From positions 205,034,001 to 205,098,000 of the forward strand of contig OZ024742.1 in assembly GCA_964016885.1 (NCBI GenBank): a stretch of DNA of 64,000 nt, written 5' to 3'. The translations under genes were made by a program, and so were the position numbers. Below, piece after piece: positions 1 through 64,000 of the stretch (the stretch's first letter is position 1; the number at the start of each line of letters is the position of its first letter). This DNA is from Eledone cirrhosa (taxonomy: Eukaryota). The notes under the pieces were generated by a model, which was not told the DNA's origin, did not search any database, and saw only the letters and a list, made by a program, of their open reading frames with translations.

Positions 1-345
1 GTAGAGTTTAAAGAGCAAAGATCAAGTCTAGTCCATAAGTTGACATTATCAAGCCATCGTTTTGGCTGCCGGCCTCTGCTTCTCTTATCAGCCAACCTTC
101 CTTCCAGGCATAACCTACTCACACCACGAGTTGATCTTTTTATATGACCGTATAGTTTGAGTACTCTTGATATGAAACCGATGTAATTGGTCTAAGTTTG
201 GTAATGTTGAGCAGCTCACGTACAGATACGGTCATTGAGCTGCTTTGCCAGTCTCATAAGTCTCATGATGTGGTTCTGGAATGTAGAGAGCTTCTGAAGT
301 GACCTTGTTGTCCAATTAACACAGTGAAGACCATATAACACAACT
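1..345 (-). mobile_element. Decayed RTE-type LINE 3' ORF fragment
   Basis: Minus strand reads ...RLCLEGRLADKRSRGRQPKRWLDNVNLWT..., matching the G-x-R-x-R-G-R-P/Q-x-x-x-W C-terminal motif of RTE-clade ORFs; stops and frameshifts upstream. Confidence 0.6.
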
Positions 346-693
346 GGAAGGATATAAATATCAAAGATCTTAGCCTTCAAATGATAGGAAACTCATTTTG
401 ATGTTAGTACTTCCTAGATTTGATATTATGTGAGGTAAAGCCTTTATCGTGAAAATACAATAGTATTTATAGAGTAATGTAAATGCTAAAGGGTTAAGGC
501 CTTTTCATTCCAGATTTTACTTCCAAGGTAGAGAGGGGGGAAGATGCATAGATAAAGCAGCTCAACTATTAGGAATAGTTGTTGAGATACTGAAAGTATC
601 TGGGATGGTGTGTCACACTCTATCCACACATATATTAAATCATATAATACATGATATTGTCACGCCTAATGACTAATTGGTGTAGTAGCATCA

Positions 694-1000
694 TTGTCAA
701 CTGCTACAAGATTGTATGATGCCTGTATGCAAACTGCGATGTTGCAGAGACGTGAAACTTGGGCCGTGAATGCAGAAAGATTGGAAAGAAATGATGTGCA
801 CATGCCCCAGTGGATGTATAATGTAAGTATGCATGAATGGTTAAGTGTTAACAAATTCAGAGAAAAACCTTGCATAAGCTGGATTAAAAGCAGTGTGCAA
901 GAGAGAAGACTATGCTGGTGTTGACATGTGATGTACATTGAGGATGAGAGTTGCATAAAGAAGTGCGGGGCATTCAAAGTCAATGGGATGTGGAAGAGGG
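694..1000 (+). mobile_element. RTE LINE fragment (post-RT C-terminus)
   Basis: ORF RLYDACMQTAML..ETWAVNAE..LERND..QERRLCW is paralogous to the RTE at 4049-5191. Confidence 0.75.
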
Positions 1001-1518
1001 AACTGGCCCTTATTTAGCCTATACTATAGGGAACTGGTCCTTGCTTAGCCTATACTATAGGGAACTGGTCCTTATTTAGCCTATACTATAGGGGACTAGT
1101 CCTTGCTTAGCCTATACTATAGGGAACTGGTCCTTATTTAGCCTATACTATAGGGGACTAGTCCTTCATTAGCCTATACTAATGGGAACTGGTCCTTATT
1201 TAGCCTATACTCTAGGGAACTAGTCCTTGCTTAGCCTATACTATAAGGAACTGGTCCTTATTTAGCCTATACTATAGCGAACTAGTCCTCCTTTAGCATA
1301 TACTATAGGGAACTGGTCCTTATTTAGCCTATACTCCTGGGAACTAGTCCTTGCTTAGCCTATACTATAGGCAACTGGTCCTTATTTAGCCTATACTCCA
1401 GGGAACTAGTCCTTGCTTAGCCTATACTATAGGCAACTGGTCCTTATTTAGCCTATACTATAGGGAACTAGTCCTTGCTTAGCCTATACTATAGGAAACT
1501 GGTCCATGCAAGCCTATA
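998..1518. repeat. 31-bp minisatellite (~16 copies) with alternating variants
   Basis: Unit GGGAACT(G/A)GTCCTT(ATT/GCT)TAGCCTATACTATA; starts at 998 and 1029 give a period of 31. Confidence 0.95.
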
Positions 1519-1535
1519 TTATTACTATCAAGGGC

Positions 1536-1614
1536 TGGGAGATCCCATTCAGTGCTAGTTTAAGTAGGAAGATCCCATTCAGTGCTAGTTCAAGTGGGGA
1601 GATCCCATTCAGTA
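1536..1614. repeat. 30-bp tandem repeat (~3 copies)
   Basis: GATCCCATTCAGT(GCTAGTT) recurs at 1541, 1571 and 1600. Confidence 0.85.
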
Positions 1615-2079
1615 ACTATCAGATTGGTCGATGTGACCCTATGTATCTGAAATAACAAAGAATTAAGCAATGTTTGGTAGAGGGTTTTATTTGTTTTGTT
1701 TTGTTTTACTTTTAATTTTCTGGTTGCATCAATTTGCAGAGAAACCTAATATGACTTTGTATAGATAACAGATGGGGATGGAGAGGAGAAAGATTTTTCA
1801 GGAGGAAATCTGAGATAGTGAGAACTTTTTGTTAATACTATACATATATTTTCCTTTTATCTGTCTCTGTGAATGTCTCCCTCCCCTTTCTTTTTCTCTT
1901 TCATACATTTATATATATATATGTGTGTGTGTATTTACATATATGCATGTATTTATATATGTATGTATATATATATGTATGTGTTTATATATGTATGTGT
2001 ATATATGTATATATGCATGTGTATATATGTGTGCATGTGTTTGTATATTTGAATGTGTTTATATGTGTGTGTGTATATA

Positions 2080-2572
2080 GTGGGATTTTAGGCAGACTAA
2101 CAGAAAAGGTGTAATTTGTATGTGATAGACGCACAGCAGTAGCGAAATAAACTTTTTCCAGTCCCGGAAAAGCTCCATAGAAGTGGTAGATAGCTTCTGC
2201 TACCTAGGTGACCTAATTAGCAGTGAAGGGGGTTGCTCTGAAAACATAGTTACTAGCATGAATGGCAAAACATGGATGAGCTGTGAGAGAAACTGAACAT
2301 AAAAGGAATCAAATGTGATGTACATACTGTGCTGGTATAGCCATGTGATGTGTATGGATGATGATCGTTTGATGAAGATGTGCCAAAATTTCCAAGTAGA
2401 GGGAAGCTGCAGTAGAAGACCAGGAAAAACCTGGGCAGAAATGGTGAGAATGGATCTCAAAGCGCTGAACCTCACAGAGATGGAAAAAGAATGACTGGAC
2501 ACAAGCTGTTTTAGAAAAGACCCATGTTTTCCATGCAAGCATGGAAAAGTGAACATAAAAAGGATGATGATG
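2080..2572 (+). mobile_element. Decayed RTE LINE 3' fragment with (GAT)n tail
   Basis: IEVVDSFCYLGDLISSEGGCSE motif; tail catgcaagcatggaaaagtg...gatgatgatg. Confidence 0.7.
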
Positions 2573-2618
2573 TATATATGTATATCTATCTATAATATGC
2601 GCACGTGTATAAATCTAT

Positions 2619-3116
<498 letters not shown>

Positions 3117-3149
3117 AGTTGTTTTATTTGTTTTTTGTTTTTTTTACAG

Positions 3150-3224
3150 ACTACTTCTAAGTATATCTGGAGTAAACGAGAATCAGCTGAAGAAGGAACT
3201 ACATTATTTCAATTAATTGAATTT
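3150..3224 (+). CDS. DAP3: DAP3/MRPS29 (mitochondrial small ribosomal subunit protein mS29), internal exon
   Basis: tttttacag|ACT...TTT|gtaagt; [25 protein letters not shown] resembles human DAP3 [23 protein letters not shown]; phase 0/0. Confidence 0.9.
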
Positions 3225-3312
3225 GTAAGTATGTTTTGTTAATAGAACAACAACCTCTTTTGGGTTGGTGACATAATAAATGCTCCCAGCACACTCTGTA
3301 TAGTGATTGGAG

Positions 3313-3675
3313 ATCATCATCATCATCATCATCATACGTCCACTTTTCCCTGCTTGCAAGGGTGGGACGGGAACTGATTTGGGCTTGATTTCTACAGCTG
3401 GATGCCCTTCCTAACACCAACCTCATTTACAGTGAGTGCTGGGTGCTTTTTATTCCATGGCACCTACACGTCCACTTTACGGTGTGGGCTGGGTGCTTTT
3501 TTGCCGTGGCACCTCCACGACCACTTTGCAGTGGAATGATAGGAGCCCAGTCCTATCATCTCATTTCTACAGCTGAGTAAACTGGAGCAATGTGAAATAA
3601 AGTGTGTTGCTCAAGGAAACAACACATCACCTGGTCTGAGAATTGCAAGGCCAATGCTCTAACCACTAAGCCTCC
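3313..3675 (-). mobile_element. CORE-type tRNA SINE copy
   Basis: Same family as 2619-2958; (CAT)n at left end. Confidence 0.75.
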
Positions 3676-3896
3676 ATAGATAGGAACGACATCTAGCCAT
3701 AGAAAACTTGCTAAACCAAGGATCACGAGGACTCTTCAGTTGTGTAAAAACATGAAAACCTTTCTAGTGCTGGTACCATGAAAAAATATACCTAATGCAC
3801 TCTGTTGAGTGTGGAAATATGAGTAAGCAACATACTGATGATAGATATGAGTGTGTGCTAATGAATGCATGTGTGTGTATGTGGGAGGTATTTTGA

Positions 3897-5583
3897 TACG
3901 CTCTTTTCATTGTACGACAACTACAGGAGAAGTACCTAGCTAAAAGTAAACCCCTATACTTAGCCTTTGTCGACTTGGAGAAAGCCTTCGACAGAGTCCC
4001 CCGTTCCATTATCTGGTTCTTAGAAAACTAGGTGTTGACGAATGGCTTGTGAGAGCTATACAAGCCATGTATAAAGAAACAGTGAGCAAGGTTAGAATTA
4101 ACAACGAATATAGTGAAGAGTTTAGCGTAAAAGTTGGTGTCCATCAGGGCTCTGTTCTTAGCCCCCTACTATTCATTATTGCTCTTCAGGCTATAACAGA
4201 GGAGTTCAAGACCGGCTGCCCATGGGAACTCCTATACGCAGATGACCTAACGCTCATAGCTGAATCAATGGCCGAGCTAGAGAAGAAATTCCAAACATGG
4301 AAGCACGGCCTAGAATCAAAAGGCCTTAAAATTAACCTGGCTAAGACTAAAGTTCTAGTTTGTAGGAAAGAAAATAAGGCGCCGGTCCCTTCCGGGAAAT
4401 GGCCATGCTCAGTGTGTAGGAAAGGCGTAGGTAGAAACTCCATTTTATGTCCCAAATACAAAGTATGGGTGCATAAAAGATGTAGTGGGATCACAGGTAA
4501 GCTAACTAAGAACACAGATTTTACATGTGGCCGGTGCTCTGGTGCAATAAGTAGCAGCAAGTGCCCACAAAATACTAGCTCTTTCAACTGCGCAGAGGGT
4601 TCTATAGAAATAGTGGACAGCTTCCGTTACCTGGGTGACAAAATCAGCAGTGGGGGAGGGTGCTCCGAAAGTACAGTAGCTAGAGTCAGAACTGGATGGA
4701 AAAAGTTCAGAGAGCTTATACCACTATTAGCCGCTAAAGGGTTCTCTCTAAAAATGAAAGACAGGTTGTATGATGCCTGCATATGAACAGCAATGTTGCA
4801 TGGCAGTGAGACCTGGGCATTGTGTGCAGAGGATATACGCAGACTAGAGAGGAACGAAGCTTGCATGCTCCGCTGGATGTGTAATAGTAATATACGCGAA
4901 CGGCAAAGCATAAACGAACTAAGGAAAAAATTAGAAATAAGAGGGATCAGATGTTGTTTACTCGAGAGAAGGCTACGTTGGTATGGTCACGTGATGCGCA
5001 TGAAAGACGACAGCTGTATAGCAAAGTGCAGGGCAATAAAGATAGACGGTAGCCACGGAGTAGGCAGACCCAGAAAAACCTGGGACGAGCTGATAAATTC
5101 CGACCTCACACACTTACACCTCTCGAAGACAATGTCACTGGACCGAGACCTTTGGCGGTACTCAGTAATAGAGAAGACCCGCCTTACCTAAATACAAAGT
5201 AAAACCTACTACAGTCAGTAGGCATCTCTAACAAAATATACCCCCGTCCCACCACCCCCACCCCATCCACACCGCCCCTTTCAATGTAAAGTTATGTTGG
5301 TGCCACAAAATCCAGGCCGAAACAAATGAGATCGTGTAGGTGTCACGACAAAAAAACACACAGTCCACGCTGTAATGTGGCCGTGTAGGCAACACTGTAA
5401 AAACCTCCCAGCCCCACACTGTAAATGTGGTTGGTGTTAGGAAGGGCATCCAACTGTAGAAAACCCGCCAGACAGTCCTATGCGAGCAAGACAACCACTC
5501 TTGCCTCAAGTGGGAAAACTCCCGTCCAAACCCATGCAAGCATGGAACATGGACGTTAAACGATGATGATGATGATGATGATG
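3897..5583 (+). mobile_element. 5'-truncated RTE-clade LINE (RT with embedded PHD-like Zn finger, 3' UTR, (GAT)n tail)
   Basis: FVDLEKAFD, GVHQGSVLSPLLF, YADD and YLG motifs; one frameshift and one stop (4784-4786); tail gatgatgatg... to 5583. Confidence 0.92.
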
Positions 5584-5688
5584 AAATGAGTAGATTAATA
5601 AAAGTTCATATACTAAAGAATAGAGGTAAGAAAAACAGGATAATATTACATTTTTTTTTAACCATAAACCAATAGAAATTATCATTAA

Positions 5689-5925
5689 GCCCCTCGTTAA
5701 CATATTTCTAATGAATGACACTGTCTCCTATGATTTGGAAAATAATCAAGAATTTGGTGGATTTAGAAACATAACTAACTTTTTCAATATTATGGAACAT
5801 AACTTAACAAAGGTTCTTGTATAAAATTATGATGGAAGGCTTTTAGAAAAATATAAAGTCTTTATAACAAACAGTTATATATTGTAGAATCAGGTGTGGT
5901 ACTGGGTAGGTTGGTATAAAAAGGG
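5689..5925. mobile_element. TTAA-flanked piggyBac-like MITE
   Basis: TTAA at 5685-5688 and 5926-5929; ends in ...AAAGGG|TTAA; related in reverse orientation to 6816-7035. Confidence 0.55.
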
Positions 5926-6276
5926 TTAAAATGGTGGTAGAAACAGTATATATCTACATCAGTTTATAATTTGGGGCCAAACCATCATCAAATCTTTCTG
6001 CTTTCCTGGGTTGATAATATAGTACCAGTGATATATAGTGGTCAATTTAATTGACTGTGTCCTCCTGCTAAACTATTTATTATGATTATGATTGATGTGA
6101 AGATGTAGCAGAATCATTAAAGAATCAGATGTGGTATTTGTGTGACCCTTTGCATGTCTTCCATCTAAATTGTTAAAATAAACTACTATCATATGCTGGG
6201 GTTGATTGAGTCAACTGTATCTTCTTCAAAGTATGAGACCTTATGCCAATGTTTGATTATCGTTATTATCACCTCA

Positions 6277-6682
6277 GGATGGTGGATTGGCAATATCGGT
6301 AGAGCGTCGGTCAACATGCTTTCCAACATAAAGTTAAGGCCCTTCACGATCTGAATTCAAATCCCACCTAGGTTAGCTGTGCCTTTCATCCTTATGTGGT
6401 CGATAAATAAAGCACCAGTAATACACTAGGGGTCGATTTAATTAATTTCCCCTCTCCAAATTGTTGGCCTTGTGCCAAAATCAGAAATCATTATGCGGTG
6501 GATTGGCAGTATCGGTAGAGGGTCGGACGCCGTGCTTTCCAGCATAGTTACGTCCCTTTACGATCTGAGTTCAAATCCCGCCGAGGTTGACTTTGCCTTT
6601 CATCCTTACGGGGTCGATAAAATAAAGTACCAGTAATGCACTGGGTAATTGCTGGCCTTGTGCCTAAAGTAGAAACAATTAT
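6277..6682 (+). mobile_element. Two tandem tRNA-derived SINEs with Meta-like domain
   Basis: Heads ggtggattggca(a/g)tatcggtagag, B box g(a/a)ttcaaatccc, core gcctttcatccttacggggtcgataaaataaagtaccag, (ATT)n tails. Confidence 0.8.
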
Positions 6683-6815
6683 TATCTCCTCAGATCAACC
6701 AAATTCTTATGAGTAAAATTTGGTAGAAGGAAACTGTGTGGTAGTCCACCAGAAGGACGATAGACTTAATCTTTGATCAGTTTAATGCCTCCACCTAGTA
6801 CTGAGGTGCCTTTAA

Positions 6816-7035
6816 CCCTTTAGTTACCAACCCGGCCAAAACCGGCTCTGGTTCTATGAAATAAAATCACCCATTTTAAAGGTTTCTAATTTTAATTAAA
6901 TCTTCCAATTATACAAGAACCTTACATTAAGTTACTATCTTAGTATTGAAATAATTAATAATTTTAATAAATTCCTCAGAATTCTTGAATAGATAATTGA
7001 AATAGTCTTTCATTAGAAATGTGGTCATGAAAGGG
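6816..7035. mobile_element. piggyBac-type MITE
   Basis: TTAA|CCCTTT...AAAGGG|TTAA; the empty site gtgccTTTAAcagagtc is present in the adjacent duplicated unit (TTAA at 7125-7128). Confidence 0.8.
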
Positions 7036-7919
7036 TTAACAGAGTCCACTCTGTTGTGAGTCGGAAGGATGATAGACTTAATCTTTTGATCAGTTTAACA
7101 CCTCAACCTAGTACTGTGGTGCCTTTAACAGAGTCTACTCTGTTGCAAGTATTCATGCTATCCCTCTAATTTATGGATATCTTCTTCCTTCCAATTTGGA
7201 AGTCTGAAAAGAGTCAAAGGTGCTGAATTACTTCTATTTTTTTTTTTTTTTTTTTTTTATCAATTTGGCAGAAGGAAAAGTAATGCCCATAACAGATTTT
7301 CAGGGTCCTTCAAGAACTATAGAAAGGAAGGAATCCTCAAGTCTGAATCTGGCTTGAATGCTTGAAACAGTGTTGACTCTAATAAAAGTATCCAGGTTAT
7401 GCTGTTAAATTAGACAACATAATAGACTCTAAAAGTAGCCATAATAGACTAGTAAAAGTACACATGTGGTGCTGTTAAACCAGGCAACAGATTAAATCTA
7501 CCACTGTAGTAGACTCACCTATAAGTACCCAGGTGGGTAGTCTAACACCTAAGTAAGCCACAGTGGAATTTTAAACTCAGAATGCAAAAAGTCGAAAGGA
7601 ATACTGCAATGTATGCTCTCCAGTGATGCAGCATTTATATCAATCAAACCTCCATAGTCTGGTATTTTATTTATCAATCACTTGAAAGAAAACATTGATC
7701 CTTATGTCTAAAATCACTCAGGGGGGACAAACAATGAATTGCAGAGGATGATGGGAACAGAATCAGTGATGTGGTAACTGGGTAAAAGGAATAGAGTCAG
7801 TGATGAACTTTGTGAAGAGAAATGGAATGAGATGGTTGATTTTATGTATAGCAGAGAAATTTTCCCTAAAACACTTGTTAATTGTTTCATTTTACAAATT
7901 TGTTTGTTTATATTTACAG

Positions 7920-7999
7920 GGTTTAACCAGACCTAGATATGCCAGTGATGTTGTAGGAATTATTCTAAAAGAAGTGAAGAAATTGGCTTCAGAAAGGAA
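7920..7999 (+). CDS. DAP3: DAP3 internal exon
   Basis: tttacag|GGT...AA|gtaagt; GLTRPRYASDVVGIILKEVKKLASER resembles human [22 protein letters not shown]; phase 0/2. Confidence 0.93.
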
Positions 8000-8322
8000 G
8001 TAAGTACCTCCATCCTTTTATTTGTATTAGTCAGATGAATTTTGCTAATTTGTGTATTTGTCTATTGTTAGAGCAAGCTTTGCTACTAGTGTTGTTTACC
8101 CCTAAATTGTGATCCAGTAGACATATTTGACCATTGTATCTTTTTTTTACTTAAACTACTATGGTGTAATCTGAGGAAGATTAGGTTGTTTTTTTAGTAA
8201 ATTGGATCACCACATATGTTTCTTGTTGCCGTTGTATGTCAGGATGGCACAGCAGTGAAACATGAAACATACAGTCTTTACCACATATATCAGTGTGCCT
8301 TTCTCTGTGGTGTGTGTGTGTG

Positions 8323-8356
<34 letters not shown>

Positions 8357-8736
8357 AAATTAGCAAACCATACTCGAGGACGTGCATTTCACCAGAAAGG
8401 ATTTTCAATCCATGTATGGTTGCGGTGAGAACAGAAGTATATATACTTCGTTGAGGAACTAACTCTATACTGAACTCATCCTTTGGACTGAGTGCTCTAC
8501 CTACTAAGGATATAACCTCCCAGTTTTTTACCACAGTATATATATATATAGTTGTTATATAGTAAGGTGCATTATTGGTTGTGTAAAATGGTCCAATAAC
8601 TTTATGTTAACAATATTAAGTTCTCCACGCTTTTGTATATCTCCAATTCCATTCAAGGGAACAGCTAGATGATGTAAAACGGAGTATAAGTATCAAAATG
8701 AAAATCCGAAGGCAAGGTAAAATTCCAATCATTTAA

Positions 8737-8810
8737 TCACGACACATGTTTCAATAAGAGATAGATCGATTGTGAAGCCATGATCGATTATCACTGATCT
8801 CATCAGGTGA
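8737..8810 (-). ncRNA. Type I hammerhead ribozyme motif (mirror copy)
   Basis: Minus strand UCAC-CUGAUGA-long stem II-GAAAC-AUGU-GUC-GUGA. Confidence 0.6.
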
Positions 8811-8937
8811 AAATGAATTGTCTTCAAATTCTTGATATGAAGGAGAAAAATAACGATGTTCTCTCACATATGAGGGAATGAATTCTGTGAGAGAACATCG
8901 TTATTTTTCTTCCTCATATCAAGAATTTGAAGACAAT

Positions 8938-9023
8938 TCATTTTCACCTGATGAGATCAGTGATAATCGATCATGGCTTCACAATCGATCTATCTCTTAT
9001 TGAAACATGTCGTGATTAAATGA
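8938..9023 (+). ncRNA. Minimal type I hammerhead ribozyme motif
   Basis: UCAUUUUCAC-CUGAUGA(8948)-imperfect long stem II-GAAAC-AU-GUC(9011)-GUGA[UU]AAAUGA; palindromic stem III ACAUGU; bulged stem I. Confidence 0.65.
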
Positions 9024-9201
9024 TTGGAATTTTACCTTGCCTTCGGATTTTCATTTTGATATATATATATGCAAAAGTTCTATTTAAAATTGTTGGGATA
9101 CAAGAAGTAAATATTTTTATAACTGACATAAAGCACTCGACAAGTATTTGGAGTAGATATACGATATTAATAAATGGAAACTATATTTATAAAACCATAT
9201 T

Positions 9202-9266
9202 TATTTCATTATACATATTTCAGGGATACCAAATTAAATTATGGTATGCCTTCATCAGACAAAATA
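9202..9266 (-). ncRNA. Type I hammerhead ribozyme motif (mirror copy)
   Basis: Reverse complement of 9424-9488. Confidence 0.65.
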
Positions 9267-9423
9267 CAATATATAACAGTTTTACAAATAAGCTTTGACG
9301 TACCCTTTTAAAATGCAACCATTGTTTTTGGAAGCCATCCGGATAGTCCGGATGGCTTCCAAAAACAATGGTTGCATTTTAAAAGGGTACGTCAAAGCTT
9401 ATTTGTAAAACTGTTATATATTG

Positions 9424-9488
9424 TATTTTGTCTGATGAAGGCATACCATAATTTAATTTGGTATCCCTGAAATATGTATAATGAAATA
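9424..9488 (+). ncRNA. Type I hammerhead ribozyme motif
   Basis: UAUUUUGU-CUGAUGA(9432)-AGGcAUACCA...UGGUAUcCCU-GAAA-UAUGU-AUA(9480)-AUGAAAUA; 8-bp stem I with two G.U pairs; overlaps an AATAAA at its 3' end. Confidence 0.68.
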
Positions 9489-9689
9489 AATATAGTTTCC
9501 ATTTATTAATATCGTATATATATATATATACACACACACACATATTGTGCCTCTGCTATGTACAAAGTAAACTTTACCTCTCTCTGAAGTACACACTTAT
9601 ACAGTATCTCTGCTATACACAGCAATGAAGTGTTAAAGTCAGGTCCCCAGTTTTGTGTGTGTATGTTGGCTTAAAGACAGGGTCTACAC

Positions 9690-9867
9690 CAGGCATGTCA
9701 AACATGCGGCTCTTTACAAGCATACCTGTGGCCCGCACAAAGGTTTTTACAGCGCAAGCATGTTTTATCTTTGTAAAATTAGTTGTAATGTGCACAATTA
9801 GTTGTTGTGTGTAGCCCTCAGACAACACATATGTGGCCCTCGAGGGACCCTCAGTTTGACATGCCTG
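9690..9867. mobile_element. hAT (Charlie-like) MITE
   Basis: TIR CAGGCATGTCAAAC/GTTTGACATGCCTG; 8-bp TSD GTCTACAC at 9682-9689 and 9868-9875. Confidence 0.92.
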
Positions 9868-10403
9868 GTCTACACCCATTACATTGCCTAAAAATATTCC
9901 AAAAACTTAAATCAACAGAAGCGATAGGAGTTCTATCCCTTGTTTCTCATGATCTGAACATTTAAAGGGAATTTTAGTCTTGAAATTTCATTTGATAGAA
10001 GTTTTTCTTCACTCTCCATTTTCAAAATGCAAGGATCTACTTGCATTATATATATATATATATGCGCACCATTATTGTTCTTATGACCACTCTTCTATGC
10101 TGGCATGAGTTAGACAAGACTTTTTGAGGCAGCTAGTCTACAGCCAGTTTACTCATATAGAGCATTGGTAGACCAGAGATTATAATAGAAAACATTTACC
10201 CAAGGTGCTACACATTGAGCTTCTTAAACACACAGCCATGCTTGTGCCTTTATATAATATTTGTGTATGTATTTATGCATGTGTCAAGTATATGTCTAAC
10301 TGTATATATGTATGCAGGTATAAAACTAGACAGGTGTGTCTGTTTGAGAGCAAGAAGTATATGTATGCCTACATAACTATAAATTACATTTATCTCTCAA
10401 TAG

Positions 10404-10482
10404 ACACCGTGTCCTGGTAGCTGTCGATGGAGTGAATGGGCTGTGGGGTACAACTAGTGTAAAAGATGAAAACAAAGATTAT
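10404..10482 (+). CDS. DAP3: DAP3 internal exon (Walker B region)
   Basis: ctcaatag|A CAC...TAT|gtaagt; (K)HRVLVAVDGVNGLWGTTSVKDENKDY resembles human [23 protein letters not shown]; phase 2/0. Confidence 0.95.
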
Positions 10483-11686
10483 GTAAGTAATCACATATTT
10501 TCTTTCATTACATATTTCTTCCTCTGTTCTCTATTTCTTGTTGTCTCTTTAGTTATATGAAATACTGTGATGTGATGGTCTTATGTGTTATAGTGTAACT
10601 TAGTACAATATTGTGCAGTGTTTTAACCCCATGTCAAGCAAACCTATAGTCATTCAAGCCAAGAATATCAAAAAAGGGTTAATGTTTGTCCTAAGCTCAC
10701 AGACTCATCAGATGGGAGCTCATCTCAGTTTCATTGGTGTTAAGTGACTATAAATACAAGACTGGATAGGACACTATTTAGGAGTTTTTAAAGGTGTTGG
10801 GATGTGATTTCAGGGAGAATTGGCTACTATTTATTACAAGTCAAGAGATGACATATAGCAAGAGTGGGAAACTTTTAGTGGCTATGGGGAATTGCAAGTA
10901 TATAAGAGTCCTTGGAGGTGACACATTTGTGCTGAGAAAAATAAATCTTTAATTTCACTAAATTATAGGGTAGGCAGTACATATTTTTTTTTTCAAAGTT
11001 GAAAGAGGTGAAAATGTTATCCCCAGTGTAAAGACTCCCTCATTGTCTATTATTTTTTTAGTAGGGTATCAGATAATCAGATATCCACCAGCCCCTTGAA
11101 GCCCCTGACAGATGTGCCAGCTGAACCTCTCTTAGAGGCATGAGTGTAATGCAATATTATATAGTTGTAAATGACAATGTTAATTTGTTATAGGTCTTAT
11201 ATCTATAAATACTTGAATATAAGTTCCTACCTGGCCTTAGGGTGACTTTAGCAGAGATCACTCTGTTGTAAACCAAGACTCCAATGTCTTTCCACAGCTC
11301 TTCTTCTTGACTGAGCTGCAGCTATGAATCAAGTGAAGACCGAGACTGGGTGCTTGGTTTCTGGAATGTTGTTAGACACTCACAGTCCTCTACAAATCAG
11401 GCAATGCAGTTAGTGCATATTCCACATTAGCATTCTTTAGAGGATGGGCAAGTGCAACAACATTCTCAAAGAGATTCTGGACATCAACAAGAATGAACTA
11501 GCCAGTATGTTCCAGTTTGTGTATGAAATATCTGCAGATATCAGTGAATTTGTGTGAAATATCTACAGATAGCAGTCAGCTCTTGTGTGAAGTTTTAATG
11601 TTAACAATATAATTGTTTGTCTTCCATATCTGTTAATAAACTGCTTCATCCATTTTGAAACATTAATATTTTTTTTTATTTTTTAG

Positions 11687-11746
11687 ATACCATGTGATAA
11701 AATATCCCTATTTCACAATTTTAGGAAAATTTTAAAAAATGATTGG
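11687..11746 (+). CDS. DAP3: DAP3 internal exon
   Basis: ttttag|ATA...TGG|gtaag; IPCDKISLFHNFRKILKNDW resembles human [20 protein letters not shown]. Confidence 0.93.
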
Positions 11747-11894
11747 GTAAGAAATTTATATTTCTTTCTTTCTAATTCTTTAATCCTGCCTAGCAGATCT
11801 ATGATCAATGACATTCCAACTACAAACATCCTGCTATTTCAACTCAGTGATACTCTCATGCCTCACTTTACTCAACTGAAGACACAATGATTGC

Positions 11895-12240
11895 CCTAGT
11901 GTTGGTGCCCTGATAAAATACACCCAGTACACTCTGTAAAGTGGTATTGCTGGTTCCATGATAACATTCACTCAGTACACTCTATAAAGTGGCAATGCTG
12001 GTGCCACAATAAAATACACCCAGTACACTCTATAAAGTGACAGTGTTACTGCTACAGTAAAATACACCCAATGCACACTTTAAAGTGATAGTGTTGGTGC
12101 CATGATAAAATACACCTAATACACTGTAAAGTGGTAGTGTTGGTGAGATAATAAAATCCACCCAGTAAATTCTGTAAAGTAGTTTTGTTGGTGCTACAAT
12201 AAAATACACCCCATAAACTGTAAAATGGTAATGTTGGTTT
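11895..12240. repeat. ~45-48-bp degenerate minisatellite
   Basis: About 7 units of gtgttggtgccatgataaaatacacccagtacactctgtaaagtg. Confidence 0.8.
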
Positions 12241-12329
12241 GAAAACATGATAGATAGACAGTTATGAATGCTAAGTCCTTTCTCAGAAAAGAATCCACTA
12301 CCCAATAGAAGTTAGTTATTGGTGACATC

Positions 12330-13850
12330 AGAGTAAGAACTTGACAAAATCATAAATACAGGAAAACCTGGTAGAAGGTATGAAAACTGAACTACCTCTC
12401 TGTTAAAAGCTCTATGTGACGAATATGACAGGCTCTATGTGACGAATATGACAGGAGGGAGGAAGATATATATATAACTTAGAGGGCAATTAGAAATTTC
12501 CTATCAGACTTCTGACCCATGGCTAGAATAAAGTACCAGCTAGATGAAGGGTAACCTTGTGGAAAAGCACTGTAGACAGGCCCATTAATCTCCAGAGACG
12601 GACATGGGAAGACTGTAAAAATGAGGTCAGCAAAGAACAGTATCACATAGATAAAAGAATTGAAAATAGGCGGTTCACCAATGTTCTGCAATGTGAGGAT
12701 CTAGGCATGAGGTAAACTACATTGTAAATCAGTGTTTTAGTGTGAATCATAATGTTGTTGGAGAAAGGTATGTTTGAAATATCACTAATACACTTAGACT
12801 CACAAGAAAGAGGCTTTGAGAAATTATTATGTGAGGTTGATGAATGGAGAATGAGTGGAAGGAAGAAGGACACAACAAAAGGAGGCCAGCTATTTAAGTT
12901 GACAGTTACAGAGTCAAAGAAACAATCAGGTAAATGAAAAATAGAAAAGCTGCAGGATAGTCAGAGAAAGTTGCTGAAATTATGAATCTGTAGAAGAGCT
13001 AGAGAAAAAATCCTACTGTGGAAACAGCTTAGAATCAAAAGTGTTCAGAGGAAACTTAGCAAAGATCTAAGTTTTGATAAGATAGAAGACAGGACTCTGA
13101 TCTCATCAAAGAAGTGGCCCTGTTTGATATGTAGAAAAGGAGTAGTAGAAACTCTATACAATGAACACATCATAAATCTTGGGTTCACAAGAGGTGTAGT
13201 GGAATAGCAGGTAGATTAACAGGCAAGGTAGACTTTGTATGTAAGAGATACACAGGAATGGTTAGTTGTAAGAATTCTAGTGTAATAAACTTTCTCCAAT
13301 TTCAGGAAGGCTCCAAAAAGAAGTTGATAACTTCTGTGTCTAGGTGACTTTATTAGCTGTAAAGGAGGTTGCTCTGAAAACATAGTAGCTAGAATAAGAA
13401 CAGGTTTTTCTCAATGAATGAAAGATTGGCTGTATCATACTTGCATGGAAGTAAGATGTGGGTTGTAAATGCAGAGGATATGTGAAGACTGGAGAGAAAT
13501 GAAGCAAGCATGCTTCGATAGATATATAATGTTAATGTGCATGGATGAACTGAGAGAAAAATTAAATATAAGAAGAATCAGATGCAGTGTGCAGGAAAGA
13601 AGTCTGCACTGGTATGGATATGTGATATGTATGGATGATGATCTTTGGGTGAAGAAGTGCCAGGAGTCTCCAGTGGAAGGAAGCTGCAGTAGAGGAAGAC
13701 CTAGGCAGAAGTGGTGAGATCTGAACTGCGAATGTTGAACCTCACAAAAATAACAAATGAATGCAATGAGTGGAGTAAAGTTGTGCTGGAAAAGACCTAT
13801 CCAATTCATGCAAGCATGGAACAATGGACATAAAAGGATGATGATGAGGA
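12330..13850 (+). mobile_element. Old decayed RTE LINE
   Basis: Remnants such as KWPCLICRKGV, WVHKRCSG, QERSLHWYGYV and GRPRQKW; (GAT) tail near 13840. Confidence 0.7.
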
Positions 13851-14337
13851 GGAATATATATTCCACACAGTTTCTATTTCTTAAATTCCAAGTATGAGCC
13901 ATTGATCAACTCACTGAAGGTTCTGTGCACTGGAATGTAACTTAGAATCATGTGTTTAGGAAGCAAAACTTCTTCTACACACAACCATGTTTGCACCTGT
14001 AAACACAACAAGCATTTTAAGGGGTTAGGCTTGTGGGCCCTGTAACAGGATTAATGTTTTTTAAGCCAGATACCCTTCCTGACACTAACAACTTTAGTCA
14101 CCTCTTATAAGTAGAGAGTTGGAATACATATTTTAAACTGGATATGCACAGCATTACTTGTGTGTGTGTTAAAAACACAATTGTTGTTTAGTTTTATCTA
14201 TTTTATTAAGGATATTTTTATTATTTCCTTAATAAAAAAAATCAAAGTTGGGTTTTTAATACATCATATTTGAAAGAAAACATGTTCCCTGTTTATACAT
14301 ATGTGTATGTGTGTATATATAATTGGATCTATATATA

Positions 14338-14960
14338 TCATCATCATCATTTAACGTCCATATTCCACGCTAGCATGGATTAGACGGGAGTTGTTCCAAT
14401 TTGAGGCAAGGTTGGTCAGGTGACTGTCTCGCTCATATAGGACTATCTGGCAGGTTTTCTACAGCTGGATGCCCTTCCTAACACCAACCACAGTGTGGAC
14501 TAGGAACTTTTTACCATGTTACCTACACGGCCACATTACAGCATGGACTGTGTGTATTTTTTTTTGTTGTGGCACCTACACGATCTCTATCTCAATCTCA
14601 TTATCTCATTTATTTGGACTGGATGTTGTGGTACCAACTTTACAGAGAGAGGGTGGTGTTAGTGGGAGGATGGAGTAGGGGTGGTGGATTGGGGTGTATA
14701 TTTGGTTAAGAGGTGCCTACTGACTGTAGGTTTCGCTTTGTACATAGGCAAGGCGGGTCTTCTGTATTACTGCATGGCGCCAAAGATCTCGGTCCAGTGA
14801 TATTGTCTCAGAGAGGTGCAAGTGTGTAAGGTCGGAATATGTCAAATCGTCCCAGGTTTTTCTGAGTCTACCTACTCGTAACTTCCATCAATTTTGATTG
14901 CCCTGAATTTTTTATACAGCTGTTGTCTTTCATGCGCATCACGTGACCATACCAACATAG
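14338..14960 (-). mobile_element. RTE 3' end fragment
   Basis: Reverse complement of the 3' ORF end and UTR of the 3897-5583 element; (CAT)n at left. Confidence 0.8.
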
Positions 14961-15001
14961 TCTTCTCTCAAGTAAATATATATATATATAATGTGGGTAA
15001 T

Positions 15002-15395
15002 CATCATCATCGTCATCATCATCGTCGTTTAACGTCCATCTTCCATGCTTGCATGGGTTTGGACGGGAATTTTCCCACTTGAGACAAGATTGGTTGTCTT
15101 GCTCGTATAGGACTGTCTGGCGGGTTTTCTACGGCTGGATGCCCTTCCTAACACCAACCACGTTTACAGTGTGGGACTGGGAGGTTTTTACCGTGTTACC
15201 TACACGGCCACATTACAGCGTGGACTGTGTGTTTTTTTTTCGTGACACCTACACGACCTCATTTATTTCGGACTGGTTGTTGTGGTACCAACATAACTTT
15301 ACATCGAAGTGGGTGGGACGTGGGTGTATTTTTGTTAGAGGTGCCTACTGACTGTAGGTTTCGCTTTATACTTAGGCAAGGCGGGTCTTCTATTA
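15002..15395 (-). mobile_element. RTE 3' UTR fragment
   Basis: Closely matches the reverse complement of 5170-5580. Confidence 0.8.
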
Positions 15396-15591
15396 AATAT
15401 TATCCAATTACAAGTGTAAGAATAGCTCAATGTAAAAAAGTATATTACAGAGCCGAAATACATTATATTAAATACATGTATGCATATATATATATAAATA
15501 GATAGATATATGTGTGTATGTATATATATATATATGTGTATGTATATATATATATGTATGTATATATATATATGTGTATGTATATATATGT

Positions 15592-16205
15592 TATGTCAGG
15601 TCACCAGTTGGTGCTACTGGTAACATGTATCCCAGTACAACCTGACCCATGGTCGGGTCGTTGGCGACTAAACTGGCAACCCCACCAAGGTTTCTTGGTG
15701 TGGAGGGTGACTTTGGACATCCTGCAGGACTAAAAACAAGACCTGTCAAAGGGAAAAGGAGCTCTTAAGAGTCAATGGCCATCCAAAATCACCGGGAGAG
15801 ATGACCCTTTAGCCTTTGTCAAGGCAGAATTCTAGGAGAAGGAAAACTCTGATATAACACCTGCAACTCTGATGGTATCCAATGATGTTGACTTGTTCTT
15901 CTTTTTGGTAAATATCATCTTGGTTAAGAGAGTGGGACTGGCTTTGTGCAGTGCCTTTGCTCACTATAAAAGCTTCACGGCACAGGCATTGCTTTATATC
16001 TGGAGATCTCTCTGCACTTGTCGTCACAGGGTACCATGGGCCCAGCACTATGTGTCAATATTTGTCACAAGTGTAGTGTTTGTACCAGAGTTTTCAAGTC
16101 GCTGGCTGGACTAAAAAGTCACACTCGTTCAGCGCATCGGTAGGGGTTCTCCTATATGGATATAAAGTAGTGGCCGTACTCGAAAACGAGTTGGCAGCCA
16201 CCATA
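15592..16205. repeat. Unclassified interspersed repeat
   Basis: First ~160 bp (tatgtcaggtcaccagttggtgctactggtaac...) recur at 25122-25283; both copies sit next to microsatellite-like sequence. Confidence 0.55.
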
Positions 16206-16229
16206 TGTGTATGTATAAATGTGTGTGTG

Positions 16230-16277
<48 letters not shown>

Positions 16278-16620
16278 TATTTATATGTATTGTTTGTAAT
16301 ACAACACATACAACCACACATTTTTGTTATATGGTGTGTGTAATACTCATATTTTATCAGTATATAAAATCCCCATTTGAAGACTTCATCTCTATATAAT
16401 GTAATGTCCTGGACTACTTAAGACTTGAGCATTGCAATCACAACTATCACCTTGTCAAGATATATCACTGTTGCCGTCTCTGTGAGCATTACTTATGTCT
16501 TGTTACATCTAGACAGCCACTGATGAGCTGTCAACTCTTCACAACTATTTATATTTAGATATATACATACGTGTTTGTATTTATCTATTTACCTATCAAT
16601 CATTTGGTCTCTCTCTCTCT

Positions 16621-16664
<44 letters not shown>

Positions 16665-16893
16665 GTGTGTATATATATATACATATATGTGTGTATGTAT
16701 ATCATCATCATCGCTTAACGTCCATCTTCCACGCTAGTATGGGTTAGACAGGAGTTGTCCCAATTTGAGGCAAGGTTGATCGGGTGACCGTGTCATATAT
16801 ATATATAAATATAACTAAAATGAATAAAGATGTGTATATATATATATATATATTGTGTGTGTGTATATATGTATGTGTACATGTGTGTATATA

Positions 16894-16947
<54 letters not shown>

Positions 16948-17842
16948 ACATGTCCAACCCTTGCTAGCAGGAAAAGCTGACTTTAAAACAATGACAATAT
17001 ATATATATAACCCTTGCAAGCAGGGAAAAGCGGACGTAAAATGATGATGATGATGATGATGATGATGATATATATATATACTAAAATGAATAAAAATGTT
17101 GTGTCTGAGAAAATTACAGACACACATCATATCCCCTTGCTAAGGAAGCTCAAAGAAAAATTCCAAGCCCTTAATATAAATTCACAAACAAATGACATGT
17201 ATATGATTTGCAATGACATGTATTTGATTTGCAAATAATGTAAGAACATATAATTAGAAATTAGCAGTGTATTGAAATTTAACAAAAATATTAAACAGAA
17301 CATACCGGACATTAAATAACTATTTCACTCACTCATACATAATTACTTTGTGGCTTCAGAAACTATGTTTCATCTTTAAAATGGTCAAGTTCAGTGGTCA
17401 ATTAGGATCATCAACGAGAGAGAATCAACTATATGAACTTACACCTCTAAAACAAATCTAAGGATTTGCCAAAACGCACATGGAGTTTTAAAAAACCCAC
17501 AGCATCTCAGTTTGTGACATAAATTGATATATTTATATATTTGTCATTTACTTTTGAATTTATATTAAAAGCTCTGGTGGGTTTTTTGTTTCTTTTTTTT
17601 TTTTAGCTTCCTTTTGCAATCGATATGGCGCATGTCTGTAATTTTATCAGATCTTTATTCATTTTAGGGAGCCACGCAAGGACTCTGGAACATTTCTACT
17701 ACAACAGATAGTGTATTCTGTTTGGCCCTGGCTTTCTTACTTCCCCCAGTTTTGGTGGCATGTCATTGAACAATTCCTTTGGCAGAGCAGGCCACACCAG
17801 GCCCATGTGTATATATATATATTATATGTTCATATATATATA

Positions 17843-18186
17843 TCATCATCATCATCATTTCATTTTACGTCCGCTTTTTCCCTGCTTGCAAGGGTGGGAC
17901 GGGAACTGATTTTGGCTTGATTTCTACAGCTGGATGCCCTTCCTAACACCAACCTCATTTACAGTGAGTGCTGGGTGCTTTTTTGCCGTGGCACCTCCAC
18001 GACCACTTTGCAGTGGAATGATATAGACCCCAGTCCCTATCATCTTATTTCTACAGCTGAGTAAACTGGAGCAATGTGAAATAAAGTGTCTTGCTCAAGG
18101 AAACAACATATCACCCAGTCTGAGAATTGAACTCACAACCTTTCGATTGCAAGGCCAATGCTCTAACCACTAAGCCATGTGCCTCC
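17843..18186 (-). mobile_element. CORE-type tRNA SINE copy
   Basis: Full-length match to 2619-2958; inserted in (TA)n. Confidence 0.8.
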
Positions 18187-19275
18187 ATATATATATATAT
18201 TCATTAGTCATGACCCTGATTACTGGCTAGTGATTAATGGCTAATGAATAATGTTAACGCCACAATGGGTGATAACGTTACCCAACGACGTCACAGTTTT
18301 GTGACACCAAAATGTTGTGATGAAACTTTAACACAGAAATGTCACAAAAAATCAATCAATCTATAAAATTAAAATGCAACTGTATCTTTTGTTTAATTAT
18401 TTTTCATTAGTCATTCATCATTAGTCATTACTCATTATTCAAAACGTGGTACGGTGTGGCCAACTAGCCAGACTTGTCTCCTAATGGGACCACCCAGTCC
18501 CACACTGTAAACATAGTTAAGTAGGGTATCCAGCAACTGCAAAAATCCAACCAAAACACAGTGCTGCTATGAGTAAGGTACGATTGAGATTTAGGACCAC
18601 CCACTTCCTAAAAGATGGTTCGCCATGAACAAGGTATGGCGTGGTTAACTGGCCCGACTCTCCTCATACAGGAATCACCTGGTTCCACACTGTAAACACA
18701 GTTGGTGTAAACGTGGCTGAGATTTAGGAAGGACATCCAACAGTCATAAGAACCCAGTCAAAACACGGTTCCGCTACAAGCAACATATGGCGTGGCCAAC
18801 TGACCAGACCCATTCCATAACAGTACCACCTATTTCCACATTGTAAATGTGGTTGGTGTTCGGAAGGCATCCAGCAATCGTAAAAACCCAGCCAGAACAC
18901 GGTTTCGCTAGCAACAAAGTACAGTGTGGTCAACTGGCAAGACTTGTCTAATAACATGGACAACCCATCTAACCCATGCAAGCATAAAAAAAATAGATGT
19001 TAAACAGTGATGATGATGATTTGTACAGATATATATATAATTAGAATTTTATTTCTCGCTCTAGCATAGCAGATACATGAATGTAAGTATGCATACACAC
19101 ACATATATACATATTGGTATATACACATACACACACACACACACAAATATATATATATGTACGTATGGGTTATATCAAATAATAATAACATTTTATTCAT
19201 GGGCAAGCAAACGACCCGTCTAAGCTATCTTGTGCCTTGATGACCAATCCGTTTGTTCAACAGTAGTATCGAAGA

Positions 19276-19317
19276 ACAACCAACGCGTTTCTGGTTCTTA
19301 CCCTTCATCAGGACTGT
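19276..19317 (-). ncRNA. Minimal type I hammerhead motif (Penelope-like terminus)
   Basis: Minus strand ACAGUC-CUGAUGA-aggguaagaacca-GAAAC-GC-GUU-GGUUGU; palindromic stem III ACGCGU; weak stem II; AATAAA downstream (19192-19197). Confidence 0.5.
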
Positions 19318-19511
19318 ATTTTTCTAGAGTTATGGCCCTTTATGATCTGAGTTCAAATCCCGCTGAGATTAACTTTGTCTTTTATCCTTATGGGGTCGAT
19401 AAAATAAAGTACCAGTAATGTACTAGGGTAATTGCTGGCCTTGTGCCAAAAGTAGAAACCATTATTATTTGATATAACCCATACGTACATATATATATAT
19501 ATATGTGTGTG

Positions 19512-21030
19512 TGTGTCCTCAACCAATTCTAGCGGCTTCCCGCCTACATTAGTGATCCCATCTGGCTTCTCAACATTCTCTACCCGATATTATGTTTTAG
19601 TCTCATACATTCTCAGCCCCACACTCATCGACACAGTCTCAACCTCCCGCATCAAATCCTCTGCCTCCTTCAATGTATTTGTCACCAAAACTATGTCGTC
19701 GGCAAATTCAGCATCTGATACCTTTTTCGCCTTAACTCTGAGCCGGTGCTACAGTAAAGCCAGAGTCCTTGGCGCATACAATAGTCCACTACGATGATAA
19801 AAAGGTAGGGAGCCAATGTATATCCCTGGAGCACTCCAGCCAGTATCTCAAAGAACTCTGTCATCCCATCAGGTGTAATGACTTGGGCTTTGGTGTTGGT
19901 GTAGAGCAGTGATATCAGGTCCACTATCTTCTTGGGGATTCTATAAGCCTGTAAGATCTTCATCAGGCAGTGACGGTCCACAGAATCAAAGGCCTTCCTA
20001 AAGTCAATGAAAACCATGACCGCAGGAAGGCACTTTGCTCTAGCTCCCTCTAATATCCTCCTCAGCATCAGGATGTGACTGGTGGTTGATCTTCCCTCTC
20101 TGAAGCCGTTCTGGTTGTCCCTGAGCTTCTTCTCCATCTCAGGCTGGATCCTGTTAAGAATCATCCTGTTGAGGGTCTTTGCCACAAGTGACCTCAGTGA
20201 GATCCCCCTGTAGTTGTTGGTGTTAGAGAGATCTCCCTTCTTTGGCACTGGGACGATGTTACTGATCCTCCACTGATTCGGGGCAACTCCTTTCTCCAGT
20301 GCCTGGTTACAGAACCCCAGGATGATATCATCAAAATCACACCTCTTCATCACCTCTGATGCCACTCCATCTTCTCCATGAGCCTTGCCCTCCTTGATCC
20401 TCTTCTTGGTTCTCTGAAGCTCCTCTCTGGTGAAGGGCTCTGTCTCAATATCCAGTTCCTCAAACAGCCGCCTGATCTCCCCAGTGGGAGCAAAGATTGG
20501 GAATACGGAAGATGATGTGGTTGAGAGGAAGAGCAAGGCCTGGGCGGTGTGCCACAGCTTGAGATCGGTGTGGAAGTCAGACCTTCGTAAAGACCTGAAG
20601 ATCCGCCTCTTCATTGCTGTACGGGTCTGAGACTTGGACACTGACCAAGAAACTCACTCAGATGGTGGATGGGTGCTACACGAGAATGCTGAGGATGGCT
20701 CTGAACATTAATCAGTATACACTAAGGATGAAAAACTCAGAGCTGTATGGGAGCCTCCCAAAAGTCAGCTCAAAAGTGACACAGAGGAGACTGAGGTTAG
20801 CTGGACATGCTCACCGACATCCAGAGTTGACATTGCACTCAGTGCTCCTGAGGGAGCCCCTACATGGACACACTGGAAGAGGAAGACCAAGGTTGACGTA
20901 TGTTGATGCCCTAAGGACAGACACTCATCTGTTGGAGACGCAGGACATGGCAGTGATAATGAGGGACAGAGACTGCTGGAGAGAACTCGTCCATGGATCT
21001 CGGGAATTTTACCCGCCCTAGATAGATATA
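19512..21030 (+). mobile_element. RTE/RTEX-group LINE with inverted 5' portion
   Basis: RT N-half (YRGISL, QNGFR, FIDFRKAFDSV, GVLQG, ADD...ELVED) on the minus strand at 19515-20484; its continuation (GAKIG...YGSETW...GRGRP) on the plus strand at 20485-21021. Confidence 0.88.
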
Positions 21031-21052
21031 TGTATGTGTTTGTGTGTATATC

Positions 21053-21085
<33 letters not shown>

Positions 21086-21118
21086 ATATATATATATGTG
21101 TGTGTGTGTATATATATC

Positions 21119-21155
<37 letters not shown>

Positions 21156-21268
21156 GTATGTGTATATATATATGTATGTATGTGTGTGTATATATATATA
21201 TATATATATCATCCTCATCAACGTTTAACGTCTATCTTCCACGCTAGCATGAGTCTGATATATATATA

Positions 21269-22063
21269 TGTTTCTTCTTCATCACTTTCTGTTGCTTAAA
21301 CCATTTTGTTTGTTTACCCTAGTGTCCCCCTTATTTACGTGTCCCAACGACTTTTTTTAGCCGTTGCTCGTACCAACCTGAGGTATATGGCCTTTAATGC
21401 GACGAAATGCCTACGACGGTTGGAAGGCCACTGATGAGGACAAACTTTTTCATATGTAACCCATTTGCAGCGCCACAGCTCCATTATTATCATATTTACA
21501 CATATATTTTTTCCTCCGCTGCCACCAGTCTGTTTCGTTCTTTGTGTCTTTACCCCTTCTAGCAGTCTCTCTCTCTCTGTTAGCCTCTTCCTCACCTTTC
21601 ACTCACTCACTCTCTGTCACTACCTCTCCTCCTCCCCTTTCTTCCCGTTTGACCTGTCCGTAATCCTTTTCTCGCGGGCACTTGACCAAGCTTGTATGAA
21701 TTTTTTTTCTCTCTCTCTCGTCTGCGACTTCACAGAATTTATGTTTACTGAATTCGCAGACCAGACCCCTTCTTCCTCCCGTTAGACCTGTGCGAAATTC
21801 CTTCCTTGCTCACATTTCAACCAGGTTTGATGGTCTTTATTCTCTCGTTCACGATTCCACCGAATTTATATTCATAGAAATCTGGGATTTGTTCTTCTTC
21901 ATCACTTTCTGTTGCTTAAACCATTTTGTTTGTTTACCCTAGCGTCCCCCTTATTTACGTGTCCCAACGACTTTTTTTAGCCGTTGCTCGCACGTATATG
22001 GCCTTTAATGCGACGAAATGCCTACGACGGTTGGAAGGCCACTGATGAGGACAAACTTTTTCA
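21269..22063. mobile_element. Non-coding element with ~180-bp direct terminal repeats, inserted in (TA)n
   Basis: 21269-21452 is nearly identical to 21890-22063 (TG...CA); no PBS or PPT; each repeat has CTGATGAG near its 3' end. Confidence 0.7.
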
Positions 22064-22849
22064 TATATATATATATACACATATATATATTCTCAGTTCT
22101 GTTATTTTCTCTGAACAATAATTGTCATCTGTAACTAATTTACCATTCTTACATTGGGTGTGGTCCCTCTCTCTCCCTCATCATCTTTTCTTTCTTTTAT
22201 TCTATTCTTTTTTTTTTCAATTTTTTACACATCTTTTTCCCTTCTTACCTTCCTTTTTTCTGTTTTGACAAAAAGGTAGAGGGTGGAAAGACAAAATGGA
22301 TGGGGTTAGGATTAACCCCCCCCCCTCTATCTTTATGTTCTCTCCCTACCCCTGCCTTTTGGGGGTTTCTTTTTCCTGTGTCTGTCTCTGTGTATGTCTG
22401 TCTCTATGTATGCATGTATCTGTGTGTGTTTGTATTTATGTTTATTCCAATTTTTCTTATTCTTCAACCTTTCCCCCTTTTCCTTATCATCACTGTTGGT
22501 GGTTGTGGTGGTAGGGTAGTTCTTATTGTGTTTGGTGGTGGTGGTGGCGGCAGTGTTGTTGTCAGTATTGTTGCTGTTGGTGATGTCCTTGTTGTTCTTG
22601 ATAGTATTGTTGTTGTTGTTGTAGTTGGTGTAAGGAGGTGGAAGGTGGTAAATTGACAGTACAGCTACAACATTAGTCAAAATGACTTACTGCAATATTT
22701 AGTTATGTTCTGGATTCGGTTCAGGATCATAAGGTTACAGGCTTGATTCCTGTACCAGGCAATGTGCTGTGTTCTTCAGCAAGATACTTCATTTCATGTT
22801 GCTTTTCATGATATGACTAGGGGAAGGGCCTATCATTAAAACACACAAG

Positions 22850-23170
22850 AAATCTCTTACCTCGGATATCAGAGATTCACTCTGAGTGGAGCCGCTACTT
22901 CTCCGAATTGAGAGATCACAGCTCTGATATTATGGGCATGTGGTTAGAATGTCTCAGGAAAGAATTGTTGGACAGATTTTGTGGGCAAAACCAACTGGCA
23001 GGAGACTCAGGGTAGACCCTGAGCAAAATGGTTGAATAAAATCCATGGTCTCGCTTGGAGACAATTGCTTCTAACAGGACCCGCTGGAAGGAATGTTTGA
23101 GGACTCTACTCTCACGACCCTCTCAGGAATAAGTGAGCAAAAAAGATGGAGTAGGGGAAGAAGAAGAAGA
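22850..23170 (+). mobile_element. RTE-like 3' fragment of a second family
   Basis: EPLLLRIERSQL*YYGHVVRM motif; 3' end cacgaccctctcaggaataagtg also at ~27830 and a related end at ~29685. Confidence 0.55.
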
Positions 23171-24700
23171 TATAATCTCCTATGATATAATCTACCTTGT
23201 AGAAGTCCAGCTAAACTTACATAGATGTAAACTGTAACATTTCATTTTCCTTTCATATTGTTTCTGGATTCATATCCTGCTGTGGTCACTTTCTATTTCA
23301 TCCTTCTAGAATCAATAAAATGTTAAAGTATCGGACATAATGCTCTGTGGTATTTAGTTACAACCTTTTACACTTTGAGTTCAAATCTGACCAAAGTCAG
23401 CTTTGATAAATTAAAGCAACAGTCAAGACCTAAGGGGCGATTTTATTGACTTTCCCCTTCCCTTCAAAATATGCTGGCTTTGTACCTAAAATGCAATCGA
23501 CCACCACCACAGTTCATTGGTAGAATCATTCATTAAAGTGTTTGCCAAAATGTCTTCTGATATTTATTCTGGCTCTTTTCATTCTGATTTCAAATTCCAT
23601 ATATTTACCTTATTTTTACTCTGGTATCAAATGGACACACATTTATTATTATCAACCAATTGTTGTTGTTGTTGTCGTCGTCGTCGTTGCCACTGCTGCT
23701 GCTGTTTAATAGAGTTTTTTTTCATTTTATAAAAGAGAAACCAAAGATTCTACAACAGATAAAATATTTGAATTTAATTATTAGCAAAAAGCCATTATGG
23801 CTATCATCATCATCATCACCATCGTGACACCTATAGCCATATATTTATCTGTTACCACCACCACCATCATGACCTCTACTGCTATACACTTATCTGCTAT
23901 GATATGTTTGACATTTCTCTGAGTCTTTAGCATTTAAACCGGCTGTATCCGGCCAGAATTCTCTCACCTCTTTATGTTCAAACTGGCTGTAACTGGCTAC
24001 TCATACTGATGTTGAAGTATTGTTCTTAAAATAAATAATATCAAAATCTCATAGATTTGATATTATGTGAGATAATTGTGTGAGGTAAAGCCTTTACCAC
24101 AAAAATACAATAGTATATATAGAGTAATCAAGTTTTACACCAACTACAGATTTATAGTTAGCTACAGAACATATTTAAATTAGGATTCTCATTGTCTGCC
24201 TCTCTCTTTATCTAGTTGTTCTGTCCTCAGACCTCCAAGTTGACCGGATAACCAACATATGATCCCACACTCTTTTACGTGCATTATATTATGACATCAA
24301 CATTAGAGAAGTTGCCATATCTTTGACATAACTGAAGAGTCTTCCTGACCTTTTCTTTGGCAGGTTTTCTTTCACCAACCACATTACAGAGTGTACTGTG
24401 TGCATTTTTAAAAATAGATCACCAACACTAGGGAGGTTGTCATGTCTATGGCACAGCTGGAGGAGAAATCATTACAGAGCAAATCAATGTGATATGTTCT
24501 TAGGAAAGTGATACTTGAATAGAACAAATTAGGCTGATAATATTCAAAGAAATCTAAAAATTCCAACATATACCTCTTCCTCCTCCTCCTCCTTTATCTC
24601 TCCCTTTATGTATTATATTTATATATCTATCTCATTTTATTCTCATCAGTTTGCTTATGTTTTTCAATCATAACATATCTTTACTCTTTTTCTCTCTCAG

Positions 24701-24793
24701 ACTAACGGTATTGTTGTAGGAATTGTTGATGCTATAGCCAACCCATCAGACCGACGCAGCCAATGCACACCTCACTACCTTCTTCAGAAAGAG
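24701..24793 (+). CDS. DAP3: DAP3 internal exon
   Basis: tctctctcag|ACT...GAG|gtaaat; TNGIVVGIVDAIANPSDRRSQCTPHYLLQKE resembles human HGGAIVSALSQ...LPQELLGKE; phase 0/0. Confidence 0.88.
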
Positions 24794-25286
24794 GTAAATT
24801 CTAAATATTTATATATAAGCATCTTTGTATGTGTGTTCTTCTTTTTTGGATACCTGTTACTGAAGTTTAGATAGTTGAATTGGTCTAGTGCAAAGCTTTT
24901 CTTCACTTAAAAAAGCTTCAAACACTGGCATCACTTGATCTAAAAATCTTTCACCTGTATTGCATGAGGATAGCTTTTTTTTTTTGCTACAGCATATACA
25001 GAAAGGAATGTAAGTCCTTGGAATGGCTACAGTCATGTTTGTACCATCCATGTATGAGAAAAGATCAAACTATGGCAATTCTCGAAATCAAGGTGCAACC
25101 ATCATGTGTATGTATATACCTATATGTCAGGTCACCAGTTGGTGCTACTGGTAACTTGTATCCCAGTACAACCTGTCTCATGGTCGGGTCGTTGGCGACT
25201 AAACTGGCAACCCCACCAAGATTTCTTGGTGAGGAGGGTGACTTTGGACATCCTGCAGGACTAAAAACAAAACCTGTCAAGGGTTT

Positions 25287-25721
25287 TTGTAGGCATCATT
25301 GATGACTATAACGGCATTTTCTTTTAGTTTCAAAGATTTTACTGCTTTAATTGATTTTCAAATAATAATAATAATTTCTGATTTAAGCACAAGGCCAATC
25401 ATTTGGGGGGAAGGGAAAGTCGATTAAATCTATCGCATTCAAATTCATCCTGCCGCACCAAGCCATTTTTGCCCACAGCATTTAACAGCTGAAGCAGAAA
25501 CTGCCAAGCTTAACAGTCTCCACTCCATTTCAAATTCCTCGGTTTGTTCAGAGAGTTTTATGAATTTGAATGCGATAGATTTAATCGACTTTCGCTTCCA
25601 CCCAAATGATTGGCCTTGTGCTTAAATCAGAAATTATTATTATTATTTGAAAATCAATTAAAGCAGTAAAATCTTTGAAACTAATAGAAAATACCGTTAT
25701 AGTCATCAATGATGCCTACAA
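25287..25721. repeat. Inverted repeat (162-bp arms, 111-bp spacer)
   Basis: 25287-25448 versus 25560-25721 with a few mismatches; arms include a SINE tail fragment. Confidence 0.9.
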
Positions 25722-26468
25722 GTTGATGAGAAAATGTCTAATTTTGATAAAAGGAAAGATTATAATTTATTTGAAGCTGACGAATTAAAGTTAATGTTAA
25801 AGAATAAAGTTAGTGTTGAAGATAAAGGGTGTTTGTATAACACTGTTTTGTGATTCCTTGCATTACCATATTTCTAATGAAAGACACTATGATTTTTAAG
25901 ATAATCAGGAATTATTCTTCAATATCCTTATGTAGAGACAGTATACTCTCATTTAAATAGCTTAAAGGGGAGGTAATCTCTCTCATTCACATAGTCTAAA
26001 AGGGAGATAATCTCTCTCTAATTGAGAATTTAAAAGGAAGGTAATCTCTCTCAGCCAATGCCTTACTTCAAGATATTTATTTATATGTGTTCATAATTGG
26101 CATCATGCTGTTTATTTTGCTTTGAGTGTAATTAAAGTAAACAATTATTGTCTATTATGAAATATGGAGTTTGGTTGTTTAATAGAACATGAAATTTCTT
26201 CTCTCAGTCGTTAAGTGATTAAGTTACTTCCCTTAGACTTTCAAAAATAGAAAGTGGGGAGCAAGCTTTAACAGTTAAACACTGACTGTTCTCTATATCA
26301 CAGCATATGACTATGAGACCCTTTAAAAAACACATAGTTTTAAGTTTGAACTTTTCAATGTCTTCTACAATAAATTCAGAGTTGAATTCAATTTGGGTGA
26401 CAGAAATTCCTTTTGGAAAAGCTGCTTTATATTTGATTCAGTGTCTATAATAGGCTTACAAACACACA

Positions 26469-26549
26469 CACACTTCACCCTCTTTTAAGAAAAAGAAAGT
26501 CAATCGTGATGATTGACTTTTTTTTTCTCTCAGAAGAGGGTGAAGTGTG
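26469..26549. repeat. Short hairpin (~38-bp arms)
   Basis: cacacttcaccctct...aaagtcaatc / gattgacttt...agagggtgaagtgtg. Confidence 0.75.
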
Positions 26550-26931
26550 ATCAGAGAATCATATCTATTCTATTGATGAAGATGTAAGATATATTTTCCA
26601 ACAACATTTTAATTATTCGAGGTCACAGTTCACCCGAAACATTCGTAAGAGATTAAAAACATTTGGTGAAAGAAGATTGAATTTCTATTGATACTTTTGT
26701 ATATGTATGCTCTGCTTGTTCATAAATGTATAACTAAATTTCCACGGTAATATCTATTTCTTCTCCAAACTCCTATATACATGATATATATATTGAGCTA
26801 TTTCTTGCTCTGTGAAGCTGGCAATTACATTCTATAAGTCTATTTCTCTACTCTCTTTTGAGAATTGATAATGTAGTTCTACCTTTGATATATATATATA
26901 TATAAATTCACATATTTATATATATATATAA

Positions 26932-27275
26932 GTATGTGAATTTCGTATATCTGATGATATACGATATGTTTAATAAATACACATTTGGAAAGCCCTCCAG
27001 CTATGAATATTGAAAAGCTGACGACTAGTGCTGTCTAGTGGATTCCAACAGAAGCCATGGGGGACAATTGTTAATGTACATTTCAGGCTCTGGAAGCACT
27101 GTCCTGATGATAACCAGATCCTGAAATGTACATAGACAGTTGTCCCTCACTGCTTCTGCTGGAATCCGCTAGACAGCGCTGGCAGTCAGCCTTTCAATAT
27201 TCATAGCTGGAGGGTTTTCTAAATGTTTATTTATTAAACATACTGTATATAATTAGATATACAAAATTCACATAC
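26932..27275. repeat. Diverged fold-back inverted repeat (~160-bp arms) with central hammerhead core
   Basis: 26932-27093 versus 27114-27275; many transition mismatches. Confidence 0.85.
27098..27140 (+). ncRNA. Type I hammerhead motif with disrupted stem II
   Basis: ACUGUC-CUGAUGA-uaaccagauccu-GAA-AUGUACAU-A-GACAGU; perfect 6-bp stem I and palindromic stem III. Confidence 0.5.
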
Positions 27276-27333
27276 ATGTATGTATACAGCTATGCCGGAG
27301 CTAAAATTTTAATATATATACTTTTCTTTCTAG

Positions 27334-27448
27334 GCATTTGAATTGTTGGAGCCATTCATCCCAGTGCATGTTACAAACTATAATGACAAGGAAATCCATA
27401 GTTGTTTTGATTACTATATAGACCAGTTATTGTTGCAAAGTCCTAAAG
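27334..27448 (+). CDS. DAP3: DAP3 penultimate coding exon
   Basis: tttctag|GCA...AAA G|gtgaat; AFELLEPFIPVHVTNYNDKEIHSCFDYYIDQLLLQSPK resembles human [38 protein letters not shown]. Confidence 0.96.
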
Positions 27449-28114
27449 GTGAATAAAACTCTGTCCTTATTTCTTATGACACATTTACATTTATGTAATA
27501 TCAAAGTCTCCAAACAGGTAATGGTGTTAACTCATAAAAACATGGCCCTTAAATAATGGAGAAAAAAAAAGAGATTTATGGTAAATTTAGGTCGAGGGGT
27601 CTGTTCGAAAAATATATTGTAGTCTCCATTTCATGCTGCAAAAACTAGCGATGGGCCTACGACCTGTCCTGGGAGGTGTGGGATGGACACATAAAGATTG
27701 CGTATTCCTAGACCCCAAAAAGGGTTTGGAAGGGAGCAAACCTTGACAATTGAAACTGGATCCAGCTTGATCAGTTAGAGATGGTTGTTCTGACAGGACT
27801 CACTGAAAGGAGTATTTGAAGACTCTGCTCCCACGACCCTCTCAGGAATAAGTGTGTGTAAGAATTAAGTGTAAAAACCTTCCACTATTCAACATCATCA
27901 TTCTGTGATGGTTTGAAGAACCATTTTGGCCTGATTTCTACTGCTGAATGTCCTTCCTAAAGCCAACCACTTAAGAAAAATATAAAAGCTTACCTTTATA
28001 CATTTCAGATATTGTGTCCTTCATCAGAGAATAACTTCCCCATATTGTGTTTATCATCAGAGGATAACTACCTCTAAATATATTTTTCATTAGAGGATAA
28101 CTACCCCGTAATGT

Positions 28115-28430
28115 CAGCAGTTATACAGGAGTTAGGGCACAATATCTTGCTCACAGTTGATGGTGGTGTTTTTAGTTACACAGGAGTAGGAGCCCTGTTT
28201 CTTGCTCATAGTTGATGATGCTGTTATTCAGTTATGCATGAGTAGGGGCCCTATTTGTTGCCCACAATTGATGTTACTGTCCATGAGTTATACAGGATTG
28301 GGGGCCATATTTCTTGCCTACAGTTGATGATGTCGTCATTCAGCTATACAGGATTAGGAGTCATATTTCTTGCCTACAGTTGGTGCTGTTGTCTTTCAGT
28401 TATACAGGAGTAGGGGCGCCACTTATTTTA
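28115..28430. repeat. ~57-bp degenerate tandem repeat
   Basis: cagttatacaggagtaggggcc...ttcttgcccacagttgatg recurs 5-6 times. Confidence 0.75.
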
Positions 28431-28940
28431 CAGCTGATCCCTATATCTAAGGATCCCTCTGTTATCTGTTACATGTCAGCTGATCCCTATATCTAAGGAT
28501 CACCCCATTATCTGTTACATGTCAGCTGATCCCTCTATCTAAGGGTCATTCTGTTATCTTACATGTCAGCTAATCCCTATATCTAAGTATCACTCCATTA
28601 ATACATATCAAAGAGTCACTCAATTATATGTCAGCTGATCCCTATATCTAAGAGTCACCCATTATCTGTTATATGTCAGCTGATCTCTATATCTAAGGGT
28701 CATTCTGTTATCTTACATGTCAGCTGATCCCTATATCTAAGGATCACACTGTTATCTTACATGTCAGCTGATCTCTATATCTAAGGGTCATTCTGTTATC
28801 TTACATGTTGGCTGATCCCTATATCTAAGGATCACTATTATTACATGTCAGCTAATCCCTATATCAAAGGGCCACTCAATTATTATATGTCAGCTGATCC
28901 CTATATCTAAGGATCACGCTGTTATCTTACATGTCAGCTT
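28431..28940. repeat. ~43-bp minisatellite (~12 copies)
   Basis: Units of catgtcagctgatccctatatctaagg(a/g)tca...gttatctta. Confidence 0.9.
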
Positions 28941-29011
28941 TACCCTGAATCACTGTTAATATGTTTGCTACATTATCCCTCTTATTTCTGAACTTTGTTT
29001 TATATTTTCAG

Positions 29012-29097
29012 CCAGGACAGAAGAAGGTAGAAAAGAACTAATTTTCTTAAGCAACCACAATCCAATGCAAATATATAAACTTTGTGCATCATGTTGA
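29012..29097 (+). CDS. DAP3: DAP3 last coding exon with stop
   Basis: ttttcag|CC AGG...TGT TGA; (A)RTEEGRKELIFLSNHNPMQIYKLCASC* resembles human [28 protein letters not shown]. Confidence 0.96.
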
Positions 29098-29129
29098 TGT
29101 TCTCTTCTATTTAGTGATTGTATATAGGG

Positions 29130-29135
29130 AATAAA
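29130..29135 (+). terminator. Candidate DAP3 polyadenylation signal
   Basis: AATAAA 32 nt after the stop, followed by a GT/T-rich tract (tttgttgttcttgttg). Confidence 0.55.
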
Positions 29136-29899
29136 ATATTTGCTAGTTTGTTGTTCTTGTTGCTTTTGTTTATTACTGTGAATTTGTTTGACAGAAACCG
29201 TATGGAAGCTTGTCATTTGTATATATGTGTGAATTTGTGTACATGTCTTCAAATCCCAAAACACAGTTACATCAGTGAATCTTTATACCATAATGAAAAG
29301 TATGATCTGGCTGTAGATGAAGGGCAAAACATAACTGTTTGCTGTACAAAGACTGTACTACAGTTGTTTTGTAATTACTGATACTATTAGAGGGAAACAT
29401 GCATTTTACCAGATATTGCTGGAGAGCTAAACAAGAAGTCATTAATAATATACTCTTATCAACACTACCACATGGATATAGACAGGTCAGTCATCTAGCA
29501 AGATGTTGCCTTCCTGTACTAACACAAGATGTTGCCCTGCTAATCTTCTAAACCTATATAAACCAGCTATGTACAGACACAAGATGTGGCCACCCTGATC
29601 TTCCAAACAATATACAGCCAGATCAGTTGGAGACGGTTGCTTCTGACATGACCCACTGGAAAGAGAGTTTGAGGACTGCCCCCACGACCATCCCAGTAAT
29701 AAGTGAGTGAAGAAGAAGATGGATGGTGTGAAGTAGTCACACGAATGTAAGCAAACTAAACCAGATGATGATAAGGATTATTATTATATAGTTAAAGCGG
29801 GATGGGTAAGGACTATGACCCTTTTCAGGGCAGTGGGCAGTGATTGAGGAAGATATCTTTGAAGCAGAAACTTTGTCTAAATGCTTGCAATAGATTGGA

Positions 29900-30215
29900 C
29901 TTGGTTAAAATCACCCAAGGGCCAATGGGTGGTGTTAAAAAGGTTGGCAGATTAAGTCTATCACCCAAAGACCAGGTGTGGTGTGAAATTGGGTAACAGA
30001 TTAAGTCTACCACCCAAGGACCAGATGGTGGTGATAAACAGGTTGGCAGATTAAGTCTACCACCCAAAGACCAGGTGGTGGTGATAAACAGGTTGGCAGA
30101 TTAAGTCTACCACCCAAGGGTTAGGTGGTTGTATTAAGAAGGCTGACAGATTAAGTCTACCATACAAGGTTCAGGTGTTGATATTAAACAGGACAACAAC
30201 TTAAGCCTGTGGCCC
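29900..30215. repeat. ~49-bp minisatellite
   Basis: caggttggcagattaagtctaccacccaaagaccaggtggtggtgataaa repeated 5-6 times. Confidence 0.85.
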
Positions 30216-30732
30216 AAGTAGACCACTGTGGGATTTGAACTCAATACATAAAGAAGCAGAACAAATACTGCAAGATATTCTTATTTTATTGTTGTTGATA
30301 GGATAAAAAGCAAAGTTGACATCAACAAGATTTGAACTCAGTGTAGAAGGCTGGAGCAATTACTGCAAAGCATTTTCTCCTATGCTCTAATAAACCTGTA
30401 CACACATTCACAAGATGATCTTCTGCAGTTTCCATCTATCAAATTCCACTCACAAGGCCATGATAAAAGATCCCTAATGCTACACAGAAGGAGTGAACTT
30501 AAACCTCATAGTTACAAGGTGAACTCCTTAACCACACAAGCCATTCCTGACCTATATAGTGAAGTGAACTCCTTAACTACACAGCCATGCTTGCAGGGTT
30601 GGATTTAGACCATGGTGCAAGTAATTGGAATTGAAAAGTTATACATACAGGTATTACATTCAAAAATTCTAACCATCCTAAAACTAAAAAGGCCAGCTGG
30701 GGGCAGAAATAAATTGCTTATTTCATTACTAA

Positions 30733-31131
30733 TGTGGGTATGGTGTGCGGTGGCCGGAAGCTGGGGAGTGCTCGACCGGAAGGGCCAGCAGGTTGGCCTC
30801 TCTCTAGCGGTGATCAAACGTGGTGGACACGAGTTTGGCAGCTCCCGTGTTAATGAGTTGGATCGTACGCACGTGGAAGAGGAGAAACCAGCCATGGGAT
30901 TTAGCGGCGCCTATGAAAAGCGGTAAGTGAGATAGCTTTTTCTAACCACAAGCTATTTCGGCACTGGAAACTGAGATCTGATAAAAAAAATAAAAAATAA
31001 CTTTCTCGAAAACAAAGCTACTGGAAAAACAGAGAGGAGTCTGTTGTTTTTTATTTATTACGTACCGCAAGACAAATTAGTATGGCGATGAGACTACGAA
31101 CGAGCGAAGTGATTAGGGCATTTACCGGTGA
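30733..31131 (+). mobile_element. Truncated LTR retrotransposon (LTR, leader and gag start), related to 46595-50625
   Basis: LTR TGTGGG...AACCACA at 30733-30950, then AGCTATTTCGGC; gag start MAMRLRTSEVIRAFTGE versus MATRLRMNEAIRPFTGE. Confidence 0.85.
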
Positions 31132-33159
31132 ATATATGTGTGTGTATTTTTCAAATTTAGACATTTACCATGTACTCTCTTGGGTTTCGAATAATCAGCC
31201 GACCATGATCATCATCATCACCATCATTACTGTGCTGGCATGGGTTAGACGAGTTGTCCTGTTGTGGACAATGCCAGGTCAGGTGACCATGTCATGCTTA
31301 TACAGAACCGATTTTGGCTAGGTGTCTACAGCTGGATGCCCTTCCTAGCACCAACCTCATTTACAGTGAGTACTGGGTGCTTTTTGTTGACACCTTCACA
31401 ACTACTATACAGTGTGAACTGGGTGCTTTTTGTTGTGACACCTACACAACTATACAGTGTGGACTGGCTGCTTTTTGCCATGACACCTTTTTAAATCAAT
31501 GGAGACAACTTAGTATAATTACAGATTTTCCACCCACTGTTTATTCCCCCCATCATTATTTGGGACCTGAGAGTAGTTTGATTCAGTTGTTTCCAGTGTT
31601 GGATTTTCTCCCTACTTTAAATCTATTATATTTAGATATTTGTAATAGTGACTATTGTGACTTTGCCAACTCACCATCTGTGCTATTATAATTACGTACA
31701 AGCAATAATATGTTTAGTTATGGTTTTATTATGTCAACTATATTTTATAAACAGAAGTTATACAATGATGGAAATATTAAAAAAAAGATAAAGACAAAAT
31801 TAAGTAATGAAAAAACAAAGGGGAAAGGGTAAAGAAGGGCAGATTTGGCTGTAGAGGAAAGGACTATAAATGTGAAGAAAAGGAGGGAAAGAGCAAGGAA
31901 GGGTGAGTGTGACAGACTCTGTGCCTAGGTCAGGGTGGTGTTTCAGCTGCATGCTAGGGTCAAAACTGCAAAGGGATTTCCGCACACAATGACCAGCGAC
32001 ACCTGCTGCAACAGCCTAATTATATCCAACATATGTTAATTATAGATCTGTGGGCACATGCATGACTGTGAGGTTAACAAGTTTACTTTACAATCATGAG
32101 GTCTCAGGTTTGATACCAGTGTGTACTATGTTGGACAAGTTTCTTTATCATTCTGCCATGCTGATTCTGTATGAGAGTGACATTAAGGGTACAGATGTCT
32201 GTGGAATACTCAGCCACTTACACATTAATTTAATGAGTATTGTGTTTAGTTGACTAAATATCTGAAATGTTAGGCCATGGGTCGCTCATCATTGAAACTA
32301 GTGAAGACCCATCAGAGCCTCTGCTCTCTTTTCAAGATAAACTGAACGGAATTCATCATTATCATCGTTTTAACGTCCATTTTTCCCCGCTAGTATGGGT
32401 TAGATGAATTGTCCGGTGATGAGATAGGCCATGCCAGATGACCATGTCTTGCTCATACAGAACTGATTTTGGCTTGATTTCTATGGCTAATACCAACCAC
32501 ATTTACTATGTGTACTCGGTCCTTTTTGTTGTGACACCTACATGGCCGAAATCTAAAATATATAAGTGAATGGCAGGTTTCACTGCTTGTCACTCAGTTG
32601 GACAATCTGGAAATATTCATCAAAATATTACACTATCGGCAAGTAAAAAAATAAAAACAAGTTTTTTACCAAATTAAAAATCACACACACACACAAAAAC
32701 AGACAGACACACATACACACATTTATATATCATCATCATTTAAGGTCAGCTTTCCATACTGTTATAAGAAGCAAAGGAACCTATCTTTGTGTCCGAACTG
32801 AATCTCCCTGCGTGAGGCTCACCTGTTTCACTTCTGGCTAGAGAACTTAACAAAACTCACACCAGTCTTTACAGGACATCCACACTCTGCTGCATCACAT
32901 GGACCAAGAGAGAGAGACCCAGCCCGTACTCCAGTGTGATGTCACTGGCCCCTCACTTCCAGCAAGATCTCCCCTGCATGTCCAGCTCCCTAGCCCCACA
33001 CATACTATCAAGGGGTGAACAGGACTTGACAGAGTGAGCCAGTACTGAAGCGAGCCTACTGACATCCCAGACAAGTCAGGAGTTTGCATCTTGATTACAT
33101 ATGGTCTGATGCCCTACTGAGTACTTTTTATCGTGTACCAAGACCAGGGTGATTGTCAT

Positions 33160-33507
33160 TGTAGCGGAGCTACTTGCATGGCGTGTATCAATAATCTATC
33201 CATGCGTGATTTGGTTAAAGTTAGACCAATCGTAAGTCGCGCATGGATATTTATCAACTTCCGCCCAGCTCAAAGATTTTCCCACTTCTTTTGTTTATGC
33301 TAACCACTTGCTGCCTTTGACTCCGAGAAGTCAACACTTGCCATCATGTAACGGTGAAATTTCACATCGGCCAGGCACAGTGCTTTTCTTTGTTCATAAT
33401 ATTTGATTTGTTTGTTACTTTTTATTTTGGCATGCCAGCTCTATTTTGTAATTGGTTGTAAATAAAATTTGTAAAATATTATAAGGTCTTGTAATATTTT
33501 TACCACA
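33160..33507 (+). mobile_element. Solo LTR
   Basis: TGTAG...ACCACA; flanks GTCAT/GCCAT (5-bp TSD with one mismatch); shares gcgtgatttgg...ccaatc and aaataaa motifs with the LTR at 53488. Confidence 0.65.
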
Positions 33508-36500
33508 GCCATCGCCTATGGATGTGATATGGGAAGAAGCCTTTTCCCAAGGTTCTTATCACTACAACAACAGCTTTATACTTCTTTCATGGCTACAAAA
33601 CTTACAACCGAATTTCAACTTCTAACTTTCATCTTTTATACGAACAACATACACTTACCAACTAATATTTTACCTTCTCTGCTAACATTTAACATTACAA
33701 AAACATTTTGACCGCTACAACAATTAACCTTTATGGCTAACATGGCCTATCACATAATATGCCGTTACATTTCTTGCTATAACAATTAGCTAAACAACTC
33801 CTCGTGTACTATCATCTATGACAGGGGTCGGCAACCTTTTGGAGAGAGAGGGCCAAACAGCTATGCAGTGCCATGTTATTAAATATGTAAATAAATTTTC
33901 TGGAGGCAAAACAAGGAATTTAATATAATTTTATTTTAACAAGGCCCCTTATTTTACTCAGTGCATTACTGGTACTTTATTTTATCGACCCTGTAAGGAT
34001 GAAAGGCAAAGTTAACCTCGAGCATATGTACTACCAAATAATGATATCATCAGTTTCGCATCAGTCAAGATGTTTTTATATTTTCCTTTTGGCAGTATAT
34101 ATTTCTTGTAGAAGTCAGCAGTGGATTCGAACTGAAAATTTCGATTTCAAAGATTCGTCGCACTGTAAGTCAATTAACTCCAACTGATATTCTTCTGCCA
34201 CTTGCTCCACATCTGTTTCGTCAGGAGTACCAAATAACTTAAATAGAGTTCCATATTGCCGGAAGTCAGCAAAACGAGAGGAAAACTCGCTTCTCAAATC
34301 CTTAATTAGAACTCACAAAGATGTCTGGTATTAAATGTCTCTTGTAATTTTGGAGACTTGGGAAATGAGAGTAGTTTTCTTTTTGAAGTTGTGATTCCCA
34401 CAGTCGAAGTTTTCTCTCAAAAGCAGTAATTTGACCAAACATCTCAAATACAACATTGTTCTTTCCTTGAAGCTCAAGATTCAAAGTGTTCATGTGGGTC
34501 ATGATGTCCACTAAAAAAGCTAACTTGACAACCCACTCCTGAAAGTAAGAATTATCTTGGTCTTTGCTCTCTAAAAACATAGAAATCTCTTCTCTCAATG
34601 CATATACTCATTCTATCATTTTTCCGTGGCTAAGCCATTGAACATTTGAAAAATATGTAAGGTCGCCATACTCTGCTTCGATTGTTTTTTTAAATTCTTG
34701 AAACTGGCAGTGATTTAGTCCTCTTGACAGTATAAAATTCACTGTTTTCACGACCACTGCCATGATGTCCTTAAAATTCAGTGACTTTGCACATAATGCT
34801 TCTTGGTGAATAATGCAATGAAGTTTGATTAGTTTTTTATCAATACCGATGTGGTTTTGGAGCAATGCAACAAACCCCTTTCTCTCTCCAACCATTGCTC
34901 CAGAAAGCTTTGATAAATCCAGATTCATTTCAGTAATCCATTTTATTATGCTTTCCAAAATATCTGCTCCAGTGCTAGTGTCCTTCATAGGAATCAATTG
35001 TACAAATTCTTCCACAATATCAAATGTTGGTGTTACACCCCTCACAAACACTGCTAGTTGACAAGTATCCTTCATATCTGGTTTCATCGATAGCAATGGA
35101 ATAATACTCCAGATTATTTAAAATGCCCTCCAAGCCACTTCTGACATTTGCTGCCAGCTCTTCAATTCGCCTTGTTACTGTTCTTGCCGATAAGTTGATC
35201 GCAGAAAATAATTCCCTTTTTTCTGGACAAACAACATCTGCTACCTTCAACAATAATTCTTTGAAGAAATCTCCATCAGTAAAAGGTTTCATCCTTTCTG
35301 CAACCCCCCATCAGTACAAGCTGAAGCATATAGACAATATGCCCCCACACCCTCTCACTGCAAGGTGGTCGTGGAGGTGCCATGGCAAAAAAGCACCCAG
35401 CCCACACTGTAAAGTGGACGTGTAAATGAGGTTGGTGTTAGGAAGGACATCCAGCTGTAGAAATCAAGCCAAAATCAGTTCCTGTATGAGCAAGGCATGG
35501 TCAGCCGACCAGACACTGTCCACAACAGGACAACCTGTCTAACCCATGCTAGCATGGAAGAACGAACGTAAAACGGTGATGATGATGATGGTGATGATGA
35601 CCTCGTAGCTAGCACAAGTGTTTCGATCACTTTCTTCAACTTTTCTAGTGAAAAAGGATGATTGCTTTGTTACATTATTTCTCAGCTATGCAACTTCGTT
35701 TACTTGTGCTTTTCCAGTAAAACTGCTGTAATGATTATGACGAGTTTCATACTGCCGTTTAATATTTGAAACTTTCTTCACGGCAATGGTTTCTTGACAT
35801 CATCATCATCGTTAAACGTCCATCTTCCACGCTTGCATGGGTTTGGATGGGAATTTTCCCACCTGAGGCAAGATTGGTTGTCTTGCTCGTAGAGGACTGT
35901 CTGGCGGGTTTTCTACGGCTGGATGCCCTTCCTAACAACAACCACGTTTACAGTGTGGACTGGTGGTTTTTACCGTGTTACCTACACGGCCGCATTACAG
36001 CGTGGACTGTGTTTTTTTGTCGTGAAACCTCATTTATTTCGGACTGGATGTTGTGATATCAACATAACTTTACATCAAAAGATGGGGGGGGGGGTATTTT
36101 TGTTAAGAGGTGCCTACTGACTGTAGGTTTCGCTTTGTACTTAGGCAAGGCGGGTCTTCTGTATTACTGTGTAGTACCAAAGATCTCGGTCTAGTGACAT
36201 TGTCTTGGAGAGGTGTAAGTGTGTGAGGTCGGAATTTATCAAGTCGTCCCAGGTTTTTCTGGGTCTGCCTACTCCGTGGCTACCGTCTATGTTTATCGCG
36301 CTGCACTTTTTTTATACAGCTGTCATCTTTCATGCGCATCACGTGACCATACCAACGTAGTCTTCTCTCGAGTAAACAACATCTGATCCCTCTTATTCCT
36401 AATTTCTCCCTTAGTTTATTTATGCTTTGCCGTTCACGTATATTACTATTTCACATCCAACGGAGCATGCAAGCTTCGTTCCTCTCTAGTCTGCGTATAT

Positions 36501-38091
36501 CCTCTGCACACAATGCCCAAGTCTCACTGCCGTGTAACATTGCTGTTCGTATGCAGGCATCATACAGCCTGCCTTTCATTTTTAGAAAGAACCCTGAACT
36601 TTTTCATTTTTAGAGAGAACCCTGAACTTTTTCCATCCCGTTCTGACTCTAGCTACTGTACATTCAGAGCACCCTCCACCACTGCTGATTTTGTCACCCA
36701 GGTAACGGAAGGTGTCCACTATTTCTATAGAACCATCTGTGCAATGGAATGAGCTAGTATTCTGTGGGCACTTGCTGCACCTGAGCACCGGCCACATATA
36801 AAATCTATATTCTTAGTTAGCATACCTATGATCCCACTACATCTTTTATGCACCCATACTTTGCATTTGGGACATAAAATGGAGTTTCTGCCTACTCCTT
36901 TCCTACACACTGAGCATGGCCATTTCCCAGATGGGACCAGTGCCCTATTTTCCTTCCTACAAACTAAAACTTTAGTCTTAGACAGGTTAATTTTAAGGCC
37001 TTTTGATTCAAGGCCATGCTTCCATGTTTGGAATTTCTTCTCTAGTTCAGCCATTGATTCAGCTATGAGCTATGATCATCTGCGTATAGGAGGTCCCATG
37101 GGCAGCCGGTCATGAACTCCTCTGTTATAGCCTGAAGGGCAATAATAAATAGTAGGGGGCTAAGAACGAAACCCTGATGAACACCAACTTTTACGCTAAA
37201 ATCTTCACTATATTCGTTGTTAATTCTAACCTTGCTAACTGTTTCTTTATACATGGCTTGTATAGCTCTCACAAGCCATTCATCAACACCTAGTTTTCTA
37301 AGAGCCCACCAGATAATGGAGCAGGGGACTCTGTCAAAGGCTTTCTCCAAGTCAACAAAAGCTAAGTATAGGGGTTTACTTTTAGCTAGGTACTTCTCCT
37401 GTAGTTGTCGTACAATGAAAAGAGCGTCTGTTGTACTTTTACCTTGTAGCAAGAGTTGCCTCCCTTGTCATGACAATCTCATCACCGCTCTCTAGACAGG
37501 AAGTAGCTGGAGTTGCTTCCCTTTGGGGTTGACAGACTCCCTGTTGGTCACTTCCGGTCAGACCCTATAAAAGGAACAGGTCAGGACAATCTTTCTCTCT
37601 CGCCTCCTGAATTCCAAAGTGGTAACACCTGCGACCTTAGCATGAGGTGATTCCTTTCTCATAATCATTCGCCACCAAGAAGAATGCAACATGCAGCCTA
37701 AGAGCCTAAGAAGATGTTAACACCTCCAAGAGAAGATCTTTGTTTTTCTCCACAAACTTCAGCCTGGAGTTGTGATCCACGGGTAATGATTTATTTATAT
37801 TAATCCCTTTGACTTCTATGAAGTAAAAACATTATCACAACACACACCGGCATTTGGAGTCTCTCTTCTCCATCATTAGTGTTTTTGGCGCGAAATAGTC
37901 CGCCATGTTGGATTTTTTTTTTTTTTTACCTTAGTAATAACAGCATTCACTTAATCGCTTCTTTGCATATTGACCCGGATGCATTATTTTTCCGGTCCAG
38001 TGGTTTGACAGGGAAAAATAAGCGATTTTGTTTTCCTTTTCTGTTGCGTTAGAGACATTTTTCCAAACGGTAAATTGCCTACGGTATACCA

Positions 38092-38875
38092 ATGGCTTCC
38101 CACTCTGTTCTGCCAACCTACACGGGCGACGTAAGGCTTTGGTTCGCCCAGCTAGAAGCATTATTCAAGGCGAACAGAGTTGACGAGGAACTACAACGTT
38201 CTGTGGTCCTTAGCGCAATTCTGCTGGCAATTCTCCCAGCGTTTAAGGACCTGGTGTTAGAGACACCCACAGACTCGTCGTACACGTCTCTGAAGGCTGA
38301 AATACTCAGCCGGACAGAACACTCTTCAGAAAAAAGATTTAGGGCTTTGGTCCACTGGAGCATATAGGGGATGGCACCCATCGAACCTCCTAAGGCGAAT
38401 GACGGACCTAACGGAGGGATCGGTAGCGGAAACTGCCCTGCTGAAGCAGTTGTTCTTCTCGCGCCTGCCGACCAACGTACAGGCAATTTTGGCCCCCATG
38501 AGGGATACAAGCACGGTGGATCAGCTTTCCGCCTCTGCGGACAAAGTTTTCGAGGTGACGAATGCCGGAGGCAGCGACCCCCTTGCCGCTGTTCACCACC
38601 CAGCTCGGGCCACACACGGCCATGAGATCTACGCGGCAGCGCCAATAGACAGCTCAACCATTATGGCGATGCATTCAGGAACTCACCATAGAGCTCCACA
38701 AGATGAAGGCCTTGTGTGGTGCCCGTTCGCGCCCCTGCAGTCGCGGGAGATCGCAAGTTTTAGACGGCGTTCTAAATCACCAGCTTCATCTTTATGCTGG
38801 TACCACGAGCGATTTGCTGAGAACGCGAATCACTGCGTGCAACCTTGCTCCTTTCATAAGGCGGGAAACGCCTAA
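38092..38875 (+). pseudogene. gag of CsRN1 element A (frameshifted)
   Basis: LWFAQLEALF...LFFSRLP...CWYH..C..PC split over ORFs 38092-38367 and 38399-38875. Confidence 0.85.
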
Positions 38876-41800
38876 GAGGTCCGCTGATGGGGACAGCTGA
38901 CCTCAACATAAAGCCACCAAACCGCCGTTTCTTCATTAAGGACCTCATGTCCGGAAGATGTTTCCTCGTGGATACAGGAGCCTCCTGTAGTATTTGGCCG
39001 GTCCATTGCCTGAAAGATACCCCCATAGAGTCATCTGTTACGCTGCAGGCAGTTAACCACTCGTCTATAAAGACGTACGGGCAAATCTCGCTTCCTCTCA
39101 AATTCCTAAATCTTCGAAGGGATTTTAAGTGGATTTTTACGGTTGCCGATTTGCCATACCCCATCTTAGAAGCGGATTTCCTCCACAACTTCTCTTTAAC
39201 TGTGGACGTCCGTGGCCAACGCCTGGTGGATAACATCACCGGCTTTTCAATTCATGGCCAGGAAGCCAATGCTCCAATAGTCAGCCCCATGTTCTTCGTC
39301 GCTGCCGCTGGAGACGCCTACCATTCGTTGCTGGGTTCTTTCCCGGAGCTCACGGATGGAAATTTTCGAGTCACTGACCCAACACACTCGACCGAACATT
39401 TTGTTTCCACCACCGGTGCTCCAGTGTTTTCGCGTCCACCCTGCTTACCGACGGAAAAATTAAAGGCAGCACGGTCCGAGTTCGACCATATGCTGCAGCT
39501 GGGCATTATTCGCCCACCTACGAGTCCTTGGGCTTCACCGTTACACATGGTGCCCAAGACTTCCGGCGACTGGAGATCCACTGGGGATTATAGGAGGTTA
39601 AATGCCATGACCGTCCCGGATAGGTATCCCATTCCCCATCTCCATGATTTTGCATCTTCACTGCAGGGATGTAAGATTTTTTCTAAGTTAGATTTAGTGC
39701 GAGCCTACCACCAAATTCCGGTCAGGAAGGAGGATATTCCGAAAACGGCGATTACAACCCCTTTCGGATCCTTCGAATTTTTGACCATGCCTTTCGGACT
39801 CAGGAACGCCGCTAGCACTTTTCAGCGGTTCATAGACGAGGTCACGCGTGGTCTGGACTTCGTTTATGCTTAGATAGACGATATTCTCGTCGCTAGTTCC
39901 TCCCCGGAAGAGCATATGCGCCACATGCTTCTCTTATTTCGGCGACTTCAGGATTACCGCGTTCGCGTGAATCCAGCAAAGTGCGTTTTCGGTTCCACTT
40001 CCCTAAATTTTTTAGGCCACCTCATCGACGCCGAAGGTATTAGGCCGCTCCCTCAGCGAGTTCAAGCCATACAGGAGTTACCTCCGCCTACTACACTTCA
40101 CCAGTTGCGTCACTTCTTAGGCCTAATCAATTTCTATAGGCGTTTCGTTCCTCATTGTGCTAATTTGCTATCTTCCCTTACTGACATTTTAAAAAGTCGT
40201 CGTAAGAAGAATGAGGATATTTCCTTGACACAAGGACAACTTCAAGACTTCCAGACTGCCAAGACAGCACTCGCTAGTTCATCTTTGCTAGCCCACCCGG
40301 TACCAGAGGCCAAGCTTTCGCTTTGTGTTGATGCATCTGATACCGCTGTGGGAGCAGTTTTACAGCAGTCCTACTTTTGGCATTTTTCTCGAGGAAGTTG
40401 AAACCAGCAGAAACGCGTTATAGCACGTTTGGGCGGGAATTATTAGCCATATATCTGTCGGTGAAACATTTCTCTCATATTCTTGAGGGGAGAAATTTTA
40501 CAGTTTTTACCGACCACAAACTGTTGACCTTCGTTTTGAGGGCCAAAGCCGACAGATATTCGTCCAGAGAGACAAGGCACCTGGACTACGTTTCACAATT
40601 TACAAACGATATCCAGTACATTGCCGGCTCGCACAACATAGCTGCAGACGCATTGTCACGTTTGCCAATTAGCTCCATCTCGTCAGCCCAGGAGATCGAC
40701 TTAGGTCGTTTAGCTGCAGACCAGCCTGCACTCCAATCGTTGGACACTCTTTCTGCTGAATTTGCGACTTGCATTTTCAAATATCTGCCCTTGTCCACCA
40801 CCGACAGGCAGATTCTATGTGATGTATCTACTGATGCACCACGACCACTTGTTCCTGAGACTCACCGTCGAATTGTGTTCCTGGCTTTGCACAACATTTC
40901 TCATCCAGGATCTGCTGCCACAGTAAAGCTCATAACAGCCAGATTCTTCTGGCCAAATATGAGGCGCGACATTGCTGCTTGGTGCCGTTCCTGCATCGCT
41001 TGCCAGAAATCGAAAATCCATAGACACATCCGGACTCCACTTGGTACTTTCAGTACTCCAGATGCTCGGTTTCAACACATCCACATTGACATCGTTGGAC
41101 CTTGGCCATTCAGCAGTGGATATTCATACATATTGACCTGTGTCGATCGTTTTTCGCGATGGCCTGAAGCCATCCCTTTACAAGACATGACTGTTGAGAC
41201 TGTAGCACGTTCCCTGGTATCAGGGTGGATTACCCGCTTTGGGGTACCAACTACACACACCACAGACCGTGGTAGACAATTCGAGTCCCATCTCTTCTCT
41301 GAGCTCACAAAAATAATTGGAGCTCAGCGGATTCGGACCACAGCCTATCATCCTGCTTCAAATGGAATGGTGGAACGATTCCACCGCCAATTAAAGGCCG
41401 CTCTTCGCGCCTATCCAGACTCTCAACGTTGGAGTGAGTACCTTCCTATTGTGTTGTTAGGAATTCGGTCATCAATAAAGGAGGACCTTGGGTTCTCCCC
41501 GGCCGAATTACTTTACGGTGCTCCTCTAGCGTTGCCTGGGCAAATGCTTGCCCCTGTTGATCTTGCTTTCCAAGATCCGCTTTCCTACGTATCCCGTCTG
41601 GGTTCTTATTTTCAGGACCTGCCGCCGATGGATACGAGGAAACAAACTGTAAAACCTGCGGTCCCGAGGGATATTGCCTCGTGGACCCATGTGTTCGTAA
41701 GGAACGATGCTGTGAGACCACCCCTCACACAACCATACTCTGGACCCTACCGTGTGTTAGCACGTACTGACAAACATTTCACTGTAGACGTTAAGGGGTC

Positions 41801-41990
41801 CAGAGAGACAATTTCGGTGGATAGACTGAAAAGAGCACACACTGACGCTCATACATCCGAACCACAAATACCCCAATCTTTCTCTCTTGTGCATACACCT
41901 GCTCCTTCTGCCCCACCTTCACCTACATACAAGACTACGACCCGTTCCGGTCGGAGAGTCCACTGGCCCAAAAAGTCTGCCAAACTATTT
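38863..41990 (+). pseudogene. pol of CsRN1 element A (PR-RT-RH-IN) with stop and frameshift
   Basis: [20 protein letters not shown]; YIDD tyrosine replaced by TAG (39871-39873); CVDAS, HPG..C..C, HIDIVG, TDRG, NGMVER, GPY. Confidence 0.92.
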
Positions 41991-44900
41991 TTATGTGAAC
42001 TGGCCACTGGAGCCTTATTATTTTTTTGCTGTTCTTGTTATTTATTGATTTATTGTATTACAATGTACCTCTCATTACCATTTCACTGGATGTATATATA
42101 TGTTTTTCGTTTCCTTTTACAACGAACATTTTAAGCTATATTCTTCTATTTGCCGGTTTAAAAATTTACCATGTAAATTTGCCGTTGAAAACTGCGCATT
42201 TATTCAGAATGCTTATTTCTCTGGTCGCTGGCCTCTTGACCCTTCCAGGACAACGCATTCACAACATCAACAACAACAACACAGCTTCATCATCAACCAA
42301 AACCAAAACCAGCAGAACAAGCCAGAGAATTTATTTCTGCAGCACTCTTCCTGTGAGAAATTCCCTTCGGAAGTTGGAAATTTCACGTTATACCACAGAC
42401 CAGAAACCACCTGCATTCATTCTCTGGAACACATTCTTTCCTGCTGTCATGTGATTGCACACATGTGAACTGTATTTTGAACTTTGACCTCTTCTCTTAC
42501 TTTTATTACATTGTATCATAATGTTCATGCCTCTTACATGCTCGCCATCTTACTCCATGCATGCTTCATTCGATTTTTATGTTTTAAAAATCTGGCGGGA
42601 GATAATGTAGCAAGAGTTGCCTCCCTTGTCATGACAATCATTCCTTTCTCATAATCCTTCGCCACCAAGAAGAATGCAACATGCAGCCTAAGAACCTAAG
42701 AAGATGTTAACACCTCCAAGAGAAGATCTCTGTTCTTCTCCACAAACTAGAGCCTGGAGTTGTGATCCACGGGTAATGATTTATTTATATTAATCCCTTT
42801 GACTTCTATGAAGTAAAAACATTATCACAACACACACCGGCATTTATTGTCTTTTGTAATAATTTTATATGTACACCGATACTAATCTCCTAAAACCTGA
42901 CACAAACCCGAACTGCATTTCATCTAGATCAATTCACTCTCTGATTAGTTGCGCTATTACTTTTTCTGTGATCTTCATGACCTGGTCAATTAATTTAATG
43001 CCTCTATAGTTTCCCCTATCTAGGGCATCTCCTTTACCCTTGTAGCAGTTAGTGATGATGCTGCTATGCCAGTCCTTCAGAACGACCCCATTCTGTATGA
43101 CTTGGTTTACTATCCGGGTGACCATAGTGTGTCCCACCGTTCCAGAGGCTTTCAGCATTTCAGCAACTATTTCCGAAGGCCCAGCCGCCTTACCCGTCTT
43201 CATATCTTTCATTGCCTTACTTATTATACTACCTTCAACTTGCACTGCTGGTCCCTCTATTGGATCGATGTGGGGGAGGCTGTCTTTCTCCCATTTATTC
43301 TCCTCATTTAGTAGCCTTTCGTAGTGACACTTAAAGCTACCTTCTTATCAGCGTCAGTGATGGCAAGTACACCATCATCATTAAGGACACACTTCTCCCA
43401 GACAATATCACGGTTTTCCTTGACACATTGCCTAGCAATCCTGAACACCTCACGTTTTTGGTCCTCGCGTTGTAGAACATGCTTGAACTTTCTTTCCTCT
43501 GCTTCCCTTCTTGCAAAGTACACTTGTCTCCTAGCTTTCCTCCTGGTCACTTGATAGTCTTCTCTACTTCCCCCATCCCGCGCCATACTTTCCAAGCCTG
43601 CTTTTTGGCCTTGATAGACTCCTCCACCTTACTGTTCCACCACCATATTACTCTCCTCCTGCCTATAGGTCTGCTCCAGTCACAGACTTCATATGCCGCC
43701 TTCAGCAGGTTAGCTTTCAGGAGTTCCCACTGTTCCTCTATATTGTACGACTCTAATTACTCTTCCTTACTGTCAAAAGCATCAAGTAATATGCTTTTAA
43801 ATTTATTACTGGCTGTGGGGTCCTTTAGCTTCCATATTTTTCTCCTGAGGATAGTCCTCCTCTGTTGTCGAATACATCTTGTCCTGACTATGAGTCTATG
43901 TTGGGAGGTGCATTCTTCATGGGGGAGGGATTTAGTGTTTACAACAGACACTCTATCACGTCTTCTGGTAAGGATATAATCTATCTGACTGGCGTATTCC
44001 CCTGATCTATAGGTGATCAAGTGATTGTCTCGTTTTTTGAAGTTAGTGTTACAGATAGTTAGGTTATTTGCGTCACAGAATTCCAGGATTCTGGAGCCTT
44101 CCTCATTTCTAGTACCAAACCCATAGCCTCCATCGATTCCGTCATAGCCGTCACAATGTTGTCCAACGTGACCATTTAGGTCGCCAGCAATAATTATGTA
44201 GTCACTGTCGGTTATTTGGGAGGTAGTGAGCATCAATGACTCATAGAATCTGTCTTTTATAACGCCAGGCAGTCCAGATTGACAAATTAAGCAAACACAT
44301 TTTCCGAAGTGCTCAATGAAAAAATAGCTAAGTGTCCAGCCATCGTTAAAAGTTCGGCACTCCAAATCCACTTTTCTTAGCTTCCATGGGCTTGTTTTTG
44401 TTCAAACAAAAAAGATTTATGGAAAGGAAAAAGAACAAAAAGTATAATAATCAGAATGGAGAAATAAGAAACAATGAAAACAAATGTAAATGCAAATACA
44501 GTAATGCGATAAAATATGATAATTGTTAATAAATTATATAAAACCCGGTTTCTAACGACGTTATTAGATCAGGGTTGCCATTTGTTTTTTTAAACCACTT
44601 TTGGCCTAATTCTAATAATAATAATTCACACAATTTATCACGAATAATTAAATAAACGTTATTATCGAATAAAGATACCTACTGTATATTTGTTATACCA
44701 CCAGACAACAAACTCAAATGAAAATACTCTGGGGAGGAGGGAACGAAGTAATTTGTCTCACACATGTCATCGGTTCGATGTCTCCGGAGATTATGAATGA
44801 GGTTCGAGACCTCATTTTAGCACCACCCGGCTCTGTGTCATATGACACATTTAAAACAACATTAATTAAGCGGACGTCGGAGTCGCAGCAGAAGCACTTG

Positions 44901-46888
44901 CACCAGCTCCTCATATCAGAGGAATTAGGAGATAAAAAGCCGACACAACTTCTACGGCGAATGAAGCAGCTCCTGGGAGAACATAAACTCCCGGATGAAA
45001 TTTTCAAGCAACTCTTCCTCCAGCATTTGCCTTCTGCCACACAAGTTGTACTAGCATCCACCAGGGAGTCTACCACCATAGAAGAACTCGCCGAGCTGGC
45101 AGATAAGATCATGGAGGTACCACATCCGCACTCAACTTTAGCGAATGTGACGCCAGCCCCCCCACACACACACCACCAATCCTTTCCTTCAGCCCTCCAG
45201 TGCCACACAGATGCCCGATCTACACCAGTTACTGGCACAGCAAGCAACACAGATACAGGCCTTGACGCAACAAATTCAGGCCTTGTCAGTGGGCAACCCT
45301 GCCACGCGTCGGTCCAACAGTCGAACTCGACGATTTGGTGGTCGCTCAAGAAGTCCGAGCACATCTCGGGATTCACCAGAAATGTGTTGGTACCACCAAA
45401 AATTCGGGAGACGAGCACAAAAGTGCAGTCATCCCTGTTCATTTGTCGAATCAGTGAAACGACACAGCCAGAAACTGAATGCGACGGACGTTTCTGGCCC
45501 TCATAACCAAAGTCGCCTATTTTTCATTCAGGATCGCGTCACAGGCACGCGTTTCCTGGTCGACACCGGTGCTGAAGTCAGCATCATCTCCGTTTTCTGC
45601 GTTCCTGGAAAAAGGAGAGAGACACCAGCCTGGCTCCAGGCAGTGAATCACTCATATTCCGACCTACGGAGAATAGTCCCTGACACTAAATTTGGGACTA
45701 CGTCGCACTTTCCAGTGGGTATTCGTTGTGGCTAAGCTGCTGACCCCTATTTTAGGAGCTGATTTTCTTCAGAACTTCTCGCTGCTAGTGGACTTGAAAA
45801 ACCAACGACTCGTTGACAACTCCACTGGTCTCGCTGTGCGCGGCATAGCCGCTAGGACAGCCACAGTCAGTCCAGTCATTTCACGATCGACAACAACAAC
45901 ATCATCATCAACAAATACCCAGACGTAGCTCGACCACTATTCAACGCTTGCTCTGTAAAACATGACGTCACACGCCACATAAAAACACACGGCCCACCTG
46001 TCACTGCACGACCTAGAAGGCTACCACCAGACCGGCTGAAGTCCGTCAAACAAGAATTTCAGCACATGCTTGATCTCGGCATCAAACGTCCGTCCAGCAG
46101 CAACTGGTCCTCACCCATACACTGTGTACCCAAGAAGTCGTCAAACGACTGGCGAATCTGTGGCGACTACCGTGCACTGAACAACTGTACCATTACTGAC
46201 TCTTATCCAGTGCCTCATCTACAGGACTTTTCTAGCTCACTGCACGGGGCTTGCATATTTTCGAAGATCGATCTTGTGCGAGCTTACAATCAGATACCCA
46301 TTGAGCCCCCAGATATTTCTAAGACCGCCGTCACAACACCCTTTGGAATGTTTGAATTTCTGCGTATGCCTTTCGGTTTGCGAAATTCAGCGCAGACATT
46401 CCAGCGATTCATCGATACAGTCACCAGAGGTCTACCTTTTGTATACGCATACATTGACGACTTACTGGTGGCCAGCAGCTCTGATGAAGAACATGAGAAA
46501 CACCTAGATCTCCTATTCACACGTTTGCGTGAATACGGAATTGTTATCAACCCCAGCAAATGTGAGTTCGGAGTTGCATTCCTTCATTTTCTGGTGTGGG
46601 TATGGTGTGGCGTGCGGTGGCCGGGGGGGGGGGGGGGGGGGGGGGGGTGAGTGCTCGACCGGAAGGGGTTTTTGAGTGCTCGACCGGAAGGGGTCTTTGA
46701 CCGGAAGGATGCTCGACCGGAAGGGCCAGGAGAGGGCCTCTCTCTAGTGGTGACCAGCATACGGCGAGGACGCGTTTTGGGTAGCTCCCGGTGTTAAGCA
46801 GTCGGACGCACGTGGAAGAGGAGTACCTGCAGTGGAATTTAGCGGCGCCTGTGAAAAGCGGTAAGTGAGATAGCTTTTTCTAACCACA

Positions 46889-46900
46889 AGCTATTTCGGC
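46889..46900 (+). promoter_or_regulatory. Putative primer-binding site complementary to tRNA-Phe nt 1-12
   Basis: AGCTATTTCGGC is the reverse complement of GCCGAAATAGCT, the 5' end of metazoan tRNA-Phe(GAA) as recalled; identical at 30951-30962. Confidence 0.65.
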
Positions 46901-46958
46901 GACTGAAAAAAAAAAAAAAAAAAAAAAAAAAAACACTTGCCGCAAAACAAATCAGAAG

Positions 46959-47720
46959 ATGGCGACAAGACTACGGATGAACGAAGCTATCAGGCCATTC
47001 ACCGGGGAAGGTGATGTTGTCGCTTGGCTGCGGAAGGTTCGGCTGGTCGCGGGCTTGCAGAAGATAGAAGACGTGGCCGGTCTCATTGCATTGTACCTCG
47101 AGGGCGACGCGTTGGTACTCTTCCTTGAGTTGGACGAGCACAGCCAAAGAGATGTGCAGAAGCTTGAGAGGCGTCTGATGGATGCATTCGCCGAGGGACC
47201 GTTGGCGGCTTTTGCTAAGCTGGCGAGAATCAGGTGGAATGGTGAGCGCGTCGACATTTTCGCAGCGGAAATAAGGCGGTTGGCTATGTTGGCGGGTTAC
47301 CAGGCGGAATGCGAACGCACAGTGCGGTTGGCATTCATCAATGGATTTCCGGACGACATAGCGGTGAAACTGCAGCAAGTCCCGGGGTACAAGGAGATGG
47401 AAATGTGTTCACTGGTGGAACAAGCCCGGATCATAGCGGAAGATGCCAAAAAGAGTGTCGCGGCGATAGCGACTACGGAGGCTCAGGACACCTGGCAGCG
47501 AAATGGTCAAAGGGAGGCAACCTCGGCACGCGGCCGTTCGCGAGAATTTAGGGGCCGCTGTTTTAGGTGTCACGGCCCGCATATGGCTAGAGACTGTAGA
47601 GAGTCGAAGCCGGATATAATTTGCTACCGGTGTAAGCGACCAGGCCACATCGCTACTAACTGCGACCAGGGAAACGGTCCAAGGGGAACTACTGCGCCGG
47701 TAGTTGCCCCTTACGAGTAG
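46959..47720 (+). CDS. Gag (intact, 253 aa, two zinc knuckles)
   Basis: ATG-to-TAG ORF; CFRCHGPHMARDC and CYRCKRPGHIATNC. Confidence 0.88.
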   Translation: MATRLRMNEAIRPFTGEGDVVAWLRKVRLVAGLQKIEDVAGLIALYLEGDALVLFLELDEHSQRDVQKLERRLMDAFAEGPLAAFAKLARIRWNGERVDIFAAEIRRLAMLAGYQAECERTVRLAFINGFPDDIAVKLQQVPGYKEMEMCSLVEQARIIAEDAKKSVAAIATTEAQDTWQRNGQREATSARGRSREFRGRCFRCHGPHMARDCRESKPDIICYRCKRPGHIATNCDQGNGPRGTTAPVVAPYE

Positions 47721-47726
47721 CGGCGC
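47669..47726 (+). promoter_or_regulatory. -1 ribosomal frameshift signal (slippery heptamer plus hairpin/pseudoknot)
   Basis: G GGA AAC in the gag frame; the -1 frame is open into the protease; stem at 47681-47712; loop GCGCCG can pair with CGGCGC at 47721-47726. Confidence 0.8.
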
Positions 47727-50340
47727 TGCCCGTGGTGGAAGTCTTCGTGAGAGGGAAGCCACAGCGAGCCCTCGTGGATACGGGCTGTACGACGACACTG
47801 GTGACCGCGGGGGTGGCGCAGAGGTGGGGAGGGAAGAGCAGCGTAAGGGCAGTCGACGGCAGGAAAATTGAATGCCGAGGTCGCAGCGAGATGGAAATAG
47901 CGGTACGGGGAAGGACGATAAGGCTTTCCGCCATCGTGGTAGACAGTGTGGTGGATGGGATCGGCGTGGTTATGGGCATGGACGCGATTGGCCGTCTAGG
48001 GGGCGTCACGGTGAACAATGTCGGTGTGTCGTTTGGCGCCGCTGCATCGGTATGCGCTGTGAGTGCACGTCATGAGAACCAGAAGGCCCACGAGGAGCAA
48101 TACCCCGTTACACTGTACAGGACAAGGACTTCAAGGCCGTGTTTGATGGGCATCGATGGGTTGTTGAGTGGTACTGGAAGGGAGAACCACCAACACTGAA
48201 GACCAAAGTGGGCTGCTATCAACACACATTGAAGGGAAACGCTAGGGGCGAGTTCGAGCGAGAAATAGAGAGATGGATCGAAGAGGGCATACTGCTTCCC
48301 TGGAAGGAGGAGGTGAAGTGCGGAGTATTGCCGTTGATGGCGGTGGTGCAACCCACGAAGAGCAAGGTGAGGCCGGTGCTGGACTATCGAGAGCTGAACG
48401 AGCACGTGTCATGCCACACGGGTGGCGAGGTCACGGATGTCTGTGGGGAAACCCTGCGTGAGTGGAGACGCATGACGGGGGGTTCAGCGATCGTGGATCT
48501 AAAGTCTGCTTACTTGCAGTTGCATATAGATGAGAAGCTCTGGCGGTATCAGCTGGTCAGGTATAAGGGCCGGACATATTGCCTGACCAGGCTCGGTTTC
48601 GGGCTGAGCTCCGCACCGAAGATCATGGCGGCGGTCCTCAAGACCGCTCTGGGGAGGGCCGACAAGATAAAGAGGGCTACTAACTCCTACATTGACGACA
48701 TCCTAGTGGACGAGTCGGTGGTGTCGACGGCGGAGGTCACGAGCCATTTGCGGAGGTATGGACTGACTGCGAAGCCATCAGAAGCATTGGAGGGACTTGG
48801 AGTGACAGAGTGGGAGAGAGAACGGTGGCCATGATGCAGGAGATCGTGGGGAGGGTGAAGGCCGACGACCCAGTGCGGGGACGCTGGTACGTTCCCAAAT
48901 CACGGAGCGGGACCGTATGGTGCGATGCCAGCAGCATAGCGCTGGGTGTCACGTTGGAGATAGGAGGTGTTGAGGTCGAGGATGCAGCCTGGCTTAGAAA
49001 GAAGGACGACTGCAGCCACATCAACGTGGCCGAGCTGGACGCGGTGTTGAGAGGGGTGAACCTCGCCCTGCGGTGGGGGCTGCGCACCATCGAGATACGC
49101 ACCAACTCGGCTACCGTACTCGGATTGGTAAGATCAGTGCTCACCAGTGAGAAGAGAGTGCGAACGAGAGGCGCGGCGGAGATGCTGATAAAGCGCCGCC
49201 TGGGAACGTTAGGAGAGCTGGCCACCGAGTTCGACCTGAAGCTGAGCGTAGTGTTCGTGCCCTCAGAGAAAAATAGGGCGGACATCTTAACTAGAGTGAA
49301 GAAAGCCTGGATGGAAGCGCCGGAGGAGGTAGAGGATGAGATAGCTGCCGTGTGTCGGCTGACCGAGTTAGACCTGAAGGGGTTGCATGACATGCACCAC
49401 ATGGGGGTGGATAGGAGCCTGTTCCTAGCCAGGAGAATCGACTCAGACGTTAGCAGACACAGTGTTCGGGGGTGGTTAGAGGCTGCGTCCGATGTCAGTC
49501 CATTGATCCCGCCCCGGGTGTACACGAAACGGGAAGCCTCCCGGTGGATCGCGACTGGAAGCGATTAGCGGTGGATGTGACGCACTACTGGCAGGGAACG
49601 TACCTCTCGATGGTCGACTGTGGACCAGGTCGAATGACGATATGGAGGGAGATGAAGACTGGAACGGCCGAGGAAATCGTGCGGACGTTGAGAGAGGTGT
49701 TCTTGGAGCGGGGCCCTGTGGATGAACTGCTGATGGACAACAGCGCAGCGTTCCGCTCGGAGGCACTGAGGGAGATGCTCGATGGATGGAAGGTGGACCG
49801 TTTCTTCAGAGCGGCGCACAGGCCGAGCAGGAATGGACTCGTGGAGCGACACCACCGGACGATCAAGGCAATGGCGGAGCGGGGCCATATCTTACCAATG
49901 GAGGCAGTGTTCTGGTACAATATGTCCCCTCGGGTTGGACAGGTCGAGGAATCGGTGCCACACAGAGCAGTATTCAAATACGAGTGGCGGCACCCGTGCA
50001 CGCCACCACAACGGCCAGTGGGGAGAGAGAGTGCATTCGTGCAGGTGGGCGAAGAAGTCTGGGTTAAGCCCCAGATGCACGGTGCACATCTCAATGGGGA
50101 AGGGGAACGGTGACGGCCGTAAATTCAAAGAACAATGTGTCCGTGGACGGGGTACCACGTCATGTCCTGGATGTAAGAAGAATCACTGTATCGACGGACT
50201 CCGAGGAAGAGGAAACCCAAGATGAGGTGGAAACCCAGAGCCCTGCCCCAATACTACGAAGATCGCAACGAAGTCGTAGACCACCGACCTGGACGGCAGA
50301 CTTTCATATGCAGAGGGACGAGGGGGAAATTGATCCTTGA
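47669..50340 (+). pseudogene. pol (PR-RT-RH-IN) of the nested element, with frameshifts and a probable internal deletion
   Basis: ALVDTGC; RPVLDYRELN, VDLKSAY, RLGFGL, YIDD; WCDAS..HINVAEL; HDMHH..CVRC, AVDVTH, MDN, NGLVER. Confidence 0.88.
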
Positions 50341-53300
50341 GATCAGGGGGACGTGTGGGTATGGTGTGGCGTGCGGTGGCCGGGGCGGGGGGGGGGCTCG
50401 ACCGGAAGGGGTTTTTGAGTGCTCGACCGGAAGGGGTCTTTGACCGGAAGGATGCTCGACCGGAAGGGCCAGGAGAGGGCCTCTCTCTAGTGGTGACCAG
50501 CATACGGTGAGGACGCGTTTTGGGCAGCTCCCGGTGTTAAGCAGTCGGACTCACGTGGAAGAGGAGTACCTGCAGTGGAATTTAGCAGCGAAAAGCGGTA
50601 AGTGAGATAGCTTTTTCTAACCACATCTGGGACACATCATTGACAAAGATGGTATTCGCCCACTTAAGGAGAAAGTCAAATCCATCATTGATTTTCCACA
50701 ACCTACATCTCTCCGCAAACTGCGAGAATTTCTTGGCCTGGTAAACTTCTACAGATTTATACCCCACTGTGCAGAGACAGCCCAACCACTCACAGATTTG
50801 CTGCAGCAGCGTACAACCAAAAACGCAAACATCAATCTCAGCGAAAAAGACTGTACCGCTTTTGCTGAACTGAAGAAAATGTTGTCCGAGCTATACAATG
50901 CTGAGTTACCCCAAACCTGACGCCCCAATGTGTTTATTGACTGATGCATCCGATTTCAGAGTTGGAGGTGTGCTTCAACAACTCTCTGGCGATATTTGGT
51001 GACCTGTATCTTTTTTCTCTAAGCGATTAAAACCCGCCGAAACTAAGTACAGCACATTCAGTCGTGAATTATTGGCAGCATACCTTGCTGTCAAGCATTT
51101 TCAACACATGCTAGAAGGTCGTGTTTTCTCTATATACACCGACCACAAACCACTAGTGTACGCATTCAACGCCAAGCCTGACCGACACTCACCCAGGGAG
51201 GTCCGACATCTGGACTTCATTTCTCAGTACACTACTGATATTCGGTACATTAAGGGTGCCACCAACTCAGCAGCTGATGCCCCATCACGCATGGAGCTTA
51301 ACGCAATCCACACCACTGCTACTATTGACCTCCAGAAGATTGCAGCGGATCAACAGAATGACGAGGAACTGCTGCAACTCCGGAAATCATCCTTGAAATT
51401 GCAGGAATGCCCACTGCCCTCTTCTTCGGGTTATATTTGGTGCGATATCTCCACAGGCCACAAGCGCCCATACGTGCCCCGGAAACATCGACGCAACGTT
51501 TTTCCGGCACTGCATTCTCTGGCACACTCTGGTGTCCATGCCACGCAGAAACTGATGGTTGCCCGCTTTGTGTGGCCCAACATCAATAAGGACACCCGCG
51601 AATGGGCTAGGAACTGTATCGCATGCCAGAAGGCGAAAATTCACCGGCACATCAAAGCCCCAATCGGTTCTTTCACAACACCTGGTGCACGGTTCCAACA
51701 TGTGCATATAGACATCGTTGGAGCTTTGCCTCCTTCTCACAATTACACTCATCTTCTCTTGTCGACTGATTTTCTCGCTGGCCAGAAGCTTTTCCCCTGA
51801 CGGATATTACTGCGGAAACTGTCGCCAAAACGCTAGTGTTTCACTGGGTTTTGCGGTTAGGCACACCCGCGACCATCACTACGGATAGAGGACATCAGTT
51901 CGATTCGCACCTATTTACCGAGCTGACTCGTCTCCTCGGGTGCAAACACATCCGTACAACAGCGTATCACCCTGCCGCTAACAGCATGGTAGAATGCTTC
52001 CACCACCAGCTAAAAGCATCTATCAAGGCTTACGAAGACTCCACTAACTGGTTTGAATACCTCCCACTCATTCTTCTTGGTATTCGTTCTACTGTTAAGG
52101 AGGGAGTCGGACATTCTCCGGCTGAAATGGTGTATGGCACCGTACTCATTCTACCCGGACAAATGATTGCTCCTGTTTCGCCACAAGAACTTCCAGACCC
52201 TACAAAATATGTGCACCGTTTACGGTCATCGATGCCGCATCTGTCTCCTTCAACCCCTAAACAACAGCACGTTACTTCACAAAAGACATCTATACATGGA
52301 TGCATGTTTTCGTTAGAAATGACGGTATTCCATCGCAACTTCGTCCGCCGTATTCCGGGCCCTATAAGGTGATACAGAAACGCCTTAAGTATTTCGTCCT
52401 CGACTTAAACCGGAAACGAAATACCGTCTCCATTGATCATTTTAAAAAAGCGTTCATAGAACAGGAATTGCCACCACTGCCCACCGTTTCTCCAGCAGAC
52501 TCACCAACAACTTTGCCCGACACAAACACGACAAATTCTGCACAACCCCGACACACCAAATCTGGAAGAACAGTTCGATGGCCCACGTGATACGTACAAG
52601 TTTATCGGGTAAGTACAAATTATGCATCTGGTCAACATTTCGGCTAATTTGTACATTTCAACGAATCGGCCAATTTCTGTGGTCGTGAACTATTGTTACA
52701 CACAAATCAATTAACTCTGTGCATCACCCACATCAAAAGAACAGACAAAAGAACATTTTTCCGTTTCTATGAAATGAACGAACTTTTAATCAACAAACTT
52801 TTCGTACGAACATTTTCAATTTTATGTAACATCACAGTACATTTTCCTGCATGTAAATTACTTTTGCTTTGCATGTTTTCTTTCATTTCGCCTGTTTGTC
52901 TTTCATGTGTTTTTTTTTTTGTTTTTTTTTTACTGATTTTCTTCAACAACACACCTAGTCATACCTATCTTTATTTCACATACACCTAGATCGTTCAATC
53001 TTAGCTTTCTCACTGGAAGGGTGGTACTATAACGGCGGCGAAGATTCGAAACCGAATCTGAGCTTTCCCACCTCTGGGACAAGCCATGGTAAGTTGTTTA
53101 CGCTCAAGAGGGAGAGGCTAAACACAGGTCAGAGGTGTTTACGCCTAGCAGAAAATAGGTCAGAGGATATATCCATCTTTCTGACTTGTTTACGCTTGGC
53201 AAACTAATCCCTTGGGAGACGCTAACCGAAGTTCAGAGGATATATCTATCCTTCTAACTTCAACCCTTGTAAATGCAGGGGTTATTTATGCCCCGGCAGA

Positions 53301-53487
53301 AAAGAAGTGATATACAGACAAGACAAGTGGCATTTACAAGCTCTCGTCACGAAATACCAGCCTGTCACTTATTCATTTCTGTTTATTCACGTTGTATCTT
53401 TCGGATGCAGTACAAATTATATTATAATCTTATTCTGTGATACTTGTATTTACGTGGCTCGAAGAGCCACCAAATTATTGTACGAAT

Positions 53488-53875
53488 TGTAGTGACTACA
53501 TCCCGCGGGCTCACATACATTTTCTGTGCGTGATTTGGCTCAGCTCAACCAATCAGCGCCAGTAGAAGAGAATGTATCTCTACGCGCCCCGAGGGAAAAG
53601 TTCCCGCGTTGATTTGAAGAATCAGCCTCTCGCTTCCTGTTTGTGAAAAGGTAAACACCTAACTTTCTTTCGTCGTGAAATCACTAGCCAACATGTAACA
53701 CAACTTAACCACGGCCTGGCAACACTTCAGTCAGTGGACCGTGTCTTCTGAATTCCTTAATTCGTTCTTTCATCTCTCTTGGCACGTCAGCTATTCAGCT
53801 CTACTCAGCTCAATCTTCGTAAATAAATATTGTACATGCAGCCCTCAGTCACCATGTTATAATTGGTGACCCCGA
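53488..53875 (+). mobile_element. Gypsy LTR with tRNA-Trp PBS, internal region lost
   Basis: TGTAGTGAC...GTCACCATGTTATA (53488-53861), then TGGTGACCCCGA (53864-53875), complementary to the tRNA-Trp 3' end used by CsRN1-type elements. Confidence 0.75.
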
Positions 53876-54000
53876 GAAAAAAATAATAGGAAGGGTGTTG
53901 TGTGAATATGGAAATTAGAAAATTAATTAGCTGTATTTCAAAAAAGAAAAAATTCCTCTAACAACATTTCACAATGGATTTTTTCTCCGAAACTGTCTAC

Positions 54001-54649
54001 GGCATAGGTTAAGAATAACGTCCGCGAAAATGAAAGTGAATTTTCTGACAAGTGAATGTGTTTTTGTTTTTTTTTATAGTGAAAGTTACGATACACTCTT
54101 TGTTTATTTACAACAGGTCTCTATAGTGATATGGTGTTAATTAGTATTGCGTGTGTGATTATTTTCTCTTATATATATATGTGTGGGTGTGTATATATAT
54201 GTGTGTCTGTATGTATATATATATATATGTGTGTTTGTATATATATATGTTTTTGTGTCATCATCATCGTTTAGATGTTTTTACCCAAATCCCTTATCAT
54301 TCTCTGTCCTTCTTATGACCCGGCCTTAATTTGTTTATAGTTGGTGCCAACTTTGGCAAGATATTACAAAAACATCTAAACGATGATGATGACACAAACA
54401 CATATATATATACAAACACACATATATATATATATACATACAGACACACATATATATACACACCCACACATATATATATAAGAGAAAATAATCACACACG
54501 CAATACTAATTAACACCATATCACTATAGAGACCTGTTGTAAATAAACAAAGAGTGTATCGTAACTTTCATTGTAAAAAAAAAAAAAAACACATTCACTT
54601 GTCAGAAAATTCACTTTCATTTTCGCGGACGTTATTCTTAACCTATGCC
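54001..54649. mobile_element. Mutator-like fold-back element (282-bp TIRs, 9-bp TSD)
   Basis: GGCATAGG.../...CCTATGCC; arms 54001-54282 and 54368-54649; TSD ACTGTCTAC at 53992-54000 and 54650-54658. Confidence 0.85.
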
Positions 54650-54749
54650 ACTGTCTACAACGAAAAATATAGGTAATCTTTTTCTCAGCAGCAAACAAAC
54701 AAGAAAAAGGTGAAGAACAAAATTTGTTCTTGTTTGTTTGATTACTGGT

Positions 54750-55205
54750 TGATTACCAGTGCATTACTGGTGCTTTATTTTATCGACCCTGTAAGGATGA
54801 GAGGCAAAGATAACCCCGGCGAGATTTGAACTTAGAACTTAAAGGGCCATAACACTAAGCATAGTGTCCGACACTCTACCGATACTGCCAATCAATAATA
54901 ATTGTTTCTACTTTTGGCACAAGGCCAGCAATTACCCAGTGTGTTACTGGTGCTTTATTTTATCGACCCCGTAAGGATGAAAGGCAAAGTTAACCTCGGC
55001 GGGATTTGAACTCAGGATGGCAAGGACCGTAACTGTATGCATCAAAGCATGGCGTCCAACCCTAATAATGATTTCTAATTAATGCACAAAACCAGCAATA
55101 TATGAAGAGGGGTATAAGTTTATTATATCGACCCCAGTACTTTATTTTATCAATCCCAGAAGGATGAAAGGCAATGTTGAATTCAGTGGGATTTGAGCTC
55201 AGAAC
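54750..55205 (-). mobile_element. Cluster of three Meta-type SINEs
   Basis: Repeated tttattttatcgacccc..aaggatgaaaggcaaag..gggatttgaactcag. Confidence 0.78.
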
Positions 55206-56744
55206 ATAGAGAAAAAAAGCTGGGATTAACACATTAAAACATTCCCTTCTGTCCTAAAGACTGGACCCTGGGCTAACCAACCAACTGACTAGCCAGTCGT
55301 GCCAATCCACCACCCTCACCCAAAACAATGATAATACATTGATGAGAAATGGTTTAACAGCTGTGAAAAGGACATAAAAAAATCATGCCATTTATGATAG
55401 GTAGTTAAGCATTAAGAAATAGTGGCCTGTTTATTATCTGTGTCTGAGATAAATCTAGTCACTTATGTTAAATACTTGACCTTTTAATAGGGACAATTTG
55501 TCACCTATATTATATGATTATATGATTAACTATTTAGTTTAACCCTGAGAAGGCAACAACAAAACTATCAAAATGAGTTGTTGTTGTTGCTGGTGGTGGT
55601 GGTCTGTAGCCTCAGCTCAATATGTGTATACGTGTGAACGTCTATGTGTGTATGAATGTGAATGTCTATGTGTGTATGTATGTTGTGTATATATGTGTGT
55701 GTGTGTCTGCACATGTGTCTATAAGAGTGATTGTTGTCACAGAAGAAGTAAGTTAGAATTTATGTGAACATTAGACAGTTTTATGAAGATAAGATTGTCT
55801 TCCAATTGTTAGAAATAGCAGCTAAATCTCACTCTATACTTTTCAGAAGGGGCACATTAGATAAGGTGGTCGTCAAATTGTTAGAAATAGCAGCCAAATC
55901 TCACTCTCCTCTCTTCAGAAGGGACGCATTGAATAAGGTGGTCGTGGAACTCCACTCGCATGTAGAGTGCACTGTGCAGGCTTCCTTCAGAGGATGCATG
56001 ACTCAGTCTTTGCAGCACTGATTTTCCTTCCAGCTGTGCTGCGTTCAGCATCAAACCTATCAAGCGCATGTCAGAGACCCCCTTCTAATGAGTTGTGATA
56101 TTACTTCCAACACAATTGCACATGCAAATAATAAACAGGAGAGGTGACAGTATGCACCATTGGCAAAGTCCAACTCCCACTTTGAATGGTTTCAATTTAA
56201 TACTATTTATCTAAACACAAATACTAGGGTATTCGTACAGTGACATCAGAGCAACAAGAAACTGCCCATCAATCCAATACTCCCAATATTCAAGGGAGAT
56301 TGCACTAATTATAGAGGGATCATCCTTGTTAAATCTCCCCAGTAAAGTCTATGCAAAGTATCTGGTAAAGAGATATAGGAATATTGTCAAGTCAAGCTAA
56401 CTGATGAATACAGCACAGTCATCCAAATATGCACAATGCGGCTGGTCTTTGAAAAATAGCGGGAGTATTGCCACAAACTGAAGGGTTCTCTCAACCCCTT
56501 GTTTGGCAAGCTCTCTATGTCTGCATGCCATTCCTAACCCCAACTATTTTACAACATGTACTGGGGGGTGGGGGCGGAGGTTATTCTGTAGATCACCGAC
56601 ACTAGGAAGGTTGTCATGTCCTAGACACAACTAAAGGGTCCTCCCAACCCTTTGTTTGGCAAGCTTTCTATGGCTGGATGCTCTTCTTATCACCAACCAT
56701 TTTACAGCATGAACTGGGTGCATTTCTCTGGGGCCTCAGACAAC

Positions 56745-57540
56745 AAGGACAATTTCAGGCCAGAATGCAAGACTCATAAGAAGCGCTTGGGTGCTACCAG
56801 GATGCCTGAGGTCATTGCTAACATTGCTGAGGTTGTCAAGGAGAATCCCAGCAAAATCAGCAAGGAAATGGGCACCAGCAGGCAAACAATCAAGCATATT
56901 GTCAAGGAGGACTTGAATTATAGATTTTATGTGTTCAAGAGGCACTACTTGCTCACCGAACTGAAGAAGAAGGGAGGAAGCTGAAGGCATCATTCCTGAT
57001 CAAATACCATGAGCACCGGGATGCTGAGGTTCTTTTTCAATGAGAACTTTGTCCAGGACATAAAACCGAACCAACAGAATGACTGGTGGTTGGCTGAGGC
57101 CTCTGACAAAGAGCCTATCGTTATGCACTTGAAGTAACCAGCCCACATCATGGTACTTGGCGTCATTAGCAGCAAGGAGGATGTTATAGAGCCAGTCTTC
57201 GTCCCCAAGGGCCTCTGCCTCGGTGCCAATGACTACATGAGGCTCCTGGACAAGCATGTCAAGCACTGGATAGACAAGGTGGTTAATGGAAGGTCCTACG
57301 CCTGTCAACAGGACTCTGCCTCCTCCCACAAAACCAGAACCACCCAGGCCTGGCTCTTTGCCACCTGACTTATGGCTCCCCCTCATCGTCAGACTGTAAT
57401 CCTCTCGACTATTTTGTGTGGGGTGTCATGGAGAGGGAGGTGAACAGCAGGCCCTACAACACCAACAAGGCTATAACGGCAGCCATCAGCGACAACATGG
57501 ACAGGGACGCCATCACTAAGGCTTGCTCCAGCTTCTGGTC
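56745..57540 (+). pseudogene. Tc1/mariner (DDxD) transposase remnant
   Basis: NQQNDWWL, MVLGVISS, QQDSASSH and SSDCNPLDYFVWG motifs; stops and deletions. Confidence 0.8.
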
Positions 57541-57604
57541 CACATCTAGTGATTTTTGTACCTTGTATATGTGCTTAACTGTGTATAAAGTTTCAATGAA
57601 ATAT

Positions 57605-58436
57605 ATTAATCTCTATCTGTCTGCTGTCTGTCTGTTCCTATGCATTCTCAAATGGCTGGACCAAATCAAATCAAATTTTACAAGATAATAGTATTAGACC
57701 TTGGGAGTGTCAACATGTCATTTTTATTTTCATTTGGATTAAAACAATATAACATTTTATCTAAAATAATATTTCTAGAGTGAACTATAGTAAACCACCA
57801 CCACGACTATGACGATGACCTTCACATTTTGTATATGAGTGTGTATGTGTCTGTGAGTGTGTGTGTTTGCGAGTTTGTTGCGTACGTTAGGCCTCAGAGA
57901 ATTAAACACACACACACATCTACACAAACATATAGCTTTAGTAAGTTGCATATATATTATCTTCACACACAGACAATTAAACACACACACATCTACACAT
58001 ACAGATACATGTGATGACAGACAGGTGTGCATGAATGTATGTCTGTGTGTGTCTGTATCAGTATATGTGAGTGTGTTTGAGAGTGTATGTGTGTTAATTT
58101 TATTTTATTTTAGTGTAGCGACTGTAAAAAAAAGGCGTGAATGTATGTCTGTGTGTGTCTGTATGTGAGAGTGTATGTGTGTGAGCGTGTAGCAACAATT
58201 TGTTCATTTGGACACCAACAAAAAATTACACAATGAATATTGTTTACCCTGAGGTGCTTCAAGAGTGACAGATTTTCATTTCTAAATTCTATTATCATTA
58301 TAATTTTGAAATTTTTTTAATAAAATATAGATATTTTAAAATAATTATGAGAAAAAAAAACATATCTTCATATTTATTGTTTATTAATCTGAACAAGATC
58401 AGCAGTAACCCGGGCAACGCCAGGTAATTCAGCTAG
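57605..58436 (+). mobile_element. Non-autonomous Helitron-like element
   Basis: 3' hairpin CCCGGGCAACGCCAGG followed by CTAG|T at 58433-58437; candidate 5' part tctatctgtctg...gtctgtctgttcc..ggctggacc; internal microsatellites. The 5' boundary is uncertain. Confidence 0.55.
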
Positions 58437-58520
58437 TTTGTTATATAAAAAACGCTGTTTTTATTATCCATTAATTTTTACCGGATTTATCTACACCACA
58501 CTGTATATATATAAATATAT

Positions 58521-59030
58521 ATGAAGGATGACAGCTGCATAAAAAGGTGCAGAGCACTAGAAGTCGATGGAAACCGTGGAGTGGGGAGACCCAAGAAGAC
58601 CTGGGATGAGGTGATAAAAGCCGACCTTACCCAATTACACCTCTCAAAGGTGATGACACACGACCATGACCTCTGGCGTCACGCAGTAATACAGAATACC
58701 CAACACCCCATGGGTACAAGCCGAAGCTGAAGCATATAGACCATATGCCCCCACACCCTCCCACTGCAAAGTGGTCGTGGGGGTACCACGGCAAAAAAGC
58801 ACCCAGCCCACACTGTAAAGTAGACGTGTAGGTGCCATGGAAAAAAAGCACCCAGAACTCACTGTAAATGAGGTTGGTGTTAGGAAGGACATCCAGCTGT
58901 AGAAACCAAGCCAGAATCAGTTCCTGTATGAGCAAGACATGGACAGCCATCCGCACACTGCCTACAACAGGACAACCCGTCTAACCCATGCTAGTGTGGA
59001 AGAACGGACGTAAAACGGTGATGATGATGA
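58521..59030 (+). mobile_element. RTE 3' fragment with (GAT)n tail
   Basis: MKDDSCIKRCRALEVDGNRGVGRPKKTWDEV resembles the end of the 4793-5191 ORF. Confidence 0.8.
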
Positions 59031-59359
59031 TATAATATATATATATATATATAAACATACACGCTGATGTCTGTATGAGTGTGATGATAAGTACTGATGT
59101 ATACATAAAAGTTTTTTGTGCATGTACAATACTGAAAGAGACCTGATGGTGTCTCATAGAAGTAGAGTGATGGTCACATGACAATAAAATGTCATTGTTT
59201 CAGCTGTCTTTATTCCCAGACACTGTATATCTTCAATCACAACTTACTATGGAATGTCAATACACAATATCTTCTGATATTACTGACTTCTGTTATTGCT
59301 TGATAATTGGGGTCATCTAATTAGTTGATTAGTTTCTTATTGTTATTAGTAATTAGTTG

Positions 59360-59778
59360 AGGGTTGTGGATTAGCAATATCGGTAGAGTGTCATACAACA
59401 TGCTTTGTGCCATGCTGTTAAGGCCCTTTATGTTCTGAGTTGAAATCCCACCAAGGTTAGCTCTGCCTTTCATCCTTATGGGGTCAATAAAATAAAGTAC
59501 TAGTAATGCACTGGGGTCAATTTAATCAACTTTCCCCCTCTCCCAAAATTGTTGGCTTTGTGCCTAAATCAGAAACCATTATTATTATCATTATTGGCAG
59601 TATCGGTAGAGAGTCGGACGCCATGCTTTCCAGCATAGAGTTACGTCCCTTTACGGACTGAGTTCAAATCATGTCGAGGTTAACTTTGCCTTTCATCCTT
59701 ATGGGGTCGATAAAATAAAGTACCAGTAATGTACTGGGTAATTGCTGGCTTTGTGCCAACAGTAGAAACAATTATTAC
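59360..59778 (+). mobile_element. Two tandem Meta-type SINEs
   Basis: Same head, core and tail as 6277-6682. Confidence 0.78.
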
Positions 59779-59779
59779 T

Positions 59780-61870
59780 TTGTCACTCTGTGTAGATGGA
59801 AAATGCACCAAAATATTTAGTCATGTTGAAACATGACTAAATATTTAGTGAGCCACATGTTGAAACATGACTAAATATTTAGTGAGCCACAAGGACCTCA
59901 GACACATAATACTTTCCTTAAAATGTGCGCAATGCCTGGCAATGATTATTTTTTTAATGACAACAATCTTGCATGGTACTCCTAACCTCTTTAAGAAGCC
60001 TTGGAGTTTCAATGGGAATAACCCTAATGCTCTGGTATCACTTCCACATTACTCTCTTGCATTCCAAACAGTCTTGCCAGCTCCAGCTTTAATTCAGAGT
60101 ACTTGGTAATTTTTTCAATCTCCTTATTCGCAATATTCGTGTCATTTGGTATGTCTATGTCTATAATCTGACAGTATTTGTCTCTCTTGTTCATTATGAC
60201 AATGTCCAGTTGGTGATGCTCAATTACTGTGAGTCTGAAAATCTTAATCCCAAAATATCGTTGCTTTCCTATTCTCCTGCATTATCTTATACCAATTCTT
60301 CGTGGTGGATTGGCAGTATCGGTAGAGGGTCGGATGCCATGCTTTGATGCATAGAGTTACGGTCCTTGTCATTCTGAGTTCAAATCCCGCTGAGGTTAAC
60401 TTTGCCTTTCATCCTTACGGGGTCGATAAAATAAAGTACCAGTACTGGGTAATTGCTGGCCTTGTGCCAATAGTAGAAACAATTATCTTATACCAATTCT
60501 TCGTATTGGTATTTACAACTTTACAGTCAATTAAGATACAAAAAGACCTTATCATGGCGGCATTTGTGGGTTACATTTTCCGCATTCTTTTCACAGAGCT
60601 TGCATTTCTGGGTGTCAGAAGTTTTGTAGATGTTATACTTCATATAATTGGTAACGAGAGCTTGATCTTGTGCTGCAATTATAAGGCTTTCAGTGGTACA
60701 CTTCATATCACCTTGCTTAAGCAATGTCCATGTTGTTGTTTTATCCTTGGTATCTTGTGTATTTCTTTCAAACTGACCATGCATTTATATTTCCAGATCT
60801 TCTCTTCTCTACAACTCTTCCTTACCACCCATATTATTTCCTTTTATATCAATATCTTCTGCTGCATATTGTAATAACTCTTTATCACTGTTTACCAAAT
60901 ATTCTGCAAGCATTCTCCTTTCACTCCTTATACAATGATCCAAGCTGATAAGGCTTCTGCCACCATTCTTTCTCTTCATGTACAATCTGTTTATATTTGC
61001 TTTAGGATGTAGAGCTCCATACAATGTCATTAACTTTCTCATTTTTCTATCTAACTTTGATATTTCTTCTTCATTCCACCTGAGAATGGATGCTCTATAT
61101 CTAACCACTGCAACTGCCCAGTTATTCATTGCAGTAACTAGATTTCTCACATTCAGGTTAGACTTTAAAATCCTTTATACACTTTTTAAATATGTCTCTC
61201 TAGCCTTTTCTTTCATTTCTGCATGTAAAATGTCATCCAGTTCTAAAATCCTTAAATACTTGTATCCATTATCTTCTGGTTCCCCCATTTTTTCTCCTGA
61301 AGGCAGCCATAATCCACTACAGGCTGCTTTCTTCCCTCTTGAGTGTAGAGTATTTGGAAATCCCAAATTCTATACGGATATCACTGCTATATATCTGGAC
61401 TATCAGCCATAAACAAAAAATGGTTTATGAATGGGCCTTTCTTTCCACATTGGTAACCCATTTTAACATTCCTAAGTGTCAATGTTAAAGGTATCAATGC
61501 TATGACAAATAGTAATGGTGAAGATACCCCTTTTAATTTCTACTCTAGCATACTATTCAGAAGGAAATTTATGATGTTCTAAGCAATACCAAATGGCAGG
61601 CATTCAACAATCCAAGAACGAGGCACCATATCATATGCTTTCTTAAATTCAATCAAGCCATAGACATGCTGGTATGATATTTTTTTTACAATACCACAAG
61701 ACTGTTTTATTTATCATCAGGTGTTCTTTGGTACCATCAGATCTTCTACATTCTTTTTGTTCCCTTGGTAATATTCCGTCTGTAAAACAAAAGTATATAC
61801 CTTCTCTGCAAATAACCAAGTCAGTACCATCCATATTATGTTCAGGTATGCTATAGGTGGGTAATTTCCC
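59780..61870 (-). mobile_element. R4/Dong-clade non-LTR retrotransposon remnant (RT, Zn knuckle, restriction-like endonuclease)
   Basis: HPKANINRLYMKRKNGGRSL, MHGQF, TESLIIAAQDQAL, KCKLC...ENVTH and DIVI...IIDI..P.D...EK..KY motifs. Confidence 0.8.
60304..60481 (+). mobile_element. Meta-type SINE with 23-bp TSD, inserted in the R4/Dong remnant
   Basis: TSD ATTATCTTATACCAATTCTTCGT at 60281-60303 and 60482-60504. Confidence 0.9.
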
Positions 61871-61874
61871 ATAG

Positions 61875-62070
61875 CTGGATTGGCAGTATTGGTAGAGAGA
61901 GGGTCAGACGCTATGCTTTGACGCATAGAGTTACGGCTGGCCCTTACCATTCTGAGTTCGGATCCTGCCGAGGTTAACTTTGACTTTCATCCTTACGAGG
62001 TCGATAAAATAAAGTACCAGTAATCCATTGGCTAATTGCTGGCCTTGTGCCAAAAGTAGAAACAATTATT
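61875..62070 (+). mobile_element. Meta-type SINE
   Basis: Same family as 60304-60481. Confidence 0.78.
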
Positions 62071-62580
62071 ATCCACTTGTCGTACAGCATTTGTTTCTGG
62101 TACCAGCTGTCCACAACCAGTGGAATGAAGTGACACCTTCAATTGTCAAGCACTTTTCTGAGTATCCTGGCAGTTCCAAAGAGTGAACATTGAAGAAAGC
62201 AGACACAAGAGTCTAATGTTGCTCAAAGTCAACTCATAGATTGTTATGATCATGGATCAGTGACATTGTTGTATTTACACTTGAAAAAAATGGAAGGCAC
62301 TGCATTACTTGGCAGATAAAAACTTCTAATCAACCAGCCAAGTTCACATTGTTGACATTAGAATTGATGTTACAATGTTATTTCATGTTCTGTGTTTGTC
62401 TCTAAAAATATCAGTCAAATCTTTTTGTGTTAATCTCATTTTGAAATCCTTAATCTCACTTTGAATTAGTAAAGGCTCACTTTAAACTAAGATGTCCTCA
62501 ACAATAGGGAGAATATGAAGGATGAACTGGGATGGCAAAATGTTGAGTACAATAAGATGCAAGAAAAAAAAGATTCCCAA

Positions 62581-62775
62581 TAATAATAATTGTTTCTATT
62601 TTTGGCACAAGGCCAGCAATTACCCAGTACATTACTGGTACTTCATTTTATCGACCCCATAAGGATGAAAGGCAAAGTTAACCTCAGCGGGATTTGAACT
62701 CAGAATGGCAAGGACCGTAACTCTATGCATCAAAGCATGGCGTCCGACCCTCTACCGATACTGTCAATCCACTGC
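62581..62775 (-). mobile_element. Meta-type SINE
   Basis: Reverse complement of the 60304 family; (TAA)n tail. Confidence 0.8.
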
Positions 62776-62789
62776 CCAATAATAATAAT

Positions 62790-63125
62790 AATGAAAATTA
62801 TTGTGTACAGTGCTCAGGTGCACTACAACTCATCAAAGGTGCATGTATAGTACATAGAATAATGTACAAATGTGAGGATACATACGAGCATGTGTGAGTA
62901 AGGAGGGGCAATATCAGGTATAGTGTTGGTTAATTTCGGGAATCATGGAAGCTTTGAAGGATGCAGTGTCCTAACAGCTAACAACTGATACAGATAGTTT
63001 GTTCCATGCTTCAGCAACTCTGAGCATGAAAAAACGTTTCTGAAAGTCATGGGAACTGTACTGTTTTCTGATTTTGTAAGCATGTCCATGGGTGTTCACA
63101 CATGGAATTCAAAAAGGTGCTCAAG
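62790..63125 (-). mobile_element. CR1/L2-type LINE 3' fragment
   Basis: Minus strand FRNVFSC/FFMLRVAEAWNKL..SVV...TASFK resembles the F..RV...WN.LP..VV...FK C-terminal motif. Confidence 0.6.
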
Positions 63126-64000
63126 AAAAATAATAGACCCTAACAAATGTGTGAAGAGGAATTTATCATTTCTGGGAAGTTTTGTATAGACAACTGAAAA
63201 CTGGAGAACATTTTCAACATACTACAAGAAAAAATAAATAAAAGACTGGAAATATTGGTGTTGACAATGTGGAATATAGAGATGATAAACAGTTAATTAA
63301 GTGGACAATAAAACAATGTATATCTATCTGTCCATGAAACATATGCACATATGCAAGGTCTGAACACAAAATAACCACACTCCACTGTCACTGCCCCTGA
63401 CTCTCTCACTATTATGAGCAAATGGGGACCCACGTGCTGTCTGCCAACTACCAGAAAGTCTAGAATTCTGTCTTACCCACACTGACATCTGAGGTACCTT
63501 TGGGACTGATCATGGAGGATACAGAGTGACTAGGGTCACGGGGTGCCATGAATAATCCTAGGCAAAATCAAGTCTTTGGATACCTTTACCAGAAGTCACT
63601 CTGTTGCAAACCTTTTGACCAAACTTCTGCTTTAGCTATATCCTTCTCCCTTTCTGTCAGCAGCAAAAAAATTGGCCCCCAAAATATAGTTCCATGGGGA
63701 CAGCTGTTAACTCTCTCATTAAACAGAGAGAGAGAAACATACTTGCACATACATAGGGACACTCATTCACACATACACATTCACAGAGAAACATACTTAT
63801 ACATACACAGACATATTCATTCACACATTCACAGAGAAACATACTTACACATACACAACATAGACACACACACACACATAGACACACTCACTCACACATG
63901 TTCACGCACACACACACAGATAAGTTTCTCTCCAAGGTAGAGTCCTGGACAAAGATTGGAAGAGCAACAGTTGACCAGTATTACAAGTCTCTCCCCTCCA

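Follow-up and report, generated by a model that had tools for sequence, protein, structure and literature searches.

A putative primer-binding site complementary to nucleotides 1-12 of tRNA-Phe in a lineage of animal LTR retrotransposons

An LTR retrotransposon of Eledone cirrhosa carries, at the position expected of a primer-binding site (PBS), a 12-mer complementary to the 5′ end of tRNA-Phe, and comparison of sequences indicates that this feature at the PBS position is real and lineage-wide. It is proposed that a 10-12-nt 5′ tRNA fragment primes minus-strand DNA synthesis from this site, a reading to which we give a probability of roughly 0.7. Priming by a ~10-12-nt 5′ fragment of tRNA-Phe had been suggested in the initial annotation of this DNA; the comparisons below support it, and a switch of the site to the 5′ end of another tRNA lends it added support.

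The element and its PBS position

The window (the whole stretch of DNA analysed, 64,000 nucleotides, in which the parts of the element and of its truncated relative lie on the + strand) contains the element at 46595-50625. It has direct LTRs with TG...CA ends, a target site duplication (TSD), a polypurine tract (PPT), a gag zinc knuckle, and protease, RT, RNase H and integrase, as expected of an LTR element. The 5′ LTR (46595-46888) aligns with the 3′ LTR (50354-50625) at 94.5% identity over 253 nt, and the pair is flanked by the TSD TCTGG at 46590-46594 and 50626-50630; TSDs are 5 bp long in 39 of the 45 family copies in which both ends were read. Downstream of the putative PBS are gag (46959-47720), an ORF with a zf-CCHC match to its zinc knuckles, and pol (47660-50225; protease, RT, RNase H and integrase), which has several broken frames in the window copy. 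A slippery-type heptamer, GGGAAAC (47669-47675), lies at the gag-pol junction, where it would direct a frameshift, and is also present in L039 and L159, two loci from outside this genome. The PPT and the CG that follows it (50339-50353) stand upstream of the 3′ LTR; this CG is found between PPT and 3′ LTR in 38 of the 42 copies read, and a PPT-like tract recurs in L039, L159 and the further outside locus L162. The element sits inside an ordinary Gypsy element, whose RT region it interrupts and whose flanking parts lie at 44673-46594 and 50626-52372, and another Gypsy-type element is located at about 37650-42850.

The putative PBS, AGCTATTTCGGC (46889-46900), adjoins the terminal CA of the 5′ LTR with no spacer, and the TGG-type site for the tRNA-Phe 3′ end is absent after the LTR, as the initial annotation had stated. 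An identical 12-mer occupies 30951-30962, directly behind the LTR (30733-30950) of a diverged, truncated relative; with the TSD (50626-50630) following the 3′ LTR, the 12-mer is internal to the element, and these two earlier observations also hold. On both strands of the window, the 46889 and 30951 sites are the only matches to the 12-mer with at most one mismatch (chance mean 0.15).

The 5′ end of the host tRNA-Phe(GAA) is the exact reverse complement of the 12-mer. The 15-nt start of this tRNA has 247 matches in the genome, and ARAGORN predicted tRNA-Phe in seven of the eight fetched loci with this start; the 12/12 match to nt 1-12 given in the initial annotation is borne out by the host genes, whose start does not differ from the one stated there. 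The complementarity covers tRNA nt 1-12 exactly and ends on both sides. On the LTR side, pairing with C13 of the tRNA needs a G and the base present is A. On the other side, 23 of 28 gene readings (loci that overlap enter twice) have an A immediately before tRNA nt 1, and the base after the 12-mer is T in none of 56 copies picked by their RT and none of 30 loci picked by the pattern; because pairing with a pre-tRNA leader would demand this T, the match ends at the mature tRNA 5′ end. Within the element, every other tRNA-Phe complement is shorter than this 12-nt run. In the six elements checked, complementarity to the tRNA-Phe 3′ end does not exceed 8 nt, and no further stretch complementary to tRNA-Phe exceeds 9 nt. 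The predicted duplex amounts to -18.8 kcal/mol with the tRNA, against -7.9 to -13.8 with the elements' own LTRs. The near-universal tRNA bases U8-A9-G10-C11-U12 fall inside the motif, which raises the odds that it fits some tRNA. The host genome also contains long tandem arrays of tRNA-Phe with tRNA-Asn (G000:C4:117361445-117660811) and of tRNA-Lys(CUU) genes (G000:C4:79559065-79617868).

Conservation of the site within the genome and in relatives

Genome-wide, CA followed by the 12-mer occurs 527 times, versus once for a reversed control; a variant of the 12-mer with one change occurs 21 times, versus 22 for the control, and in no case follows an LTR. Among 30 loci picked by the pattern, 28 hold coding sequence of the lineage, one more holds a family LTR and one resembles a chance match. 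So that the site itself was not selected on, 60 copies were chosen by RT alone from the 150 matches listed, and the 12-mer was sought in them with a two-mismatch search. It lies directly behind the LTR end in 56 of these 60 copies (among the matches listed), being exact in 48, with one mismatch in seven and with two in one; in the other four the region is lost or missing. When changes to the site were mapped on a tree of 55 of the RT-picked copies, those inside the 12-mer appeared as scattered single events. The position just past tRNA nt 1 shows four states and six changes on this tree, compared with five changes at the next most variable position, an excess that gives weak backing to a run-off at the primer 5′ end. 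A G opposite C13 as the last base of the 5′ LTR, considered as the footprint of a longer primer, was rejected, since it is found in three copies only, genome-wide, alongside two substitutions to C and two short deletions.

Protein searches returned 552 and 730 relatives, whose names point to molluscs, crustaceans and the nematodes Trichuris and Trichinella, and DNA scans yielded eight outside loci, five of them readable at the primer site. The 5′ region is missing in L160 and L164, and L040 proved to be an ordinary Gypsy element. The five readable loci have RTs with 45-55% identity and unrelated LTRs, and the PBS register is kept in all five. The identical 12-mer follows ACA in L039 (RT 51%) and L162 (RT 55% over half of the RT), while in L159 (RT 45%) it has one change, a mismatch to the tRNA-Phe sequence. 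In L161 (RT 46%), three changes turn the site into a 12/12 complement of nt 1-12 of human tRNA-Lys3 (UUU), the human 5′ sequence being that given in the cited passages of two reports (PMC8715211, PMC12217144). The LTR of L161 ends in AAA instead of ACA and has no twin LTR that would fix the boundary, and no tRNA with a start of the human Lys3 type was found in the Eledone cirrhosa genome. L163 (RT 48%) pairs over 10 nt with nt 3-12 of Eledone cirrhosa tRNA-Lys(CUU). No TGG-type PBS was seen among the homologs. In the RT tree, one well-supported clade contains the site-bearing outside loci, which lie on basal as well as derived branches. These comparisons support a lineage-wide PBS register, with a switch from the tRNA-Phe to the tRNA-Lys 5′ end. 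Two doubts raised in the initial annotation are answered by the same material: the homologs have neither lost the site nor acquired a TGG PBS, and conservation does not follow the U5 complement to the PBS, which folding and LTR comparison placed in the window's clade only.

Nematode and crustacean relatives also appear to carry the motif, translated in proteins whose reading frame extends across the site. Of 571 proteins, 203 have a locatable gag, and 29 of these have at least 45 residues upstream of a conserved Trp, and the 27 distinct N-terminal extensions tested include a few that are mis-anchored, the rows being partly non-independent. T-S-Y-x-G occurs in 8 of the 27 (mean of 0.11 in shuffles, never above 2). 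A Q-A-I-type motif likewise occurs in 8 of the 27, one of them spurious (mean of 1.3 in shuffles, never above 6); in 1000 shuffles, neither count was equalled. The third-frame peptide motif was found in 0 of the 27; on visual inspection, KLFR appeared in just P0481 and P0591. QAISA and TSYFG are consistent with the Phe form of the site, and in one pair of related clusters one frame gives QAISA and a second YKLFR. TSYRG is the reading in Trichuris records and TSYLG that in a Macrobrachium record, with QAIAA and QAITA elsewhere; across the read-through variants both ends of the site are fixed and the bases opposite tRNA nt 4-6 vary. P0537 (TSYPG) was dropped as a second Lys(UUU) case, three of the four members of its cluster reading TSYLG. 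A separate sub-branch, P0222, P0237 and their kin, has single Gag-Pol proteins of 1340-1420 aa.

In viral contigs, three protein scans revealed no relative of the lineage, 58 matches to the 12-mer pattern included no lineage protein, and 32 tRNA-like matches did not reveal the partner tRNA of the nematode or crustacean variants. Five further pattern matches in four bins (G001-G004) proved to be unrelated. In these four bacterial genome bins (L159-L164, L234-L263; G001-G004), LTR retrotransposon contigs of eukaryotic type are numerous, suggesting host contamination. Locus L332 (G003:C16:1-12000) has a tandem repeat unit of ~8.2 kb with an element of its own and a second short fragment of LTR end, PBS and gag.

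Lineage and comparison with known priming modes

By their sequences, the elements are a DUF7047-bearing LTR lineage distant from ordinary Gypsy RTs. DUF7047 and an RVT_3-type RNase H are each present in 34 of 34 lineage proteins and RT_RNaseH in one of 34; the neighbouring Gypsy elements match RT_RNaseH. A very long branch separates the lineage RT from five ordinary Gypsy RTs, in a tree without sequences named as BEL, DIRS, Copia or retrovirus. Among solved structures, the best sequence matches of the lineage RT-RNase H are retroviral integrases; the retroviral RTs returned by a fold search share 11-16% identity and do not fix the position of the lineage, and an Atlas search gave mixed RT families. 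The RNase H motif of the lineage may be reminiscent of DIRS elements.

Half-tRNA priming, described for copia, Ty5, Osser/Bryco/Bianca, fungal Copia and Helenus, likewise uses a 5′ part of a tRNA with a new internal 3′ end, the cut being putative in our case (PMC6317226, PMC5371799, PMC10886601). As far as the cited passages go, those systems combine a cut in the anticodon arm with pairing to it, whereas the window's lineage pairs with nt 1-12 and would need a cut in the D stem; PBS pairing with the anticodon arm was not found in this lineage. Among plant elements the half-tRNA mode is, in the passages cited, that of Ty1/copia only, whereas the domain order in the window's lineage is PR-RT-RH-IN. 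Tf1 and Tj1 (Tf1/sushi) likewise have a short RNA primer from an extreme 5′ end, a site adjacent to the LTR and a required cut, again putative here (cited part of PMC4600332). The Tf1 primer is the element's own transcript, in contrast to the host tRNA that is the partner in the window's lineage, where the LTR has no complement; no PBS that would pair with the transcript of the element's 5′ LTR was found in the lineage. The proposed mode thus resembles half-tRNA priming in the cut tRNA and Tf1 in the very short 5′-terminal piece, and would fit neither class.

Metaviridae (Ty3/Gypsy) have LTRs, a PPT, gag-pol and the PR-RT-RH-IN order in common with the window's lineage (PMC7879559), but their ICTV profile gives them a PBS for a host tRNA 3′ end (PMC7879559), which this lineage lacks; self-primed members of the family show that a 3′-end PBS is not universal. 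Troyka is likewise a compact group of LTR elements from aquatic animals, lies outside the usual Gypsy clades and has the same domain order (PMC12440569), but according to the cited part of its description its ends are CG...CG, its TSDs 3 bp long and its zinc finger longer, in contrast to the TG...CA ends and 5-bp TSDs found here (PMC12440569). The Conserved Hairpin Site (CHS) in GalEa copia elements of fungi is likewise a conserved non-TGG motif in the PBS position (PMC5445492); in the passages cited it is palindromic, is paired with an inverse complement downstream and has no tRNA partner, whereas the 12-mer is non-palindromic and matches a tRNA 5′ end (PMC5445492). Troyka, Helenus/Ajax and Saci2 were considered as earlier accounts of the site and set aside, the cited parts of them not describing it (Saci2 was compared by description only). 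Our literature search, which took in the motif and DUF7047 and lay outside Repbase, Dfam, GyDB and most subscription journals, turned up no account of a PBS directed at tRNA nt 1-12. This agrees with the earlier statement that no such mode was known as described, and the families may be catalogued, and their site remarked on, in Repbase-type libraries.

Proposed mechanism, alternatives and implications

We propose that the site invades the tRNA and displaces its acceptor and D stems, probably with assistance from the Gag zinc knuckles, and that the tRNA is cut at or just 5′ of U12/C13 to give a 3′-OH. The end of an LTR is defined by the start point of minus-strand DNA, and for this reason the primer 3′ end would be at tRNA nt 10-12. 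It may be nt 10, 11 or 12, a range adopted because the CG next to the other LTR may mean that the ends are trimmed by 2 nt. The 10-12-nt primer would be extended by RT into U5; plus-strand strong-stop DNA would copy the primer and run off at tRNA nt 1, and the 12 nt would serve the second jump. The RNase H of Tf1 reportedly has a role in cutting that element's own RNA primer, and by analogy the favoured cutter would be the RNase H of the present element, whose acidic motifs are conserved in intact relatives. A host nuclease such as RNase P would be the second choice; the Ty5 primer is made by RNase P, according to the cited passage of PMC5371799. The most specific version, in which a so far undescribed animal lineage of superfamily rank uses its own RNase H to cut the D stem of annealed tRNA-Phe or tRNA-Lys and so releases a 10-12-nt 5′ primer, is tentative, and we put it somewhat below an even chance.

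An uncut tRNA could also anneal by its 5′ end and let RT start at an internal 2′-OH near nt 12, giving branched RNA-DNA such as retrons make from a 2′-OH. This route would produce the same complementarity and register without any nuclease, and the RT is indeed highly diverged (RVT_1 E values of about 1e-5 to 1e-9), but it has ordinary LTR-type motifs and plus-strand synthesis would have to pass a 2′-5′ link; we know of no LTR element that primes from a tRNA 2′-OH and consider the route unlikely. Binding of the tRNA 5′ end, or of a longer fragment from that end, might instead serve packaging, dimerisation or regulation, with priming from another 3′ end, such as that of a longer fragment after trimming or that of a bipartite arrangement. 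A role of this kind has a parallel in the split PBS of Ty3, where the D arm pairs elsewhere (cited part of PMC5371799), but the complement found here adjoins CA, the LTR end, in all 56 copies, and the six elements lack the longer tRNA-Phe 3′-end complement (>8 nt) noted above, so that we judge it quite unlikely.

Two further readings dispense with the tRNA altogether. That the first 5-6 bases of the 12-mer are nearly invariant lineage-wide would suit a protein-binding or integration signal for which base pairing is irrelevant; such a signal is made very improbable by the 12/12 fits to two tRNA 5′ ends with three coordinated changes, and it would leave the element with no primer site. With the ends fixed, the three verified tRNA starts fill about 3/256 of the middles, an estimate that other tRNAs would raise. 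Alternatively, the tRNA match would be coincidental and priming Tf1-like, from the LTR, a U5 hairpin or a splice junction within the LTR. The window's clade does have a U5 arm that pairs with 10-11 bases, G-U pairs included, and a splice-donor-like motif; in 11 families, however, the longest Watson-Crick complement in the LTR measures 4-7 nt, and trial splices anywhere within the LTR give 3-8 nt at best. Under self-priming the site should change along with the LTR, but no similarity is detectable between the LTRs while the site is identical. Cutting within the U5 arm would leave just ~13 nt for copying, and the window has no reverse-strand match to the 12-mer at up to one mismatch. We regard self-priming as largely refuted by these comparisons, and as extremely improbable.

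If a primer made of tRNA nt 1-12 is indeed used, it would be a fourth type beside the whole tRNA, half-tRNA and self-primer that are distinguished in the cited passages of a plant-wide survey (PMC6317226), and it would belong to a lineage with members in molluscs, crustaceans and the nematodes Trichuris and Trichinella. It would imply a D-stem cut with an extendable end and a job for very short 5′ tRNA fragments, and cutting of the tRNA by RNase H would make it a trans-acting version of Tf1 priming. As reported in the cited part of PMC7472051, 3′ tRNA fragments are a host defence acting on the PBS; a 5′-end PBS would be invisible to them, which would allow escape from silencing. Annotation that checks tRNA 3′ ends alone, as in the methods passage of PMC13524379, would score the elements of the window's lineage as PBS-less.

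The U5 region of the window copy has features of its own. In the predicted fold (z -1.85), an arm at 46866-46876 forms a clade-specific hairpin with the LTR end and positions 1-10 of the PBS. The arm resembles tRNA-Phe nt 3-12, and the hairpin (46866-46898) is a predicted mask of the PBS, which in this model would possibly act as a switch between translation and priming. A splice-donor-like GTAAGT with a putative role in splicing is located at 46861-46866; the contigs of two runs contained no joints bearing on splicing or transcript starts. Motifs of this type lie 25-28 nt upstream of the LTR end in all ten own-genome copies inspected, and none was seen by eye in the LTR ends of distant relatives. 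The own-genome families with the U5 splice-donor-like motif are those of window 46861-46958 and 30923-31081 and of L154, L265-L269, L010 and L025. Most of them also have a pyrimidine tract and AG shortly upstream of the gag ATG, the acceptor of the window copy being weak; an intron between the donor-like motif and the gag ATG, if real, would strip the PBS from the mRNA.
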